A stretch of DNA of 64,000 nucleotides from a virus: the IMG/VR virus record IMGVR_UViG_3300027754_000042, one strand, 5' to 3'. The position numbers and the translations under genes were made by a program. Below the pieces are notes generated by a model that worked only from the letters and a program-made list of their open reading frames with translations, searched no databases and was not told the DNA's origin. Of this stretch, positions 1 to 64,000 are shown piece by piece; position 1 is the first letter of the stretch, and each line of letters starts with the position of its first letter.

Positions 1-1197
1 GCTAAAGAATTTGCACATTCGCTCGGGCTTCCGTTCGAACCCCACGATCATCAACTACGCGCATTTGCTCTTGCTGTTAGGAACAAACGCTGTGTTTTGG
101 TTTCTCCTACTGGTTCTGGTAAATCACTTATCATCTATCTTTTGACGAGGTACTATGACTGCCGTACTCTTATTATTGTGCCAACTATTTCTTTGGTGCA
201 CCAGTTGTATTCTGATTTTGCCGACTATGGTTTTGTATCTGATGAGTTCGTTCACCGAATTTTTGGAGGGCAAGACAAACAAACAGATAAACCAGTTGTT
301 ATCTCAACCTGGCAATCCGTTTACGAAATGGATAAAAGATTTTTCGAATCTTTTGAGTTGATTGTCGGTGACGAAGCACATCTGTTCAAAGCACAGAGCC
401 TTACTAAGATTATGACGTCCATGGTCAATACTCAGTATCGCTTTGGTCTCACGGGTACGCTTGATGGCTCACAGGTCAATGAATTGGTACTCGAAGGTCT
501 GTTTGGTCCAGCAACCAAGATCATCTCCTCACGCGAACTAATGGATAAAGGCACACTTGCTGATTTGAAAATCAAAGTTCTGGTGTTGAATCATCCTGTT
601 GCAGAAGCAAAGAAACTAAAAGGTGGTACATATCAAGATGAAATTGCACACATTATTTCTTTTGAACCTCGCAATAAATTCATTCGTAATCTTGCTGTAT
701 CTCTCGCGGGGAATACACTGATCCTTTATTCATATGTTGAAAAGCACGGTGCTATTTTGTATGATATGATCGGTGAGAAAGCAGGCAATCGCAAGGTGTT
801 TTTCGTTCACGGTGGCGTTGATGGTGAAGAGCGTGAGGCCATCCGCGCTATCGTTGAGAAGGAAAAAGATGCTATCATCGTTGCGTCCTACGGCACCTTT
901 AGTACAGGCATAAATATCAAGAACCTACATAATGTCATATTCGCAAGCCCAACTAAAAGCCGCGTTAGAACTATGCAATCAGTCGGGCGCGGCTTGCGCG
1001 TATCGGATACCAAAGACAGTATGACACTATTTGATATTGCAGACAATCTTACTATCGGCAATAATAAGAACTTCACATTGAACCACCTTATTGAACGTGT
1101 GAAGATGTACAACTCTGAGGGGTTTGCATATGAAATGCACACCATCAAACTAAAGGAGAGTTCTAATGACCGAAGTGTATTATTTGAAGATGAATAA
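1..1197 (+). CDS. uvsW: UvsW-like SF2 DNA helicase (5' end outside window)
   Basis: Frame open from base 1; SPTGSGKS Walker A, DEAH, GLTGT, QSVGRGLR motifs; upstream of gp55. Confidence 0.93.
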   Translation, partial: AKEFAHSLGLPFEPHDHQLRAFALAVRNKRCVLVSPTGSGKSLIIYLLTRYYDCRTLIIVPTISLVHQLYSDFADYGFVSDEFVHRIFGGQDKQTDKPVVISTWQSVYEMDKRFFESFELIVGDEAHLFKAQSLTKIMTSMVNTQYRFGLTGTLDGSQVNELVLEGLFGPATKIISSRELMDKGTLADLKIKVLVLNHPVAEAKKLKGGTYQDEIAHIISFEPRNKFIRNLAVSLAGNTLILYSYVEKHGAILYDMIGEKAGNRKVFFVHGGVDGEEREAIRAIVEKEKDAIIVASYGTFSTGINIKNLHNVIFASPTKSRVRTMQSVGRGLRVSDTKDSMTLFDIADNLTIGNNKNFTLNHLIERVKMYNSEGFAYEMHTIKLKESSNDRSVLFEDE

Positions 1198-1528
1198 CGG
1201 TGATGATCTCCTATGCACCTACGAAGGTGAGGACGAGGATTGTCTTTATGTTTGTCAGCCATTCGTCGTTGATGCCACACCAAATCTTGACACTGGCATA
1301 TTGACAACAACTATAATGCGTTGGATTCCATTTGATTCGCTCATGGAAACCAAAATAACTATTGACAAATGCAACGTAATGGTGTATTCTCAAGTAGAAT
1401 TAGATATCGCAGAACGCTACCAACGCACCCTTATTATGCTGGAAGAGAAGCGTAAGTATGAAGCGCGCCAAGAAATGATTCGCGATATGGCCGAATCTGC
1501 AAATGGCATTAGCTTATCAATCCACTAG
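1166..1528 (+). CDS. conserved T4-like hypothetical protein (Sm-like fold likely)
   Basis: LKMNNGDDLL start typical of the ORF between uvsW and gp55; SD AAGGAG. Confidence 0.65.
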   Translation: MTEVYYLKMNNGDDLLCTYEGEDEDCLYVCQPFVVDATPNLDTGILTTTIMRWIPFDSLMETKITIDKCNVMVYSQVELDIAERYQRTLIMLEEKRKYEARQEMIRDMAESANGISLSIH

Positions 1529-1537
1529 GAGTATATT

Positions 1538-2128
1538 ATGACTGAAGAATTAGCGCCAATTACCTATGCCAAACCACCTAAGAAGAAAAAGCATTATGTG
1601 AATAATGTCGATTTGTTTGATGCCTTGGTAATTCATAGAGTTAAGGTGCAAGAGGCTAAGGAATCTGGTAAGCAATTGCCTCGCATCCCGCATTATATCG
1701 GCGAAGCGATTATGAAGATTGCGACACACCTTGCGTACAAGCCAAACTTCTCAAACTACACATTCCGCGAGGAAATGATTTCAGATGGCATCGAGAATTG
1801 CCTGCTGTATCTGAATAACTTTGACCCTGCGAAATCTAAGAACCCATTCGCATACTTCACACAGATTATTTACTTTGCATTCCTTCGCCGTATTCAGCGT
1901 GAGAAGCGTCACCTATATACCAAGTATGCAGCCATCGAGCAAGCAAACATTATGGGTGCTACATCTGAAAATCAAGGCGGTGATATTAGGTCTTATGATA
2001 CGGACATCAAGTATGGTGAGTGGTCACAAGAACAGATGGAACGCTTTATGAAAGACTTTGAAGATTCCAGCATTGCTAAGAAAGCTAAGGCGGCTGAAAC
2101 TAAAGAAGCGAAGGTGAATCCACAATGA
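1538..2128 (+). CDS. gp55: late-transcription sigma factor gp55
   Basis: HYVNN, NFSNYTFREEMISDGIENC, NPFAYFTQIIYFAFLRRI. Confidence 0.95.
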   Translation: MTEELAPITYAKPPKKKKHYVNNVDLFDALVIHRVKVQEAKESGKQLPRIPHYIGEAIMKIATHLAYKPNFSNYTFREEMISDGIENCLLYLNNFDPAKSKNPFAYFTQIIYFAFLRRIQREKRHLYTKYAAIEQANIMGATSENQGGDIRSYDTDIKYGEWSQEQMERFMKDFEDSSIAKKAKAAETKEAKVNPQ

Positions 2129-3183
2129 AGATTGCACTTATCACTGATACGCACTGGGGTGTGCGTAATGACAATTCCACATTTCTCGACAACAACAAGA
2201 AATTCTTAGATGACATTTTCTTTCCGTATCTCGATACTCATGGCATTGACACTGTTATCCATCTCGGTGATTTGGTTGACCGTCGTAAATATCTTAATAT
2301 CAATACAGCTAAGCGACTACGAGAAGATTTTATTAGACCGCTACACCAAAGAGAAATCCGCCCTCATCTTATCATCGGAAATCACGATACCTATTTCAAA
2401 AATACCAACTCTGTAAATTCAATCAGAGAAATCTATGGAAATGATTTCTGTATCTATGAGTCCGCTAGAGAGGTAAAAGTTGATGGCGTTCCAATTCTTT
2501 TCATTCCATGGATCTGCGATGATAACCGCGATGAAACGCTACAGCTTATCAGCACAACAAACGCTCAAATCTGCATGGGCCACCTCGAGCTTGCAGGTTT
2601 TGAAATGTATCGAGGTAGTCCAGTCAGCCATGGAGATGATCGTGGTTTGTTTGGTAGGTTCGACATGGTACTTAGCGGTCATTATCATCACAGGTCTTCT
2701 GCTGGGAACATTCACTACCTTGGTAGCCATGCTGAGTTTACTTGGAGCGACTACGATGACCCCAAAGGATTCCATATCCTTGATACGGAAACTCGTGAAC
2801 TGGCGTTTATAGAAAACCCATTCAAGATGTTCCGCAAAATGTGGTACAATGACAAAGACATTACCACCGAAGCTTTGCTTGACAGAGACTTTTCAAAATA
2901 CGCAGGTGCGTATGTGAAGCTTATCGTGCAGGGTAAAGATAATCCTTTCGCGTTCGATTTGTTTACCACGAAACTTTATGAAGCCAATCCTATCGAAGTG
3001 GTAATCGTTGAAGACCATCGCAACATGGACACCATTGACGAGAATGACCTATTGAACGAGGCCGAAGATACCCTTACGATTTTGTCTAAGTATATTGGCA
3101 CACTAGAAACAAGCGTTGACACAAAAGAGCTTGACAATCTAATGCATTCTCTATACAATGAAGCAATGAAAATGGAAGTTTGA
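2125..3183 (+). CDS. gp47: recombination endonuclease subunit gp47 (Mre11/SbcD-like)
   Basis: DTHWG, HLGDL, GNHD, SGHYH phosphoesterase motifs. Confidence 0.95.
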   Translation: MKIALITDTHWGVRNDNSTFLDNNKKFLDDIFFPYLDTHGIDTVIHLGDLVDRRKYLNINTAKRLREDFIRPLHQREIRPHLIIGNHDTYFKNTNSVNSIREIYGNDFCIYESAREVKVDGVPILFIPWICDDNRDETLQLISTTNAQICMGHLELAGFEMYRGSPVSHGDDRGLFGRFDMVLSGHYHHRSSAGNIHYLGSHAEFTWSDYDDPKGFHILDTETRELAFIENPFKMFRKMWYNDKDITTEALLDRDFSKYAGAYVKLIVQGKDNPFAFDLFTTKLYEANPIEVVIVEDHRNMDTIDENDLLNEAEDTLTILSKYIGTLETSVDTKELDNLMHSLYNEAMKMEV

Positions 3184-4892
3184 TGATACATTTTACATCC
3201 GTTCGTTGGAAGAATTTTCTATCCACTGGCAACGCCTTCACAGAGATTTCACTAGATGCCAATCCATCAACGCTCATTGTTGGTGAGAATGGTGCTGGTA
3301 AATCTACTGTGTTGGATGCATTGTGCTTTTCATTGTATGGTAAGCCATTTCGTAAGATCAAAAAGGATCAGCTAGTCAACTCGGTCAATGGCCGAGATGT
3401 TATCGTTGAAGTTGAGTTTACTATTGGTGATAAGCAATATCTAATTCGGCGTGGTATCAAGCCAGCTATCTTTGAAATCATAGAGAATGGCAAGCTCCTA
3501 GATCAGGAAGCTGCTGCGCGTGATTATCAAGAGATGCTTGAGAAGAATATTCTGCGGTTGACAATGAAGTCCTTCACGCAGGTTGTCATTCTTGGTTCGT
3601 CATCGTTCGTACCATTCATGCAGCTATCAACTAACAATCGCCGTGAGGTCATTGAAGACCTGTTGGACATCCGTGTGTTCTCGTCAATGGCCTTGCTATT
3701 GAAGGATCGCGTCACGGGTGCGCGTGAGAACTACAATCTAAACGAACGCGATATGACATCCACATCCGATTCCGTTCTTGTCCAAGAAAAGCTTCGCAAG
3801 CAGCAAGAGGATCATAAGGGTGAAAAAATCCAAGAGCGCCGTGAGCGCATTGCTGAGCTGGAACAAGCTATTGATAGTGCGATGGTCAATGCACAGGAAG
3901 AGCAAGAAACTATCGCACAGCTAACCGAGTCTACAGATGACCACGATTCTGTGATTGAGAGGCAACGCAAGCTCCTCGCGTTAGAGAAAAGCTTGACACT
4001 AAAGAAGACTAACGCAAAGAAGTCAATCGCATTCTACCACGATAACAATGAGTGCCCAACATGCACACAGGATATCGACCAAGCAATCAAGTGTGAGAAG
4101 ATAGATGAAAAAGAAAAAACAATTGCAGAGATCGAAGCTGCGCTCACTAAGCTATCTGGAGAAATTGCAACATGCGAAGCTCGTAGAGAAGCGATTGAGC
4201 GAGTACTTCGGCAAATCCATAAACATCAATCGAGCCTCAATAGCATCCAAGCCGATGTTCGCACAAGCCAAAAAGAAATCTCTATCTGGCAAAAAGAAAT
4301 TGAAGGCCTCGAGAAAGAGACCGTCATTACCAGTCACGACGAAATCATCAAAGACCTACAAGAGAAATATAGCAATCTCTTGGAACGCAAAAAGCATCTA
4401 CTTGCACAGAGAGAAATGCACGATCTGGCAGGAATAATTCTGCGCGACTCAGGTATCAAGTCTCGAATCATCAAGCAATATGTGCCCGTTATCAATACGC
4501 TTGTCAACAAGTACCTTGCTGCTATGGATTTCTTTGTCAAGTTCGAACTAAACGAGCAATTTGAAGAAAAGATTTTGTCACGCCATCGCGATGATTTCAC
4601 ATACGATTCATTTAGCGAAGGCGAAAAAATGCGTATCGACCTTTCGCTATTGTTTACATGGCGTTCCATCGCTCGTATGAAGAATAGCGTCAACACCAAT
4701 CTACTTATCCTCGATGAGGTTTTTGATGCCTCGCTTGATGCTAACGGTTGTGACGAGTTTCTGAAGCTTATACATAATGTGGAAGACACCAACATCTTCG
4801 TCATCTCTCATAAGGGCGATGTTCTACAAGATAAGTTCACAAGCACACTCCGATTCACAAAACAGAAAAACTTTAGTAGGATGATATCATGA
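3180..4892 (+). CDS. gp46: recombination ATPase gp46 (Rad50/SbcC-like)
   Basis: GENGAGKS, CPTC zinc hook, coiled coil, FSEGE signature, ILDEVFD. Confidence 0.96.
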   Translation: MMIHFTSVRWKNFLSTGNAFTEISLDANPSTLIVGENGAGKSTVLDALCFSLYGKPFRKIKKDQLVNSVNGRDVIVEVEFTIGDKQYLIRRGIKPAIFEIIENGKLLDQEAAARDYQEMLEKNILRLTMKSFTQVVILGSSSFVPFMQLSTNNRREVIEDLLDIRVFSSMALLLKDRVTGARENYNLNERDMTSTSDSVLVQEKLRKQQEDHKGEKIQERRERIAELEQAIDSAMVNAQEEQETIAQLTESTDDHDSVIERQRKLLALEKSLTLKKTNAKKSIAFYHDNNECPTCTQDIDQAIKCEKIDEKEKTIAEIEAALTKLSGEIATCEARREAIERVLRQIHKHQSSLNSIQADVRTSQKEISIWQKEIEGLEKETVITSHDEIIKDLQEKYSNLLERKKHLLAQREMHDLAGIILRDSGIKSRIIKQYVPVINTLVNKYLAAMDFFVKFELNEQFEEKILSRHRDDFTYDSFSEGEKMRIDLSLLFTWRSIARMKNSVNTNLLILDEVFDASLDANGCDEFLKLIHNVEDTNIFVISHKGDVLQDKFTSTLRFTKQKNFSRMIS

Positions 4893-5416
4893 TTATTCCG
4901 GGCAACGATCCACGTTTGAAGCAAGTGTGTAAGCCATTCAATTTTGATGTTGGCTACACAATGGAAGATGGTAGCATCCTCTCAGCCGAGAAGCTTTTCT
5001 ATCTTCTCAAAGAACAGATGATTGCTAACAAAGGTGTAGGTTTGTCTGCTTGTCAGATTGGCATTATGACACGCGCATTTGTTATTGGCAACTTTACCGA
5101 CCCCGATAGTGTGATTTCTGTTTTCAATCCGCGCATCGTAACAATGAATGATGATACTGTTGTGTATGAAGAGGGTTGCATTTCATACCCTGGTTTGTTT
5201 ATGAAAGTGAAGCGCCCCAAAGAGTTTGAGGTTCGTTTCTCTGGTTGGGATGGCGTTGCTGGTACCACGATGTTCAAGGGCTACACAGCCAGAGTATTTC
5301 TCCATGAGCTAGACCATCTCGATGGCATTACCTTTCAAAGTAAGGCTAGTCGTTTTCATTTGGAACAAGCTATCAATCAATTAAAGAAAATGAATAGAAT
5401 AAAGAAACATGCATAG
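4889..5416 (+). CDS. def: peptide deformylase
   Basis: GVGLSACQIG, EGCIS, HELDH motifs. Confidence 0.95.
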   Translation: MIIPGNDPRLKQVCKPFNFDVGYTMEDGSILSAEKLFYLLKEQMIANKGVGLSACQIGIMTRAFVIGNFTDPDSVISVFNPRIVTMNDDTVVYEEGCISYPGLFMKVKRPKEFEVRFSGWDGVAGTTMFKGYTARVFLHELDHLDGITFQSKASRFHLEQAINQLKKMNRIKKHA

Positions 5417-5423
5417 AAAACGC

Positions 5424-5452
5424 TTGACAAACTCTTCAAATCTGTTTATAAT
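5424..5452 (+). promoter_or_regulatory. sigma70-type early promoter for the DNA-modification pair
   Basis: TTGACA-N17-TATAAT, perfect consensus. Confidence 0.85.
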
Positions 5453-5466
5453 GCAAATAATAGAGA

Positions 5467-6762
5467 TTGGACAAAACATTGACAAAATATATTCCATACA
5501 CAGTTGACGATATCAAAAAGTCTTCAGCCCGAGAGCTATTCACCGTCGTATCCACTTTTGCTGGTGGTGGTGGTTCATCAACTGGCTATCGCATCGCCGG
5601 CGGTAAAGTTATTGCCATGAATGAATTTGTAGAAGAAGCCATAAAAACATATTCAACAAATTTTCCAGATACCAAGATTATCCCAGGCGATATCAAAAAG
5701 CTTACTGGGCTTGATTTTCTTCGTGAAGCAAATCTCAAGCCTGGTGAACTTGATATCTTCGATGGGTCACCTCCTTGCTCCGCGTTCTCTGTTGCTGGTA
5801 AACGAGAGAAGCAATGGAAGGGTGCTATAAAGAAAACCGATAGCTCGTTTGAGATTGACGAATATGGTGAGCTAGAATTCGTCGAGGGTGAGACGTTTAC
5901 GAAAACAGGCATCAAAACTTATAGTGATGGTATGGTTGTTGAAGCTATTGAAGATTTATTCCTAGAGTTCGTTCGCATCGCAAAAGATATCAAGCCTAAG
6001 GTTATCGTTGCAGAAAACGTCAAGGGTATCACAATGGGCGAAGCGCGCAAGAAGCTTGTAGAGTTTCAGAACGCATTTGAAAACATTGAACCTGGTTATG
6101 TTGTCACGCATCACGTTTTGAGCGCCGCAAATTATGGAGTTCCGCAAGCGCGTGAGAGACTGTTCTTTGTCTGTGTGCGTAGTGATGTTGCTAGTGTGAT
6201 CGGTATGAACTGGATGAATGCCGAGACAATGACAAAGCCACCCGAAACAACTCCTATCATTCGTTCTGGTGGGCGTCGTCTAAGCGAGAATAGTCAACAC
6301 ATCTCATTGCGCGAAGCAATTGAAGATATCGAAAATGATCCTGAAGAAATCCAGATGCTTAAGGATTATGTGATGGGTGGCTTTCAAAAAGATTGGATCA
6401 CGAAGCTTCCATTTAATCCCAAGCGTCATACCAAGCCGAGCGATACTGAGTATCGGTCATGGAATCCTACAGGTTCATGTTTCAATATGATTCGCCCTTG
6501 CCCAGAACTTCCATGCCCTACTCTAACGCAGAGAGGGCAACAGCTTTCTGTGTCTGGTGTGTTTCATTACGCAGAGAATAGAAAGTTTACCATCAAAGAG
6601 TTGAAACGAATCATGAGTCTTCCAGAAGACTACATATTGTCTGGAAACTTTGATAAGCAAGCAGAACGAATCGGGCGCATGGTTGCTCCTAAAATGATGG
6701 GTGCGCTTGCGTCTAACATCTACAATAAAATATTGAAACCCTATAAGGAAGCTACACAATGA
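5467..6762 (+). CDS. C5 cytosine DNA methyltransferase family enzyme, probable carboxymethyltransferase (start uncertain)
   Basis: Motif I FAGGGG, IV GSPPC, VI ENV, VIII PQARERLF; motif X reads IGRMV rather than IGNAV. Confidence 0.9.
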   Translation: MDKTLTKYIPYTVDDIKKSSARELFTVVSTFAGGGGSSTGYRIAGGKVIAMNEFVEEAIKTYSTNFPDTKIIPGDIKKLTGLDFLREANLKPGELDIFDGSPPCSAFSVAGKREKQWKGAIKKTDSSFEIDEYGELEFVEGETFTKTGIKTYSDGMVVEAIEDLFLEFVRIAKDIKPKVIVAENVKGITMGEARKKLVEFQNAFENIEPGYVVTHHVLSAANYGVPQARERLFFVCVRSDVASVIGMNWMNAETMTKPPETTPIIRSGGRRLSENSQHISLREAIEDIENDPEEIQMLKDYVMGGFQKDWITKLPFNPKRHTKPSDTEYRSWNPTGSCFNMIRPCPELPCPTLTQRGQQLSVSGVFHYAENRKFTIKELKRIMSLPEDYILSGNFDKQAERIGRMVAPKMMGALASNIYNKILKPYKEATQ

Positions 6763-7451
6763 CAGGTCAGTTCACGTTCGCGACACGCGAAGAAGGCTTT
6801 GATACGCACATCGACACATCCATTCGCGGCTACAGTGATCTGTGGCAAGACGTTGTGGATATCTCCCAGTACTTTGTTGAGAATGATACCAGCGTGGTCG
6901 ATATTGGTTGCTCGACAGGTAAGATGTTAAAGAGTATGATTAACCAGAACACGTTTGCACCTAACGCAATTTATACAGGTCTAGAGATTGAACCTGAGTT
7001 TTGGGGACCATACGATCAGGACGAAAAGGATTTCGACAACCTCACATATCACAAGGGTGATGCTAATGGGTATTATTTCGACAACTGTTCATATGTCACG
7101 TCCATCTTCACACTTCAGTTCATGCCGTACCATGATCGTATGCATCTAATCAGTCGCGTATTCAATGGATTGAACCCTGGTGGTGCTTTTGTCTTCGCGG
7201 AGAAGACGATGCCTGAGAATGTACGAATCCATGAAATTCGCACCTTTACCTATTATGATTACAAGCGCCGCACGTTTACCACCGACGATATCATGGACAA
7301 GGAGCATCAGCTCCGTCATATGACCAAACCAAACACCCGTGGCGAGCTAATCAAGGTCTGTCTAGACGCCGGCTTTCAAGCGGTTGACACCTTCTGGCAG
7401 AACCACGCCTTTACAGGGTTCATTGCGTTGAAGGGAACGACACAAAAGTAA
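6759..7451 (+). CDS. cmoA: CmoA-like carboxy-SAM synthase / SAM-dependent transferase
   Basis: FDTHIDTSIRGY, DIGCSTG, FTLQF, LNPGGAFVFAEK match the CmoA family; ATGA overlap with upstream gene. Confidence 0.8.
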   Translation: MTGQFTFATREEGFDTHIDTSIRGYSDLWQDVVDISQYFVENDTSVVDIGCSTGKMLKSMINQNTFAPNAIYTGLEIEPEFWGPYDQDEKDFDNLTYHKGDANGYYFDNCSYVTSIFTLQFMPYHDRMHLISRVFNGLNPGGAFVFAEKTMPENVRIHEIRTFTYYDYKRRTFTTDDIMDKEHQLRHMTKPNTRGELIKVCLDAGFQAVDTFWQNHAFTGFIALKGTTQK

Positions 7452-7516
7452 CATAAAATGTTTCAAAAATAATTGAAAAAACACCAAAATACCTGAAAAT
7501 AATTGGCAAACAATTT

Positions 7517-7550
7517 CAATGGCTTAGCGGAGATGATCCCTAAGCCATTG
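7517..7550. repeat. 11-bp inverted repeat upstream of early island
   Basis: CAATGGCTTAG-N12-CTAAGCCATTG. Confidence 0.7.
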
Positions 7551-7571
7551 TTTTTGCTTGTTTTTCTAGCC

Positions 7572-7600
7572 TTGACAATGAGGTGGTTCTTTGCTATTAT
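7572..7600 (+). promoter_or_regulatory. sigma70-type early promoter
   Basis: TTGACA-N17-TATTAT with extended -10 TG. Confidence 0.8.
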
Positions 7601-7637
7601 AAGAATATAAGATGAATTGAAAGACGAGAGACACACC

Positions 7638-7844
7638 ATGAGCGTAGCAACAAACCCCAACCGCCGTCAAGCCCTTCGCGAAGCAACCCAAGATGCTATT
7701 GCTCAGTTCATGCAGAACGGCGGCTATGTGACCCGTTGCGAGACTTCTACTGCTAAGGTCAAGACGTTTCGCCACTTTGCTTCCATTGCCTCGCAAGGCC
7801 GCAAATTGACCACCCTCCGCAATGCCGGCTTTGCTTCTCGCTAA
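7638..7844 (+). CDS. small early hypothetical protein
   Basis: ORF directly after promoter. Confidence 0.65.
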   Translation: MSVATNPNRRQALREATQDAIAQFMQNGGYVTRCETSTAKVKTFRHFASIASQGRKLTTLRNAGFASR

Positions 7845-7859
7845 TTGAAAGGTTCAACC

Positions 7860-8207
7860 ATGTTCTCCATTCGCAAGCTCGACCTCTACCTTGCCGCTAT
7901 CCGCGCTGATTATGCCGCTTTCAAGTTCCGCGGCGAACATGCCAACTCTCCTTGGACCGCTGAGATGGTTGATGAATTCAACCGTACCCTGACCTACGAG
8001 ATTGGTAGCCGTTATGTGAAGGTCGTCAAATACGCCGGCACACCCAACGCCTCTGTCCACTCCTTCATTTGCATGAACGATATGGGCAAATTCTGCAAGG
8101 GCGATATCCTGAAGGCCGCAAGCTGGAAGGCTCCCGCTAGGAATCATGCTCGCGGCAATGTAGTGCTCCGCGATTACCCCACCGTCCAATGGACCGGCAT
8201 CATCTGA
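7860..8207 (+). CDS. conserved phage early protein
   Basis: KGDILKAASWKAPA motif recurrent in T4-like phages; SD AAGG. Confidence 0.7.
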   Translation: MFSIRKLDLYLAAIRADYAAFKFRGEHANSPWTAEMVDEFNRTLTYEIGSRYVKVVKYAGTPNASVHSFICMNDMGKFCKGDILKAASWKAPARNHARGNVVLRDYPTVQWTGII

Positions 8208-8221
8208 GAAAGGTTTACACC

Positions 8222-8494
8222 ATGAGAAAAGTCCTTCGCAAGACCGTCCGCGCTTCTACCCTCACCGAGATTGCTAACCGTCTGTTGGCTTCGCCCTCGT
8301 CCACGCGGGATGAGCGGGTCGGTGTTATCGTTCTCTTGGAGTCTTCACTTCTCACCGACGACGCCTACCGTGGCTATAACTACCTTGATGCCGAGCAGAT
8401 TGGCTTTGAAGGTGTGCAGCCCGGCATTCGGCCCGAGCGTGGCGTTACCAACCAGTTTGCCGACACCGACAACACCCGCCGTGTTTACCTCTGA
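8222..8494 (+). CDS. hypothetical protein
   Basis: SD AAAGG, tight packing. Confidence 0.65.
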   Translation: MRKVLRKTVRASTLTEIANRLLASPSSTRDERVGVIVLLESSLLTDDAYRGYNYLDAEQIGFEGVQPGIRPERGVTNQFADTDNTRRVYL

Positions 8495-8504
8495 GGAGAA
8501 TCCT

Positions 8505-8684
8505 ATGACCCAGTTGGAACACAAAATGAACGAGGGTATTGATGCTCTCATCAAGCAACTCGAAGCCGCTAAAGATGGGCAGGGTTTCAAGTCTAAGGCG
8601 TGGGCTGTGGAGAAAGTGGCTGAGGAAGCCAAGAACTACGCCGACTATTGGAACTACAAACTGGACGATTGGGCTTCCGACTGA
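8505..8684 (+). CDS. hypothetical protein
   Basis: SD GAGGAG before ATG. Confidence 0.65.
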   Translation: MTQLEHKMNEGIDALIKQLEAAKDGQGFKSKAWAVEKVAEEAKNYADYWNYKLDDWASD

Positions 8685-8695
8685 GGAGAATTGAG

Positions 8696-8893
8696 ATGGA
8701 CTTTTCTTACGCCGAAATAATGGATCAGATCCGCATGGCTGAAATGACCGGTGATGTTGACGCCGAAGAATATTGGCATGAAATGCTGGAATGTGTCATG
8801 CAAATTGACGCGATTAACGAAGGCGATGATTATGAGGATGATGGTCAGCCATCCGAGATGCAAGAATGGCAAGATTATGACCGAGATTGCTAG
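8696..8893 (+). CDS. acidic hypothetical protein
   Basis: SD GAGGAG; C-terminal DGQPSEMQEWQDYDRDC motif common in phage early proteins. Confidence 0.65.
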   Translation: MDFSYAEIMDQIRMAEMTGDVDAEEYWHEMLECVMQIDAINEGDDYEDDGQPSEMQEWQDYDRDC

Positions 8894-8922
8894 TTGACAA
8901 ACCGCGCGCCATGTGGTACTAT
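8894..8922 (+). promoter_or_regulatory. sigma70-type early promoter
   Basis: TTGACA-N17-TACTAT. Confidence 0.8.
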
Positions 8923-8946
8923 ACATAATGAATTGAGGAGAAGGTA

Positions 8947-11244
8947 ATGGCTGAGAAACTGGTATCGCCTGGCGCGCTTGACAAGTTGGCTAAACTGCTT
9001 GCGGCTGAGAACATTGCTGTGGAACATGCACCCGTGGTCACCGCGTCTTTTGATGTTAAGAACCGCGTCCTACGTCTGCCTATGTGGCAGGAAATGACCG
9101 AAAGCTTGTACCATCTGCTGGTGCTTCACGAGGTCGGTCATGCACTGGAAACTCCGTGCGATGGCTGGAAAGGTGCTATTGACGCCGTTGAGGAATCAGA
9201 CGGCCGCCGTGTGTCGCGCACATTCCAAGGCTATTTGAATGTTGTTGAGGACGCGCGGATTGAGCGTAAGATTAAGGCTAAGTTCCCCGGCTCGCGCCGT
9301 GATTTTCACGATGGCTACAAGTGGCTTTTTGAGTCGGACTTTTTCAATGTGAAGTCTACCAATCCCGATGAACTGTCAACCATTGACCGTATCAACCTTT
9401 ACTTCAAGGTTGGTTCTCATATGCAGGTGCCGTTCTCGGATGAAGAACAGGTGTTTGTAAAGCGGGCTGAGGACATCCACACATGGGATGAGGCCGTCCA
9501 GCTTGCTAATGATCTCCTTGCTTTTGCCAAAGAAAAGGCGGAGCAGGAAGAGGAAGACCTGGATGAAGAAAAGCGTGACGTTTCTACCCGCACCCTTGAT
9601 GATGATGACGGCGAGGAAGGTGACGATTGGGAAGATGGTGAAGATGGCGATGAAGGGTTAAAAGGCGAGTCCGATCAAGATGAAGTCGGCGATGGTAATG
9701 ATGAGGACAAACCGAAGCCCTCGCGCCGTAAGTCTGGTGGTCAGATAGAAGAGGCTACCACTGATAAGGCTCTGTCTGATAAGATGCAGGATTTGGTTGA
9801 TCCTACTATGCTCGGCAGGGAACTCCGTTATGTGGTGCTGCCGAAGGATATCAATTCGGATAACTTCATTGTGAAGTATGGCGATATCCTGAAGTATGCT
9901 CAGCATGATATCAACCTCGGCAAGGTGGCCGATTATCAAGCTTTTGCCAATCGTGTGTTCTCCAAGTTCCGCAGCGACAATAACAATGCCATCAATTATA
10001 TGGTCAAGGAGTTTGAAATGAAGAAGGCTGCTACGGCCTATTCCCGTAGCAAGCAATCCAAGACTGGTACCATTGATACGACAAAGATCCATAGCTATAA
10101 GTTCAGCGAGGATATCTTCCGTCGTCTCACGGTACTGCCGACCGGCAAGAACCACGGGCTTGTCGTCTATCTCGACCTATCTGGTTCCATGTCTGGTCAT
10201 ATCCGCGGTGCGGTTGAACAGATGATTACCCTGGCTACTTTTTGTCGCCGTGCTAACATCCCACACCGTATCTATGGTTTCTCGACCAGCCTGGCTGGTG
10301 CAGGTTACAATCATCCTGCTACTCTGAAATACCACGATATGCGGTCTAAAATCAATACGGAATGGCGTAACATTGACAATCGTGTTGACAAGCATTTCGT
10401 ATACCCTAACACGGAACTGTCACTGCTGGAATTGTTTCACGAGGGCATGAACCTGCGTGATTTTAATTTCATGTGTTCCACATTGCTTATTTCAGGTATG
10501 ATCCAGAACTATACCACATGCGATCTGGTTCCTGCTGGCTATAATAATGTGAAGCATTATGTCCGTGATGTTATCTTCAATAAATTCCGTGACCCGTTTG
10601 AGTTCCTCAGCCTTGGATCGACCCCGTTCAATGATTCCTTGATGCTTGGTCGCGATATCATTACCAAGTTCACGAAGGAGAAGAACCTCGAGATTGTGAA
10701 CATGGTAACTATCACTGACGGCGAGTCCGATCATCCATCATATATTCTGCACAAGCAGAATGGGCAACGTGGTAATTTGGCTGGTTCTAGTATCATCCAC
10801 AATAACCGCACCTCGTTCCTGACCGACGAGCATAGCAGGCGCCAAATTCGTTTGAATTTTGAGCATAACCATCAATATACCTCAATGTATGCTAAACTCA
10901 TCCGTGACACGATGAAGGTCAATCTTGTTGGCTTCTACATTACCAACAGTGCCCGTGACGTTACCAGCGGCGCCCAGATGGCTGGGTCAAACTGGTATGA
11001 TGCTGACCTGATGGCTAAGTCTTTCCGTTCTAATCAGTACGCAATTGTGCCTGGCTTGTATGGTCACAATGAGTTCTATTATATCAAGGGCGGCAAAGAC
11101 TTGCGTACCGAGAGTTCTGGCATGGGTGATATTGCTGCGGATTCTTCGAAGGGTAAACTGAAAACCGCGTTTGCCAACGCACAATCCAAGCGCGGTACGT
11201 CCCGTGTTGTGTTGGCTAAGTTTATCGACAAGATCGCCGTATAA
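8947..11244 (+). CDS. CobT-like protein: N-terminal HExxH metallopeptidase-like domain, acidic linker, VWA domain
   Basis: LHEVGH, NVVEDARIE, D/E-rich linker, MIDAS DLSGS and ITDGE. Confidence 0.85.
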   Translation: MAEKLVSPGALDKLAKLLAAENIAVEHAPVVTASFDVKNRVLRLPMWQEMTESLYHLLVLHEVGHALETPCDGWKGAIDAVEESDGRRVSRTFQGYLNVVEDARIERKIKAKFPGSRRDFHDGYKWLFESDFFNVKSTNPDELSTIDRINLYFKVGSHMQVPFSDEEQVFVKRAEDIHTWDEAVQLANDLLAFAKEKAEQEEEDLDEEKRDVSTRTLDDDDGEEGDDWEDGEDGDEGLKGESDQDEVGDGNDEDKPKPSRRKSGGQIEEATTDKALSDKMQDLVDPTMLGRELRYVVLPKDINSDNFIVKYGDILKYAQHDINLGKVADYQAFANRVFSKFRSDNNNAINYMVKEFEMKKAATAYSRSKQSKTGTIDTTKIHSYKFSEDIFRRLTVLPTGKNHGLVVYLDLSGSMSGHIRGAVEQMITLATFCRRANIPHRIYGFSTSLAGAGYNHPATLKYHDMRSKINTEWRNIDNRVDKHFVYPNTELSLLELFHEGMNLRDFNFMCSTLLISGMIQNYTTCDLVPAGYNNVKHYVRDVIFNKFRDPFEFLSLGSTPFNDSLMLGRDIITKFTKEKNLEIVNMVTITDGESDHPSYILHKQNGQRGNLAGSSIIHNNRTSFLTDEHSRRQIRLNFEHNHQYTSMYAKLIRDTMKVNLVGFYITNSARDVTSGAQMAGSNWYDADLMAKSFRSNQYAIVPGLYGHNEFYYIKGGKDLRTESSGMGDIAADSSKGKLKTAFANAQSKRGTSRVVLAKFIDKIAV

Positions 11245-11265
11245 ATACAAAGCAAAAATGAGGGG

Positions 11266-11294
11266 TTGACAAATCCCTCATTACCAACTACAAT
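11266..11294 (+). promoter_or_regulatory. sigma70-type early promoter (late box TATAAATA also at 11240-11247)
   Basis: TTGACA-N17-TACAAT. Confidence 0.75.
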
Positions 11295-11322
11295 GGTAAC
11301 ATGATGACAAAAGGAGATGGCT

Positions 11323-11475
11323 ATGTTTAAAGTATCATATACTCTCAAGGATGAAAACAAGCTTCTGTCGGACGAGACGGCCAAGTTTCGTTACCTACAG
11401 GATGCTTTCGATTTCATGCGTCGTTTGTTGGCTTCTACTGGACTTGTTGGTAAACCCACCATCGAGCGGCTTTGA
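11323..11475 (+). CDS. small hypothetical protein (50 aa, not in ORF track)
   Basis: SD AAGGAG, own promoter, MFKVSYTLKD... Confidence 0.6.
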   Translation: MFKVSYTLKDENKLLSDETAKFRYLQDAFDFMRRLLASTGLVGKPTIERL

Positions 11476-11478
11476 CCA

Positions 11479-11508
11479 TTGACAATCCGACCTAATCCGT
11501 GCTATAAT
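11479..11508 (+). promoter_or_regulatory. sigma70-type early promoter
   Basis: TTGACA-N18-TATAAT with TG extension. Confidence 0.75.
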
Positions 11509-11539
11509 ACTTATATGATGATGAAAAGAGGGCGATGAA

Positions 11540-12742
11540 ATGAATACCAATCAGTCCAAGTTCCTTGAGAAAGCCATCAGCAAGTTCGGTACTGACGCAG
11601 TGGTAGCTCGTTCTGAGCTTTGCGATTTTGCTTTGGCAAGCAATTTCAAGCGGGGTTCTTATCGTTGGATTTTTAAAGACGAGTATCGTGCTAGCCATGG
11701 CAAGTACAAGCTGCCTGCCGTCTCTGGCGCTGCTAGTGTTGATACTACGTCCATTGCTGCTATGGCGGCCGATATCGTTCCCATTCGCAAGGCTCAGCCA
11801 GTGGTTACCACTACCAAGTTCGATCCTAACGCCGTGTCGGAGCATGATTATGCTGCGGTGCCCGAGAAGGACAAGAACTATGTGCCTTTTGGCGAGTTCA
11901 AGATGATCGAAAAAATCATTGCGTCTGGCAAGTTTTTCCCTGTGTTTATTTCTGGGCATTCTGGCAACGGCAAGACTTTCATGGTTGAGCAGGCTTGCAG
12001 CAAAGCCAAACGAGCCATGATCCGTGTGCAGATGTCGCGTGAGACCGACGAGGACGATCTGATCGGTGGTTTCCGTCTTATCAATGGCGAGACCAAGTTC
12101 ATGAAAGGCCCGGTACTTCGTGCGATGGAAATCGGTGCTTTGCTTCTGATTGACGAGGCCGACCGTGCTGATCCTGGCAAGGCTATGTGCCTCCAGGGTA
12201 TCCTCGAGGGCAAGTCTTACTATGTGAAGAAGACTGGTGAGATTGTAAAGCCAGCCGATGGCTTTAATATCATGGTCACTGCAAACACCAAGGGCCGTGG
12301 CTCTGAGGATGGGCGTTATGTTGCTGCGACCATGCTTGACGATGCTTGGCTTGAGCGTTTCCCGATCACGGTCGAGCAGGAATATCCTACTGTCCAGATC
12401 GAAAAGAAGATCCTCGTCAACTATCTTGGCAAAGATTTGCCCGAGGCTGATGTTTCGTTCATCGACCATCTGACCGTCTGGTCTGAAATCATCCGCAAGA
12501 CCTTTGCTGATGGTGCCATTGATGAACTCATTTCCACTCGCCGTCTGGTGCATATCGCACAGACGTTCCTGATGCTCGGTGACCGCATGAAGGCCATCAA
12601 GTTCTGCATTAACCGTTTCGATGAAGAGACCAAGACCGCGTTCCTTGATCTCTATAGCAAGGTTGATCCTACGATCAATCCCATCCCCGCCACTCCGGCA
12701 GTTGATGCTGCCTCGGAGAAGTCTCAGGAAATTTCTTTCTGA
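11540..12742 (+). CDS. MoxR/CobS-like AAA+ ATPase
   Basis: GHSGNGKT Walker A, LLIDE Walker B, TANTKG, ISTRRL. Confidence 0.9.
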   Translation: MNTNQSKFLEKAISKFGTDAVVARSELCDFALASNFKRGSYRWIFKDEYRASHGKYKLPAVSGAASVDTTSIAAMAADIVPIRKAQPVVTTTKFDPNAVSEHDYAAVPEKDKNYVPFGEFKMIEKIIASGKFFPVFISGHSGNGKTFMVEQACSKAKRAMIRVQMSRETDEDDLIGGFRLINGETKFMKGPVLRAMEIGALLLIDEADRADPGKAMCLQGILEGKSYYVKKTGEIVKPADGFNIMVTANTKGRGSEDGRYVAATMLDDAWLERFPITVEQEYPTVQIEKKILVNYLGKDLPEADVSFIDHLTVWSEIIRKTFADGAIDELISTRRLVHIAQTFLMLGDRMKAIKFCINRFDEETKTAFLDLYSKVDPTINPIPATPAVDAASEKSQEISF

Positions 12743-12773
12743 GATTAATATAACCTAAATTATGGAGAAATAT

Positions 12774-12980
12774 ATGTCACAGTTGTCCTTGATTGAAAAG
12801 CACCTTCGTCGTAACAACACCGGTCCTGGTGTCACTGTCGCTAAGCTTTCTAAGCTCACTGGCATTTCTAAGGAAGGTATCTATAAGCGTGTTAGTGACC
12901 TTCGCGAAGCGCACACAATCTACAGCAACTACCGCAAGGTAAATGGCGAGCGCAAGCTTTACTATCGCATCGCTGCCTAA
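12774..12980 (+). CDS. small winged-helix/HTH DNA-binding protein
   Basis: VTVAKLSKLTGISKEGIYKRVSDLR helix-turn-helix pattern. Confidence 0.65.
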   Translation: MSQLSLIEKHLRRNNTGPGVTVAKLSKLTGISKEGIYKRVSDLREAHTIYSNYRKVNGERKLYYRIAA

Positions 12981-12990
12981 TTTATGCTAT

Positions 12991-13022
12991 ATAGGGTGGG
13001 GAGCATTCCTCACCCTATTTTT
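12991..13022 (+). terminator. intrinsic terminator
   Basis: ATAGGGTGGGGA/TCCTCACCCTAT stem followed by T-run. Confidence 0.8.
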
Positions 13023-13036
13023 AATGGAGTCTAAAA

Positions 13037-13273
13037 TTGAATAACGATGAAATTCCCTACGCCCATCTTCGTGGTCTGAGTGTTACAGTTCGGAACAATG
13101 ATATCAATGGTGCATTGCGCGTCCTGAAGAAGAAAATTCAAGCTGATGGTATAATGCGAGACCTTTCTGAGCGCGAACATTACACGAAGCCTTCCATGCA
13201 ACGCCGTCTGAATAAAATTCAGGCTATTCGCCGTTGGAAAAAGAAGCAGCAGGAAGCTGCTGAACAGCTTTGA
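13037..13273 (+). CDS. rpsU: ribosomal protein bS21
   Basis: VTVRNNDINGALRVLKKK...REHYTKPS signature. Confidence 0.9.
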   Translation: MNNDEIPYAHLRGLSVTVRNNDINGALRVLKKKIQADGIMRDLSEREHYTKPSMQRRLNKIQAIRRWKKKQQEAAEQL

Positions 13274-13314
13274 ATTTCCATATATATTATTGCAATTTTT
13301 AACATGGAGTCGTT

Positions 13315-14172
13315 ATGTCCGCACTAGAAGTTTCTGTAACAATTGAAGAACTACGCAAGCGTAAGATTTTAGTAGCCACACCTATGTACGGCGGTATGTG
13401 TGGTGGTACATATACAAAGTCAACTGCCGATCTTGCGTCCATGGCAGCACAGTATGGCATGGATGTTCGCTTCTATTATCTCTTCAATGAATCCCTAATT
13501 ACTCGTGCGCGAAATTACCTCGTGGACGAATTTCTGCGTTCTGATTGTACTCACTTGATGTTCATCGACGCCGACATTGGTTTTGATCCGAATGATGTTA
13601 TTGCATTGTCGGTCATTGCGGAAGCTGGCAGTGATAAGGAAATCGTATGTGGTCCGTATCCCAAGAAATGTATTGCTTGGGAAAAGATCAAGCGCGCGGT
13701 CGACCGTGGCTTCGCTGACAAGGATCCAGAGAACCTCGAGAAGTATGTTGGCGATTATGTTTTCAATCCTAAGGAAGGATCTGGATCCATTGCTCTCGAT
13801 CAACCAGTAGAGGTGCTTGAAGGTGGCACTGGCTTTATGATGATCCAGCGTTCTGCGTTGGAAAAGTTTGCAGCCGCTTACCCACAATACACATATCTGC
13901 CTGACCATGTGCGTACCGCACACTTTGATGGTACCCGCGAAATCATGCAGTTCTTCCAGGCTGAGATTGATCCTAAGTCTAAGCGGTACCTATCAGAAGA
14001 TTATTGGTTCTGCCAGAAGATGTGGGACATCAATGTGAAGACATGGCTTTGCCCATGGATGAAGCTTCAGCACATGGGTTCATATGTGTTTGCTGGTTCT
14101 CTTATTGATCTGGCTCAGATCGGCGCTGGTGCTACCGCTGACGTAGGTGAATTAGCTCCTCGTAAAAAGTAA
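13315..14172 (+). CDS. GT-A fold glycosyltransferase-like protein
   Basis: ATPMYGG, ESLITRARN, FIDADI (DxD), GTGFMMI, LSEDYWFC. Confidence 0.8.
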   Translation: MSALEVSVTIEELRKRKILVATPMYGGMCGGTYTKSTADLASMAAQYGMDVRFYYLFNESLITRARNYLVDEFLRSDCTHLMFIDADIGFDPNDVIALSVIAEAGSDKEIVCGPYPKKCIAWEKIKRAVDRGFADKDPENLEKYVGDYVFNPKEGSGSIALDQPVEVLEGGTGFMMIQRSALEKFAAAYPQYTYLPDHVRTAHFDGTREIMQFFQAEIDPKSKRYLSEDYWFCQKMWDINVKTWLCPWMKLQHMGSYVFAGSLIDLAQIGAGATADVGELAPRKK

Positions 14173-14173
14173 C

Positions 14174-14202
14174 TTGACATTCGCATTCACACCTGCTATT
14201 AT
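14174..14202 (+). promoter_or_regulatory. sigma70-type promoter
   Basis: TTGACA-N17-TATTAT. Confidence 0.75.
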
Positions 14203-14228
14203 GATTATCTTGAGTGAAGGAATATACC

Positions 14229-14900
14229 ATGAAAATCTCTAAGACCACAATCGACGTACTAAAGAATTTTGCGACAATCAATCCCAGCATGTTGTTTTCT
14301 GCTGGCTCAGAATTGAAGACGGTCTCACCACAAAAGACCGTCTTCGCAAAGGTAAAGATCGAAGATACAATCGACACTGAATTTGGTGTCTTCGATTTGT
14401 CTCAGTTCATTAATGTTTTGAGTGACTACGAAAATCCCGATATCTCTGTCAATAACACGTTCATCTCCATCACAAATGGAACTGGCGATATCTCAGATAT
14501 CGTTCGTGCAAAGGCAGAGCTTCTTCCCAGTCTTCCTACCAAGGAAGTTACTCTACCTTCGGTCGATGTAGCTTTTGTTCTGGAAGCAGCGAAGCTTCAA
14601 AGAGCATTGCGTCAAGCTTCGCTTCTCGTTCTGCCAGAAATTGCTCTTGTTGGTGAACATGGTAACGCATACTTCTGCGCTATTGATTCGCGCAGCGATT
14701 CCACGAATCGTTTCAAGAGCCCTGTAGGCAAGGCTGAGAAGAGTTATAAGATGATCTTCAAGGTTGATAACCTTAAGGTCATGGGTGGTAAGGACTATGA
14801 TGTGAAGGTATCTTCAAAGGGTATCGCATACTTTGCATCCACTGATGGCATCTGTCATTACTGGGTCGCAACGGAATCTGGTTCGTCTTTTGATGCCTAA
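14229..14900 (+). CDS. gp45: sliding clamp gp45
   Basis: MKISKTTIDVLKNFATINPS N-terminus, FGVFDLSQF, YWVATE. Confidence 0.93.
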   Translation: MKISKTTIDVLKNFATINPSMLFSAGSELKTVSPQKTVFAKVKIEDTIDTEFGVFDLSQFINVLSDYENPDISVNNTFISITNGTGDISDIVRAKAELLPSLPTKEVTLPSVDVAFVLEAAKLQRALRQASLLVLPEIALVGEHGNAYFCAIDSRSDSTNRFKSPVGKAEKSYKMIFKVDNLKVMGGKDYDVKVSSKGIAYFASTDGICHYWVATESGSSFDA

Positions 14901-14902
14901 TC

Positions 14903-14927
14903 GGTGGGGGCGAAAGCCCCCATCTTT
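14903..14927 (+). terminator. hairpin / probable terminator
   Basis: TGGGGGC-GAAA-GCCCCCA followed by TCTTTC. Confidence 0.65.
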
Positions 14928-14944
14928 CGTTATGGATATGTGAA

Positions 14945-15403
14945 ATGACACAAGATAGCAAGCAGTCTAAGCTCGGCCGCGCGGGCGAGAGTATTGTGTT
15001 GAATTGGTATAGTGAACAGGGTATGAAGGTTAAGGCATCTATTGACCAATATGATAGCTACAAAGATGCTTTGATAGATGGTAAGTGGGCAGAAGTCAAG
15101 ACACAGGTTCCATTCGTCTACCGAGATTCATTTACCATAAAGCCAAATCAGTTACGCAAATGCCAAAATGTTTGTCGATTGATTTTCGTTTCTGTACCAA
15201 ACTCAAAAGAAAAACACTATAGCGCAGGAAAAGTGTATTGCATTTTTCCAGAAGATGGGTTACAATACAATAAGTATACCACCAAAGATGGGCGTGAAAT
15301 GATACTCATTCCGATCAAGCAAGATGGTATGCGTGAAATTTTTGAAATGACCGAAGAGGAACAGAAGATCCTTCAGCGATATTCTGTGTCTTCTTGGAAC
15401 TGA
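14945..15403 (+). CDS. putative PD-(D/E)xK nuclease
   Basis: GRAGE...D...AEVKTQ pattern. Confidence 0.55.
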   Translation: MTQDSKQSKLGRAGESIVLNWYSEQGMKVKASIDQYDSYKDALIDGKWAEVKTQVPFVYRDSFTIKPNQLRKCQNVCRLIFVSVPNSKEKHYSAGKVYCIFPEDGLQYNKYTTKDGREMILIPIKQDGMREIFEMTEEEQKILQRYSVSSWN

Positions 15404-15413
15404 TGGAGCCAAC

Positions 15414-16355
15414 ATGCGTGAAGAATTTCTCTGGGTAGAAAAGTATCGGCCGCATAAGATTGCCGATTGCATTCTACCTGATGACCTGAAGCAAACATTC
15501 CAACAATTCGTAAACGACGGCAGCATTCCTAATCTGTTGCTTGCTGGCACTGCTGGTGTCGGTAAGACAACGGTCGCTCGTGCTATGCTTGACGAGATCA
15601 ATGCTGACTATTTAATTATCAATGGGTCAATGAATGGTAACATTGACACACTGCGAAATGAAATTCGCAACTATGCAGGTACCGTATCATTTGGTGGAGG
15701 TCGTAAGTATGTTATCTTGGATGAGGCGGATTACCTCAACGCTAGTTCCACACAGCCCGCACTCAGAAACTTCATGGAGGAGTTCTCAAGTAACTGTGGA
15801 TTTATTCTCACCTGCAATTTCAAGAACCGAATTATCCAACCACTACATTCTCGGTGCGCTGTTGTAGACTTTAAGATCCAGAAGAAGCAACTTGGTGGTC
15901 TTGCTGTTGAGTTTATGAAGCGAGCCATTTGGATCCTTGAGGCTGAGAATGTTGAGTATGATAAAGGTGCAGTCGCAGAGGTAATCAAGAAGCATCTGCC
16001 CGATTGGCGGCGTGTACTCAATGAGTTCCAGAGGTATGCTGCGCGTGGTAAGATTGACACTGGTATCCTTGCGTCGGTCGATAATACCAATATCAGCGAA
16101 CTTGTCAAGTGTTTGAAGAACCGCGAGTTTGAGAACATGCGAAAGTGGATTGGCACTAACTCTAGCGCGGACGTGAATACTCTATTCCGTTCTCTGTATG
16201 ATACCGCTTATGATATCCTAGATCAGAATTCTGTACCGCAGTTGATCCTCATTCTTGCGGACTATCAGTACAAAGCTGCTTTTGTTGTTGACCAAGAAAT
16301 CAACCTTGCTGCATGTATGACGCAGATTATGATTGATTGTGAGTTCAAGTCATAG
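15414..16355 (+). CDS. gp44: clamp loader large subunit gp44
   Basis: LWVEKYRP, GTAGVGKT, ILDEAD, SRC. Confidence 0.96.
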   Translation: MREEFLWVEKYRPHKIADCILPDDLKQTFQQFVNDGSIPNLLLAGTAGVGKTTVARAMLDEINADYLIINGSMNGNIDTLRNEIRNYAGTVSFGGGRKYVILDEADYLNASSTQPALRNFMEEFSSNCGFILTCNFKNRIIQPLHSRCAVVDFKIQKKQLGGLAVEFMKRAIWILEAENVEYDKGAVAEVIKKHLPDWRRVLNEFQRYAARGKIDTGILASVDNTNISELVKCLKNREFENMRKWIGTNSSADVNTLFRSLYDTAYDILDQNSVPQLILILADYQYKAAFVVDQEINLAACMTQIMIDCEFKS

Positions 16356-16365
16356 GACAAATACG

Positions 16366-16923
16366 ATGGCAAAATACTTAGATAGATCAGCGATAGAAGA
16401 CCTTGACTCTTATAGACAAGAGATATTTGCGATTAGAGAAAGAGCATATGCAAAGCATGGTATTGATATATTGGATAACGATACTCTAAGCTCCGTATCA
16501 ATCTACAATTTGGTTTCTCAATATGATCCAGATTACAATATCAACTTTGCTAGAAATGGTGAAGATGCGATTTCTAATCGAATTGAAATTGAACAGAAAT
16601 GTAGCAGAGTCGAAAACGATAAGAAACTGGCTTCATTTATGTTTCATGCTATGGGTAACCTTATCTATGATCGGTATATCTTTGTTGCGCGCCACAAAGA
16701 CAATCTAGACCTACTCAGGATCTATGATATAAGTCAGAAAAAAAATCTGAAAATCATTCATAAGCATTTGACGGCAGAACGAGATGCTTGGTTAGAACGA
16801 GGCAGAAAAGATCAAAGCAAAATGAAAAGGGATGTCGTTTTGCTGTCTGAGAAAATGATGAAAGAACAACTGACAAGCTTATCTAAAATCAAGATATATA
16901 CATGTGAAGTTATTAGAGGTTGA
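16366..16923 (+). CDS. putative restriction-endonuclease-like protein
   Basis: GED...IEQK possible PD-(D/E)xK centre; AT-rich; abuts a methyltransferase. Confidence 0.45.
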   Translation: MAKYLDRSAIEDLDSYRQEIFAIRERAYAKHGIDILDNDTLSSVSIYNLVSQYDPDYNINFARNGEDAISNRIEIEQKCSRVENDKKLASFMFHAMGNLIYDRYIFVARHKDNLDLLRIYDISQKKNLKIIHKHLTAERDAWLERGRKDQSKMKRDVVLLSEKMMKEQLTSLSKIKIYTCEVIRG

Positions 16924-16925
16924 CA

Positions 16926-18176
16926 ATGGCAAATCTGATCTACACAGAAAATGAATTTCTATCGCTGTTCAGTTTTAACAAGACAGTCAGTTTTGAAGAC
17001 TTTAGCAACCAAATTTCTGTGTTGAATGGTAGCGATACCTCAGGAAATTTCGTCGTCAGGAGCGACCTTGATACATTCATCGAAAGAGTTGCAAAAAGCG
17101 ATGACAGAAAAGATAGACTGAACTTATACAAAGAACAAATGTATAAGATGCTCGTTCTAGAACCAGAGGTAGCTCTTACAGAATGGTTTCGTAAGACTGC
17201 TAAAATCGCAGAACCGATTGAGCATTATTTTCAAATACCACCCGCTCAGATTTTAAATGGTGACACATTTGCTGGCCGTACATACAGCAAATATGGTCGT
17301 ATCTGCAAAAACATTAATTTCGAAAAATTTTTCAGCACACGCAAACTTTACAGTAACGATTTCGAGTACACTTTTGGTTTACTAAAAGTGATGTTTGAAC
17401 AATTTAAAATACGCAACAGTTTAGCCAGCCCCGCTTTCTTTGACCATATATGCAAAATTGAAAACAGTAACTATGGACAATTCTGGACCGATTTTATGAT
17501 TGGTTGTAATAGGGCTAGCATTTTTAATCCAGCAACATACAAGGGCATCTTAGACGAAATTCTTCCTGGTAAAATTTTGTTTGCTCCAGTTATGGGTTGG
17601 AATAGCTATCAGTTCGCATTTTATTCGAGCGGATTCGAGAAGTTTATCGCAACTGATGTTATACCTGAGGTTGTTGAAAACGGAAAAACATTGCACAAAG
17701 TCTGGCAAGATTTTTCAGACAAGAGTTTTTTTGGAGTAGCGGATAAGTCTGTCGATCTATATTGTTGCCCCTCAGAAAAACTGAAGTCGATTGGATTCGA
17801 AGATACATATCGAGAGAAGGTAGATGCGGTTCTGTTTAGCCCGCCATATTATGACCTTGAAATTTATGATAGCGAAGATCAAAGTTTTACCAATTATCCT
17901 AACTATGAAGAATGGCTAGAAAAATACTGGGAAGCTACCGTCCTTACAGCAAAGGAAGTGATGAAGCCAGATGCCAATTTTGCGTTTGTTATCTCTAACT
18001 ATAGAAATAAAGCCAAACAAGAAGTGAATATCAGCGAAGATATGATGAGAGTGGTAAGCAAGCACCTGAATCTTAAAGCCAGATATAAGATTCAGTGGTC
18101 AGCTATTGGAACTGGACGGCAAGCAAAAAAAACTAGAGGCGGAAATTTTGAAGACCTTTGGGTTTTCACAAAATAG
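16926..18176 (+). CDS. amino-DNA methyltransferase (N4-C/N6-A type)
   Basis: FAPVMGW motif I variant followed by FSPPYY motif IV. Confidence 0.75.
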   Translation: MANLIYTENEFLSLFSFNKTVSFEDFSNQISVLNGSDTSGNFVVRSDLDTFIERVAKSDDRKDRLNLYKEQMYKMLVLEPEVALTEWFRKTAKIAEPIEHYFQIPPAQILNGDTFAGRTYSKYGRICKNINFEKFFSTRKLYSNDFEYTFGLLKVMFEQFKIRNSLASPAFFDHICKIENSNYGQFWTDFMIGCNRASIFNPATYKGILDEILPGKILFAPVMGWNSYQFAFYSSGFEKFIATDVIPEVVENGKTLHKVWQDFSDKSFFGVADKSVDLYCCPSEKLKSIGFEDTYREKVDAVLFSPPYYDLEIYDSEDQSFTNYPNYEEWLEKYWEATVLTAKEVMKPDANFAFVISNYRNKAKQEVNISEDMMRVVSKHLNLKARYKIQWSAIGTGRQAKKTRGGNFEDLWVFTK

Positions 18177-18177
18177 C

Positions 18178-18206
18178 TAGACATTGAAAGTGTTTGGTGA
18201 TACACT
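18178..18206 (+). promoter_or_regulatory. sigma70-type promoter for gp62-regA
   Basis: TAGACA-N17-TACACT with TG extension. Confidence 0.6.
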
Positions 18207-18238
18207 AATGGTTCTTCAAAAATACAAGAGAGTGTTTT

Positions 18239-18622
18239 ATGGCTAGTCCTTTTGATTATGTAAACTCGATTATGAAGCCAAAACAACCAAACATGATGCG
18301 CGGACATGGAGAAGCAGAAGAGAAGGCTTATGTGCCTTTTCTCACTAACCGATCGCTGTCGTACCACCAAGACTGTGTACTGTATGCCAACGAGATGAAC
18401 ATGCGTGGGCATCTAGACAAATTACTCCAGTATGAGTATTTTATAAATATAATCAGGAAACAGAACCGTAAGTTTGCCAAGTGGCAAAAAGAAGAAAAGA
18501 ACGATTCTGTCGACCTGGTTATGGAGTTCTTCGGCTATGGGCGTTCAGAAGCTAAACAAGCACTGACCGTATTGACACCCAGCCAAGTAGACCAGATCGG
18601 GTCGTTACTTGGCAAAAGGTGA
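18239..18622 (+). CDS. gp62: clamp loader small subunit gp62
   Basis: PFDYVNSI, YVPFLTNRSLS, LQYEYF; position before regA. Confidence 0.9.
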   Translation: MASPFDYVNSIMKPKQPNMMRGHGEAEEKAYVPFLTNRSLSYHQDCVLYANEMNMRGHLDKLLQYEYFINIIRKQNRKFAKWQKEEKNDSVDLVMEFFGYGRSEAKQALTVLTPSQVDQIGSLLGKR

Positions 18623-19038
18623 ACACAATGCAATCCATTATTGAATCCATGATTGAGGTACGACTAAAGACACCAGAAGATTTCCTAAAGATTCGCGAAA
18701 CGCTCAGCCGCATCGGTGTCGCGTCCGCAGAAAAATCAACACTCTATCAATCTTGCCATATTTTCCACAAGCAGGGCCGCTACTATGTGGTTCACTTCAA
18801 GGAACTATTCGCGCTTGATGGCAAGCCAACCAACTTCTCTGATGATGATAAGGCTCGTCGAAACAAGATCGCTAATCTACTCGCTGAATGGGAGTTGATT
18901 GATCTCGTCGATCCTAAAGCATCGGAAGACCCTATTGCTTCATTAAATCAAATCAAAATTCTCACACACAAGGAGAAGAGTGATTGGAAACTGGAAGCTA
19001 AATACAACATCGGTAAGAACCGCGGAAAGGTCGCTTGA
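18619..19038 (+). CDS. regA: translational repressor RegA
   Basis: DFLKIRETLSRIG, LYQSCHIFHKQGRYYVVHFKELF. Confidence 0.96.
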   Translation: MNTMQSIIESMIEVRLKTPEDFLKIRETLSRIGVASAEKSTLYQSCHIFHKQGRYYVVHFKELFALDGKPTNFSDDDKARRNKIANLLAEWELIDLVDPKASEDPIASLNQIKILTHKEKSDWKLEAKYNIGKNRGKVA

Positions 19039-19101
19039 TCGACGCAGCTTCTACCCTCTTGAATTTATGTGTAGTGTTGGGGGTATATCTCCTTCGCTAC
19101 A

Positions 19102-19168
19102 TATAAATAAAACCGTGATGCCCTCGGGGTCACATAATCAACCTTGCCTAATAGGAGGTCATACTATG
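19102..19168 (+). promoter_or_regulatory. late promoter plus ROSE-like structured 5' UTR of hsp20
   Basis: TATAAATA at 19102; hairpin GTGATGCCC/GGGGTCAC; ACCTTGCCT pairs with SD AGGAGGT leaving a bulged G. Confidence 0.6.
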
Positions 19169-19621
19169 ACTAAGAACGACTACGCACAAATCCCATCTCC
19201 ATTCGCATCTTTCGATCCTTTCTCTGTCGGCTTCGACAAGACATTTAAGCTGCTATCTTCGCAGTTGGATGGCATCGGTAAGAACCTTCCTGGATATCCA
19301 CCTTACAATATCAAGAAGGTCGATGATAACAAGTATGTTATCGAAATGGCTGTCGCGGGATTCGCAAAGACAGATATCGAGCTGACTCTCGATGGTGGTA
19401 AGCTAACCATCGCTGGTAAGACTAAAGACTCCAGTGATATGGATAAGGCTACCGAATTCTACTACTACAAGGGAATTGCAGAGCGTGCCTTCAATCGCAC
19501 ATTCACTCTTGCTGATACTGTAGTGGTAAACAATGCCGAATTGATGAACGGCATTCTCAAGGTGTGGTTGGAAAACTTTATCCCTGAGAACCAGAAGCCT
19601 AAGAACATCAAGATCGACTAA
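19166..19621 (+). CDS. small heat-shock protein Hsp20/IbpA family
   Basis: YPPYNI, IEMAVAGF, GIAERAF, NGIL; SD AGGAGG fixes the start. Confidence 0.93.
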   Translation: MTKNDYAQIPSPFASFDPFSVGFDKTFKLLSSQLDGIGKNLPGYPPYNIKKVDDNKYVIEMAVAGFAKTDIELTLDGGKLTIAGKTKDSSDMDKATEFYYYKGIAERAFNRTFTLADTVVVNNAELMNGILKVWLENFIPENQKPKNIKID

Positions 19622-19650
19622 TTACAACCCATTGAATCCTACATCATGCA

Positions 19651-19680
19651 AGCGAGCTGGGAAACTGGCTCGCTATTATT
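19651..19680 (+). terminator. hairpin / probable terminator
   Basis: AGCGAGCTGG/CTGGCTCGCT stem, TATTATT tail. Confidence 0.55.
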
Positions 19681-19696
19681 GTTCGGAGAAAGACAA

Positions 19697-19861
19697 ATGC
19701 AAAATATTTTTAACTTAATCGCAAAGAAAGTAGAAGACACACGCCGCTACTACAAGGCGTTGAATGAATTGAATCGTCTATCGGATAGAGAACTATCTGA
19801 CATTGGATTATATCGTGGTGAAATTCCTATGGTTGCTATGACGGTACTAAATAGAAAGTAA
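19697..19861 (+). CDS. DUF1127 (YjiS-like) small protein
   Basis: ELNRLSDRELSDIGLYRGEI signature. Confidence 0.85.
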   Translation: MQNIFNLIAKKVEDTRRYYKALNELNRLSDRELSDIGLYRGEIPMVAMTVLNRK

Positions 19862-19878
19862 CTCAATAAGGAGTGACT

Positions 19879-20496
19879 ATGGCTATTACATTCGAACAGT
19901 TGAATGAGTTCTTCGAAGATACGGGCGAAGATGTTATTCAGAAATATGTGGAACCTCTAAATGAGGTTATGGATTTTTATGAAATCAACACCCCTCAACG
20001 TATCTCAATGTTCCTTGCTCAGGTAGGCCATGAATCTGGTGGACTAAGAACGATCAAGGAAAATCTAAACTATTCAGCAGATCGCTTGAAGGTAATTTTC
20101 CCTAAGTATTTTCGTGGAGTAGATACAGCACCGTTCGCTAAGAACCCACAGAAAATTGCCAATCGTGTCTATGCTTCGCGCATGGGTAACGGTGATGAAG
20201 CATCAGGAGATGGGTATCGCTACTGCGGACGTGGGCTTATCCAATTGACAGGCAAATCAAATTATGAAGCTTTTGCCAAAGACATGGGGTGGCCACTAGA
20301 AGAAGCAACCGAGTGGTTGAGTACAGAAGAAGGAGCTGCGTGGAGTGCTGGATGGTTCTGGGACTCGCGTGAACTAAACAATTGGGCTGATAAAGGTGAC
20401 GTTGTTAATGTAACTAAAAAAATCAATGGTGGTACCATTGGACTTGAAGATCGTAAATCTCATTATGCTGCTGCCCTGGAGATATTCACAGCATAA
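19879..20496 (+). CDS. glycoside hydrolase family 19 endolysin
   Basis: FLAQVGHES, ENLNY, GRGLIQLTG, TKKINGG; CTAAATA late-type box at 19847. Confidence 0.92.
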   Translation: MAITFEQLNEFFEDTGEDVIQKYVEPLNEVMDFYEINTPQRISMFLAQVGHESGGLRTIKENLNYSADRLKVIFPKYFRGVDTAPFAKNPQKIANRVYASRMGNGDEASGDGYRYCGRGLIQLTGKSNYEAFAKDMGWPLEEATEWLSTEEGAAWSAGWFWDSRELNNWADKGDVVNVTKKINGGTIGLEDRKSHYAAALEIFTA

Positions 20497-20505
20497 GGAA
20501 ATGCG

Positions 20506-20967
20506 ATGCCTAAATTTACAGTAGAAACGGATGAACCTAAACCAGCAATGGATCAGATTCCCCCTGCAACTAAAGGAGCAGGCGCTTCAATCCAGACTAC
20601 ATATATCGACTCAACCCCTAGAGCAGGTGCACCATCAGCCCCACAGTTATCCGAAGCAGCTCAGCTTGCTAAGATTGAACTGGAAAAGAAACAGTGGGAA
20701 GCAGAGAACGCAAAGCAGAATGAAGACTGGATGGTCAAGAAGTGGCGACCCGCAATGGGTTGGTGCTACATGGTCATTTGTTGTTTAGACATGGCTATAT
20801 TCCCAATCATGTGGAATGTGATTCAAGTTATGATGAAGCAACCACTAACCCAATGGAATCCACTTACGCTGCAAGGCGCTGGTTTGTTCCATCTAGCAAT
20901 GGGTGCAGTTCTTGGTATCTCTGCTTGGTCAAGAGGACAAGAGAAAATGCAAGGTGTAACAAAATAA
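20506..20967 (+). CDS. holin (3TM gene-transfer-release-like family)
   Basis: KWRPAMGW, WNPLTLQG, hydrophobic helices; follows endolysin. Confidence 0.7.
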   Translation: MPKFTVETDEPKPAMDQIPPATKGAGASIQTTYIDSTPRAGAPSAPQLSEAAQLAKIELEKKQWEAENAKQNEDWMVKKWRPAMGWCYMVICCLDMAIFPIMWNVIQVMMKQPLTQWNPLTLQGAGLFHLAMGAVLGISAWSRGQEKMQGVTK

Positions 20968-20977
20968 GGATTTTAAA

Positions 20978-21289
20978 ATGAATGATGATGTTGAAAGTGT
21001 GATGGTCGTTAGGTTTTTCACTGGCGATGAAGTGATTGGTAAAGTGAGTGCGTTTGGTCAGCATAATATTGTAATCAAAAAGCCCGCCGCTATTGTGATG
21101 CAACAGGGCACAAATGGTAAAGCCAGTATGGGCCTTCTTGATTACCTACCAATGGCAAAGAGTAAAGAGATTGTGGTTAGTTCGTCCAATATTCTCTTTG
21201 TCTATGAGCCAATGCTTGATGTTGAAAATGCTTACAACACCTCATTTGGTTCTGGATTGGTATTGCCGAAAAGCGGGTTGACATTTTGA
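20978..21289 (+). CDS. conserved T4-like hypothetical protein
   Basis: TGDEVIG...FGSGLVLP pattern typical of the gene before gp43. Confidence 0.7.
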   Translation: MNDDVESVMVVRFFTGDEVIGKVSAFGQHNIVIKKPAAIVMQQGTNGKASMGLLDYLPMAKSKEIVVSSSNILFVYEPMLDVENAYNTSFGSGLVLPKSGLTF

Positions 21290-21306
21290 TGACGATGGTG
21301 TACTAT
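21278..21306 (+). promoter_or_regulatory. sigma70-type promoter giving a leaderless gp43 mRNA
   Basis: TTGACA-N17-TACTAT; ATG 5 nt after -10. Confidence 0.7.
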
Positions 21307-21311
21307 ACACC

Positions 21312-23843
21312 ATGAGCAAATTTTACACCAATGCGATGCAGTTCGGCAACAACATCTTGGTTCGCGGTTACGACCGCGGGCTACAGTTCAACGAAAAGAT
21401 TCCCTACAAGCCCACGATGTTTGTCCAGTCAAAGCATGAGAATGCAAGCTGGACCGACATTCGTGGGCTTTCGCTTGAGCCAATCCAATTTGAATCCATC
21501 AATGAAGCTAAGGACTTTCTCAAGCAATATGAAGACGTAACCAATTTCAATATCTTTGGTCTACAGCGGTTCGTCTACACATACCTGAATGAAGAATATC
21601 CAACCGATGTGCCATATGATCGTGACCAAATCAAGGTCGCATATCTTGATATCGAAGTAAGTTCTGAGAATGGTTTTCCTGCGGTAGAGCGAGCATCGGA
21701 TACCGTCACAGCCATCACGTTGAAGAAAGGCCCGATCTTTCATGTGTTTGGTTTAAAGCCATACACACCAACACGCAATGACGTTTTCTACCATCACTGT
21801 GTCAACGAAAAAGAATTGCTCATTCGTTTTCTGAGTGAGTGGGCGCACGATGGTTATCCCGATATCGTCACTGGTTGGAATATCACATGGTTTGATATTC
21901 CTTATCTTGCCAAACGTATGACAACGGTCATTGGTGAAAGTGAAATGAAGCGCCTCTCACCATGGAAAAATGTCCGTGAGAGACGAGTTCAAATGACATT
22001 CAACAAGGTGCAGGTTGCATATGATATTGGTGGTGTGGCTACACTTGATTATCTTGAGATGTATAAGAAATTCACATACTCTCAGCAGGAATCATATCGT
22101 CTTGACCATATTGCATTCGTTGAACTTGGTGAGAAGAAACTAGACCATTCTGAATTTGAGACACTCCACGAATTCTACATGAAAGATCATACTAAGTTTA
22201 TTGACTACAATATCATCGACGTGGAACTTATCGTGAAGATGGACGATAAGATGAAACTAATTGATATGGCCCTCGCGCTCGCGTATGACGCGAAAGTTAC
22301 CATCGCGGACGTGTTCACGCAGGTGCGTATGTGGGATGTTATCACGCACAACCATTTGTGGAAGAAGAGAATCGCAGTACCACTCAACGGTGGTGGTAGC
22401 AAGGACGAAGTGTTTGTTGGTGCGTATGTGAAAGACCCACAGGTTGGTTCGCACTCATGGGTCATGTCTTTTGATTTGAACAGTCTGTATCCACATTTGA
22501 TTATGCAGTATAACATTTCACCTGAAACCATTCATGTGAACGCGAAAGGCTATGCAATCCAAGCAGACGTTACGATTGATGATCTGCTTGCTGGTAATAT
22601 GCCAGAAGTGCCTGATGGTTATGGCCTTGCAGCTAACGGTTGTTTCTTTAGTAAAGCGAAGCAAGGGTTCTTGCCTACGATTATGCAACGCATGTACAAT
22701 GACCGTGTGGTGTATAAGGACAAGATGATCCTTGCTCAAAAGGCCTACGAGAATGCAAAGACCGAAGCTGAGAAAAAACAGGCTGTTAAAGATATCTCAC
22801 GCTACAAGAATATGCAGCTTGCAAAGAAAGTACAGTTGAACTCCGCATATGGCGCTATCGGTAATCAGCATTTCCGTTTCTTTGATATTGACCAAGCTAC
22901 CGCTATCACTCTTGGTGGGCAACTATCAATTCGTTGGGCTGAAAATGAAATGAATAAGTATCTCAACAAATTATTGAAGACGGAGGATTATGATTATGTT
23001 ATTGCGTCTGATACAGATTCGCTTTATATTAGCTTTGATAAATTGGTACATAGCGTCTTTGAAAAGAGAATTGAGGCTGAAGGGCTTACTCCGGAACTCA
23101 AAGAAAAGATCATTAACTTTCTTGATAAGGTGGCTAGTGATAAAATGGAACCAGTTATTGATCGCATCTATCAGGATCTTGCTGAACGTATGTGTGCCTT
23201 CCAGCAAAAAATGAATATGAAGCGCGAAGTAATTGCAGACCGTGGCATCTGGACCGCAAAGAAGCGATACATTCTCAATGTCCATGATTCCGAAGGTGTG
23301 CGATATGCTAAGCCAAAATTAAAAATCATGGGTATGGAAGCTGTAAAGTCCTCAACACCAGCAGCTTGCCGCACGGCTATTAAAGATGTTCTTAACATCG
23401 TTATGACACAGAGCGAAGATGACCTGCATAGGTACATTGAAAAGTTCCGTAAAGAGTTTTGCAAGTTACCATTTGAAGATATTGCATTCCCTCGCAGTGT
23501 CCAGAACCTCACTAAATATCAGTACGAGACAAAAGGCGTTCCCATGCATGTGCGTGGTGCTATCGTATTCAATAAGAAGCTGCAACAGATGAAGCTTACG
23601 AAAAAATACGAGCAAATCAAAGACGGTGAAAAGATCCGCTTTGCTTATATGAAGATGCCAAATCCTATCCATGAGAATGTGATTGCCGTAATCTCTCAGT
23701 TGCCACCTGAGTTTAAATTAAACGCATATATTGACTATGATATGCAATTTGATAAGGCATTTCTCGATCCACTTCGCACTATTCTTAACACCATTAATTG
23801 GCACACCGAAAAACAATCCACACTGGAGGCATTCTTCACATGA
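21312..23843 (+). CDS. gp43: family B DNA polymerase gp43
   Basis: DIE exonuclease, SFDLNSLYP, KVQLNSAYG, SDTDS, KKRY. Confidence 0.97.
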   Translation: MSKFYTNAMQFGNNILVRGYDRGLQFNEKIPYKPTMFVQSKHENASWTDIRGLSLEPIQFESINEAKDFLKQYEDVTNFNIFGLQRFVYTYLNEEYPTDVPYDRDQIKVAYLDIEVSSENGFPAVERASDTVTAITLKKGPIFHVFGLKPYTPTRNDVFYHHCVNEKELLIRFLSEWAHDGYPDIVTGWNITWFDIPYLAKRMTTVIGESEMKRLSPWKNVRERRVQMTFNKVQVAYDIGGVATLDYLEMYKKFTYSQQESYRLDHIAFVELGEKKLDHSEFETLHEFYMKDHTKFIDYNIIDVELIVKMDDKMKLIDMALALAYDAKVTIADVFTQVRMWDVITHNHLWKKRIAVPLNGGGSKDEVFVGAYVKDPQVGSHSWVMSFDLNSLYPHLIMQYNISPETIHVNAKGYAIQADVTIDDLLAGNMPEVPDGYGLAANGCFFSKAKQGFLPTIMQRMYNDRVVYKDKMILAQKAYENAKTEAEKKQAVKDISRYKNMQLAKKVQLNSAYGAIGNQHFRFFDIDQATAITLGGQLSIRWAENEMNKYLNKLLKTEDYDYVIASDTDSLYISFDKLVHSVFEKRIEAEGLTPELKEKIINFLDKVASDKMEPVIDRIYQDLAERMCAFQQKMNMKREVIADRGIWTAKKRYILNVHDSEGVRYAKPKLKIMGMEAVKSSTPAACRTAIKDVLNIVMTQSEDDLHRYIEKFRKEFCKLPFEDIAFPRSVQNLTKYQYETKGVPMHVRGAIVFNKKLQQMKLTKKYEQIKDGEKIRFAYMKMPNPIHENVIAVISQLPPEFKLNAYIDYDMQFDKAFLDPLRTILNTINWHTEKQSTLEAFFT

Positions 23844-24055
23844 AAGACGACGAATACGATTTTGGCTTTACATTTTCTGACACCGAAGAAATTAAAAGTC
23901 AGGCTGTTGACAAGGCAGAAGGCTTGCGTAAGATGATTATGCCATTGCTGAATAACTTGATGAAGAATCCTGAAAAGGATACCATCGTATGGCCTAACCG
24001 GGATAAGACAATCAAAACTTTCATCAAGAAGATGGATGACTACATGAAGTCCTGA
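23840..24055 (+). CDS. conserved hypothetical protein
   Basis: DFGFTF...LLNNL..NPEKDTI.WPNR; ATGA overlap. Confidence 0.7.
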   Translation: MKDDEYDFGFTFSDTEEIKSQAVDKAEGLRKMIMPLLNNLMKNPEKDTIVWPNRDKTIKTFIKKMDDYMKS

Positions 24056-24066
24056 AGGGCAATCGT

Positions 24067-24651
24067 ATGACACAACTCTGGAGCATAGATTATAATGATT
24101 ATACAAAAAATAAAGATTTAAAATGGCAGCATTGTTCCAGAACAAATAGATATGTTTATGTCACGCCTAATGGCATAAAAGATATCTACAACTTCTGTAA
24201 AATTTATAAAACTATATCAATTTTAGATTATGGATGTGGCTTTGATTATAGCTATGCAAAAGATGGATCGCATCAAAAAAAAATTACTGATAATATCAAT
24301 GTTACTAGATATGACCCCTTTATCGAAGAATATTCTATTCAGCCTTCACAAGCTTCAGATATCGTAGTATGCAATAATGTATTAAACGCGATTGAACCTG
24401 ATTTTTTTGATGAGGTTATGAAAAACATTTATAATTTGACAAACAAGGCCGTAATATGTAACATAATTGTTCCCGGGATGCACATATCAACAGCCGAAGA
24501 ATTTATCAAGAAAATAGCAAAAAGTAAATTCACGATCAAAGAATTTACATATAAAACTCTAAATGAATGGAAAAATATCGTGGGCTACGCCACCCACGAT
24601 TCTGATAATGATAGCAATGAAAAAGTTTTGTATATGTTGCTAGAAAAATAA
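24067..24651 (+). CDS. class I SAM-dependent methyltransferase-like protein
   Basis: ILDYGCG, YDP, DIVVCNNVL; markedly AT-rich. Confidence 0.7.
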   Translation: MTQLWSIDYNDYTKNKDLKWQHCSRTNRYVYVTPNGIKDIYNFCKIYKTISILDYGCGFDYSYAKDGSHQKKITDNINVTRYDPFIEEYSIQPSQASDIVVCNNVLNAIEPDFFDEVMKNIYNLTNKAVICNIIVPGMHISTAEEFIKKIAKSKFTIKEFTYKTLNEWKNIVGYATHDSDNDSNEKVLYMLLEK

Positions 24652-24657
24652 TTGTGG

Positions 24658-24686
24658 TTGACAATCTAATAAACTTGTGATATGAT
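24658..24686 (+). promoter_or_regulatory. sigma70-type promoter
   Basis: TTGACA-N17-TATGAT. Confidence 0.75.
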
Positions 24687-24707
24687 GTTTATATTAATGG
24701 AGGTAAT

Positions 24708-25760
24708 ATGTCACTCAAAGATAAGCTAATCAAAAATTCTACAATCGCTTTCACGTCCACATTGGCTGATAGCAAAATCTTCGCGAAGAAGGATATGATT
24801 CCTACTTCTGTTCCCATGATTAACGTAGCACTATCTGGCAGCGTTGATGGCGGTATTGTACCAGGCCTTACAATGCTCGCTGGTCCATCAAAGCATTTCA
24901 AGACTGGCTTTGCTTTGCTTATGGCTTCATCGTTTCTAAAGAAGTATCCTGATGGTATCGTACTGTTTTATGATTCTGAGTTTGGTACTCCTCAGTCTTA
25001 TTTTGAAACATTTGGTATTCCGTTTGATAGTGTGGTGCATACACCGATCACTGATATCGAGGAACTAAAGTTTGATATCATGCAGCAAATGAAAGAGATT
25101 ACTCGCGACGAACATGTTATGATTGTTATTGATTCTATTGGTAATCTTGCATCAAAGAAAGAAGTGGACGATGCGCTAGACGGTAAGTCGGTCGCTGATA
25201 TGTCCAGAGCAAAGCAGTTGAAGTCTTTGTTCCGTATGATTACGCCACACTTGACGCTCAAGGATATGCCTATGATCGTCGTCAATCATACCTATAAAGA
25301 GATCGGTCTATATCCAAAAGATATCGTTGGCGGTGGTACCGGCTCGTACTATTCATCCGATGCTATTTGGATTCTTGGTCGTCAGCAAGACAAGGACGGT
25401 ACTGAGATCCAAGGTTACCATTTCGTTATCAATGTTGAGAAGTCGCGCTATGTCAAAGAGAAGTCCAAGATCCCAATTACCGTCTCTTTCGAAGGTGGTA
25501 TTAATCGTTGGTCAGGCCTCCTTGATGTTGCTCTCGACGGCGGTTATATTATTAAGCCTAAGAATGGATGGTATGCAACAGTCGATAAGGAAACTGGAGA
25601 AGTCCATACACCAAACTTCCGAGCAGGAGATATTGTCAACAACAAAGAGTTTTGGCTAAAAATGTTCAAGGAAACGGATTTCTCTCAGTACATTGAAAGC
25701 AAGTACAAGATGGCTATGGGTGCTATCATGGAAGATAGTGGTGATGACGATGCCGAATAA
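24708..25760 (+). CDS. uvsX: RecA-like recombinase UvsX
   Basis: AGPSKHFKT, YDSEFG, IDSIGNLAS. Confidence 0.96.
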   Translation: MSLKDKLIKNSTIAFTSTLADSKIFAKKDMIPTSVPMINVALSGSVDGGIVPGLTMLAGPSKHFKTGFALLMASSFLKKYPDGIVLFYDSEFGTPQSYFETFGIPFDSVVHTPITDIEELKFDIMQQMKEITRDEHVMIVIDSIGNLASKKEVDDALDGKSVADMSRAKQLKSLFRMITPHLTLKDMPMIVVNHTYKEIGLYPKDIVGGGTGSYYSSDAIWILGRQQDKDGTEIQGYHFVINVEKSRYVKEKSKIPITVSFEGGINRWSGLLDVALDGGYIIKPKNGWYATVDKETGEVHTPNFRAGDIVNNKEFWLKMFKETDFSQYIESKYKMAMGAIMEDSGDDDAE

Positions 25761-26124
25761 TGTTATTGACAATCCCGTTGCACCACGCTATAATCACTTA
25801 GATCATCCAAGCGTACAGAATTTCACATGCATCCATGTTCAAGATGGTGAGTTCGAAGGTTTGGTATATCACTATGAGAACCTAAAGATTGGCGCACCAG
25901 ATGAAGAAGGTGCATTGCTTACCTTCAATTATCATATCGTTGAAGGTTCAACACCGGAAGATCCTGAAGTGAAGCGCCGTATGGAAGATGTTATTGCTTC
26001 CATCATTTATCATATTTTATCTGACAGTGTAGGGAAGATTGGATCCGATGAGAATAGAACAGACAATCCTGAAGAATCTGGTGCACAACGAGGACTTCGC
26101 ACGGAAGACCCTGCCGTTTCTTAA
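25750..26124 (+). CDS. hypothetical protein in the gp40 position
   Basis: Between uvsX and gp41. Confidence 0.6.
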   Translation: MPNNVIDNPVAPRYNHLDHPSVQNFTCIHVQDGEFEGLVYHYENLKIGAPDEEGALLTFNYHIVEGSTPEDPEVKRRMEDVIASIIYHILSDSVGKIGSDENRTDNPEESGAQRGLRTEDPAVS

Positions 26125-27469
26125 AGACGAGTATTTTACCAATGGTAGTGAACGCGCGGTATTCCTGCGCGTTCATGATTTTATGATGAAGTATAATTCT
26201 AGGCCCACACGCGAAGCTCTTGCAGTTGAGTTGGACAATGCAACCAACATGCCAGAAGAAGAGCATAAGCGGGCTCTTGAGGTAGTTGCTAATCTTAGCG
26301 AACCAGAACCTACTGACATTCAATGGTTGCTTGACAACACCGAAAAGTTTTGCCAAGAGAAAGCTGTCCATAATGCAATCATGGAAAGCATTACCATTCT
26401 TGATGGTAAAGATAAGAACCGCTCGTCTAGTAGCATCCCTGAGATCCTATCAGAGGCCCTCGGCGTATCTTTTGATTCTCATGTTGGTCACGATTTCATC
26501 GAGGACTTCGGTGAGCGATATGATTTCTACCATCGCGTAGAAGAAAAGATTCCGTTTGATCTAGGTCTGATGAACGATATCACTCGTGGTGGTCTATCTC
26601 GTAAGTCTCTCAACATCATCCTCGCTGGCACCGGTGCTGGTAAAACTTTGATGATGTGCCACTTCGCAGCAAATAATCTTGCGTCTGGTAAGAATGTTCT
26701 CTATATCACGATGGAAATGGCCGAAGAGAAAATCGCAGAGCGCATTGATGCCAACCTGCTGAATGTGCCACTAGAAGACCTTGGGCAGCTACCGCGTGAT
26801 ATGTACGAAAAGAAGATTGAACGCCTTCGTGCGAAGACAACTGGTAAGCTTATCATCAAGGAATATCCTACTGCATCCGCACACGCGGGACATTTTAGGC
26901 ATCTCCTGAATGAGCTAAATCTAAAGCGAAATTTTATGCCAGATATCATCTATATTGATTACCTGAATATCTGCATGTCCGCACGAATCAAACCTGGTGC
27001 AAATGTGAATAGTTATACATACATTAAGGCTATTGCAGAAGAGCTTCGTGGCCTTGCGGTAGAGAAAAATCTACCCATCGTATCAGCCACACAGACAACC
27101 AGGTCTGGCTATACTTCAAGCGATCCTGGGCTTGAAGATACATCTGAGTCGTTTGGTTTACCAGCCACGGCCGACTTTATGATTGCTCTTATCCGTACCG
27201 AAGACGCAGACGAGCGTGGGCAGGTAATGGTAAAGCAATTGAAGAACCGCTATGCTGATCCAGCTATCAATAAAAGGTTTATGCTTGGTATTGATAGAAC
27301 CAAAATGCGTCTCTTTGACGCTGAGGATAGCGCACAGGATGATCTGATTGATGATAGTCGTGGTGGTAAGACCAAGCGGTCTGACTCCGTAATGGACAAC
27401 TCTAAGTTTGGTATGGAAGACCGTGAGCGTACCAAACCAAAGTCAAAGTTTGGTAATTTCAAATTCTAA
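26048..27469 (+). CDS. gp41: replicative helicase gp41
   Basis: AGTGAGKT, IDYLNI, SATQTTR, SESFGLPATAD, KQLKNRY. Confidence 0.96.
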   Translation: MRIEQTILKNLVHNEDFARKTLPFLKDEYFTNGSERAVFLRVHDFMMKYNSRPTREALAVELDNATNMPEEEHKRALEVVANLSEPEPTDIQWLLDNTEKFCQEKAVHNAIMESITILDGKDKNRSSSSIPEILSEALGVSFDSHVGHDFIEDFGERYDFYHRVEEKIPFDLGLMNDITRGGLSRKSLNIILAGTGAGKTLMMCHFAANNLASGKNVLYITMEMAEEKIAERIDANLLNVPLEDLGQLPRDMYEKKIERLRAKTTGKLIIKEYPTASAHAGHFRHLLNELNLKRNFMPDIIYIDYLNICMSARIKPGANVNSYTYIKAIAEELRGLAVEKNLPIVSATQTTRSGYTSSDPGLEDTSESFGLPATADFMIALIRTEDADERGQVMVKQLKNRYADPAINKRFMLGIDRTKMRLFDAEDSAQDDLIDDSRGGKTKRSDSVMDNSKFGMEDRERTKPKSKFGNFKF

Positions 27470-27499
27470 ATAGATATTCGACGGCTGGAGAATTAAGTA

Positions 27500-27727
27500 A
27501 TGCAGATTAAGATGTTCACAAAGGACGTGTGCAGTTATTGTGCTGCGGCCAAAGATTTCTTCAACGACCGCCATCTTGAGTTCACCGAGTTTAAGATTGG
27601 CAAACATATTACCCGTGAAGATTTCGTTAAGCAGTATCCTGACTATCGTACAGTACCTCAGATTTTTATCAATGACGAACATGTTGGTGGTTACGACGAT
27701 TTAGTTAAGGATCCTAGATTTAAATAG
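27500..27727 (+). CDS. glutaredoxin
   Basis: CSYC, TVPQIF, GGYDD. Confidence 0.92.
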   Translation: MQIKMFTKDVCSYCAAAKDFFNDRHLEFTEFKIGKHITREDFVKQYPDYRTVPQIFINDEHVGGYDDLVKDPRFK

Positions 27728-27736
27728 GAGACTAAA

Positions 27737-28600
27737 ATGTTAAAAACAACCATGGCTGTACTCATGCTGGTGTTCTTATGTAACACCGCAGAAGCCGAAC
27801 CCAAGAAGAAAGTTTCAGCGAAGACCGCGGAACGCTACTGTAACCTAAGCGTACAAGACAGATACGCACATCTTGCAAAATTCTGCAAGCAGTTGCAAGC
27901 AAAGAGAGTAGTCCCAGCCGCAGCTGCTATTGTTGCGTCTACATATGATGACGACACGCCTGCAAATTTCTTCAGACAGGATAGGGAGAGAGCCGAAGCA
28001 TCACAGTTTTTTGCTGGTTGGCAAAAGCTAGATGCGCCACCGGTAGAGCATAAGAAGCCTAAAGCTAAACCGGTAATGGCTGTTATTGATTTGAATACCG
28101 AGCTTCCTAAGGGTAACACCAATGTATCTCAGTCGCATCCAGAACAACCTATGCGCCGTGAAAATCCACGCCCTGTGTTTGCACCAGAACCAGTGCGGAT
28201 TGCGAGAGAGTGGGAAGGGCTAAATGTAAGAAACGACCGTTCCGATCTTACCAAGCTACTATCAGCTGGTAATGATATGAAGGTGGACCCAGTTCGTATT
28301 CCATGGTGTGCAGCTTTCGCAAATGCGGTATTAAATAAGGCTGGATACCAGGGCACAGGTTCTCTATTAGCTCGCAGCTTTTTAGGGTACGGAATTCCTA
28401 CTACATATCCAAGAGAAGGTGATATTGCGGTGTTTTCACGAGGCAAGAATAGCTCAGCAGGCCATGTTGGGTTCTATGTCGGTGAGGAAACTGTTGATGG
28501 TGTTAGATACATCAAGGTTCTTGGTGGTAACCAGAACAAAGAGGTTAGCGTAGCTTACTACCCAGCAAACAAGTTGCTGGGCTACAGAAAATTGGGCTAG
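27737..28600 (+). CDS. secreted protein with C-terminal TIGR02594/CHAP-NlpC/P60-like domain
   Basis: Signal peptide; PWCAAF, ARSF, GHVGF, LGGNQ. Confidence 0.8.
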   Translation: MLKTTMAVLMLVFLCNTAEAEPKKKVSAKTAERYCNLSVQDRYAHLAKFCKQLQAKRVVPAAAAIVASTYDDDTPANFFRQDRERAEASQFFAGWQKLDAPPVEHKKPKAKPVMAVIDLNTELPKGNTNVSQSHPEQPMRRENPRPVFAPEPVRIAREWEGLNVRNDRSDLTKLLSAGNDMKVDPVRIPWCAAFANAVLNKAGYQGTGSLLARSFLGYGIPTTYPREGDIAVFSRGKNSSAGHVGFYVGEETVDGVRYIKVLGGNQNKEVSVAYYPANKLLGYRKLG

Positions 28601-28632
28601 CATACAAGGAGGTGCCTTTTATTATGTTAGTC

Positions 28633-28662
28633 AGGGGGAAGCAATAACGCTTTCCCCTTTTT
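28633..28662 (+). terminator. intrinsic terminator
   Basis: AGGGGGAAGC/GCTTTCCCCT stem plus T-run. Confidence 0.8.
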
Positions 28663-28670
28663 CGTTTTAT

Positions 28671-28678
28671 TATAAATA
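28671..28678 (+). promoter_or_regulatory. T4-type late promoter
   Basis: TATAAATA 7 nt before ATG. Confidence 0.75.
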
Positions 28679-28685
28679 GGGTACG

Positions 28686-29294
28686 ATGCTAAAATTCCGC
28701 GAGTTCATAGCTGAGGATGTTTCTGGTAGTCTGTCGGTGTTTGACATTGACGACACGCTATTCAGCACCACGACACAAGTCCTCGTCAGAAAAGATGGCA
28801 AGGTTGTTGAGAAATTAACACCAGCCGAGTTCAATGTGTACAAGCTAAAAGACGGTGAGGAATTTGACTTCGCTCAATTCCGATCATCTAAGGTGTTCGC
28901 TGATACCGCAAAGCCAATTGAGACTGTATTCAAGACGGCTAAGAAAATGATTAGCAGATTCCGTGCGCATCCTAACAAGCGCATTATCATCTGTACCGCT
29001 CGCGCGGATCTAGACGATAAGAAGCTGTTCCTTGATACGTTTAAAAAGTATGGCTTTGATATCACGCAGGTGCATGTGTATCGCGCAGGCAATATTAAAG
29101 CCCCAGGTGCAGAAGCCAAAAAGCAAATTGTTCGTGACCAACTAAAAGCTGGTAAGTATCAGGTAGCTAGAATGTTTGATGACGCTAAGGCCAACCTTGA
29201 TAAGTTCATTGAACTGCATACCGAGTTTCCAAAGATTAATTTTGAAGCATTCCTAATCCATGAGGATGGAAGAATAACACGTTACAACGGATAA
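28686..29294 (+). CDS. HAD-family phosphatase with capsid-targeting-like N-terminus
   Basis: MLKFREFIAE; FDIDDT, CTAR, K, FDD HAD motifs. Confidence 0.8.
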   Translation: MLKFREFIAEDVSGSLSVFDIDDTLFSTTTQVLVRKDGKVVEKLTPAEFNVYKLKDGEEFDFAQFRSSKVFADTAKPIETVFKTAKKMISRFRAHPNKRIIICTARADLDDKKLFLDTFKKYGFDITQVHVYRAGNIKAPGAEAKKQIVRDQLKAGKYQVARMFDDAKANLDKFIELHTEFPKINFEAFLIHEDGRITRYNG

Positions 29295-29310
29295 CAAGAA
29301 AGGTATAAGC

Positions 29311-29697
29311 ATGACATATATTCTAACACCAAATGGTCGTAGACCAATTGTTCCTATCAATGAATCCGCTGAGCAGGTAAATGATACCGAAATGGACATT
29401 GATTTTGATGTAGAACACTTTCTTGATTATGTCATGGAAAATTTCCCTGAGCTAACCGAAAAGTACATTGAAGAAAACTACGAGCAGGTAGATGAGCTAT
29501 CAAGAAAGACACTTGGTTCATATGCTTACAAGGCAGACAATCAGCTTGGTAAAGTTGATGCAACTGGTCCTAGTCACAAGGCTGGTATTCCAAGTCATTA
29601 CAGAGGCAAGAACAAGGAACTTGGTAAAGATCCTGCGGATAAAATGAGAGCTAGAAAAGCAGGCATCAAGCTTGCAGTTAAGAAGTTGGATAGATGA
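29311..29697 (+). CDS. probable internal head protein with one VDELS module
   Basis: EQVDELSRKTLGSY...RKAGIKLAVKKL matches repeats in 35607-37637. Confidence 0.65.
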   Translation: MTYILTPNGRRPIVPINESAEQVNDTEMDIDFDVEHFLDYVMENFPELTEKYIEENYEQVDELSRKTLGSYAYKADNQLGKVDATGPSHKAGIPSHYRGKNKELGKDPADKMRARKAGIKLAVKKLDR

Positions 29698-29710
29698 GGT
29701 ATAATGGCAA

Positions 29711-30514
29711 ATGGCAAATAAAGGTTTACAATTTGAATGGTGCATCTACCATCTCGTAGCTAAAGTGGATCCTAAAAAATTTGCTAACGATGCAAATGCC
29801 AAAACAGCCAAGGCCAATTACGCCACGGCTGATGCAGATGTAAAAAAAGATGCCGAATATGCTATCGTTATGATACAAAAAGCGTATGGTAAAATCAAAG
29901 ATATCGAAAAAACATCTGGTGGTGGGGTAGAACCGAAAACTGATCTATATATTACATGCGCTAAGAAAGCAATCAAATGCTCTCTAAAGCATGGTGGTTC
30001 TATTCAACTATCATCTGGTGGTATTAAAACGACAGTAAAATTTCTCAATGGTGTATTGAAGAATGTGTCAAAGAAGCCTGGGTATGACGCTAAAAAAATC
30101 AAATCAATAATGTCTGTTCTAGCTGAATTAGATGAGGGATATGGTGATCTTGGGAAAATGCGTAGAACACAAGCTGACGTTGTGTTAGGGAAAGCACAGC
30201 GATACAATGACCTTCTTCAAAATATTTTAGGATCTGGTAAAAATCCTGTGGTTTCAAAAGAGTATGAAAAAATAAAATTAGCTATTATTGAAGAAGCGAT
30301 AACAGGGAAATACACTTTTGGTGCAACATCAAAATTGGCAGCAGATCATATCTTATCCGACAAAAAACTAGAATTGGTTACACCAGCACTCATCAAAACC
30401 GTTTCAGATAAAACTTCAGTTAGAATTAGACTTAAGGGTCGTGGTAAAGAAATGGTTGCCGGTAAAGAAGTTAGATTGAATGAAGTGGTAGTTAGCTTTG
30501 ACACTAAAGCGTAG
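29711..30514 (+). CDS. restriction-endonuclease-like PD-(D/E)xK protein
   Basis: GLQFE...PKTD...SLK pattern; basic, AT-rich. Confidence 0.55.
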   Translation: MANKGLQFEWCIYHLVAKVDPKKFANDANAKTAKANYATADADVKKDAEYAIVMIQKAYGKIKDIEKTSGGGVEPKTDLYITCAKKAIKCSLKHGGSIQLSSGGIKTTVKFLNGVLKNVSKKPGYDAKKIKSIMSVLAELDEGYGDLGKMRRTQADVVLGKAQRYNDLLQNILGSGKNPVVSKEYEKIKLAIIEEAITGKYTFGATSKLAADHILSDKKLELVTPALIKTVSDKTSVRIRLKGRGKEMVAGKEVRLNEVVVSFDTKA

Positions 30515-30538
30515 TATCTGACCGGTTACAACATCCTT

Positions 30539-30567
30539 ATTATACCATGGAAATATTAATTTGTCAA
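30539..30567 (-). promoter_or_regulatory. antisense sigma70-type promoter
   Basis: Minus strand TTGACA-N17-TATAAT with TG extension. Confidence 0.7.
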
Positions 30568-30571
30568 GTAT

Positions 30572-30579
30572 TATAAATA
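30572..30579 (+). promoter_or_regulatory. T4-type late promoter
   Basis: TATAAATA. Confidence 0.75.
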
Positions 30580-30644
30580 GACGAGCAGAAAGCTAAGGCA
30601 GTCCTGCATGGTCGCGGTTAGGGTACGCCAATCCCGCTAGGAGT

Positions 30645-31829
30645 ATGATGAAAAGATTCAAGAGCTTCGTGGTAGAAGCTGCGTTTTCGTCTGAGGAAGA
30701 CAAGTCGCACTATACCCACATTGAAGACGAGATTTATGTTTCTGGAAAGAAGTCCATTGCTAAGATCAGTGGTTACTTCCATGACCTCATAAAGGGCATT
30801 CCTGAAACTGTAAATCAAACTAAGATCGACGGTGCTCCTAGCGTATTCTATGGCTATCAGAATGGTAAGTTCTTTGTAGCGACCAAATCAATCTTCAACA
30901 AAGATCCTAAGGTCAATTTCACCGTAGACGACATTGAGCGTAATCACGGCCACGCACCAGGGCTCGTAGCTAAACTAAAGCTCGCTCTAGAATATTTCCC
31001 CTACATTACAAACAACAAGAATGAGATCCTTCAAGGCGATATGATGTTCGCTAAGGTTGACCTGAAGAAGGTTGACATTGAAGGTGTCCAGCACTGGTTG
31101 TTCAAACCAAACACAGTTATCAATGCGGTACCTGTGAACTCGGTGCTTGGTAGAGAGATTGCTAAGTCGGTTGTTGGATTCGCACCGCATACTAAGTACA
31201 ATGCATCTGGTAGTCGCGTGACAATTCAAGCGCGTGACATGAAGAAAAACTCACATGTGTTCCTGATGCCAATTGATGCGCCATCGTTGGATCATGTTGG
31301 TCATTTGAAGGCCCATATCACAGAGGTCGATAAGCTCCTTGCATCTATACCGGGTGATGCGTTTGCATACATTTCATCCGAAGAGATGAATCCACATTTT
31401 CTTGCATATGCCAACTATGTGATCCGTAATAACACCGATCAGTCGTATGCTGGTTTCCTTGCGTATATGAAAGAGAAGCTTCAGAAGTTCATTGACAAGG
31501 CTGCTAGTGAAAAAGGTAAAGCTTCAAAGCAGGTGGTATATGATACCATTACCAGCCAAATTGAATCCAATAAAAACCTAATCACAAATGTCCTTGATGT
31601 TCACAACAAGCTTGCTGATATCAAGGACAAGATTATTGACGAGCTAGACACATATCAACCTATTCGTAGATATTTTGAGAATGAGTTTGGTGCGTTGGTA
31701 AAGACAAATCCAGAAGGTTATGTTCTTCTCGGTAAGCACGGTACTGCAAAGCTAGTCAAGCGCCGCGTATTCAGTATGCAGAACTTTGCTCAGGGTTCAT
31801 TCAGAAAGGCGGCACCGAAAGATGAGTAA
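30645..31829 (+). CDS. ligase-fold covalent nucleotidyltransferase-like protein with capsid-targeting-like N-terminus
   Basis: MKRFKSFVVE; TKIDG, ATKS, EGYV, KLV resemble ligase motifs I, Ia, IV, V. Confidence 0.65.
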   Translation: MMKRFKSFVVEAAFSSEEDKSHYTHIEDEIYVSGKKSIAKISGYFHDLIKGIPETVNQTKIDGAPSVFYGYQNGKFFVATKSIFNKDPKVNFTVDDIERNHGHAPGLVAKLKLALEYFPYITNNKNEILQGDMMFAKVDLKKVDIEGVQHWLFKPNTVINAVPVNSVLGREIAKSVVGFAPHTKYNASGSRVTIQARDMKKNSHVFLMPIDAPSLDHVGHLKAHITEVDKLLASIPGDAFAYISSEEMNPHFLAYANYVIRNNTDQSYAGFLAYMKEKLQKFIDKAASEKGKASKQVVYDTITSQIESNKNLITNVLDVHNKLADIKDKIIDELDTYQPIRRYFENEFGALVKTNPEGYVLLGKHGTAKLVKRRVFSMQNFAQGSFRKAAPKDE

Positions 31830-34620
31830 ATCTATCGTTATCGTACCGCTTGGTCGTTTCAATCCGCCACACAAAGAACACGCGCACCTAGTTGACGCAG
31901 TTATCAAGCTTGCTAAATCAACACACAGCGATGCCAAAGTTTTTGTTTCGCGCACCGTCAATAAGAAGAAAGATCCACTGACACCACAGGAAAAGATCCG
32001 ATTCCTGAATAAGATGTTTCCTGGTCATAAGAAACTATTTGATGTGCCACCGATTTCTAATCCATCAATGGTTGGCGTACTAAAGAGTTTGTCTGGTAAA
32101 TATGATACCATGCATATCGTATTGGGTGACGATAGAGTTGCAGAAATAAAAGCGTTTGTTGATAAGTACAACGGAACAGATTACAACTACGATAAGATCG
32201 AGGTTCATTCTCGCCACTCTATCGTAAACACTCGCGTTGGTGATCTTGATGGCGTTCACGCATCCGACATTCGCAAGTGGGCCCAAGCTGGTGACTTTGC
32301 TAAGGTCAGAGATGCTATGTCGGAACATCTTACCGATGCAGATGTAAAGCAAATGATCCGCATCATCCAATCGCGTCTAGGAAAAACAATGAATGAATCC
32401 GTAGTTGCTGAGGAAGAAATTCCACTACCATCTGACGCTGAGATTGATAGATATCTTGACAAGCTAACCGATATGAGTGAGCTGGATCTTCGCGATGAAG
32501 ATGCTATGATGTTGGATATGATTGCGTATGATGATGAACCAAAGAATGTTCATGAAGGCCTAACATCTCAGCAACGCCAGAAGCGTTCACAAAAGATGAA
32601 ATCTATGAGCAAGCGTCTTGCTCGTCTGCGTAAGCTTAAATCAAAGCAGATGCCAGCTGGGCAACGCCTACGCCTTCGTGCGCGTAAGGCTGCTATTATG
32701 ATCCTTCGCGCTCGCGCAAGCGGCCGCAAGAACCTAGATTATAATGCGCTATCACGTTCGCAGCGCATCTCAGTTGATAATGCATTGACACAGCGTTTTG
32801 GTAAATCACTAAAGGGTGCTATCAATAGAATAGCCACACGCATTCTTCCACGTATCCGTAGCAAAGCGCAGGCTTCTGTAGCGCAGGCTCGCTCATCTAC
32901 AAACGAGGCATTTCACATGTTCCTAGAAGGCAAAGAAGGTTCTGCAAAAGACAGAGCAACAGATATCAAGCAAGCAAAAGCAAAGAAGATTTCGGTATCA
33001 GATTGGGAAAAATCAAAAGCTGATGTCGCACATGATAGCCCATTGCATATTGACGCAACAAAAATTGTTTCAACAGATGTTGACCCTACAACGGTTGATC
33101 GTTCAGCGCCAAATCCAAAGCATACAACACATGGTGGTGGTAAGCGTCTTGCTCAATTTCGTATGCGTACCGAAGCACGTTCAAGCGCAGCCGATGCTGT
33201 AGATGCTGGCGATACCAATATCATCTATCAAATGCGTAAGGTTATCATCGCTCGCGGTGAGCATGAGGTGGTATTTGGTGATAAGCACAAGGTAAAGATT
33301 TCTGTGGTTGATGCGAGAAAGATGTTGGATCTATTTGATAGAACACGTTTGCCAGCTGATAAACAAAAGCTAACCGTTGCAGCTAGTAAGAGTTTGACTG
33401 CATTTAGAAATGTTTTGTCACATGGTATTCCAAAAGACAAGCCAAAAATTTCTCTTGGTGGCAGAAAGCTTGATGAGGTATCATTCAATGCTCGCAATTG
33501 GAATCCAAATGATTCTGATGCACCTCCTGGTATCACACAAGCTAATGAAAAGAAGAAGCCAGCAGTAAAGGAAGATTCGGAAGATCCAAATCAGTCGCGT
33601 CGTCTGAATCAAAAGATGGATGTTCTATTGCGTCTCGGCCTTGTTGACACAACCGAGCTTCAAGGTTATCGTCGTGCGTTGCGTAGTAGCAAGCAGTTTG
33701 CTTTGCAAAGCCCACAGCTTCGTAAGAACCTTGCTGATCTATTAGACAAGCTTATTGATTTGACTACGCAAGATCCTGCAACATATTCTCGCGTTCGTTA
33801 TAACGTAGTGAATAAGGAACTTGATAGTCAACCAAATCCTGATCTACGCAAGAAAGCAAAGAAGTCTGGTGTATCTGAAGGTGTTTTGAATCAGGTGTTC
33901 GCTCGTGAAATGGCTGAATCAAACAATGTCAGTCGCGCATATAATCGCGTGGACTCATTTATTGCTGGCGGCTTCGCTGCTAAGTTGGATGAGGATCTAG
34001 CTGAAGATGGCGGGTATAAGAGTCCAACCGGTGGGTTAACTCAAAAGGGCCGAGATCGCTATAATAGAGAAACTGGTGGTAATCTGCAAGCCCCAGTTAC
34101 TACACCACCATCTAAATTAAAAGCTGGATCAAAAGCCGCTGGTCGTCGTAAATCATTCTGCGCTCGCATGAGTGGTGTTGACGGACCGATGAAGAAACCA
34201 AACGGTGAGCCATCTCGTAAAGCCTTAGCATTGCGTAAGTGGAACTGCCGTAGCGAAGAAACAAGCGTTGACGAAAAGCGTGGACTATGGGATAATATTC
34301 ACGCTAAACAGAACCGTATCAAGAATGGTTCTGGCGAGCATATGCGTAAGCCAGGTTCTGAAGGATCTCCATCAAACAAGGATCTCAGAGTTTCAAGAAC
34401 AGAAGATATTACGGCCCGCCATGCATCCCATAAAGTGATTCGCGTGAAAGACGGCAGTAACTTCAGATATCGTAAGGTATATGAAGAACCTATTAGTATA
34501 GCTAAATATTCAGTTGACAAGCCGATTGTTGGCGATGCAGCCGATGGTCCAGATAAGGTCACAAAGACACCAGCACATTTCAAAGAGATTCGTAAGGCGC
34601 TTGCTGGTAAACGAGAATAA
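31822..34620 (+). CDS. cytidyltransferase-like (HIGH superfamily) N-terminal domain fused to multiple basic modules
   Basis: GRFNPPHKEH, KDPL, GDDR, HASDIR; C-terminal modules such as GGLTQKG...RRKSFCARM and GLWDNIHAK. Confidence 0.8.
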   Translation: MSKSIVIVPLGRFNPPHKEHAHLVDAVIKLAKSTHSDAKVFVSRTVNKKKDPLTPQEKIRFLNKMFPGHKKLFDVPPISNPSMVGVLKSLSGKYDTMHIVLGDDRVAEIKAFVDKYNGTDYNYDKIEVHSRHSIVNTRVGDLDGVHASDIRKWAQAGDFAKVRDAMSEHLTDADVKQMIRIIQSRLGKTMNESVVAEEEIPLPSDAEIDRYLDKLTDMSELDLRDEDAMMLDMIAYDDEPKNVHEGLTSQQRQKRSQKMKSMSKRLARLRKLKSKQMPAGQRLRLRARKAAIMILRARASGRKNLDYNALSRSQRISVDNALTQRFGKSLKGAINRIATRILPRIRSKAQASVAQARSSTNEAFHMFLEGKEGSAKDRATDIKQAKAKKISVSDWEKSKADVAHDSPLHIDATKIVSTDVDPTTVDRSAPNPKHTTHGGGKRLAQFRMRTEARSSAADAVDAGDTNIIYQMRKVIIARGEHEVVFGDKHKVKISVVDARKMLDLFDRTRLPADKQKLTVAASKSLTAFRNVLSHGIPKDKPKISLGGRKLDEVSFNARNWNPNDSDAPPGITQANEKKKPAVKEDSEDPNQSRRLNQKMDVLLRLGLVDTTELQGYRRALRSSKQFALQSPQLRKNLADLLDKLIDLTTQDPATYSRVRYNVVNKELDSQPNPDLRKKAKKSGVSEGVLNQVFAREMAESNNVSRAYNRVDSFIAGGFAAKLDEDLAEDGGYKSPTGGLTQKGRDRYNRETGGNLQAPVTTPPSKLKAGSKAAGRRKSFCARMSGVDGPMKKPNGEPSRKALALRKWNCRSEETSVDEKRGLWDNIHAKQNRIKNGSGEHMRKPGSEGSPSNKDLRVSRTEDITARHASHKVIRVKDGSNFRYRKVYEEPISIAKYSVDKPIVGDAADGPDKVTKTPAHFKEIRKALAGKRE

Positions 34621-34641
34621 GTTCAAAATAAAAAAGGAGAA

Positions 34642-34920
34642 GTGAAAATGGATATGGATGTAATTATTGGTTGCGTTATTTTTCTAGCTATTGTTGGGTA
34701 TTTGGTATATGCAAAGCCATGGAAAAATGAAGAGTTTATTGTTGCTGATGAGCAAGAAGCTAAAGCAGCAGTTGAAGAAGTAAAGGCTGAAGAAACGGTT
34801 GTCGTCGTTGTACCAGAGCCAGAGCCTGTTGTGGAAGCTGTTGTGGAAGAAGCACCAGTCGTTGTTATTGAGCCAGAAGATGCGCCTAAGCCTAAGAGAG
34901 GCAGAAAAGGGAAGAACTAA
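34642..34920 (+). CDS. membrane-anchored acidic hypothetical protein
   Basis: N-terminal TM, E/V/P-rich tail, KPKRGRK end. Confidence 0.6.
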   Translation: MKMDMDVIIGCVIFLAIVGYLVYAKPWKNEEFIVADEQEAKAAVEEVKAEETVVVVVPEPEPVVEAVVEEAPVVVIEPEDAPKPKRGRKGKN

Positions 34921-35357
34921 TGGATGAGCTTTCAGAACTACTCAAGAAATCACTCGCTACAACCTTTGCGTTTTATCTGAAGGCTCATAACTTTCACTGG
35001 AACGTAGAAGGTCCATTCTTCTCGCAGTACCATGAATTTTTTGAAACTCTATACACCGATGCGTTTGAAGCTACCGATGGCCTTGCAGAACACATTCGCG
35101 CATTGAATGTTTATGCGCCAGGTTCATTCAAGCGTTTTGGTGAGCTATCAACCATTCAGGATGAGCTAACAGTTCCTAATGCTGCTGGTATGTTAAATCG
35201 TTTGTACGATGATAACAATGCAGTTATTGCTACGCTTGTTCCTGCACAGAAAGCAGCGGAGGTTGCTGGTGCGGTAGGAATTGAAAACTACCTACAAGAC
35301 CGTATTGATATTCATAACAAACACGCTTGGATGTTGAGAGCGACAAAGAAGAGCTAA
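34920..35357 (+). CDS. dps: Dps family ferritin-like protein
   Basis: HNFHWNVEG, HEFFE, DGLAEH, KHAWML. Confidence 0.92.
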   Translation: MDELSELLKKSLATTFAFYLKAHNFHWNVEGPFFSQYHEFFETLYTDAFEATDGLAEHIRALNVYAPGSFKRFGELSTIQDELTVPNAAGMLNRLYDDNNAVIATLVPAQKAAEVAGAVGIENYLQDRIDIHNKHAWMLRATKKS

Positions 35358-35368
35358 GAAAGGTAATT

Positions 35369-35605
35369 ATGTCATATCGTAGCTTAGAAAACACAATTCG
35401 TTTTGGCCCTATCAAAGAAGAAAAGGACTACGAAGGGCAGATGGCCCGCGCACAGTTGCAGATAATTGCACAGCGCGCCTCCGCTCTTGCTGATATGATG
35501 AAAGACGATATGCAGCTAGAAGCTTGGGTACAGAGCAAGATCACAATGGCTGAAGATTATGTAACAACAGTCCACGATTATATGACTACTAGAAAGGGTA
35601 ACTAA
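35369..35605 (+). CDS. conserved T4-like hypothetical (probable internal protein module)
   Basis: DYEGQMARAQL...LEAWVQSKIT.A.DY. Confidence 0.7.
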   Translation: MSYRSLENTIRFGPIKEEKDYEGQMARAQLQIIAQRASALADMMKDDMQLEAWVQSKITMAEDYVTTVHDYMTTRKGN

Positions 35606-35606
35606 A

Positions 35607-37637
35607 ATGTCTATTGATAAGAAAGCATTTGGTCTTAGCGATTCGCTAATCAGTGCGGTAAGCGAAGCACTCAAGGGTGGTCAAGTCAAAATCGACAAGA
35701 ACCACAACGGCAAGATTGATGGGCAAGATTTCAAGATGCTCCGTAAGGAAGAAATTGTTGATGAAGGAAATCCTGCTAATAAGGAAAAGAAGAACGCAGC
35801 TGCGGCGGCTGTCGGTGCTAAGAACAGAGATAGTCAGTACCTAAGCAGAATGAATCCATCTGTGGCTGATAAGATTCGTGGTCGCGAAAAGATGTCAGGC
35901 AATGATCGTAAGCAGTTCGAAGAAGTCGAGCAGGTTGACGAGAAGGCCGTATCAAAGGCTCAGCAACATGCAGCTGGCGCAGCACTTGCTACACAGCGCG
36001 GTGAGTATGATGGTGGCAAGAAGGGCGGCGCAATCAACCGCATGGCTTCTATGAAGACTTCAGAGCTTCGTAAGTTTGCTGGTACAAAGACAAAGAGCCT
36101 TCCTACACACAAGGAAGAAGTCGAGCAGGTAGACGAGCTATCAAAGAAGACCATGGGTTCGTATATTAAGAAGGCTTCACATGATGTGGCAACTAAGTCT
36201 GCTGCAACTGGTCGTTATGCTGATCGTGCCAATGCGGTTAAGGATCAGATGAAGAAGGGCGACTATTCAAATTACCAGCAAGGTAAGAAGGATGATGCAA
36301 CCGCTGATAAGATGTTCAACAAGTCATGGAAGCGCCGCGCGGGTATCGCTAAGGCTACCGACAAACTAACTAAGGAAGAAGCCGAGCAGGTAGACGAGCT
36401 TTCAAAGGCTACTCTTGGTTCTTATGTAAACAAATCAGCAGCAAGTCTCGGAAAGGCTGGTTACAACGCCGGCAGTACCGATGGCACTGCGGCTAAGTTG
36501 GATCCACACATTCATACTATAAACAAGAGATCAGCTGGCATCAAAAGAGCTGTAGGTAAATTGGCTAAAGAAGACACTCAAATTGATGAGCTATCAACTG
36601 ATACATACCACAGCGCAGCACACAAGGCTGCTAAGAAAGCTATGGGTGATGCTCAGGGTCGTTCTGGTCCTATCTTCAAGAAGTATGCTGGAATGGCTAA
36701 TAAGTTCCGTGATAAGGGTATGGATCAGGAGAAGAAAGAGAAGGCGTCTAAGGATGCTAAGTCTGCAAAGATGAAAGCCTATCGTGCTGATCGTGATAAG
36801 AATATGGAAGAAGAGATTCAGATTGATGAAATCTCGAAAGGAACTCTTGCATCTTATGGTTATAAGGCCGGTAGACAAATGCAAGGTAATCAACCATCTG
36901 ATCCTGATAAGTTTCGTAAGCGCACCAATCGTGAAAAGGGTTCTAAGTTGGCTTACGGTAAGTATTACGGCCACAAGGTAAAGGTTCCTGCTACTGAAGA
37001 AGTAGAATCTGTTGATGAACTATCAAAAAATACTCTTGGTAATTATGCTCTAGCAGGAGTAAGAGACATTGCTTCTCGTCAGTATGCTCTTGGTAAAGGC
37101 GACAAATCTAATACAGGCAAGCTTATGAATCGTCGTAAAGGCGTTGATAAAGCAATCAGTAAACTTACTAAAGAAGAGACTGATCCAGGATTTGCTGAAG
37201 CTAAGACCATGACTAAAGTGAAGACAACAAAAGACATTGGGTATAAGGTTGTCGATGTTGGTCCTGGTCAAAAAGAGAAAATAGTGAAGGCACACAATTG
37301 GACTGAGCCAAAAAAGAAGTTACCTAATGGAGCAGATTATGCGGCACAAAGACGCAAAGAGAGACTTGCTGCTAATGGTCGTATGGATGAAGCCACTGAG
37401 AATCCAATGGCAAAGCAATTGGCTGCAAAGAAGGCTGCGATTCAGAAGACAATCGTTCAGAAGAAAATGCAGGTTATGCAGTCTAAAGCTAATAAGCAAA
37501 TGTCTTCAATGAAAGAGGGTAAATGCTCTTGCACTGAAGGTAAAAAGTCTATGACATGTGAGACACACGGTGATAAAGCAAAGGGAATGAAGGGTGGCAA
37601 AGAGCCAATCCTAATGAACCCACCACTCAGAGACTAA
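35607..37637 (+). CDS. modular repeat protein, probable protease-processed internal head polyprotein
   Basis: Seven (V/I)DE linkers separating Lys/Arg-rich modules. Confidence 0.75.
   Translation: MSIDKKAFGLSDSLISAVSEALKGGQVKIDKNHNGKIDGQDFKMLRKEEIVDEGNPANKEKKNAAAAAVGAKNRDSQYLSRMNPSVADKIRGREKMSGNDRKQFEEVEQVDEKAVSKAQQHAAGAALATQRGEYDGGKKGGAINRMASMKTSELRKFAGTKTKSLPTHKEEVEQVDELSKKTMGSYIKKASHDVATKSAATGRYADRANAVKDQMKKGDYSNYQQGKKDDATADKMFNKSWKRRAGIAKATDKLTKEEAEQVDELSKATLGSYVNKSAASLGKAGYNAGSTDGTAAKLDPHIHTINKRSAGIKRAVGKLAKEDTQIDELSTDTYHSAAHKAAKKAMGDAQGRSGPIFKKYAGMANKFRDKGMDQEKKEKASKDAKSAKMKAYRADRDKNMEEEIQIDEISKGTLASYGYKAGRQMQGNQPSDPDKFRKRTNREKGSKLAYGKYYGHKVKVPATEEVESVDELSKNTLGNYALAGVRDIASRQYALGKGDKSNTGKLMNRRKGVDKAISKLTKEETDPGFAEAKTMTKVKTTKDIGYKVVDVGPGQKEKIVKAHNWTEPKKKLPNGADYAAQRRKERLAANGRMDEATENPMAKQLAAKKAAIQKTIVQKKMQVMQSKANKQMSSMKEGKCSCTEGKKSMTCETHGDKAKGMKGGKEPILMNPPLRD
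35919..36410 (+). repeat. dispersed coding repeats GAAGAAG(T/C)CGAGCAGGT(A/T)GACGAG
   Basis: Copies at 35919, 36114, 36375; related copy at 29481. Confidence 0.8.
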
Positions 37638-37706
37638 ATAGGGTATAGCGAATAAAATCTATATTATGCCGAGTAGTCACAACGAAAAGCGAAAAGGAAT
37701 AAGAAA

Positions 37707-38453
37707 ATGGCACTATGGGGTTTTAGTAGAGAAAGCACACAGGTAGCTTCCGGAGCAAATACGGAAGCTGCTATCCGCAAAGGTTATCGCCCACTTCCAC
37801 TAGCAGGCGGTATTGGTCACTCATTTGATTTACCAGATGGTGGTAGTTATGCAAACAAGCGTAACGTCATCGCAACATCTGCTGGATGGGTTCGTCGCAC
37901 CAATCGCGTATCAGATGGCAATCAACGTCAGTTTGATGAAATTTTGGTTGCAGCAAATCCAGGCAGTGGATTTAGATATACATCTAATACATTTCTTGGT
38001 AGTCCAGACATTGTAGAAATCTTCGTGAAGCTAAATGCTAACGGAGTTATTTCTGCAAACGCATCTGGTGCTAACCTATATGTTGTGTTTAATATGCCAG
38101 TTCATAAGCGCCCATCAGGTAACCTTATGTCAATTAGCATTGCAAACACTGCTGGTGGTAACAACGCAGTTGCTCGTATCACAGCAGCTTCGGCCGCTCG
38201 TGCAAACGTGGCCAATAACGTAATGATCTTCACTCTACCTGCAATGCGTGGTGGTGTTGGTTCTGCGAAGGCTACATATCATGTGAACGCACAATCAATC
38301 TCAGTAACCGGTGGTGGTAATCCACTTTATAATCCAGACTTCGGTGTTACGATTACAGCTAACCTTGTAATCACAGGCGCAGTTGCTAACAATCTTACTC
38401 GCTTCAACGGCGAGCGTATTACCAACTTCACAGTATCACCAGGCGGACGCTAA
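37707..38453 (+). CDS. probable virion structural protein
   Basis: MALWG start, A/G/N/T-rich; CTAAATA late-type box at 37634. Confidence 0.65.
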   Translation: MALWGFSRESTQVASGANTEAAIRKGYRPLPLAGGIGHSFDLPDGGSYANKRNVIATSAGWVRRTNRVSDGNQRQFDEILVAANPGSGFRYTSNTFLGSPDIVEIFVKLNANGVISANASGANLYVVFNMPVHKRPSGNLMSISIANTAGGNNAVARITAASAARANVANNVMIFTLPAMRGGVGSAKATYHVNAQSISVTGGGNPLYNPDFGVTITANLVITGAVANNLTRFNGERITNFTVSPGGR

Positions 38454-38474
38454 TAAAGGATCGGGAGCTGAATA

Positions 38475-38855
38475 ATGGCTGACAAGAAAGTATCTCAACT
38501 ACCATCAGCGACAACGGCTGCATCTCCCGATTTGCTCCTGATTGTTACTGACGCTAATGGAACACCTACATCTAAACAGATTACTGTAAAGAAGCTATTT
38601 GGTGCAGTTCCATCCAACACCGTGTTCAGTGGGTCAACACTCACTGTACGCGCACGTACCACAACTACAGCAAACGTCAATGTTACAAAAACTCTCACTG
38701 CAAATATTGTCAACGTCACATTAGGTAGCACACCAGCTTCCAATAATGCGACAACTGTTGGTATGGCTGTAGGAGAGATGCGTTTCACTAATACATATAT
38801 CTACATTGCAGTCAACGCAACTACCATAAAGAGAGTTGCGCTTAATACATTTTGA
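38475..38855 (+). CDS. probable virion structural/fibre-associated protein
   Basis: MADKKVSQLP start, YIYIAV...KRVAL end. Confidence 0.65.
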   Translation: MADKKVSQLPSATTAASPDLLLIVTDANGTPTSKQITVKKLFGAVPSNTVFSGSTLTVRARTTTTANVNVTKTLTANIVNVTLGSTPASNNATTVGMAVGEMRFTNTYIYIAVNATTIKRVALNTF

Positions 38856-39307
38856 GGTGTGATTTGATTCATAAGGTAATTGAGTTTCTTTTAGATAATG
38901 GCGCCGAAGAAAATAATCACAGCCAAAGATCCTTATTAGAGCATCTAACCGGTACAGCAAGTTTACTTATGGACTGGGGATGTTCTAGTGACGTTGTATA
39001 TGCTGGATTGTGTCACTCAATTTATGGTACAGATTCATATCATACGGTTACCATAGATCCATCAAAGCGCGATGAAGTCCGTGCCTTGATCGGAGAGAAA
39101 GCAGAAGCATTAGCGTGGGAGTTCGGCAATCGCAAGAACCCACGCATTGTTTCGTTTATACAAAACCAAGAAACAGATTTAGTTGTTATTGAGTGCGCGA
39201 ACCTTATAGAGCAGAAAGTTGAGCCACACCATTTGGCTGCTGCTCTTGCTATATCATTACCACATGAAGTTCGCAAGAGCGTAATCAATTATTTAAAGGT
39301 CTACTAA
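38852..39307 (+). CDS. HD-related hypothetical protein (start uncertain)
   Basis: HSQRSLLEHL..T, AGLCHSIYGT, LIGEKAE. Confidence 0.6.
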   Translation: MRCDLIHKVIEFLLDNGAEENNHSQRSLLEHLTGTASLLMDWGCSSDVVYAGLCHSIYGTDSYHTVTIDPSKRDEVRALIGEKAEALAWEFGNRKNPRIVSFIQNQETDLVVIECANLIEQKVEPHHLAAALAISLPHEVRKSVINYLKVY

Positions 39308-39690
39308 TGGTCGGTGCAACAGAAAGAATCGAAGCTGCTATAGACAAGCTCACTGATATTTCCAGTGATCTAAAGGCTATGATTGCAGTTCAAGAAGCCA
39401 GACTGACTCAGCACGAAAAGCAAGCTGAGGTTATTGAAACCAAATTGGAAAAACGTCGTGAAGAATTGGATCAGAAATTGAAAGATGTTTATGATACGAT
39501 CCGCACACAAGACAAAGCCATATTAGACGAAATAAAAGCAGTAAGAGAAGAACAAAATAAACATTATGCATGTTTGAATGAAAAGATAGCTGCTATTCAG
39601 AAATACATATGGATGGCTATTGGAGGTGGTACTGTACTTGGCTATGGGTTTTCGTTTATAGCCACATTTTTTAAGGTACTTGGGCACTAA
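39307..39690 (+). CDS. coiled-coil protein with C-terminal TM
   Basis: Heptad pattern then WMAIGGG hydrophobic segment. Confidence 0.65.
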   Translation: MVGATERIEAAIDKLTDISSDLKAMIAVQEARLTQHEKQAEVIETKLEKRREELDQKLKDVYDTIRTQDKAILDEIKAVREEQNKHYACLNEKIAAIQKYIWMAIGGGTVLGYGFSFIATFFKVLGH

Positions 39691-39701
39691 GTGAAAGAGA
39701 T

Positions 39702-40091
39702 ATGAAAGGTACCTTGGACGAATCAAATTTTTTTCTGTTTGCCGCAAAGCATTATACCAATCCGTGCATTGACGAAATAGAGTTCAACGAAGACCTAGAT
39801 AGAATTAAAAATCTGCGTCGATTGTTTAATCGCTATGAAAAGAAAGGTGAGTTGAAGGAACGGTTGATACTGAATCACTTGGTGGTTCTTTACAATGTGT
39901 TTGAGCCAGAAGCTTTGACGCGAATGCTGACATTTAAGTTATATGATTACCTTGAGTATCTAAAACCATTCTTGTTGTTATTGAATTATTGGCCCGAAAA
40001 TGTGTACGGCATTGGTCAAAGAAACGAGACAATTAGATCCACGGACGTTATGATGGATCGTCAAATAATGGATGTTCTAAGGAAAATCTAA
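39702..40091 (+). CDS. conserved T4-like hypothetical protein
   Basis: LFAAKHY.NP.C...LKERLILNHL. Confidence 0.75.
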   Translation: MKGTLDESNFFLFAAKHYTNPCIDEIEFNEDLDRIKNLRRLFNRYEKKGELKERLILNHLVVLYNVFEPEALTRMLTFKLYDYLEYLKPFLLLLNYWPENVYGIGQRNETIRSTDVMMDRQIMDVLRKI

Positions 40092-40423
40092 TGAGCGAAA
40101 TCAAAGAAGATGCTCCAGGAAATGCCACAGGCGCAGCAGTCGCAGGCACAGGTGGCGGTGTTCATTGGAGTAAGAGACAACCAAAATTGGGCCTCAAAGG
40201 TACCATGAAAAAGTATGGGCAACCCATACTGTTCAAGACCCTTCGTCGTAAAGCTATAAAAGAAGCCAGACGCACAGAAGTGGATTACCAGCATGAATTA
40301 GATCGTAAGAAAGATGCTGGTGCAAATGAATCAAAATCCGTATATTACAAAGTCTTAAAGAAGCGTTTGCCTGCGGTCAGTCGCACAAGCGCAATGGGAG
40401 ACGGTTCAGACGGGAGCGAGTAA
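40091..40423 (+). CDS. conserved hypothetical protein
   Basis: IKEDAPGNATG N-terminus. Confidence 0.6.
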   Translation: MSEIKEDAPGNATGAAVAGTGGGVHWSKRQPKLGLKGTMKKYGQPILFKTLRRKAIKEARRTEVDYQHELDRKKDAGANESKSVYYKVLKKRLPAVSRTSAMGDGSDGSE

Positions 40424-40896
40424 TGGGTATAGGTATCAAAGTCGCAATAGCGGCAATTCTTTTTTCCATCGTATCAGGTGGGTATTTCTACATTCAAGCA
40501 TTAGAAGGTAAGTTAGAGGCTGCTGCGGAAGTTCAGCAGCGCATGGAAGGTGTTATCAATCAGCAAAAAGCACAGATGGATAGGCAGAATGAAGATATCC
40601 AGAAGATGCAGGAAATCAACACCGAAATAACCAAAGACTTTATCAAGACACAACAGGAAGCATCTGACCTTCGCTCGAAGGTTGCAGCGCCAAGACTAAC
40701 AGCCGCGTCTATCGCAAATGCTGATGATGTTCAAATGAAAATCAACCGTGGCACAAAAGCAGCGTTTCGTTGTAATGCGATTGCTACAGGTTCACCCTTG
40801 ACAAAAGACGAGCGTTCTGGTACTATGAAAAATGCAATATGTCCAGAATTAATTTCTTCTCTTATGCCTAAGGGAGTGGCTGCAAATGCAAAATAA
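40423..40896 (+). CDS. i-spanin (Rz-like)
   Basis: N-terminal TM, periplasmic coiled coil, followed by a lipoprotein gene. Confidence 0.75.
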   Translation: MGIGIKVAIAAILFSIVSGGYFYIQALEGKLEAAAEVQQRMEGVINQQKAQMDRQNEDIQKMQEINTEITKDFIKTQQEASDLRSKVAAPRLTAASIANADDVQMKINRGTKAAFRCNAIATGSPLTKDERSGTMKNAICPELISSLMPKGVAANAK

Positions 40897-41245
40897 AATC
40901 TTACTGCTATGCGCTACACTATTGTTGGCGGGTTGCAATTCAACACCCAAGGTATTTGATAAGCCAGTTCTGATTGATCGCCCAGAACTTATTCTACCAA
41001 CGGTAATGCCAGCCACACAAAACGATGTGGAGTGGATTGTTCTCACACCAAACAATATCGAAGCTAAGATAAAAGAAATGGCTGCCAGTGGTGGTCCAGT
41101 TGTACTATTTGCTGTGACACCTGCAGGCTATGAAACTCTTGCAATCAATGCGGCTGAGATGCGCCGCTATGTTGTACAACAAAATACCATAATTGCTGGC
41201 TACAAAAAATACTACCGTAACTACAAGCTAGAGGCTCAGAAATAA
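40886..41245 (+). CDS. o-spanin (Rz1-like lipoprotein)
   Basis: Lipobox LLAGC, Pro-rich segment, overlaps i-spanin. Confidence 0.75.
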   Translation: MQNKILLLCATLLLAGCNSTPKVFDKPVLIDRPELILPTVMPATQNDVEWIVLTPNNIEAKIKEMAASGGPVVLFAVTPAGYETLAINAAEMRRYVVQQNTIIAGYKKYYRNYKLEAQK

Positions 41246-41246
41246 C

Positions 41247-41275
41247 TTGACTAGTGCGATAATTCTGATTATAAT
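41247..41275 (+). promoter_or_regulatory. sigma70-type promoter giving a leaderless primase mRNA
   Basis: TTGACT-N17-TATAAT; ATG 6 nt after -10. Confidence 0.7.
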
Positions 41276-41281
41276 GAACCT

Positions 41282-42286
41282 ATGTCTAATATCACTGATT
41301 CGAAATACATAGCCCTCATCTCTCCCAAACTCTTGGTATTCAAGAAGAAGGGCGGCGCATATAATTTTCGTTGTCCTTTCTGTGGCGATTCCCAGAAAAA
41401 CAAATACAAAGCCCGAGGCTATCTTTTTCCAAAGAAAGATGGCTACATATTCAAATGTCACAACTGCGATCTAGGTACCTCACTGTACAAGGTGATTGAT
41501 ACCATTGATCCTAATCTCGCTCGCGCATACAAGCTGGAATCATTCAAGGAACGTGGCTTAGGTAACGAGCCATTGCAGTTCTCTATTCCAGATGTTCGCA
41601 AAGAAATCATAACCAAGACAGTTCTGGATGATATGCTGATAAAGATCAAGGATCTTCCGTCAGATCATTTTGCTGTGCAATATGTCAAGGGTCGCAAGAT
41701 ACCAAAGGATCGTTACGACGATCTATATTTCGCACGGGATATGAAAGCCCTAGAAACACTTAACCCTGCATATGAGGGCCGCCTGGTATCAGATGCTCGC
41801 CTTGTCATACCGTTTCGTAATGCGAATGGTAAACTAACAGGCGTGTCTGGGCGTGCGCTCGGTACATCCACACTCCGATATGTCACTATGCGTATTGAAG
41901 ACGAAGCCCTTGTCTATGGGCTCGATAAGGTAGATACAACAAAAACTATATACGTTGTAGAAGGTCCCATCGACAGCATGTTCTTACCGAACGCAATTGC
42001 TGCTGGTGGCACCGACTTCACACGCGCGGTACGAAGCATTCCTACCGATCGTGTGGTACTTGTATTTGATAATCAACCGCGTAATCCACAGGTCGTAAAG
42101 AAAGTTGAATCATTTGTCGCTGGTGGGTACGGGGTCGTCATCTGGCCAGATCACTGGAAATATAAAGATATAAATGAAGCAATTATTGATGGTTTGTCGC
42201 CAGAAGCAATTCACTCTATAATAAATACAGCTACGCATACTGGCTTGTCTCTCAAGCTTGCGATACGTTCCTGGAAAAAGTGTTGA
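41282..42286 (+). CDS. gp61: DNA primase gp61
   Basis: RCPFCGDS/CHNC zinc finger, VEGPIDSMF, KDINE TOPRIM. Confidence 0.95.
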   Translation: MSNITDSKYIALISPKLLVFKKKGGAYNFRCPFCGDSQKNKYKARGYLFPKKDGYIFKCHNCDLGTSLYKVIDTIDPNLARAYKLESFKERGLGNEPLQFSIPDVRKEIITKTVLDDMLIKIKDLPSDHFAVQYVKGRKIPKDRYDDLYFARDMKALETLNPAYEGRLVSDARLVIPFRNANGKLTGVSGRALGTSTLRYVTMRIEDEALVYGLDKVDTTKTIYVVEGPIDSMFLPNAIAAGGTDFTRAVRSIPTDRVVLVFDNQPRNPQVVKKVESFVAGGYGVVIWPDHWKYKDINEAIIDGLSPEAIHSIINTATHTGLSLKLAIRSWKKC

Positions 42287-42347
42287 AATAGCCGAGAGCA
42301 ATTCTCGGAACGATGCCGTTTGTTCAAAAAGAAAATTGGAGAATTAT

Positions 42348-44255
42348 ATGTCTAACTCGTTACCTTCCCTCTATCAGCAGTTCATTCATCTATCAAGATA
42401 TTCGAGGTTCATGTGGGATGAGGGGCGACGAGAAAGTTGGAGTGAAACGATCAGCCGCTTCTTTGATTTCTTTGAATCGCACCTGAAGACAAACCATGGT
42501 TATGATACTGCTCAGATTAGGGCCGAACTTGAAGATGCTGTTTTGTCTCTCAAGGTCATGCCATCTATGCGTTGCATTATGACTGCTGGTGAAGCATTGA
42601 AGCGCGAGAATATCGCAGCTTACAATTGCTCTTATGTTGCTGTGAATAGCCCACGGTCATTTGATGAGATCCTTTATATTCTTATGAATGGTACAGGCGT
42701 TGGATTCTCTGTAGAGTCCAAAGACGTAGAACAACTCCCCATCGTTTCCGAAGATTTTCATAACACCGATACCACAATCGTAGTTGCTGATTCAAAGCTT
42801 GGTTGGGCTAAGTCGCTCAAGGAGCTTATCGGTATGCTTTATGTTGGGCAAATTCCTCAGTGGGATGTGTCTAAGGTTCGTGCTGCTGGTACACCACTAA
42901 AGACGTTCGGTGGGCGTGCATCTGGCCCTGAGCCGCTTGAGGCTCTCTTCAAGTTCTGCGTAGAAACATTCAAGAAGGCCGCTGGTCGTCGTCTAAACAC
43001 ATTGGAAGCCCATGATATCGTTTGTAAGATTGCTGATATTGTCGTTGTCGGTGGTGTTCGTCGCTCCGCTCTTATTAGTCTCTCTGACTTGTCTGATGAC
43101 CGTATGCGCGTGGCAAAATCTGGTCAATGGTGGATGGACCAATCACAGCGAGCATTAGCTAATAACTCAGCGGTCTATAAAGAAAAGCCTGATATGGGTC
43201 TTTTCATGGAAGAGTGGAAGTCTCTCTATGAATCAAAGTCTGGTGAGCGCGGTATCTTCAATCGTGCGAGCGCGAAGGCTACAGTTATCAAGCATGGTCG
43301 TCGTAACCCTGATTATGATTTTGGTACCAATCCATGTTCCGAGATTATCTTGCGCGACAAGGAATTCTGCAATCTATCCGAAGTTGTTGTGCGCGATACT
43401 GACACGATGGAAACTCTCAAGGAGAAGGTCTATTGGGCTACCATTCTTGGTACATGGCAGTCAACACTAACTGGATTTAAATATCTATCATCATCTTGGA
43501 AGCGCAACTGCGAAGAAGAGCGTTTGCTCGGTGTGTCAATGACAGGAATCATGGACAATGACCTCACAAATGGAAAACTCCCAGGAATTGAAGGCCGCTT
43601 GGCAGAGCTTCGTGAAATTGCAGTCGCCACGAATGCAAAGTTTGCTAAAGAATTGGGTATTCCGCAATCTGCTGCTGTTACCTGTGTTAAGCCTTCTGGG
43701 ACTGTTTCTCAGCTTACTGATGCTGCTTCCGGTATTCATGCTCGTCATAATCCTTATTATATCCGCACCGTTCGTGCTGATAAGAAAGATCCACTGGCTG
43801 CTCTCATGATTGATGCTGGCATTCCAGTTGAAGATTGTGCGATGCGCCCTAATAATGTTTATGTGTTCTCGTTCCCAATGAAGGCACCAGAGAATTCGGT
43901 ATTCCGTACAGATATGTCGGCTATTGAACAGCTTGAACTGTGGGTCACTTATCAGGATCATTGGTGCGAACATAAGCCTTCGGTTACCATTTCTGTCAAG
44001 GAACACGAATGGCTTGAAGTTGGTGCTTGGGTCTATAAGCATTTTGACAAGATGTCAGGCGTGTCATTTCTTCCATTCTCTGACCATGTGTACAAGCAAG
44101 CACCATATCAAGACTGCACAAAGGAAGAATACGAGGCCTTCGCTGCTAAGATGCCTAAGGTAATTGATTGGTCTCGTCTTGGTCAATATGAAAAGACAGA
44201 TAATACCACTGGTGCACAAGAATTAGCGTGTGTTGCAGGAGGCTGTGAAATCTAA
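42348..44255 (+). CDS. nrdJ: class II (adenosylcobalamin-dependent) ribonucleotide reductase
   Basis: YNCS, GGVRRSA, GTNPCSEI, KPSGT, C-terminal CxxxxC; no R2 gene adjacent. Confidence 0.9.
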   Translation: MSNSLPSLYQQFIHLSRYSRFMWDEGRRESWSETISRFFDFFESHLKTNHGYDTAQIRAELEDAVLSLKVMPSMRCIMTAGEALKRENIAAYNCSYVAVNSPRSFDEILYILMNGTGVGFSVESKDVEQLPIVSEDFHNTDTTIVVADSKLGWAKSLKELIGMLYVGQIPQWDVSKVRAAGTPLKTFGGRASGPEPLEALFKFCVETFKKAAGRRLNTLEAHDIVCKIADIVVVGGVRRSALISLSDLSDDRMRVAKSGQWWMDQSQRALANNSAVYKEKPDMGLFMEEWKSLYESKSGERGIFNRASAKATVIKHGRRNPDYDFGTNPCSEIILRDKEFCNLSEVVVRDTDTMETLKEKVYWATILGTWQSTLTGFKYLSSSWKRNCEEERLLGVSMTGIMDNDLTNGKLPGIEGRLAELREIAVATNAKFAKELGIPQSAAVTCVKPSGTVSQLTDAASGIHARHNPYYIRTVRADKKDPLAALMIDAGIPVEDCAMRPNNVYVFSFPMKAPENSVFRTDMSAIEQLELWVTYQDHWCEHKPSVTISVKEHEWLEVGAWVYKHFDKMSGVSFLPFSDHVYKQAPYQDCTKEEYEAFAAKMPKVIDWSRLGQYEKTDNTTGAQELACVAGGCEI

Positions 44256-44410
44256 TGCCAGATAGAGATATTAGATGCCCTTGCGGCGAATATGAGTATA
44301 CCGTTTCGTATGAGAAGAATGGTAAGAAAGACGAACCATCATTCTGCGCCTTTTGTGGCGCAGATGTAGAAGACGCGAAGATTGAAGAACTCGAGGAAGA
44401 TGAGGAGTAA
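44255..44410 (+). CDS. small zinc-ribbon protein (51 aa, not in ORF track)
   Basis: CPC...CAFC with acidic tail; TAATG overlap. Confidence 0.65.
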   Translation: MPDRDIRCPCGEYEYTVSYEKNGKKDEPSFCAFCGADVEDAKIEELEEDEE

Positions 44411-44413
44411 ATT

Positions 44414-44704
44414 ATGAAACAGTGGTTATATTATGGTTGGGTAACATTCAAACATTGGTTTCTCTTTACATCGTGGACAATTTTCCACAGTAAAGAGGAC
44501 CGAGCAGAACTGATAAAGCTGTACAATGAAAGGCTTTTTCAGAAGAAGCAGATGGCAATATATGTTGCATATCTTGGTCGATTGGCAAAATATGATGAAA
44601 TCGAAGACTTTACCGGTCTAGATTTGTATATCGGTGATTTAAAAGCCGATAGGTTTGATCTCGTAGACGAGTACTACAAAGCTAAGGAAAAGAAAGAAGA
44701 ATAA
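44414..44704 (+). CDS. hypothetical protein
   Basis: SD GAGGAG, tight packing. Confidence 0.6.
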   Translation: MKQWLYYGWVTFKHWFLFTSWTIFHSKEDRAELIKLYNERLFQKKQMAIYVAYLGRLAKYDEIEDFTGLDLYIGDLKADRFDLVDEYYKAKEKKEE

Positions 44705-45405
44705 TGATTTCATTCATCATACCATGCTATAACGAAGAAGCGCATATCAAAGATTGCATACGTTCTATTCGTAAACATGTGTGGTACGTGCCGTATGAAA
44801 TCATTGTGGTTGATAACAATTGCACCGACAAGACTGCTGAAATCGCAGAACTAGAAGGTGCTTTTGTTATCAAAGAATCTCGCAAGGGTGTTGTGTTTGC
44901 GAGACAAGCTGGCTATGAAGCTGCTAAAGGTTTTCTGATTGCTAACATTGATGCTGATTCAAAAATAACTGAAGGTTGGGTTTGGGAAGCATTGAGTTGC
45001 CTATCTAATGAAAATGTTGTCGCTGTAAGTGGGCCTCTTAAATATGACGGCGCTAGTTTGGGTTTAAGAATAATGACTAAGCTCTATTACTTGATTGCAA
45101 AACTCAGCAACGATTATATTGGTGTATTTCTTCAAGGTGGAAATGCTATGATTAAAAAATCTGCTCTAGATAAAGTTGGTGGGTATGATTTAAATATTGC
45201 TTTCTATGGTGAAGATACTATGACAGCAAAGCGGATTCAGCATCTTGGTAAAATAGTATTTAATATGTACATGATTACCACGACCTCACCTAGACGACTT
45301 GAAGAGCAAGGCGTCCTCAAGACGACTTGGCTTTATTTGACTAACTATTTTTCCGTGACATTCAAAAATAAATCCACAACGAATGATTACAAGGATTATA
45401 GATGA
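44704..45405 (+). CDS. family 2 glycosyltransferase
   Basis: IIPCYNEE, VVDN, IDAD, GED. Confidence 0.9.
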   Translation: MISFIIPCYNEEAHIKDCIRSIRKHVWYVPYEIIVVDNNCTDKTAEIAELEGAFVIKESRKGVVFARQAGYEAAKGFLIANIDADSKITEGWVWEALSCLSNENVVAVSGPLKYDGASLGLRIMTKLYYLIAKLSNDYIGVFLQGGNAMIKKSALDKVGGYDLNIAFYGEDTMTAKRIQHLGKIVFNMYMITTTSPRRLEEQGVLKTTWLYLTNYFSVTFKNKSTTNDYKDYR

Positions 45406-46130
45406 AGTCATACCGAACAGTATTCATCTCAGATATCCATCTGGGCACGAAAATGAGTCAAGCAGACCAGCTGCTTGAGTTTATGAAAACATTTGAGTGT
45501 GAGAAGATATATCTTGTTGGTGATATTGTTGATTGTTGGGCCATGTCAAAGAAAAACATATGGTCTCAATTTCATAATGACGTAATTCAAAAGCTTTTGC
45601 GTCGAGCTAGAAAGGGCACAGAAGTTGTATATATCCCAGGAAACCATGACGACGTTATGCGTAACTATTGCGATAACGAATTCGGTCATATTATTATGGT
45701 TAGGGAAGCCATACATGTGGGAGTCGATAATAGGTTATATCTTGTTACTCACGGTGATCAGTTTGATGTGGTAATTAGAAATGCTGAATGGCTTTCTCAC
45801 CTTGGTTCATGGGCATATGATTTTAGTATTGACATGAGCTTTTTTATTAATAAAATAAGAACAGTGTTTGGTATGAAATACTGGTCGCTCTCCGCATATT
45901 TAAAAGGAAGAGTAAAAGAGTCGGTAAATTTTATTGGCAACTATGAAGAGACGCTATGTAATTATGTGAGAGGCAAAAATCTTGACGGAATTATATGCGG
46001 GCATATTCATCATGCTAATATTCGTGATATTGGCGGTATTAGATATATGAATTGTGGCGATTGGGTAGAATCGTGTACCGCATTGGTTGAGAACCATGAT
46101 GGTACATTTGAAATTGTGAAGTGGAAGTAG
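45402..46130 (+). CDS. LpxH-like (UDP-2,3-diacylglucosamine hydrolase family) metallophosphoesterase
   Basis: SDIHLG, GDIVD, GNHD, HGD, GHIH, NCGDW. Confidence 0.85.
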   Translation: MKSYRTVFISDIHLGTKMSQADQLLEFMKTFECEKIYLVGDIVDCWAMSKKNIWSQFHNDVIQKLLRRARKGTEVVYIPGNHDDVMRNYCDNEFGHIIMVREAIHVGVDNRLYLVTHGDQFDVVIRNAEWLSHLGSWAYDFSIDMSFFINKIRTVFGMKYWSLSAYLKGRVKESVNFIGNYEETLCNYVRGKNLDGIICGHIHHANIRDIGGIRYMNCGDWVESCTALVENHDGTFEIVKWK

Positions 46131-46143
46131 ACTATATAAGTCT

Positions 46144-46605
46144 ATGACATATGAGAATGCGTGGACTTTTAATGGTAAGGAATTTGACAGTGAGGATATC
46201 GGGGATGCGTACGGCTTCGTTTACCTTATCACAACACCAGAGGGTCAGAAGTACATCGGTAGAAAGTACTTCTGGTCTATCAGAAAAGTTAAGGGTAAGA
46301 CCCGTCGTCAGCGATCCGAATCTGACTGGAAAAAGTATTATGGCTCCAGTGATTTACTCAAAGCCAAAATCAAAGACTCCAACAAAAATCTCTTCAGACG
46401 AGAAATTATCTCTTTACATTCGACCAAAGGTCGTGTAAACTATGAAGAAGTAAAAGAGCAATTCGTAAATGGCGTCCTGGAAAGTGACGACTATATCAAT
46501 GACAATATCAATGGAAAGTGGCACCGTGGACCAGAACACATCACAAGCAAATCAAGATTCTCTTCCCTCTCATCTGGGCGGGCATCTAAACAAAACCCAC
46601 AATGA
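46144..46605 (+). CDS. GIY-YIG endonuclease
   Basis: GFVY...KYIGRK, YYGSS, F.REI. Confidence 0.85.
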   Translation: MTYENAWTFNGKEFDSEDIGDAYGFVYLITTPEGQKYIGRKYFWSIRKVKGKTRRQRSESDWKKYYGSSDLLKAKIKDSNKNLFRREIISLHSTKGRVNYEEVKEQFVNGVLESDDYINDNINGKWHRGPEHITSKSRFSSLSSGRASKQNPQ

Positions 46606-47104
46606 TCGTGGCACTCTCCTTCATTGTATCGAGAAGTTTCAAATCAAATCATTCCTCGATGTTGGCTGTGGCCCTGGCGGTATGGTTCGTCTCGCACAAA
46701 TGCGTAATCTATTCTCATTAGGTATCGACGGCGATTGGGAAGTTCCTAAGGAAAAGGAAGCAAAGATTATCATCCACGATTTCACAACTGGTCCTGCGCC
46801 ATTAGACCGCGAGTTCGATCTTGGTTGGTCTGTCGAGTTTCTTGAGCATGTGGATGAACAATATCAGGATAACTATATGCAAGCTTTTGCTCGCTGTAAG
46901 TATGTTGCATGTACCGCTGCTGGTCCTGGTGCACCTGGGCATCATCATGTGAACTGCCAACTACCTACATATTGGCTTGATGTTTTTGATAAGTATGGTT
47001 TTGATTATGATGACGAGACCACACAGGAAATTCGTCTACACAAGTCTACCATGCAGAAGCCATTCATGCAGCGTACTGGTATGTTTTTTGTAAGGAGAGC
47101 ATAA
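46511..47104 (+). CDS. SAM-dependent methyltransferase (start uncertain)
   Basis: LDVGCGPG, GIDG, VEFLEH, GHHHVNC. Confidence 0.8.
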   Translation: MESGTVDQNTSQANQDSLPSHLGGHLNKTHNDRGTLLHCIEKFQIKSFLDVGCGPGGMVRLAQMRNLFSLGIDGDWEVPKEKEAKIIIHDFTTGPAPLDREFDLGWSVEFLEHVDEQYQDNYMQAFARCKYVACTAAGPGAPGHHHVNCQLPTYWLDVFDKYGFDYDDETTQEIRLHKSTMQKPFMQRTGMFFVRRA

Positions 47105-47325
47105 TGATTTCGCAATATTGGAGCACTGATAAAAAGCTTTGTGCTGAAGTCCGTTTGTTTGAAGAACGCAGATTGGGTCCTGATACAGCCGCGGCTGCTA
47201 ACATGTACGCGGTAGATTTCAAGCGCGATGGTGTGCTTGTCGAGACAAGATACTTTCCTGGCAAGAGTGAAGCCTATGCTGATAGCGCAGCCTATAACTG
47301 GACGATTGGTATTCTAAATCTTTAG
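47104..47325 (+). CDS. hypothetical protein
   Basis: TAATG overlap; ends AAYNWTIG. Confidence 0.6.
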   Translation: MISQYWSTDKKLCAEVRLFEERRLGPDTAAAANMYAVDFKRDGVLVETRYFPGKSEAYADSAAYNWTIGILNL

Positions 47326-47333
47326 GAGATAAC

Positions 47334-47540
47334 ATGCAAATTTTAACGACACATAGTTGCGATGATGACCACCGTTGCGCTGACGTTCTCAAATATGAAG
47401 ATGGCACATTTACAGTTCGGTTTCGTTTATACGAGACTGTAGTTAAGACACAAGATTTTTCAACCGATCAGCAAGAAGCTGAAGCTGCGGCTAAAGATTG
47501 GTCTATAGGTATTATGGTGCGTCCTGATAATTCTATGTAA
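47334..47540 (+). CDS. hypothetical protein, paralog-like to preceding ORF
   Basis: CA(E/D)V and AA..W.IG shared with 47104-47325. Confidence 0.6.
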   Translation: MQILTTHSCDDDHRCADVLKYEDGTFTVRFRLYETVVKTQDFSTDQQEAEAAAKDWSIGIMVRPDNSM

Positions 47541-47554
47541 TAAAGGATTTAATT

Positions 47555-48286
47555 ATGATTGAACCTATTCGTATTTTCGTAGGCACATCTTCTAACAATG
47601 AAGATGCTGAGGCTGAAATGGTGTTGGAATATACACTAAAGAAGCACGCCACGCATCCTATCCAGATTACATGGATGCGCCAGACGCATGACACCAATTC
47701 TCATTGGGGTGGATGGGAAACGGAAAATTGGTCTACGCCGTTTAGTGGCTTTCGTTGGGCAATTCCTGAGGCGTGTGGTTATCATGGGCGAGCAATTTAC
47801 ATGGATGTAGATCAGCTTAATTTGCGTGATATCGCTGATCTATACGCAACGGATCTTAACGGCCGCCCTATGGCTGCTCGGCGCGGCGCTCGTTTTGGTG
47901 GTCATGAGTTTTGTGTCATTGTTATGGATTGTGAGCAGTTTAATGGTATTCTTACACCTGTGGCGCGAATGAAGTCTAACCCATCAGCCCATCATCGGTA
48001 TATCAATATGTTCTCTGGTAATCCAGAATATGTGACTGACCTCGATCCTCGGTGGAATTGTCACGATGGTGACGGTTTAGCTCTTGACAATATCTGGCAC
48101 TTACACTATACTAAAATGAGTACACAACCTTGGAAGCCTGCGTGGTTTACTGGCAAAGCTGAGGAACATCCACGGCAAGACCTTGTGAAGCTTTGGCATG
48201 ATATGCGAGCCGAAGCAGTTCTTAATGGCTACGCGCCACAGCTTACCAATGAAACATATGGCGACTATAACATCATAGGAAGATAA
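47555..48286 (+). CDS. GT-A glycosyltransferase-like protein
   Basis: STPFSGFRW, AIYMDVD, WN..D, HYT...QPW. Confidence 0.8.
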   Translation: MIEPIRIFVGTSSNNEDAEAEMVLEYTLKKHATHPIQITWMRQTHDTNSHWGGWETENWSTPFSGFRWAIPEACGYHGRAIYMDVDQLNLRDIADLYATDLNGRPMAARRGARFGGHEFCVIVMDCEQFNGILTPVARMKSNPSAHHRYINMFSGNPEYVTDLDPRWNCHDGDGLALDNIWHLHYTKMSTQPWKPAWFTGKAEEHPRQDLVKLWHDMRAEAVLNGYAPQLTNETYGDYNIIGR

Positions 48287-48287
48287 C

Positions 48288-48518
48288 ATGGCTTTGCGTG
48301 AAGATATGGGAGGTGCAATGGAGATATTCAATCACATGTATTTCCTGAAGAAGGAGATTGCGTATCTTACGAGGTACGCTGAAGTCAATGGGCCTCATGA
48401 TATGGGTCACATTCATACTACCATCAGCGTTCTTCAAGGCCGCTTTGATGAATGCAAAAAGTTCTCGGATGATTTTATGGCCAGTTCTCGGCATCTTCTT
48501 GATGGGATTACACTATGA
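48288..48518 (+). CDS. hypothetical protein
   Basis: DMGHIHTTISVL motif; SD AGGAG. Confidence 0.55.
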   Translation: MALREDMGGAMEIFNHMYFLKKEIAYLTRYAEVNGPHDMGHIHTTISVLQGRFDECKKFSDDFMASSRHLLDGITL

Positions 48519-49231
48519 AACTATTTGCATCGTGCGATTCAAAGTACCTTCGCGTACACGCGCCCGCGCTCGTAGCGTCGGCTGCATATCATAATAACTC
48601 TATCCATATCAATGTGATTGCTCCTGGGCAAGATGATCGTGACATCCTTGATGATATGAGTTCTAAGTACCACAAGATATCAGAATGGCCGCATAGTGAT
48701 TTTAGTTGGTCTATGAGTACCATGTATGCTTGCCCTAAAGATTCAGAAGAACTGCGTACGGTTTATGCTTGCGATAGGTTCCTTACCGCAGGTCTCGTTA
48801 TGCAGAACCACGAATGCGATTTGCTTATCATCGACACCGACTGTTTGGTTATGCAACACATTGAACCAATTCTTGATGACCAGGTTGGATTGTTTCTTCG
48901 TGAGTCATTGCCCGGCACACAGGGTTGGGAAAATGCTGGTAGTCGTGTAGCAGCTGGTGCTGTGTTTATTTCACAAGAGGCTGTACCATTCCTTGAGAAG
49001 GTTGAAAATCGTATCAGGAAAGGGCCTCTCGCGTGGTTCTTAGATCAGGTAGCTATCAATGAAGCTTATCAGGAAGATATTACTGACTATCGTTTTAGGT
49101 ATTTCGACGCGCAATTTATGGATTGGGAGTTCGTGGAAGGAACTACGATCTGGACTGGTAAAGGACCGCGGAAGTATGAGAACGAAAAATACCTTGCCAA
49201 GAAAGCTTTCTTCGAAAGGATGATGCGGTGA
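48515..49231 (+). CDS. nucleotide-diphospho-sugar transferase-like protein
   Basis: IIDTD DxD, AAG, WFLDQ. Confidence 0.7.
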   Translation: MKLFASCDSKYLRVHAPALVASAAYHNNSIHINVIAPGQDDRDILDDMSSKYHKISEWPHSDFSWSMSTMYACPKDSEELRTVYACDRFLTAGLVMQNHECDLLIIDTDCLVMQHIEPILDDQVGLFLRESLPGTQGWENAGSRVAAGAVFISQEAVPFLEKVENRIRKGPLAWFLDQVAINEAYQEDITDYRFRYFDAQFMDWEFVEGTTIWTGKGPRKYENEKYLAKKAFFERMMR

Positions 49232-49434
49232 GATACTTCTCTTACATGATAACTGGTGGCGAACGAGGCGAAACCTATGAAGTTGAAACAGTATCAGAAG
49301 AACAAATTCTTGATTGGGATTGGCGCGATTGGGTGCGCGAAGAACGTAAAAAAACAAACCCAAAAGAACTAACAAAAGAAAACTGTATCAATGATTGGGT
49401 TATTTTGAATAACGCATGGGAGAGTACGCCTTGA
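49228..49434 (+). CDS. hypothetical protein
   Basis: CINDWV...AW motif; overlaps neighbours. Confidence 0.55.
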   Translation: MRYFSYMITGGERGETYEVETVSEEQILDWDWRDWVREERKKTNPKELTKENCINDWVILNNAWESTP

Positions 49435-50399
49435 GAAAAGTGTCAATTCTGTTCCCTCGTTTGGATGTGACATTCAAAGAAGGACCTGTACCCGAAGGTC
49501 GTGGCGAAATTCCACCAATTCGTATTCATTGGCAAAATTTCAAAGATAAGCTATTGCAGCATCATATGCTGAAGGCTGGCGATAAGGTTTCAATTATTGA
49601 AAAGCCACTTTGGCAATTTACGACTGAGTTCGTAGAATCACTAGACGCTGATATCGTGTATATTCCACATAAGTCGACCGATACTTTTCCTGTGAGTGGA
49701 AAAGAAGTTCGCTACTATATGCAGAGCGTATTTCCTTTTCAGTTTTATATTGACTCAAAGGGCTTTGCTGGTGGTAGCTCAAGGTACCCATTTGACTATG
49801 ATTGGAACCTTGAGATACCACACGGAAGCTTCTATGCCCAGATGCAGGCTCGTGCGCTCGCGGGTGAGAGTAAGTTCGCACAACCGCCTATGGGTAAAAT
49901 TACAGTTGAATCTGATGGCCCATATGTTCTGTTTCCATGCCAGATTCCACACGATGAAACAATCAAGTACCATTCCGATATCTCGGTGTTAGATGCATTG
50001 ATGGCTACATGTGAGGCTACAAAGAAGCTAAATATGCCACTGGTGGTAAAAGGGCATCCTGTTAATCCAGGTAGCATGGCACCGTTATATCAAGCGGTTA
50101 AGCAATACGATCATGTTCATTGGGTCGATGATGTGTCCATTCACGATTTGATCCCCAACGCACATGCGGTTGTCGTCGTAAATTCTGGGACTGGTATGGA
50201 AGCAATGCTTCATAAACGCCCAGTGATTACCTTTGGTAGATGTGAGTATGATTGCGTGAGTAACAAGGCTACGGCGGATAATATCGTTGACGTTCTCAGG
50301 TCTCCTGTGTTCAACGAGAAGGAAGTACGAGCATTTTTCGAGTCGTGGTACGAATGGACTTACGACACAAGAAACGGTAATTCTTTTAACGGGCTATAA
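49416..50399 (+). CDS. KpsS/KpsC-like capsule polysaccharide (GT-B) protein
   Basis: PCQIPHD, VKGHP, VNSGTGMEA. Confidence 0.75.
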   Translation: MGEYALRKVSILFPRLDVTFKEGPVPEGRGEIPPIRIHWQNFKDKLLQHHMLKAGDKVSIIEKPLWQFTTEFVESLDADIVYIPHKSTDTFPVSGKEVRYYMQSVFPFQFYIDSKGFAGGSSRYPFDYDWNLEIPHGSFYAQMQARALAGESKFAQPPMGKITVESDGPYVLFPCQIPHDETIKYHSDISVLDALMATCEATKKLNMPLVVKGHPVNPGSMAPLYQAVKQYDHVHWVDDVSIHDLIPNAHAVVVVNSGTGMEAMLHKRPVITFGRCEYDCVSNKATADNIVDVLRSPVFNEKEVRAFFESWYEWTYDTRNGNSFNGL

Positions 50400-50410
50400 G
50401 GAGAACGAAT

Positions 50411-50776
50411 ATGTCATATTGGGGTTATCACCTCCTATTGGACTGCGCTGAATTGGATCACGCAGCAATCACAGATGCGGAGAACATCTATTATTTCGTC
50501 AAGCGTTTGGTCAAAGATATTGATATGGTCGCTTATGGTGAACCACATATTGTTAACTTTGGCTCAGGCAACAAGGCCGGCTACACATTGGTACAGTTAA
50601 TCGAAACATCAAATATCGTAGCGCATTTTGTGCCAGATGATGGCATGGGTGGTAATGCTATGTACCTCGATGTTTTCTCATGCAAGGAATATGACGATCA
50701 GATTGTTATTCAGTTGGTCAAGGAATATTTTGGTGCAAAGTATGTGCGTCCAAACTATCTCACAAGACAGGCGTAA
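50411..50776 (+). CDS. speD: S-adenosylmethionine decarboxylase proenzyme-like
   Basis: GYHLLLD, LIETS cleavage region, LDVFSC. Confidence 0.8.
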   Translation: MSYWGYHLLLDCAELDHAAITDAENIYYFVKRLVKDIDMVAYGEPHIVNFGSGNKAGYTLVQLIETSNIVAHFVPDDGMGGNAMYLDVFSCKEYDDQIVIQLVKEYFGAKYVRPNYLTRQA

Positions 50777-50781
50777 TTGTC

Positions 50782-50810
50782 TTGACAAAGAGTAAAGATG
50801 CATATATAAT
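50782..50810 (+). promoter_or_regulatory. sigma70-type promoter for tRNA-Gly/porin
   Basis: TTGACA-N17-TATAAT. Confidence 0.8.
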
Positions 50811-50824
50811 ACACAATAGAAATT

Positions 50825-50899
50825 GCGGGCGTAACTCAGTGGTAGAGTGTCAGCCTTCCAAGCTGTTCGTCGCAGGTTCGAACCCTGTCGCCCGCTCCA
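50825..50899 (+). tRNA. tRNA-Gly(TCC)
   Basis: Cloverleaf, loop CTTCCAA, encoded CCA. Confidence 0.95.
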
Positions 50900-51012
50900 A
50901 GTTTCACGAGTGGCTAGAAATGGCCCTCGTGATTGCTATCTGTAACTGGATGGCATTGAGCGTAGGAATCTTCCTACTTTTATATAATGTCTTTTTAGAC
51001 TAAGGAGTAAAT

Positions 51013-51558
51013 ATGAAAAACACAATCACTACCATCTTCGCACTTGCACTAAGCACTTCCGCTTATGCAACTGACGTACCAAGCGGCAAGGTCGCTCCAA
51101 AGGCTCCCGTACCCGTCTTCGTAAGCGCCGACAATTATATCGGTGTTAATGTCGGAGCGAATGTCACTGATGGCGTCAACAAACAAGCTCCTACAGCTTT
51201 CGGCGTTATTGCAGGTCGTAAGGTTCTAGGTTTTGGTCCTATGGGTTTCACAGCAGAAGCCGCATATGATTACACCAAGGGCAATACTAACATGGTTTCA
51301 GGCAATGCGCTTGTATCATATGCGTTTGGTCCTTTCTCTCCATACGCTCTTGGCGGTGTTGGCTATCGTTTTGTTGATAGCAAGCTTCCTGTTCGTGTTG
51401 GTGGTCCTAAGAATGAGGCAGTTTGGGCAGCTGGTGGTGGTATTAAGTTTGCGGTCACGTCCGCAATTGAGCTTGATGCTCGGTACCATCGCGTAGAAAA
51501 CTTTGACTACAAGCGTCCCGAAGATCGTGTGTCTCTTGGAGTTAATTATAAGTTCTGA
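51013..51558 (+). CDS. Omp25/RopB-like outer-membrane beta-barrel
   Basis: Signal peptide AYA, Pro-rich linker, PYALGGVG, terminal YKF. Confidence 0.85.
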   Translation: MKNTITTIFALALSTSAYATDVPSGKVAPKAPVPVFVSADNYIGVNVGANVTDGVNKQAPTAFGVIAGRKVLGFGPMGFTAEAAYDYTKGNTNMVSGNALVSYAFGPFSPYALGGVGYRFVDSKLPVRVGGPKNEAVWAAGGGIKFAVTSAIELDARYHRVENFDYKRPEDRVSLGVNYKF

Positions 51559-52691
51559 TGATGAAAATATCCCTCACTGCGGATAAGTTCGGTTATTATG
51601 AGGTGGGGGGTAGAACCACATATAGTAAAATGGAAGCCCTTGAGTGGGCTTCCACTACTAACATGAAGGCGGAGTGGAATTTTAATCGCTCCGCCTTTGA
51701 GTCTATGGATTGGAAGAAAGAGCCTACTGGTTCTCTTTGGGAAATGTACAAAGAGAGAGCGAGGCAAATCCGTGAAGAATACGATTATGTTGTATTATGG
51801 TATAGCGGAGGTTCTGATAGTCATAATCTACTTTGGGCATGGTTGGATGCAGGTCTTAAAATAGACGAGATTGCAACAACATGGAATTACGGTGCTACTG
51901 GCGATAAACAGAATCACTATAACGCAGAAATCACAAATGTGGTTTTGCCAGATATCGCAATGCTGAAAAATGCTGGTTACGAATTCGAGTTTCGTTTGAT
52001 TGATATCTCACATTTCTGTATAAAACTTTTTAGTACATGGAATACAGAGTTTGAATATAACGTCAACTTCCATCTCAGTCCAAACAATCCTGCAAAACAC
52101 ATATTCCGAAATGAGATTGACGATTATAAAAACATGATCGCTGATGGTAAGAAGTTATGTTTTGTTTGGGGTAAAGAAAAGCCAGTTCTTCAATATGAGA
52201 ACGGTAAACATTTCTTCGTGTTTTCCGATAACATTGACAACACGGTTGGTCCATATGTTCAGAAAAAGTATCATCAAGGGTGGTATGATGAGCTATTCTA
52301 TTGGACACCTGATATGCCACAGCTGGCTATCAAGCAAGCGCATGTTCTAAAGAACTATGTGGAATCATGTATTGACGAATCGCAGTTCGAACCAAAGAGC
52401 GACACTAAATTTCAAACAGGTGGCTATTCGAAACGATTCGATGGGTATCTAAAAGATGCATATGTCAAGACAGCTATATATCCAAAATGGTCAAATGATA
52501 TTTTCTGTAATGGTAAAGCTGGATCTATGACATATAGCCAGCGTGATAGATGGTTCATCAAGTCGTCATTGCTCGAAAGACATAAGTTCATGTCAATAAT
52601 GGATTCAATATATTCAGGTATCTATAAGAAAGATTTCTACGACAGACATAATTATTATCCATTTTACAGCTCAAGGTATTTTTTAGAATGA
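51558..52691 (+). CDS. PP-loop (adenine nucleotide alpha-hydrolase-like) protein
   Basis: LWYSGGSDS. Confidence 0.7.
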   Translation: MMKISLTADKFGYYEVGGRTTYSKMEALEWASTTNMKAEWNFNRSAFESMDWKKEPTGSLWEMYKERARQIREEYDYVVLWYSGGSDSHNLLWAWLDAGLKIDEIATTWNYGATGDKQNHYNAEITNVVLPDIAMLKNAGYEFEFRLIDISHFCIKLFSTWNTEFEYNVNFHLSPNNPAKHIFRNEIDDYKNMIADGKKLCFVWGKEKPVLQYENGKHFFVFSDNIDNTVGPYVQKKYHQGWYDELFYWTPDMPQLAIKQAHVLKNYVESCIDESQFEPKSDTKFQTGGYSKRFDGYLKDAYVKTAIYPKWSNDIFCNGKAGSMTYSQRDRWFIKSSLLERHKFMSIMDSIYSGIYKKDFYDRHNYYPFYSSRYFLE

Positions 52692-53140
52692 ACAAATTTT
52701 ATGAGACGCACACGCGCACGATAGCGAAGACGCTGACGATCAGAGTTCTATTCACTCTAAGCCATCTCTTGAATGGATTCATCGTTACCGGTAGTTTCGT
52801 TATTGGAGCGCAGATTGCAGGCGTAGCAGCCATCATCAATATGGTTTTATTTTGGATTCACGACCGTGCGTGGGAATTTGCGGCATTCAATAGAAAACCA
52901 GGTGACACCAAGTTATTTGTTGACGGGCACCCAAGAACTATTAGCAAGAGCATAACGTGGCGGGCACTAATCACAATCAATAATTTTATGATTCCATTCA
53001 TAATGACTGGCTCTTGGCAATCGGCTATAGCGTTCCTAGGAATAGCTACCGTACTAAATATTATCGTATATTATGCTCATGAACGAGTTTGGAATGGTGT
53101 TGTTTGGGGAAAGAGAGAAAAAGATGTCGTTCAGCAATAA
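52688..53140 (+). CDS. tandem DUF2061-like membrane protein
   Basis: Two copies of RTI.K....R...H(D/E)R.W. Confidence 0.75.
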   Translation: MNKFYETHTRTIAKTLTIRVLFTLSHLLNGFIVTGSFVIGAQIAGVAAIINMVLFWIHDRAWEFAAFNRKPGDTKLFVDGHPRTISKSITWRALITINNFMIPFIMTGSWQSAIAFLGIATVLNIIVYYAHERVWNGVVWGKREKDVVQQ

Positions 53141-54500
53141 AACATTTTGTACGATGCCTTGGTCGTCTATTATGATTTTGCCATCAGGTGATTTCAAGAT
53201 TTGTTGTTTCACAGGCCACAAGACATCAGATGGTCGTGATAGCCATGGTGTTGCTATAGATGATGACGGCAATTCAATGAATGTCCTGACGCATTCTATC
53301 AAAGAAGCAATGAATAGTAAATGGCATAAAGAATTGCGAGTAGCGCAGTCACAAGGCAAGCGCCACGAGATATGCAAGGTGTGTTGGGATCGTGATGATG
53401 CCGCAGCGACACATGATGAGGCTGCAACATCATTGCGCGTCGTGCGAACCTACTACCAGAATGCTGATAGCGGAACAAATCAATCCCGTAAACATTTTGG
53501 TGGGCATCCTATGACGGGTGCTGTTCTACCTGAGACTGCATCTGATATCATGACCGCTGGTGGTTCGATTGACATGATGCCAATCAGCTTGGATATGCGC
53601 TTTAGCAATCTATGCAATGCTAAATGCATCATGTGTGAACCTCTCTATAGCACACTTTGGTACGGAGATCAAATCGACGTAAATCAAAAAGATTTTTTTG
53701 ATGTAGGACCAAAACGATATAACATCATTACCAAAACATCTCCTACCGGCCGCAAGACATATACCGATGACATGCCAAATTGGAATGATGACCCTCGTTG
53801 GTGGAAACAGTTTGATGAACTAGCACCACATCTTCGTCACGTTTATATCACAGGTGGCGAACCTTTCATCCAGCCTGTCCATGATGTATTCATCGAAAAG
53901 CTTGTCGAGCGCGGCTTCGCAAAAAACATTATCATCGAATATGATACCAATCTCAGCGTTTTGAATCCAAAGATTTTGAATTATCTCACAGAGTTCAAAG
54001 ATGTTATCATTCGCATCAGTGCCGATGATGTCGGCGAAAGGTATAACCTTGTTCGCTTTCCATTGAAGTTTGATCGCATCACCAAGAACATAGAACTACT
54101 AAAGGAATATGGGCTCCACGAAAAAATTGTCAATATCACATCATGCATTGGTATTCATACCATTTTTGCTCCACTTACCATTCACAGATATTTTAGTGCG
54201 CTCGGCTACGATAAGTATGTGTTCCGTATCCTTCGCTCTCCACCACAGGTCGATATCATCAATCTACCTCGAGCGGCCAAAGAAGCCGTGATAAAAATTT
54301 ATGAGCAATCGGATCTTCCGCATTCAGACCAAAAGCATGTTGTTGGTTATCTGAAAAACAATCTGGATGCTCTATCAGATGAAAAGGCGCGAAATCAAAT
54401 TTCGATTTTCAGGCATTATATGAATTCTCTCGATCGGTCGCGTGGCACAGATTGGCGTGCTACAATACCCGAGGTGGACGCACTTATTGCTAAGTTCTAG
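53124..54500 (+). CDS. radical SAM protein with N-terminal twitch/SPASM-like domain
   Basis: FCTMPW, CC, CKVC; CNAKCIMC; TGGEP. Confidence 0.88.
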   Translation: MSFSNKTFCTMPWSSIMILPSGDFKICCFTGHKTSDGRDSHGVAIDDDGNSMNVLTHSIKEAMNSKWHKELRVAQSQGKRHEICKVCWDRDDAAATHDEAATSLRVVRTYYQNADSGTNQSRKHFGGHPMTGAVLPETASDIMTAGGSIDMMPISLDMRFSNLCNAKCIMCEPLYSTLWYGDQIDVNQKDFFDVGPKRYNIITKTSPTGRKTYTDDMPNWNDDPRWWKQFDELAPHLRHVYITGGEPFIQPVHDVFIEKLVERGFAKNIIIEYDTNLSVLNPKILNYLTEFKDVIIRISADDVGERYNLVRFPLKFDRITKNIELLKEYGLHEKIVNITSCIGIHTIFAPLTIHRYFSALGYDKYVFRILRSPPQVDIINLPRAAKEAVIKIYEQSDLPHSDQKHVVGYLKNNLDALSDEKARNQISIFRHYMNSLDRSRGTDWRATIPEVDALIAKF

Positions 54501-54524
54501 TGGTGTGATAATTTAGCAACACCA
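54501..54524. repeat. palindrome before second early island
   Basis: TGGTGT-N12-ACACCA. Confidence 0.45.
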
Positions 54525-54547
54525 AATCATCTAGTGGTTAGGGCGCC

Positions 54548-54576
54548 TTGACAATAGGCCCCCTTTCTGGTATTAT
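54548..54576 (+). promoter_or_regulatory. sigma70-type early promoter
   Basis: TTGACA-N17-TATTAT. Confidence 0.75.
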
Positions 54577-54648
54577 AGGGATATGAGTTGAGGTTAAGGC
54601 ATGAGCGTAGCAATAACGAGCGTATCACAGTTTGTTACCATTATTACC

Positions 54649-54677
54649 TTGACAATCAAGCAGAAGCCTAGTAAGAT
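54649..54677 (+). promoter_or_regulatory. sigma70-type early promoter
   Basis: TTGACA-N17-TAAGAT. Confidence 0.65.
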
Positions 54678-54707
54678 GGTTATAGAGTCAGAAAACGGAG
54701 CTAAAGC

Positions 54708-54854
54708 ATGACAATAGAATATATCTTCGAAACCTTTCGTGCGCTTGAGACTGTTGCAGAGCGTGTTACATACTTGCAAGAACTTGCAACTCTTTCGCTG
54801 CCGTACGATATCAATTATGAAGCGTTAATCCGTGCATGGCTTGCATCAGAATAA
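54708..54854 (+). CDS. small hypothetical protein (48 aa, not in ORF track)
   Basis: SD GGAG, own promoter. Confidence 0.55.
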   Translation: MTIEYIFETFRALETVAERVTYLQELATLSLPYDINYEALIRAWLASE

Positions 54855-54912
54855 ACAAAGATCGTAACATAAACAATTACAAAAATAACCGTCAAATCGC
54901 CGCTAGGTGCCA

Positions 54913-54941
54913 TTGACAATCCAATCCGCTCCTAGTAGAAT
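54913..54941 (+). promoter_or_regulatory. sigma70-type early promoter
   Basis: TTGACA-N17-TAGAAT. Confidence 0.75.
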
Positions 54942-54971
54942 ATAAAAGTAGGGTGAAATCAGAGGTACATC

Positions 54972-55505
54972 ATGAACTTTAAGCAAGCAGATCCGGTCGT
55001 CAACCTTCTCAAGGCTAATGGCAACCGCTTTACTCCCGCGCAGCTTGACGCCGCGACGGGTTCCGAACGCCGCTCCCGTCGGGCGCTGTTTCTCGCTCGT
55101 CAGATGGGTCTGGCTATCGAGGCAGTTCGTGATGGCGGCCGTGGCGTTACCGCTTACGTCCTTGCGTCTGGCGACCTTAGTGCCATTCCTGTCGCAGCGC
55201 CCAAAGCTGCTAAGGTCAAGGCTCCCAAGGTTGTAAAGACGCAAGCGCCGAAGGCGGTCAAGGACAAGGCGGTCAAGGTTGTCGATACCTCTCGTCTGTC
55301 CGACGAGGCTAAGGCGGCAGTCAAGGCTAAGAACCTTGAGACCATGAAGGTTGTGTCTGCCAAAAAGCATCCTATCACCAAGCAAGCCATGACCAAGACC
55401 CAAGAAAAGGTTCTTGAGGAGTTTGCCCGAATGGAATTGGCAGACAAGATCGACCCGCGTGAATATATGCCCGCCTTCCTTCTCAAGGAATCTTATAGCG
55501 AATAG
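54972..55505 (+). CDS. HTH-like protein with Lys/Ala-rich linker
   Basis: FTPAQLDAATG...; APKAAKVKAPK repeats. Confidence 0.65.
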   Translation: MNFKQADPVVNLLKANGNRFTPAQLDAATGSERRSRRALFLARQMGLAIEAVRDGGRGVTAYVLASGDLSAIPVAAPKAAKVKAPKVVKTQAPKAVKDKAVKVVDTSRLSDEAKAAVKAKNLETMKVVSAKKHPITKQAMTKTQEKVLEEFARMELADKIDPREYMPAFLLKESYSE

Positions 55506-55533
55506 CAGCTTAATTTAAGAGTACCACAGGCCC

Positions 55534-55562
55534 TTGACAATCAAGCCCGTCTGTGGTATCAT
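55534..55562 (+). promoter_or_regulatory. sigma70-type early promoter
   Basis: TTGACA-N17-TATCAT; inverted repeat TACCACAG/CTGTGGTA overlaps it. Confidence 0.75.
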
Positions 55563-55576
55563 TAAGTTAAGATGAA

Positions 55577-56242
55577 ATGAACACGGAGAACATGGCCATG
55601 ATTAAGCTTTCCAAAGCCTCTAAAATGCCCGCCAAATCCTGGTCGCTTCAGGCTCGCAAGACCTGCCCCGGTTCTATCGACCCGGTGACAAAGGCCCCGG
55701 TTGAGGTGTGCGCTGGCTGCTATGCCACCGAAGGCTTCTACCAGATGCCTGACGCCATCGCATTGCGCGAACACAACCGCGAGGATTGGAAGCGCCCGGA
55801 GTGGGTTGATGATATGGTCAAGGAGTTGAAGCGCCAGAAATTTTTCCGTTGGTTCGACTCGGGTGACGTTTACCACCCGGCTTTGGCTTTCAAGATTTTT
55901 CTGGTCATGCAAAAAACTCCTCACGTCCAGCATTGGCTGCCCACGAAGTCTTACAAGGTCCCGCGCATCCGTGCGATCCTTGAGCGGATGAAGGCCCTGC
56001 CGAACGCAGCGGTTCGCTATTCGTCGGACTTTATCAATGGCGCTTTTGAGCATGGTGAGCATGGCTCAACGGTTGTTCCGTTTGCCGACTCCGAGACCGA
56101 AGCGTCCAAGGTGTGTGACGCATATGAGCGTGGTGGCAAATGTGGCGATTGCCGCGCTTGCTGGAATAAGGATGTGGCTGTGGTCGCGTACCCCGCGCAC
56201 GGTCGCCGTATGGGCAAGATTATGAAAAATCTTGCAGCCTAA
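55577..56242 (+). CDS. GP88-family Cys-rich phage protein
   Basis: SKMP, TCPGS, CAGCYA, FRWFDSGD, WLPTK, CGDCRACW. Confidence 0.8.
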   Translation: MNTENMAMIKLSKASKMPAKSWSLQARKTCPGSIDPVTKAPVEVCAGCYATEGFYQMPDAIALREHNREDWKRPEWVDDMVKELKRQKFFRWFDSGDVYHPALAFKIFLVMQKTPHVQHWLPTKSYKVPRIRAILERMKALPNAAVRYSSDFINGAFEHGEHGSTVVPFADSETEASKVCDAYERGGKCGDCRACWNKDVAVVAYPAHGRRMGKIMKNLAA

Positions 56243-56245
56243 GGG

Positions 56246-56274
56246 TTGACAATCCTGCCAGTTCGTGGTATTAT
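56246..56274 (+). promoter_or_regulatory. sigma70-type early promoter
   Basis: TTGACA-N17-TATTAT. Confidence 0.75.
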
Positions 56275-56300
56275 GGTAATATGATGATGAATGGAGAAAA

Positions 56301-56567
56301 TTGATGGCGCAAGTAGCAACCAAGTCAGTTTCGATCCGTAAGATCATGGCTCGCCCTACCTTTCTACAGGGTGTCCGTGATGCCGCGAACGGTCTAGGTT
56401 TTTGCTCCGATTACGATGATTTTTCCACAGCGGAACAGTGGTCGTATGAGCGAGGTCGGTTGTTTTATTTTGCTACGGGACTCAAGGCGTTCCGTGCAGG
56501 AGCTGGCGTAAGGCGTGAAGCCATCGTTCTCTATAAGTTTGGCCGTGCCAGCTTGTCCATTCTCTGA
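56301..56567 (+). CDS. hypothetical protein
   Basis: QWSYERGR motif; SD GGAG. Confidence 0.65.
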   Translation: MMAQVATKSVSIRKIMARPTFLQGVRDAANGLGFCSDYDDFSTAEQWSYERGRLFYFATGLKAFRAGAGVRREAIVLYKFGRASLSIL

Positions 56568-56575
56568 GGTGTCAA

Positions 56576-56785
56576 ATGAACCAGTTTTTGTCAAAGGATC
56601 CTGCGACGGCTATCACGGAAATCAAGGCTCGGTTGTATGACCGCCTAACCCGTAGCCGTCACCTGTTGCACCAATACGATTCCCCTATGGCAGGACTGTC
56701 TGGTTCCGAGCTTGGGTATCGCGCTGGGCTCCATGAGGAAATTATGTACCTAGAGCGTCTCCTAAACGATATCGAAAACAGCTAA
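56576..56785 (+). CDS. hypothetical protein
   Basis: SD GAGGT. Confidence 0.6.
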   Translation: MNQFLSKDPATAITEIKARLYDRLTRSRHLLHQYDSPMAGLSGSELGYRAGLHEEIMYLERLLNDIENS

Positions 56786-56793
56786 AATAGACC

Positions 56794-56822
56794 TTGACAA
56801 TCCCGTCCCGACCATATAAAAT
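56794..56822 (+). promoter_or_regulatory. sigma70-type promoter
   Basis: TTGACA-N17-TAAAAT. Confidence 0.7.
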
Positions 56823-56841
56823 AAAAATAATGGAGAGTGTG

Positions 56842-57045
56842 ATGCAATTTTTAGCCAAACCTAATCTAAATAACACCACTGGTCAGAAGGTGTTCGATAC
56901 GTTAGCCGAGGCCGTTAAGTACCTAGAATACAAAACTGGGCACAAAATGGACTTTGTTGTCGATAGAAAGACGAAGGTAAAAACCTATGACTGGGAAATC
57001 ATCGGTAAGCTCAAGCGGATCAAAGCGCAACCCGATTGCGATTGA
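56842..57045 (+). CDS. hypothetical protein
   Basis: SD GGAG. Confidence 0.6.
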   Translation: MQFLAKPNLNNTTGQKVFDTLAEAVKYLEYKTGHKMDFVVDRKTKVKTYDWEIIGKLKRIKAQPDCD

Positions 57046-57187
57046 TTTGGCTACTACTAAATACCATGCTCGTGTCGTTGCATCTCGCAAAGGCTACAAG
57101 CGTAAAGGTCGCGTAGCTCAGCTGGATAGAGCAACGGATTTCTACTCCGTGGGCCGAGGGTTCGAATCCTTCCGCGACCGCCACTAA
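56987..57187 (+). CDS. ArfA-like basic peptide reading through tRNA-Arg
   Basis: KRNPIAIDL...RV...K.GYKRKG resembles ArfA; SD GAAGGT 8 nt upstream. Confidence 0.45.
   Translation: MTGKSSVSSSGSKRNPIAIDLATTKYHARVVASRKGYKRKGRVAQLDRATDFYSVGRGFESFRDRH
57107..57183 (+). tRNA. tRNA-Arg(TCT)
   Basis: Cloverleaf, loop TTTCTAC, CCA. Confidence 0.95.
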
Positions 57188-57203
57188 CAAAGAGGTTGAC
57201 AAG

Positions 57204-57569
57204 GTGACAAAGATCGTTTATAATGGTTGCTTCGGTGGCTTTGGTTTGTCCGATGCCTGCATTCGTAGATACCTTGAGATAAAGGGTGTCCCTTTTACCG
57301 AGGAAGAGTCCGAAGTTAGTTTTCGCAATGTCCGATTCCGTATCGGTACTAGCGTAATGAATGAGGGTGAATTTTTCAATGATTGGAATATTGAGCGGAC
57401 AGATCCTGTTCTTGCTCAGGCCGTAGAGGAACTTGGTAAAGCTGCGTCTGGCTATTGTGCTGACCTGTGCATCCGTGAGTTAGCACCTGGTACGCGGTAC
57501 ATTCTGCGAGAGTATGACGGTTCCGAATGGATCGAAACCGAAGATGAAATGGAATGGAGTGTAGCATGA
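57204..57569 (+). CDS. conserved phage protein
   Basis: KIVYNGCFGGFGLS, RTDPVL, EYDGSE. Confidence 0.8.
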   Translation: MTKIVYNGCFGGFGLSDACIRRYLEIKGVPFTEEESEVSFRNVRFRIGTSVMNEGEFFNDWNIERTDPVLAQAVEELGKAASGYCADLCIRELAPGTRYILREYDGSEWIETEDEMEWSVA

Positions 57570-57820
57570 TCCGCATTGCAGCCGTCTCAGCATTAGCCCT
57601 CGCGCTCGCGGGCTGCAATGCGACCGTGTATGGTCCTCGCCCTACCATGGATGTTTACGTTCCGCCTCCGCGGTATATCGCGCAGGAGCCAGTGTATATA
57701 CCACAGCCTGTTCCTAGGCCGTATTATGCACCACTCCGACGCCCGCGGTGTGCTACTGTGTGGAATCGCACTCCTCATGGGTATGTAGAGCGTCAGGTTT
57801 GCGGGAACCATATCCCGTAA
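57566..57820 (+). CDS. Pro-rich lipoprotein
   Basis: Lipobox LAGC; P/Y/R-rich. Confidence 0.65.
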   Translation: MIRIAAVSALALALAGCNATVYGPRPTMDVYVPPPRYIAQEPVYIPQPVPRPYYAPLRRPRCATVWNRTPHGYVERQVCGNHIP

Positions 57821-57827
57821 AGATTTC

Positions 57828-57904
57828 GGACTCTTAGCTCAGTTGGTTAGAGCAGCGGTCTTTTAAACCGTTGGTGCTGGGTTCGAGTCCCAGAGAGTCC
57901 ACCA
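57828..57904 (+). tRNA. tRNA-Lys(TTT)
   Basis: Cloverleaf, loop CTTTTAA, CCA. Confidence 0.95.
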
Positions 57905-57909
57905 TATAA

Positions 57910-57987
57910 CCTCCGTTGGTGTAGCGGTCCAACATACCCGCCTTTCAAGCGCGGAGATCATCGGTTCAAATCCGATACGGAGGACCA
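57910..57987 (+). tRNA. tRNA-Glu(TTC)
   Basis: Cloverleaf, loop CTTTCAA, CCA; irregular anticodon stem. Confidence 0.9.
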
Positions 57988-57998
57988 AAAAAGAATGG

Positions 57999-58055
57999 TT
58001 GACAAAAGAGTGCCAATATGCTACTATATAAGAATAGAGAATACGCTGTTTGACA
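57999..58055 (+). promoter_or_regulatory. tRNA-operon promoter followed by rrn boxA-like element
   Basis: TTGACA-N17-TACTAT; GCTGTTTGACA at 58045-58055. Confidence 0.65.
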
Positions 58056-58129
58056 TTGCTGGTAAAGAAAAAGAAACGCCGGGGATTCCTGCTTTTAGAG
58101 TAGGGATTCTTACCCCATCGTGGGTGTAA

Positions 58130-58236
58130 CGGTTGTTTCTTCTAAAAGAGCTATGCGATGCTGCCACATCGTTAGTGGCAGCTACAAGATATCTCGTATG
58201 GGGTATGCAAGATAGCTCTTTTAGAAGAAACAACTG
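58130..58236 (+). ncRNA. structured RNA closed by a 23-25 bp stem
   Basis: 58132-58154 is the exact reverse complement of 58212-58234. Confidence 0.7.
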
Positions 58237-58431
58237 ATTAGGTATGGTGTTATGGAAAATCCCAGTGTTCCTGGGCAGCGCACAGTCCCTGGAGCCCTCT
58301 GTCCTGCAGGCACGGCATAAACTGAGTTGTAACTGAAAAGTGGGGTTGCTCCCACGCATAAGGTTACAGATTAAAGCGAACGGTATGACAGTCTATCCAT
58401 ATCCATAACATAACACCATGCCTAATCAGTT
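58232..58431 (+). ncRNA. structured RNA closed by a 23 bp stem
   Basis: 58232-58254 pairs with 58409-58431 with one G-U; internal hairpins. Confidence 0.7.
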
Positions 58432-58433
58432 TT

Positions 58434-58510
58434 CGGAGATTGGCTCAGTCTGGTAGAGCATCGCGTTTGGGACGCGAGGGTCGCAGGTTCGAATCCTGCA
58501 TCTCCGACCA
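58434..58510 (+). tRNA. tRNA-Pro(TGG)
   Basis: Cloverleaf, CCA. Confidence 0.96.
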
Positions 58511-58515
58511 ATTTA

Positions 58516-58591
58516 GGACCATTAGCTCAGCTGGTAGAGCAGGAGACTCTTAATCTCTTTGTCGCAGGTTCGATCCCTGCATGGTTCACCA
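58516..58591 (+). tRNA. tRNA-Lys(CTT)
   Basis: Loop CTCTTAA, CCA. Confidence 0.95.
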
Positions 58592-58596
58592 AATGA

Positions 58597-58671
58597 TGGG
58601 GCATAGCTCAGTGGTAGAGCAAACGCTTGATAAGCGTTAGGTCGCTGGTTCGGATCCAGCTGTCCCAACCA
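58597..58671 (+). tRNA. tRNA-Ile(GAT)
   Basis: Loop TTGATAA, CCA. Confidence 0.95.
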
Positions 58672-58717
58672 AATGCATATATAAACTATAATAGCATTCG
58701 TTGTTATTATAGTTTGA

Positions 58718-58793
58718 TTCTCGATAGCTCAGTTGGTAGAGCGTCTGACTGTTAATCAGAATGTCCCTGGTTCGAGCCCAGGTCGAGGAGCCA
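58718..58793 (+). tRNA. tRNA-Asn(GTT)
   Basis: Loop CTGTTAA, CCA. Confidence 0.96.
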
Positions 58794-58796
58794 ATT

Positions 58797-58908
58797 AGAA
58801 GAGGCGGTATCGGTGGAGCTTCATAGCTTGTTTCACGAACACCGAGAGAACATCCCATTGGTCGTGCGATGGTATTCAAGTATCCCTAATGCTGGGAACG
58901 CCTCTTCT
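58797..58908 (+). ncRNA. unidentified multibranch ncRNA
   Basis: 10 bp closing stem AGAAGAGGCG/CGCCTCTTCT plus three internal helices. Confidence 0.6.
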
Positions 58909-58918
58909 TCTCATTCAC

Positions 58919-58993
58919 GGTCCGTTAGCTCAGCGGTAGAGCAACGCTTTTACACGGCGAAGGTCGGCGGTTCAATCCCGTCACGGACTACCA
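58919..58993 (+). tRNA. tRNA-Val(TAC)
   Basis: Loop TTTACAC, CCA. Confidence 0.95.
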
Positions 58994-59069
58994 GGGGGTA
59001 TAGCTCAGTTGGGAGAGCGCCTGCTTTGCAAGCAGGATGTCGTCAGTTCGATTCTGGCTACCTCCACCA
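58994..59069 (+). tRNA. tRNA-Ala(TGC)
   Basis: G3-U70 pair, CCA; no spacer after tRNA-Val. Confidence 0.96.
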
Positions 59070-59070
59070 T

Positions 59071-59177
59071 TTCAGGACTAACAGTAGAAGCAAATGGTTA
59101 CCTACTGTGAATGGCAGCAAGATGCTGGGCGACCCGATAAATCCTAACCATAGGTTGCATCTAGTCAAGATCCTGAA
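59071..59177 (+). ncRNA. unidentified multibranch ncRNA
   Basis: Closing stem TTCAGGA/TCCTGAA, internal helices, possible loop-loop pairing. Confidence 0.6.
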
Positions 59178-59185
59178 TTCAATTT

Positions 59186-59262
59186 GTCTCGTTAGCTCAA
59201 CTGAATAGAGCATCGGTCTACGAAACCGAAGGTTGGGGGTTTGACTCCCTCACGGGACTCCA
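59186..59262 (+). tRNA. tRNA-Arg(ACG)
   Basis: Loop CTACGAA, CCA; A19/U56 variant. Confidence 0.93.
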
Positions 59263-59272
59263 TATCGCGTAT

Positions 59273-59316
59273 GGGATGGTGTGGTTTGGCGAGGCCTGTG
59301 TACACAACACCATCCC
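59273..59316 (+). other. intergenic hairpin
   Basis: GGGATGGTGT/ACACCATCCC 10 bp stem. Confidence 0.55.
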
Positions 59317-59325
59317 TCTAGTTTT

Positions 59326-59401
59326 GCCCTTATAGCTCAGCTGGTAGAGCAACTGATTTGTAATCAGTAGGTCCGGAGTTCGAATCTTCGTGGGGGCACC
59401 A
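59326..59401 (+). tRNA. tRNA-Thr(TGT)
   Basis: Loop TTTGTAA, CCA. Confidence 0.95.
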
Positions 59402-59402
59402 T

Positions 59403-59570
59403 AATTCGAAGGGATGAGATCCTTTGCGTCACCACCTAACCTGGGTTCAAGCGGCCTTGGTGGATATAGGCTGCGGCCGCCTGAAGAGACCGAGTTACTT
59501 GGACCGTCTTGTCTCAGAACCTGTTGCGCGAAAAGGCAACGCTGGATGGCAGTAACCAGTACCGAAATTT
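59403..59570 (+). ncRNA. unidentified GC-rich ncRNA with possible pseudoknots
   Basis: At least five helices fill the Thr-Asp spacer. Confidence 0.55.
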
Positions 59571-59645
59571 GCTCTTGTACGCATCTGGTGAAGCGACCCC
59601 TCTGTCTAAGGGGTGAGGAGGGTTCGATTCCCTTCAAGAGCGCCA
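59571..59645 (+). tRNA. tRNA-Asp(GTC)
   Basis: Loop CTGTCTA, G73, CCA. Confidence 0.92.
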
Positions 59646-59665
59646 TAAAAAATGAAGGATCATAT

Positions 59666-60628
59666 ATGCAGCCTGTTGCAGTCTTTTGTAAAGAACCAGA
59701 ACTATCTGTTTATTGGACACTCACAGATTTCTGCAATTTTAGTTGCAACTATTGTCCATCTTTTCTTCATAGTGGTGAATATCACAAAGGTGTATCGCAA
59801 GGATTTCCTACTGACGAACAGATAATAGCATTTGTTGATAAGCTTGAAGAGTTGGCTAAAACTCGCAGACTTGATGTTGTGTTAAGTGGCGGAGAACCAA
59901 CTTTGCATCCTATGCTACCCTACATTGTTTCCAGATTGCGTGATAAATGCATATTGTGTATAACGACCAATGGTTCGCGAGGAAATGATTTTTGGAAAAG
60001 TATCCTTCCTATTTCAGCCGTTCAGTTATCTCTTCATCCAGAGTTCACAAAATCTAATAAGGTCAATAGTCTCTCAAGAATTATTATAGATAGTGGAACT
60101 AACTTGAGGTACAATCTATCGTGTGATCCTAATAATTGGGAAAAAGCAATGGCTTTATATGATGAATTAGATGACGAGTTTAAAGTTTTTGTTACTCCAA
60201 AAGTCTTGCAGCATTGGGATAAAAACGATAAAATAAATCGCACGACTTATAGATACAGCAGGGAACAATATAACTGGATATCAGACACATTAAAAAAATA
60301 TGAAGATTATATTGCAAATAACAAAAAAAGAGAAACTAGGTCTAACCCTAAAATGATCTTTTCTGATGGGTCAACTATCTCAGCAATGAAACTTGGACTT
60401 ATAACGCTGAATAATTGGCACAATTTCGAAGGATGGAAATGCCATGTTGGGTCGGAATCCATTCATGCTTCATATTCCGGTGATGTTTTTGCTGGAGTGT
60501 GTGGTTCAAAATTATTAGGAAAGATTGATAATTTTGAATTATTTGATGACTATATAATCTGTCCTAGACATCGCTGTACATGTCCTTCGGATATTAAAGC
60601 GAATAAGCAAATAGTTTTGCCCCTGTAG
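59666..60628 (+). CDS. radical SAM protein; stop codon inside tRNA-Leu
   Basis: CNFSCNYC, SGGEPTLHP, TTNG, C-terminal Cys cluster; SD GAAGGA. Confidence 0.88.
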   Translation: MQPVAVFCKEPELSVYWTLTDFCNFSCNYCPSFLHSGEYHKGVSQGFPTDEQIIAFVDKLEELAKTRRLDVVLSGGEPTLHPMLPYIVSRLRDKCILCITTNGSRGNDFWKSILPISAVQLSLHPEFTKSNKVNSLSRIIIDSGTNLRYNLSCDPNNWEKAMALYDELDDEFKVFVTPKVLQHWDKNDKINRTTYRYSREQYNWISDTLKKYEDYIANNKKRETRSNPKMIFSDGSTISAMKLGLITLNNWHNFEGWKCHVGSESIHASYSGDVFAGVCGSKLLGKIDNFELFDDYIICPRHRCTCPSDIKANKQIVLPL

Positions 60629-60695
60629 TCCAACTGGTAGAGGCACCGGATTTAGGTTCCGGGTGGTGGGAGTTCGAATCTCTCCAGGGGCACCA
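60619..60695 (+). tRNA. tRNA-Leu(TAG), short variable loop
   Basis: Loop TTTAGGT, A73, CCA. Confidence 0.9.
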
Positions 60696-60710
60696 ATATA
60701 AGGATGCATT

Positions 60711-61169
60711 ATGCAAAAGATGATCGTGCTTGACAATGTGTTTGATCCTGTTATACTGGAACAGTTGAAAGCGTTTGATTATGGTCCGCCAATGCCACAG
60801 CGTTGGTACGATTACGGCGTTAGCCCATTGCATGAAAAGATCCTCGATATCGCGAAGGAGCATTTTGATCTATCGCAGACAACTGGTTATGAAATGTGGG
60901 TCAATCAAAAAGCCGTTGGTTGGCATTTTGACCACGATGAGTACATATATAAGCGAACAGAGGAACTGATATTTCCTGCTGTGAGCATCGTGTACTACGC
61001 ACACATCGAAAACATGCAAGGTGGTGATTTCACGTCCGAGAGTTTTCGATGTACGCCTAAGACAAATAGGTTGGTCATGTTCTCTTCTGACATTTACCAT
61101 GCTGTGTATGATTACACAGGTACACGATTTGCAATTAGTATGAATCCGTGGAATAACAGGCCCGTATAG
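60711..61169 (+). CDS. 2OG-Fe(II) oxygenase; stop codon inside tRNA-Leu
   Basis: WHFD, GG, PKTNRLVMF, H.V, R. Confidence 0.85.
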   Translation: MQKMIVLDNVFDPVILEQLKAFDYGPPMPQRWYDYGVSPLHEKILDIAKEHFDLSQTTGYEMWVNQKAVGWHFDHDEYIYKRTEELIFPAVSIVYYAHIENMQGGDFTSESFRCTPKTNRLVMFSSDIYHAVYDYTGTRFAISMNPWNNRPV

Positions 61170-61236
61170 TCCAACTGGAAGAGGCGTCGGTTTCAAACTC
61201 CGAATGTTGTAGGTTCGAGTCCTACTACGGGCACCA
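61160..61236 (+). tRNA. tRNA-Leu(CAA), short variable loop
   Basis: Loop TTCAAAC, A73, CCA. Confidence 0.88.
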
Positions 61237-61251
61237 ATTTAAAGGTATATC

Positions 61252-61848
61252 ATGCAGAAATTAAATTTGTTTTCAACACCAGTAGCAATTTTTGATTTGC
61301 CAGATTTTGAAAGAATCAATAAAATTATTTTAGATGGCAATCTCAAAGGTGTTGCTGAGCAAAATGGTTCAGATACTTTTGAGTATTCACAAGACAGAAA
61401 TATCTGGAGTCATAGATATAATGAAGGTATAAATATTCTTCATGATTTCTTTTTGGAATCTGCTGCCAAATATGCAACTGAATTTTTTGAGATGGAATAT
61501 AAACCAGATTTCTTTAGACATGCTAGAGGGTGGATTAATTTTTGTAAATATGGGCAAGAATATAGATTTCATAGTCATCGAATGACTACGATTGCAGCCA
61601 CTTATTATGTGGATGTAGGAGATAAAGGTGGGATCATTCGACTACTCGATCCTAGATCGACGTTAGGTTGGATTAGTCTTAATCCTAAACATTATAATGT
61701 GTTCAACTATAAGCCAAAAGCTGGACAGATGATTATGTTTCCTGGGTGGCTAGTTCATCAAGTGTCGCACAATCAAACCGATAAAGATCGTGTGGCAGTG
61801 ACAACAAATATGAATCTTATTCAGAAGCACTATGCTACCTTAGTGTAA
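61252..61848 (+). CDS. TIGR02466-like 2OG-Fe(II) oxygenase; stop codon inside tRNA-His
   Basis: LFSTP, WIN, HSH, DPR, FPGWLVH.V, R. Confidence 0.85.
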   Translation: MQKLNLFSTPVAIFDLPDFERINKIILDGNLKGVAEQNGSDTFEYSQDRNIWSHRYNEGINILHDFFLESAAKYATEFFEMEYKPDFFRHARGWINFCKYGQEYRFHSHRMTTIAATYYVDVGDKGGIIRLLDPRSTLGWISLNPKHYNVFNYKPKAGQMIMFPGWLVHQVSHNQTDKDRVAVTTNMNLIQKHYATLV

Positions 61849-61909
61849 TTGGTAAGCACCCGGTGTTGTGGACGCCGGAGTTCAAGTTCGAATCTTGGAG
61901 GTAGTGCCA
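61834..61909 (+). tRNA. tRNA-His(GTG), lacking G-1
   Basis: Loop TTGTGGA, G1-U72, G73, CCA. Confidence 0.9.
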
Positions 61910-61918
61910 ATATAAATA

Positions 61919-61993
61919 GATCCTAGAGCATGACTGGCTATGCGGGTGTCTCTAAAACATCGAATACGGGTTCAAGTCCCGTTAGGATCACCA
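61919..61993 (+). tRNA. amber suppressor-type tRNA (anticodon CTA)
   Basis: 7 bp acceptor GATCCTA/TAGGATC, loop CTCTAAA, TTCAAGT T-loop, A73, CCA. Confidence 0.85.
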
Positions 61994-62061
61994 ACTGATA
62001 ATGGAGTAATAACATGAAGGTATTTTTTCTGTAGGTTTTTCGTCCCCCATGAATTTTCTTA

Positions 62062-62090
62062 TTGACTTTGAATAATCACTATCGTATAAT
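62062..62090 (+). promoter_or_regulatory. sigma70-type promoter
   Basis: TTGACT-N17-TATAAT. Confidence 0.75.
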
Positions 62091-62114
62091 GTTAACATCA
62101 ATAAGGAAACCAAC

Positions 62115-62531
62115 ATGTCTATCAAGTTAAAGATCAAGTCTAAACATCTCGCATTGGAAGCTGGCGTCATTCGGTTCGAGGAACAGAAACTCAAGCGCCA
62201 GATTGAATGGCTCAAGACACACCAAAAGGACGAGACTAAAGTTCGTTTTATGTGGGAGTCATTGAATAGCCATCGTCGTTTTGATGTTCGCAATGAAGCT
62301 CGTGCTACTCTTCTCGCTCGCGCATACATAGAAGGGCGAATTTACAAAACGGTAGAACATTGTCGTAAAGATAATGGTACGTTCAAGACGTATATTTTGC
62401 CTCGTATTGTTTCAATGGTCATCAAATATGAGCATGGAAAAATTGAAAAGTTTATGAAGCCAGATGCGGTAAAAGCCGTGCGTGACGAGGTTGTAGCGTG
62501 GCTTGAAGGTCAAGTCTGGGTTCAAGTATAA
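62115..62531 (+). CDS. conserved phage hypothetical protein
   Basis: LKIKSKHLALEA...HRR..VRNEAR...LARA. Confidence 0.75.
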   Translation: MSIKLKIKSKHLALEAGVIRFEEQKLKRQIEWLKTHQKDETKVRFMWESLNSHRRFDVRNEARATLLARAYIEGRIYKTVEHCRKDNGTFKTYILPRIVSMVIKYEHGKIEKFMKPDAVKAVRDEVVAWLEGQVWVQV

Positions 62532-62538
62532 AAGAATT

Positions 62539-62632
62539 GGGTGAGTTGATGCTATGGCGTGTGCATCCCCGGACTGTAAATCCGGTCCCTATGTGGTAAA
62601 CAATGTAGGTTCGACTCCTACCTCACCCACCA
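62539..62632 (+). tRNA. tRNA-Tyr(GTA), enlarged D arm
   Basis: Loop CTGTAAA, long variable region, CCA. Confidence 0.88.
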
Positions 62633-62717
62633 CTACCATCGGACCGTGTGCCCACCGTGCGGCAGCCGATGTAAAACAAACCCGTGGCGCTTATGGAGCC
62701 AGTTAACGGTGGGAACA
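62633..62717 (+). ncRNA. unidentified pseudoknotted element
   Basis: CCCACCGT/ACGGTGGG crossed by CATCGG/CCGATG. Confidence 0.5.
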
Positions 62718-62721
62718 GTTT

Positions 62722-62797
62722 GCCGATGTAGCTCAGTTGGTAGAGCGCACCCTTCATACGGGTATGGTCACTGGTTCAAGTCCAGTTTTCGGCACCA
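62722..62797 (+). tRNA. tRNA-Met(CAT), elongator type
   Basis: Loop TTCATAC, CCA. Confidence 0.92.
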
Positions 62798-62802
62798 ATT
62801 GA

Positions 62803-62877
62803 AGCAGAGTGGAGCAGTAGTAGCTCGTTTGGTTCATACCCAAAAGGCCGGTGGTGCAATTCCACCCTCTGCAACCA
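62803..62877 (+). tRNA. initiator-like tRNA-Met(CAT), atypical
   Basis: 1:72 mismatch, A11:U24; only two G-C pairs in anticodon stem. Confidence 0.8.
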
Positions 62878-62974
62878 ATATAGTCTCGCGGCGTTTGGAT
62901 CACCCTCCCAGGTTCACGGTCACAAAGCGAGTGTGGTGGTACTGCGTGGTAAGGTTCGCTCTTACCAACTATAT
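62878..62974 (+). ncRNA. unidentified multibranch ncRNA
   Basis: Closing stem ATATAGT/ACTATAT, internal helices incl. a T-arm-like hairpin. Confidence 0.5.
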
Positions 62975-62978
62975 ACTT

Positions 62979-63054
62979 GCCGTCTAAGCTAATCTAGTGA
63001 AAGCGCCTGCCTGAAGAGCAAGAGAGCTTGGAGCGTAACCAAGAGACGGCACCA
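62979..63054 (+). tRNA. tRNA-Phe(GAA), divergent
   Basis: Acceptor GCCGTCT/AGACGGC, loop CTGAAGA, T-loop AGCGTAA, CCA. Confidence 0.82.
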
Positions 63055-63062
63055 TTATAAAT

Positions 63063-63093
63063 AAAAAAAGGAGCGAACTTCGGATCCGCTCCT
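63063..63093 (-). terminator. intrinsic terminator (minus strand, possibly bidirectional)
   Basis: A7 run then AGGAGCG/CGCTCCT stem. Confidence 0.75.
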
Positions 63094-63113
63094 CTACTTC
63101 ATGTAAGGTAAAT

Positions 63114-63347
63114 TTATTCGGTATATGTGAATGAAGTGTTAGCTACCAAATCTTTTAGACCAGTGAGAAGAACATCGCCTTCGTCATCTTCTTCGTCATC
63201 TTCGTCATCTTCTTCTTCGTCTTCTGGCTCTTCGGTAAGATTGCCTAGGATTGTATCAATTCTCATTTCAAGTTCATTAAGAAAGTCAATTTTGGATTGG
63301 ATCTTATCTACACGATTACTGATTTCTTCAAAAAGCTTCTCGGTCAT
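63114..63347 (-). CDS. small highly acidic protein
   Basis: SD AGGA, CTAAATA box at 63394-63400 on minus strand, terminator downstream. Confidence 0.65.
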   Translation of the reverse strand: MTEKLFEEISNRVDKIQSKIDFLNELEMRIDTILGNLTEEPEDEEEDDEDDEEDDEGDVLLTGLKDLVANTSFTYTE

Positions 63348-63429
63348 GATTTTTTCCTATAATATGAATCATTATAAATATTTCGCACGACGCTATTTAG
63401 AATAATTTATTCAAATAGGAAATAAATAT

Positions 63430-64000
63430 ATGAAAAAGATTGCTCTTTTTAATCACCAACCAGAATGCTCTATTGAGTGTTGTAATGGGATAATAAGAGC
63501 GTTATCTTCGCAATATGAAGTGAAGCTGTTTACAATTCAAGATGATCTTGATGAGGTACTAAATGATGTGGATGGAATTGTTTTCCCTGGCGGCATTGGC
63601 GACAGTGACAGTTATCACGATTTCTTTACACGTTCTAAAGCTAACAAAATCGCAGCGTTTCTTGATAGAGGTGGTAGGTATATCGGCATTTGCATGGGTG
63701 CTTATTGGGCTGGTTCTAGATATTTTGATTTTCTTGATGGGATAGACGCTGTTCAATATATCAAGCGACCAACGGCTGAGATACGCCGAAGCTATGGTAC
63801 GGTTGCTGATATTGAATGGCTTGGTCAAAAAGAAAAGATGTTCTTCTATGACGGTTGTGTCTTTACAGGCAGCGGATATTATGATACTATTGCCAAATAT
63901 GCTAACGATGAACCGATGGCAATCATTCAAGGCAATCTTGGTCTGATTGGTTGCCATCCTGAGAGTGAGGAATTTTGGTATGAGAGTCCTTATCAGTATC
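63430..64000 (+). CDS. BPL-N / class I glutamine amidotransferase-like protein (3' end outside window)
   Basis: FPGG, GICMGAY nucleophile elbow, HPE; TATAAATA at 63373. Confidence 0.85.
   Translation, partial: MKKIALFNHQPECSIECCNGIIRALSSQYEVKLFTIQDDLDEVLNDVDGIVFPGGIGDSDSYHDFFTRSKANKIAAFLDRGGRYIGICMGAYWAGSRYFDFLDGIDAVQYIKRPTAEIRRSYGTVADIEWLGQKEKMFFYDGCVFTGSGYYDTIAKYANDEPMAIIQGNLGLIGCHPESEEFWYESPYQY

Follow-up and report, generated by a model that had tools for sequence, protein, structure and literature searches.

Stop codons inside the following tRNA in a phage tRNA array: three consecutive genes and a survey of viral junctions

In a stretch of viral DNA of 64,000 nucleotides (IMG/VR record IMGVR_UViG_3300027754_000042; the whole stretch is referred to here as the window), three consecutive protein genes lie between clustered tRNA genes, and each takes its stop codon from inside the tRNA that follows it. 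This locus raises the question of whether the stop codons were placed there by selection, tying the synthesis of the proteins to the maturation of the tRNAs, or whether they reflect the way in which genes come to occupy a tRNA array.

The radical SAM gene (ATG at 59666) is closed by a TAG at 60626-60628, corresponding to positions 8-10 of tRNA-Leu(UAG), and the first of two oxygenase genes (oxygenase 1, ATG at 60711) by a TAG at 61167-61169, again positions 8-10, of tRNA-Leu(CAA). The second (oxygenase 2, ATG at 61252) ends at a TAA at 61846-61848, which occupies positions 13-15 of tRNA-His, in the D arm/loop (ORF list and sequence for all three; Table 1). The genes overlap their tRNAs by 10, 10 and 15 nt, and no in-frame stop was found 5′ of the tRNA in any of them. 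All three stops are complete triplets lying 7-12 nt inside the tRNA, with no incomplete T or TA stop among them, and the RNase P site predicted at tRNA position +1 would fall 7, 7 and 12 nt upstream of them. The start codons follow the preceding CCA by 20, 15 and 15 nt, and each of these gaps holds an AAGGA or AAAGG Shine-Dalgarno sequence. The sequence-only reading had claimed that three consecutive genes stop inside the next tRNA, which proved correct to the base by ARAGORN, Rfam, the ORF list and the sequence, and that they start 15-20 nt past the previous CCA, with which the measured gaps agree.

Table 1. Features of the tRNA array in the window, with the evidence for each.
Feature	Coordinates	Strand	Evidence and remarks
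ArfA-family mini-ORF, 40 codons	56987..57187	+	Translation; in frame through tRNA-Arg(UCU) 57107-57183
Sigma-70-like promoter match, 12/12	57196..57224	+	Promoter scan, consensus match alone; strongest upstream of the array
tRNA-Asp(GUC)	59571..59645	+	ARAGORN; below Rfam gathering score; cloverleaf fold; left anchor of slot 1
Leader, 20 nt, AAGGA Shine-Dalgarno	59646..59665	+	Sequence; no site here in the promoter scan
Radical SAM gene, 320 aa	59666..60628	+	Pfam, PHROG; last 10 nt including TAG are tRNA-Leu(UAG) positions 1-10
tRNA-Leu(UAG), 77 nt	60619..60695	+	ARAGORN; Rfam 55.0 bits; acceptor stem intact; U8-A9-G10 is the radical SAM gene stop
2OG-Fe(II) oxygenase 1, 152 aa	60711..61169	+	Pfam; TAG stop in tRNA-Leu(CAA)
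tRNA-Leu(CAA), 77 nt	61160..61236	+	ARAGORN; Rfam 53.9 bits
2OG-Fe(II) oxygenase 2, 198 aa	61252..61848	+	Pfam, PHROG, TIGR02466; TAA stop in tRNA-His
tRNA-His(GUG)	61834..61909	+	ARAGORN; Rfam 50.7 bits; fold

It is scarcely credible, and already largely refuted, that these junctions are an artefact of decayed pseudogene tRNAs, of ORFs that are not real, or of a TAG that is not a stop. A bacterial tRNA-Leu is expected to have a long variable arm, which both Leu tRNAs here are missing, and phage tRNAs with CUA and UCA anticodons were detected by ARAGORN, as such an artefact could have it; however, the tRNAs that supply the stops score 51-55 bits in Rfam (tRNA cut-off, 29 bits) with intact acceptor stems. 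The proteins all match Pfam families: the radical SAM protein PF04055 (43.4 bits, cut-off 29.5; also phrog_13987), with the CxxxCxxC cluster motif present as C-NFS-C-NY-C, oxygenase 1 PF13640 (28.3 bits against a cut-off of 27), and oxygenase 2 PF13759 (62.7 bits, cut-off 27; also phrog_81 and TIGR02466). Their assignment as 2OG-Fe(II) oxygenases is defined by these profile matches above cut-off. All three genes are under purifying selection, with dN/dS of 0.13 for the radical SAM gene (against L001), 0.07 for oxygenase 1 (against L003) and 0.10 for oxygenase 2 (against L004). TAG closes 13 of the 75 ORFs of the window, the next gene following directly, and the standard code gives a 155-kb relative a coding coverage of 0.89; counting TAG as a sense codon raises this to 0.92, and counting TGA as one leaves it at 0.89. 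Recoding of TAG or TGA was rejected on this stop usage and coverage. A dependence of the genes on the codon read by the downstream tRNA was likewise dropped, since the three genes are not enriched in CUA, UUG or His codons. When the three proteins were searched by tblastn in 50,697 phage records, no close cultured relative emerged, the best match having 37% identity.

The window harbors 20 tRNAs, clustered on the same strand (ARAGORN), as well as a family B DNA polymerase that has 51% identity with gp43 of cyanomyophages, a DnaB-like helicase, a class II ribonucleotide reductase and an SMC/Rad50-like ATPase. As in T4-like arrays, T4-type replication genes are found on the same molecule and the ORF content between the tRNAs varies among relatives. 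A consensus scan of the 15-20 nt gaps detected neither promoters nor terminators, and the leader of the radical SAM gene is too short for a promoter; since the gaps leave no room for either signal, the genes are predicted to be co-transcribed with the tRNAs. The same scan placed promoter-like sites upstream, at 57196 and 57999, and others within the 5′-terminal part of each oxygenase gene; the site at 57196 is a candidate start of the tRNA-mRNA precursor. A leader structure competing with the cloverleaf was dropped as a candidate, the folds of the ~70-nt leader plus tRNA giving z-scores of only -0.9 to -1.1.

It follows from the sequence that the stop codon would be lost from the message if RNase P cleaved such a precursor at tRNA +1, and that translation of each gene and maturation of its tRNA would then be mutually exclusive; a coupling to RNase P and to ribosome rescue would follow logically. 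One explanation goes further and regards the stop in the tRNA as adaptive, so that enzyme synthesis and tRNA maturation would compete on each transcript as a timer or a gauge of rescue capacity, while the non-stop products would be handled by the phage's own tmRNA and an ArfA-like factor. We consider this explanation, taken as a whole, unlikely. The required removal of the stop by RNase P speaks for it, as do the rescue genes described below, whereas the absence of any special structure in the leaders speaks against it.

Two near-complete relatives, G002 and G003, carry a gene for a tmRNA of the alpha type (107 bits, tag ANDNAPISYALAA), although neither SmpB nor ArfB was found in the relatives. 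Within the array of the window, the mini-ORF at 56987 enters tRNA-Arg(UCU) without a stop, its first stop lying just 3′ of the CCA, a layout that mirrors the control of arfA through a non-stop mRNA (PMC3989581). This mini-ORF is 56% identical to those of loci L073 and L014, for which the Pfam ArfA profile gives 34.8 and 43.0 bits (PF03889; cut-off 25.5). The window ORF itself gave no ArfA match in Pfam (E up to 10) or among PDB sequences, so that a direct match was ruled out and the link runs through its homologues only. ArfA-like matches occurred in 5 of 50 records (one batch, most of its records being less than 30% complete), and most of the ArfA-like copies keep a stop of their own, which argues against the adaptive explanation. 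The three genes encode enzymes and not rescue factors of the ArfA family (PF03889), the mini-ORF alone being ArfA-related. The link to an ArfA-like ORF proposed by the sequence-only reading was partly upheld, through the homologues and through the tmRNA of the relatives, but not by a profile match of the ORF itself.

Because relatives encode both a tmRNA and an ArfA-family mini-gene, a coupling to RNase P and ribosome rescue gains in plausibility, and the presence of the two across the lineage would be understandable if the production of non-stop messages were by design. The array could even be a punctuated operon, in which RNase P deliberately renders the messages of the enzymes and of the ArfA-family mini-gene non-stop, while the amount of protein left untagged is governed by the tmRNA and the ArfA-like factor that the phage itself encodes. 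That proposal is quite unlikely; were it true, a single transcript would balance the supply of tRNAs, the output of accessory enzymes and the capacity for ribosome rescue.

Whether the three overlaps exceed chance was addressed with a survey of ORF-to-tRNA junctions, 307 after collapsing, that were drawn from 238 viral loci; in 24% of these junctions the stop is inside the tRNA. In the relatives' set (213 unique junctions), 31% overlap the tRNA, another 29% end 2-12 nt upstream, and the stop straddles tRNA base 1 in nine junctions. Overlap was found in 51 of 124 junctions of conserved protein families. It also affects 17% of the 125 junctions sampled from unrelated viral tRNAs, and this occurrence in unrelated contigs speaks against the adaptive explanation. 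Since the base rate in such phages is ~0.3 per junction, which gives ~0.03 for three in a row, the run of three is not remarkable. Across the class, however, the position of the stops is not random: 32 of 65 read-ins stop at tRNA position 8, where 19% would be expected (binomial p = 4e-8, a value that overstates independence, the loci being partly related). A departure from chance is thus seen for the class, in its pile-up at position 8, but not for the three genes as a run.

The read-ins split 14:37:14 among the reading frames. In the position-8 frame, 33 of 37 are closed by position 10, compared with a 58% baseline (positions 8-10 form a stop in 58% and 51% of the tRNAs of two sets), while the two remaining frames run on without a stop to median positions of 37 and 54-57. 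This bias towards position 8 would suit a selected coupling, but selection against long read-ins explains it equally well. Stops inside tRNAs are, therefore, a general and little-described architecture that is common in phage tRNA arrays; full-text literature searches returned no description of phage genes stopping inside tRNAs.

The comparison with relatives bears most directly on the origin of the junctions. The radical SAM gene is missing from the nearest relatives (L003, L004 and L005), where tRNA-Asp and tRNA-Leu(UAG) are 6 nt apart; this spacing is found in 7 loci, against 973 nt in the window. From tRNA-Leu(CAA) to tRNA-His the distance is 1-5 nt in 14 loci and 597-599 nt in 8, and from tRNA-Leu(UAG) to tRNA-Leu(CAA) it ranges from 1 to 2895 nt. 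The same tRNA pairs standing 1-6 nt apart in other phages represent empty slots, and show the three genes to be optional inserts. The radical SAM gene and oxygenase 2 are also of foreign composition (GC3 of 0.28 and 0.26, against 0.43 in core genes). The suggestion that the tRNAs serve as anchors of cassette exchange was supported, as it fits this presence/absence variation.

The junctions themselves drift, and their position differs even between 88%-identical relatives. Oxygenase 1 also overlaps tRNA-Leu(CAA) in L003, while in L004 and L005 it is replaced by a 36-aa ORF with its own TAA. In the latter two loci, oxygenase 2 stops at the TAG of positions 8-10 of tRNA-His, in another frame than the TAA of the window; overall, it ends at His position 8 or 13, or at its own stop before tRNA-Met. 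Genes of family 0, before tRNA-Ser(GCU), end at -4, 12, 21 or 35. Homologues of all three genes either have their own stop 9-13 nt 5′ of a tRNA or adjoin no tRNA; own stops were found for the radical SAM gene in L157 (at -13) and for oxygenase 2 in L107 (at -9), as well as in many further families of the arrays. The stop-less layout is thus not kept across homologues as it would be in a system of the arfA type. This drift and these homologues weigh against an adaptive coupling, and the tuned timer or required dependence on rescue put forward by the sequence-only reading found no support in the comparison.

The radical SAM gene behaves differently, a point in favor of coupling: it occupies three slots (between the tRNAs Asp and Leu-UAG, Asp and Gln, and Cys and Gly) and always ends at TAG 8-10, across a dS of ~1.4, which is more regular than simple drift predicts. 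The same phase in three slots, with the same junction codon in two, would also be expected if the moving unit were the exact inter-tRNA stretch, a Shine-Dalgarno sequence plus an ORF without a stop, that survives only when joined in phase to the 5′ edge of a tRNA, the overlap being a footprint of joining and not of later erosion. Whole spacers swapped between identical flanking tRNAs with no common spacer sequence, empty slots of just 1-6 nt, and the same protein families preceding many different tRNAs are consistent with such cassettes. Nevertheless, we regard this explanation as very doubtful: no recombinase, homing endonuclease or reverse transcriptase was found adjoining the inserts, target duplications are absent and no acceptor stem is chimeric, some members of the families have a stop of their own, and survivorship among spacers of 1-6 nt would give joints that look equally exact.

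The explanation that we favor, and hold to be probable, is that the genes are optional accessory inserts filling the spacers of a dense, co-transcribed tRNA array of a T4-like phage, with the TAG of the tRNA acting as a backstop. The usable space in such an array would begin just past the CCA of one tRNA and end at base 1 of the following one. An insert without its own stop, whether this was lost or never carried, would still be closed because of the stops within the tRNA, namely the U8-A9-G10 that reads as TAG in more than half of phage tRNAs and the TAA or TAG that many have in the D-loop; in the right frame, this would cost 2-4 extra residues. Junctions with the stop in the tRNA would then recur and be tolerated, while variants with a long read-in would be removed by selection. 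Normal termination would require RNA that RNase P has yet to cut, and the message left after the cut, having no stop, would become a substrate of tmRNA or Arf rescue and of decay. The order would accordingly be to translate and then to process, and not that of a tuned timer. The regular TAG 8-10 ending of the radical SAM gene in its three slots and the rescue genes of the lineage speak against this explanation.

If the overlaps are merely tolerated packing, as we think most likely, they amount to a useful regularity and not to a new mechanism. Gene callers that mask tRNAs will nonetheless shorten or miss such genes, an annotation problem that touches roughly one in four ORF-to-tRNA junctions of viral arrays. 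The layout also predicts a steady source of non-stop mRNA during infection, which is a possible reason for the tmRNA and ArfA-like genes of tRNA-rich phages, and tRNA arrays appear as racks with slots for the swapping of accessory genes.

In mitochondria, tRNAs directly flank the protein genes, whose mRNAs are freed by RNase P and RNase Z, and stop codons are incomplete or overlap the tRNA. This tRNA punctuation has been reviewed (PMC4394434), and the phage array can be seen as a bacterial-virus counterpart of the organellar layout; among the full-text matches listed, tRNA punctuation was the subject of organelle papers only. In both systems protein genes abut tRNAs with little or no spacer (here, 5′ gaps of 20, 15 and 15 nt and overlaps of 10, 10 and 15 nt) on a polycistronic precursor, presumed in the phage, where tRNA processing is predicted to set both mRNA ends and the stop codon is not an independent element. 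The phage differs in being a bacterial virus, with coupled transcription and translation, and in having a full stop inside the tRNA that processing is predicted to remove, whereas the mitochondrial stop is completed by polyadenylation. In addition, its genes are optional accessory inserts and not a fixed core set.

A second parallel is arfA of E. coli, for which RNase III makes a non-stop mRNA through which the gene is controlled (PMC3989581). In the phage, too, an endonuclease site would lie 5′ of the stop, so that the processed message would be stop-less and its product would depend on tmRNA capacity. The mini-ORF 2.5 kb upstream in the array has the arfA layout itself, with RNase P predicted to replace RNase III. 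Unlike arfA, the three genes encode enzymes, their homologues often keep their own stops, and cleavage and tagging are here predicted.

A third parallel is found in the tRNA arrays of T4-like phages such as cyanomyophages, in which 2OG-Fe(II) oxygenase genes are likewise found inside the array and with whose DNA polymerase that of the window shares the 51% identity mentioned above. In Synechococcus phage RB11-B (PV261925.1), an annotated Phd-like CDS shares 1 nt with tRNA-Ile, and a 66-aa ORF that ends at TAG 8-10 of tRNA-Asn was left unannotated, an example of the genes that tRNA masking would hide. In the deposited annotations of cultured phages, stops lie mostly 6-14 nt 5′ of the tRNA. Unlike the T4-like arrays with accessory ORFs, the window presents three long conserved genes in a row, none with a stop of its own.

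The stop codons of three consecutive genes, encoding a radical SAM protein and two oxygenases, had been placed by the sequence-only reading inside the tRNA gene that follows each of them. ARAGORN, together with the ORF list and the sequence itself, confirmed this observation in every detail, including stop positions, gene starts and gaps (see table). On the + strand of the window, ARAGORN predicted 20 tRNA genes, spanning 50.8 to 62.9 kb; Rfam recovered 17 of these and added two; three tRNAs listed in the table were called by only one of the two tools. The distance from the previous CCA to the ATG was 20 nt for the radical SAM gene and 15 nt for each oxygenase, and a ribosome-binding site (AAGGA or AAAGG) was present in all three gaps. 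The Pfam families Radical_SAM (43.4 bits), 2OG-FeII_Oxy_3 (oxygenase 1, 28.3 bits) and 2OG-FeII_Oxy_5 (oxygenase 2, 62.7 bits) were assigned to the genes, and PHROGs and NCBIfam concurred.

Coordinates of the features discussed (in the window unless another record is named)
Feature	Coordinates	Strand	Details
Radical SAM gene	ATG 59666, TAG 60626-60628	+	320 codons; stop at tRNA-Leu(UAG) positions 8-10
Oxygenase 1	ATG 60711, TAG 61167-61169	+	152 codons; stop at tRNA-Leu(CAA) positions 8-10
Oxygenase 2	ATG 61252, TAA 61846-61848	+	198 codons; stop at tRNA-His positions 13-15
tRNA-Leu(UAG)	60619-60695	+	Rfam 55.0 bits
tRNA-Leu(CAA)	61160-61236	+	Rfam 53.9 bits
tRNA-His(GUG)	61834-61909	+	Rfam 50.7 bits
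tRNA-Asp	59571-59645	+	ARAGORN; below Rfam gathering score
tRNA-Tyr	62539-62632	+	ARAGORN; below Rfam gathering score
Further tRNA	62979-63051		Rfam only (39 bits)
Suppressor-like tRNA, UCA	57910-57987		Rfam 54 bits
Suppressor-like tRNA, CUA	61919-61993		Rfam 50.9 bits
Putative ArfA-like mini-ORF	56987-57187	+	40 codons; in frame through tRNA-Arg(UCU), tRNA base 1 on codon boundary
Sigma-70-like site, strong	57196-57224		12/12; upstream of genes
Sigma-70-like site, strong	57999		upstream of genes
Sigma-70-like match, weaker	60730-60757		11/12, extended -10; 5' coding end of oxygenase 1
Sigma-70-like match, weaker	61297-61325		10/12; 5' coding end of oxygenase 2
36-aa ORF	L004 and L005: 5790-5900		fills oxygenase 1 slot
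tmRNA	G002:C1:139301-139690 (L246)
tmRNA	G003:C1:15208-15595 (L247)
66-aa ORF, unannotated	RB11-B (L245): 7162-7362
Phd-like CDS	RB11-B (L245): 8631-8804

Comparison with IMG/VR relatives gave dN/dS values of 0.07 (oxygenase 1), 0.10 (oxygenase 2) and 0.13 (radical SAM gene, at 72% amino acid identity and dS 1.4), and the acceptor stems of the tRNAs are intact, which marks both the genes and the tRNAs as genuine. The phage uses the standard code despite carrying tRNAs with CUA and UCA anticodons, since TAG closes 13 of the 75 long window ORFs with the next gene directly after, and the coding coverage of a 155-kb relative, 0.89 with the standard code, became 0.92 when TAG was read as sense and stayed at 0.89 when TGA was. 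The CUA tRNA lies 9 nt downstream of tRNA-His and, if active, would decode both TAG stops within the Leu tRNAs; in the radical SAM frame, the next TAGs occur at tRNA positions 20 and 35. Both Leu tRNAs are 77 nt long, without the long variable arm of bacterial tRNA-Leu. This short form was found in 91/94 Leu(UAG) and 62/63 Leu(CAA) genes of related viral loci (tallied on sets of loci L007-L244) and in about a third of these Leu tRNAs in a generic viral sample, while long arms are retained in Ser and Tyr tRNAs.

The 15-20 nt gaps contain the ribosome-binding site only, and a consensus scan found no promoter or terminator in them, so that the three genes would, judging from the sequence, have to be transcribed together with the tRNAs. 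The same scan gave strong sigma-70-like sites farther upstream and weaker matches within the oxygenases, the first of which is also found in the nearest relative (L003); transcripts from these intragenic sites would contain the downstream tRNA without a translatable ORF. RNase P cleaves at tRNA +1, and this predicted site lies 7, 7 and 12 nt ahead of the three stops, so that a processed message would carry no stop codon. Moreover, while a ribosome is terminating on the stop at positions 8-10, it would sit over the D arm and the 5' strand of the acceptor stem, so that the tRNA could fold only once it had departed. The likely order would be translation, then processing, and then delivery of the truncated message to rescue and decay, the described fate of non-stop mRNAs (PMC3989581). 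Folding gave no sign of a leader structure that could act as an additional switch. The sequence-only interpretation as a whole was supported in part: mutual exclusion of translation and tRNA maturation would follow from the sequence, whereas a tuned timer or a required dependence on ribosome rescue was not supported by the comparison of relatives, and a coupling to RNase P and ribosome rescue maintained by selection is considered rather unlikely.

The link to rescue had been proposed through an ArfA-like ORF. This mini-ORF has no stop ahead of tRNA-Arg(UCU). It had no match of its own in Pfam or PDB, but it appears to be a diverged member of an ArfA-like family recurring in these arrays, given its 56% identity to mini-ORFs of two other viral loci that match Pfam ArfA (cut-off 25.5 bits) at 34.8 (L073) and 43.0 bits (L014); L074 scored 35.6 and the copy in G003 25.3. 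An ArfA-like match was present in 5/50 further records. Most copies have their own stop 6-8 nt before tRNA-Lys, and the stop-less form is limited to the window's clade. In addition, a permuted alpha-type tmRNA (RF01849, 107 bits; ARAGORN tag ANDNAPISYALAA) is present in each of two near-complete relative genomes, G002 (154.7 kb) and G003 (167.8 kb; terminal repeats present). SmpB and ArfB were looked for in the relatives and neither was found, the tmRNA of both genomes thus standing without SmpB. Taken together, ArfA-like genes and tmRNA would show that the lineage invests in ribosome rescue, which makes the proposed link reasonable; a dependence of the three enzyme genes on rescue is a hypothesis that goes further than these findings.

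The window is the replication module of a T4-like phage: it encodes a DnaB-type helicase, a class II ribonucleotide reductase and a family B polymerase that shares 51% identity with its cyanomyophage counterparts. In its tRNA-His, position -1 is T and position 73 is G (A in L004), so that the usual G-1:C73 pair is missing, an alphaproteobacterial trait which, with the alpha-type tmRNA, suggests an alphaproteobacterial host.

The slots between the tRNAs differ in content among relatives. In L003 (97-99% amino acid identity), the radical SAM gene is absent and tRNA-Asp is separated from tRNA-Leu(UAG) by 6 nt (AAGTTT), both oxygenases being present with their overlaps unchanged. The radical SAM gene is missing from L004 and L005 (88% identity) too; in both, the oxygenase 1 slot is filled by a 36-aa ORF (MQTVHGNFVYMLCGWMYVYMKRVGEAYHYYISHRKLH) that closes with a TAA of its own, 5 nt ahead of tRNA-Leu(CAA), and oxygenase 2 ends at TAG 8-10 of tRNA-His, in a frame unlike the window's owing to a small indel. 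Among 119 loci having the D-arm motif of these Leu tRNAs, the spacer from Asp to Leu(UAG) was 6 nt in 7 loci and 973 nt in the window only, that from Leu(UAG) to Leu(CAA) ranged from 1 to 2895 nt, and that from Leu(CAA) to His was 1-5 nt in 14 loci and 597-599 nt in 8. Alleles with a filled slot and those in which it is filled differently have the same tRNAs on either side, but their spacers have no sequence in common, so the simplest reading is that recombination within the tRNAs swaps slot contents. The suggestion that tRNAs may serve as anchors for cassette exchange is supported by this variation among relatives. The radical SAM gene and oxygenase 2 are foreign in composition (GC3 0.28 and 0.26, versus 0.43 in core genes; TTA share of Leu codons 28% versus 5%).

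The same protein families were found ahead of many different tRNAs, with different endings. Some of the 20 members of one family (family 0) close with a TAA of their own, 4-5 nt short of tRNA-Cys or tRNA-Ser, and others stop within a tRNA for Ser, Glu, Phe or Val, at position 8, 12, 13, 20, 21 or 35. The overlap occurs in 5/5 members of the oxygenase 1 family (positions 8, 13 and 19), one oxygenase 2 homologue has its own stop 9 nt before tRNA-Met, and one radical SAM homologue at -13. Junctions drift yet remain tight, and the homologues with an upstream stop amount to a natural stop-insertion experiment in which the genes were not lost. The radical SAM gene itself occupies three slots, Asp|Leu-UAG in the window, Asp|Gln-CUG in L001 and Cys|Gly-GCC in L107, and ends at TAG 8-10 in all of them, the alignment codon being identical in two. 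This constancy is the best argument both for selected coupling and for a stop-less cassette mechanism, the latter judged unlikely; it can also be explained by survivorship, given how little spacer the array has.

Two viral contig samples were surveyed with ARAGORN and an ORF scan, a junction being counted when an ORF of at least 100 aa stopped within the next tRNA on its strand or no more than 300 nt ahead of it. In set A (1,656 tRNAs from the 119 motif-sharing loci, the first relatives and the window), the stop overlapped the tRNA in 65/213 unique junctions (31%), 27 of them at position 8, and another 62 ended 2-12 nt upstream. In set B (119 loci chosen solely by a generic T-loop...CCA pattern; 642 tRNAs), 21/125 overlapped (17%), eight at position 8. 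Collapsing by protein family, anticodon and position left 307 events; the stop overlaps the tRNA in 74 of them (24%), and 65 are read-ins; for conserved protein families, the overlap was seen at 51/124 junctions. Given this base rate, three overlaps in succession are ordinary for the lineage (chance about 0.03-0.07). Thus the run of three that had drawn attention is unremarkable, whereas the class-wide pattern is real and skewed to the shortest possible read-in: among these partly related loci, position 8 accounts for 32/65 read-ins versus 19% expected with random frames (binomial p = 4e-8), as computed from the tRNA sequences themselves, and the frames are distributed 14:37:14 (p = 3e-4). Of the distinct tRNAs, 58% in set A and 51% in set B have a stop triplet at positions 8-10 (TAG alone in 53% and 45%), and the two other frames stay open to a median position of 37 and of 54-57. 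The tRNA's own U8-A9-G10 or D-loop stop would terminate an inserted gene, and such junctions would arise repeatedly under selection against long read-ins only. It is thus probable that these are optional accessory genes packed in tRNA-array slots and closed in this manner, at junctions that are recurrent and tolerated.

The window array is one of the T4-like tRNA clusters with interspersed accessory ORFs, a well-known class. No report of phage genes that end within a tRNA turned up in a full-text literature search. The layout would work like mitochondrial tRNA punctuation, but lacks one of its defining features, since the phage stops are full triplets within the tRNA whereas mitochondrial stops are completed after cleavage; the resemblance to arfA control is in geometry only. 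In two other cultured phage arrays, stops lie 8-14 nt upstream of the tRNA. The cultured Synechococcus phage RB11-B (PV261925.1) carries, as the window does, a 2OG oxygenase within its tRNA array; its annotated Phd-like antitoxin CDS overlaps tRNA-Ile by 1 base, and the interval from tRNA-Ala to tRNA-Asn contains an unannotated ORF of 66 aa whose stop is TAG 8-10 of tRNA-Asn, making this phage a possible cultured experimental system.
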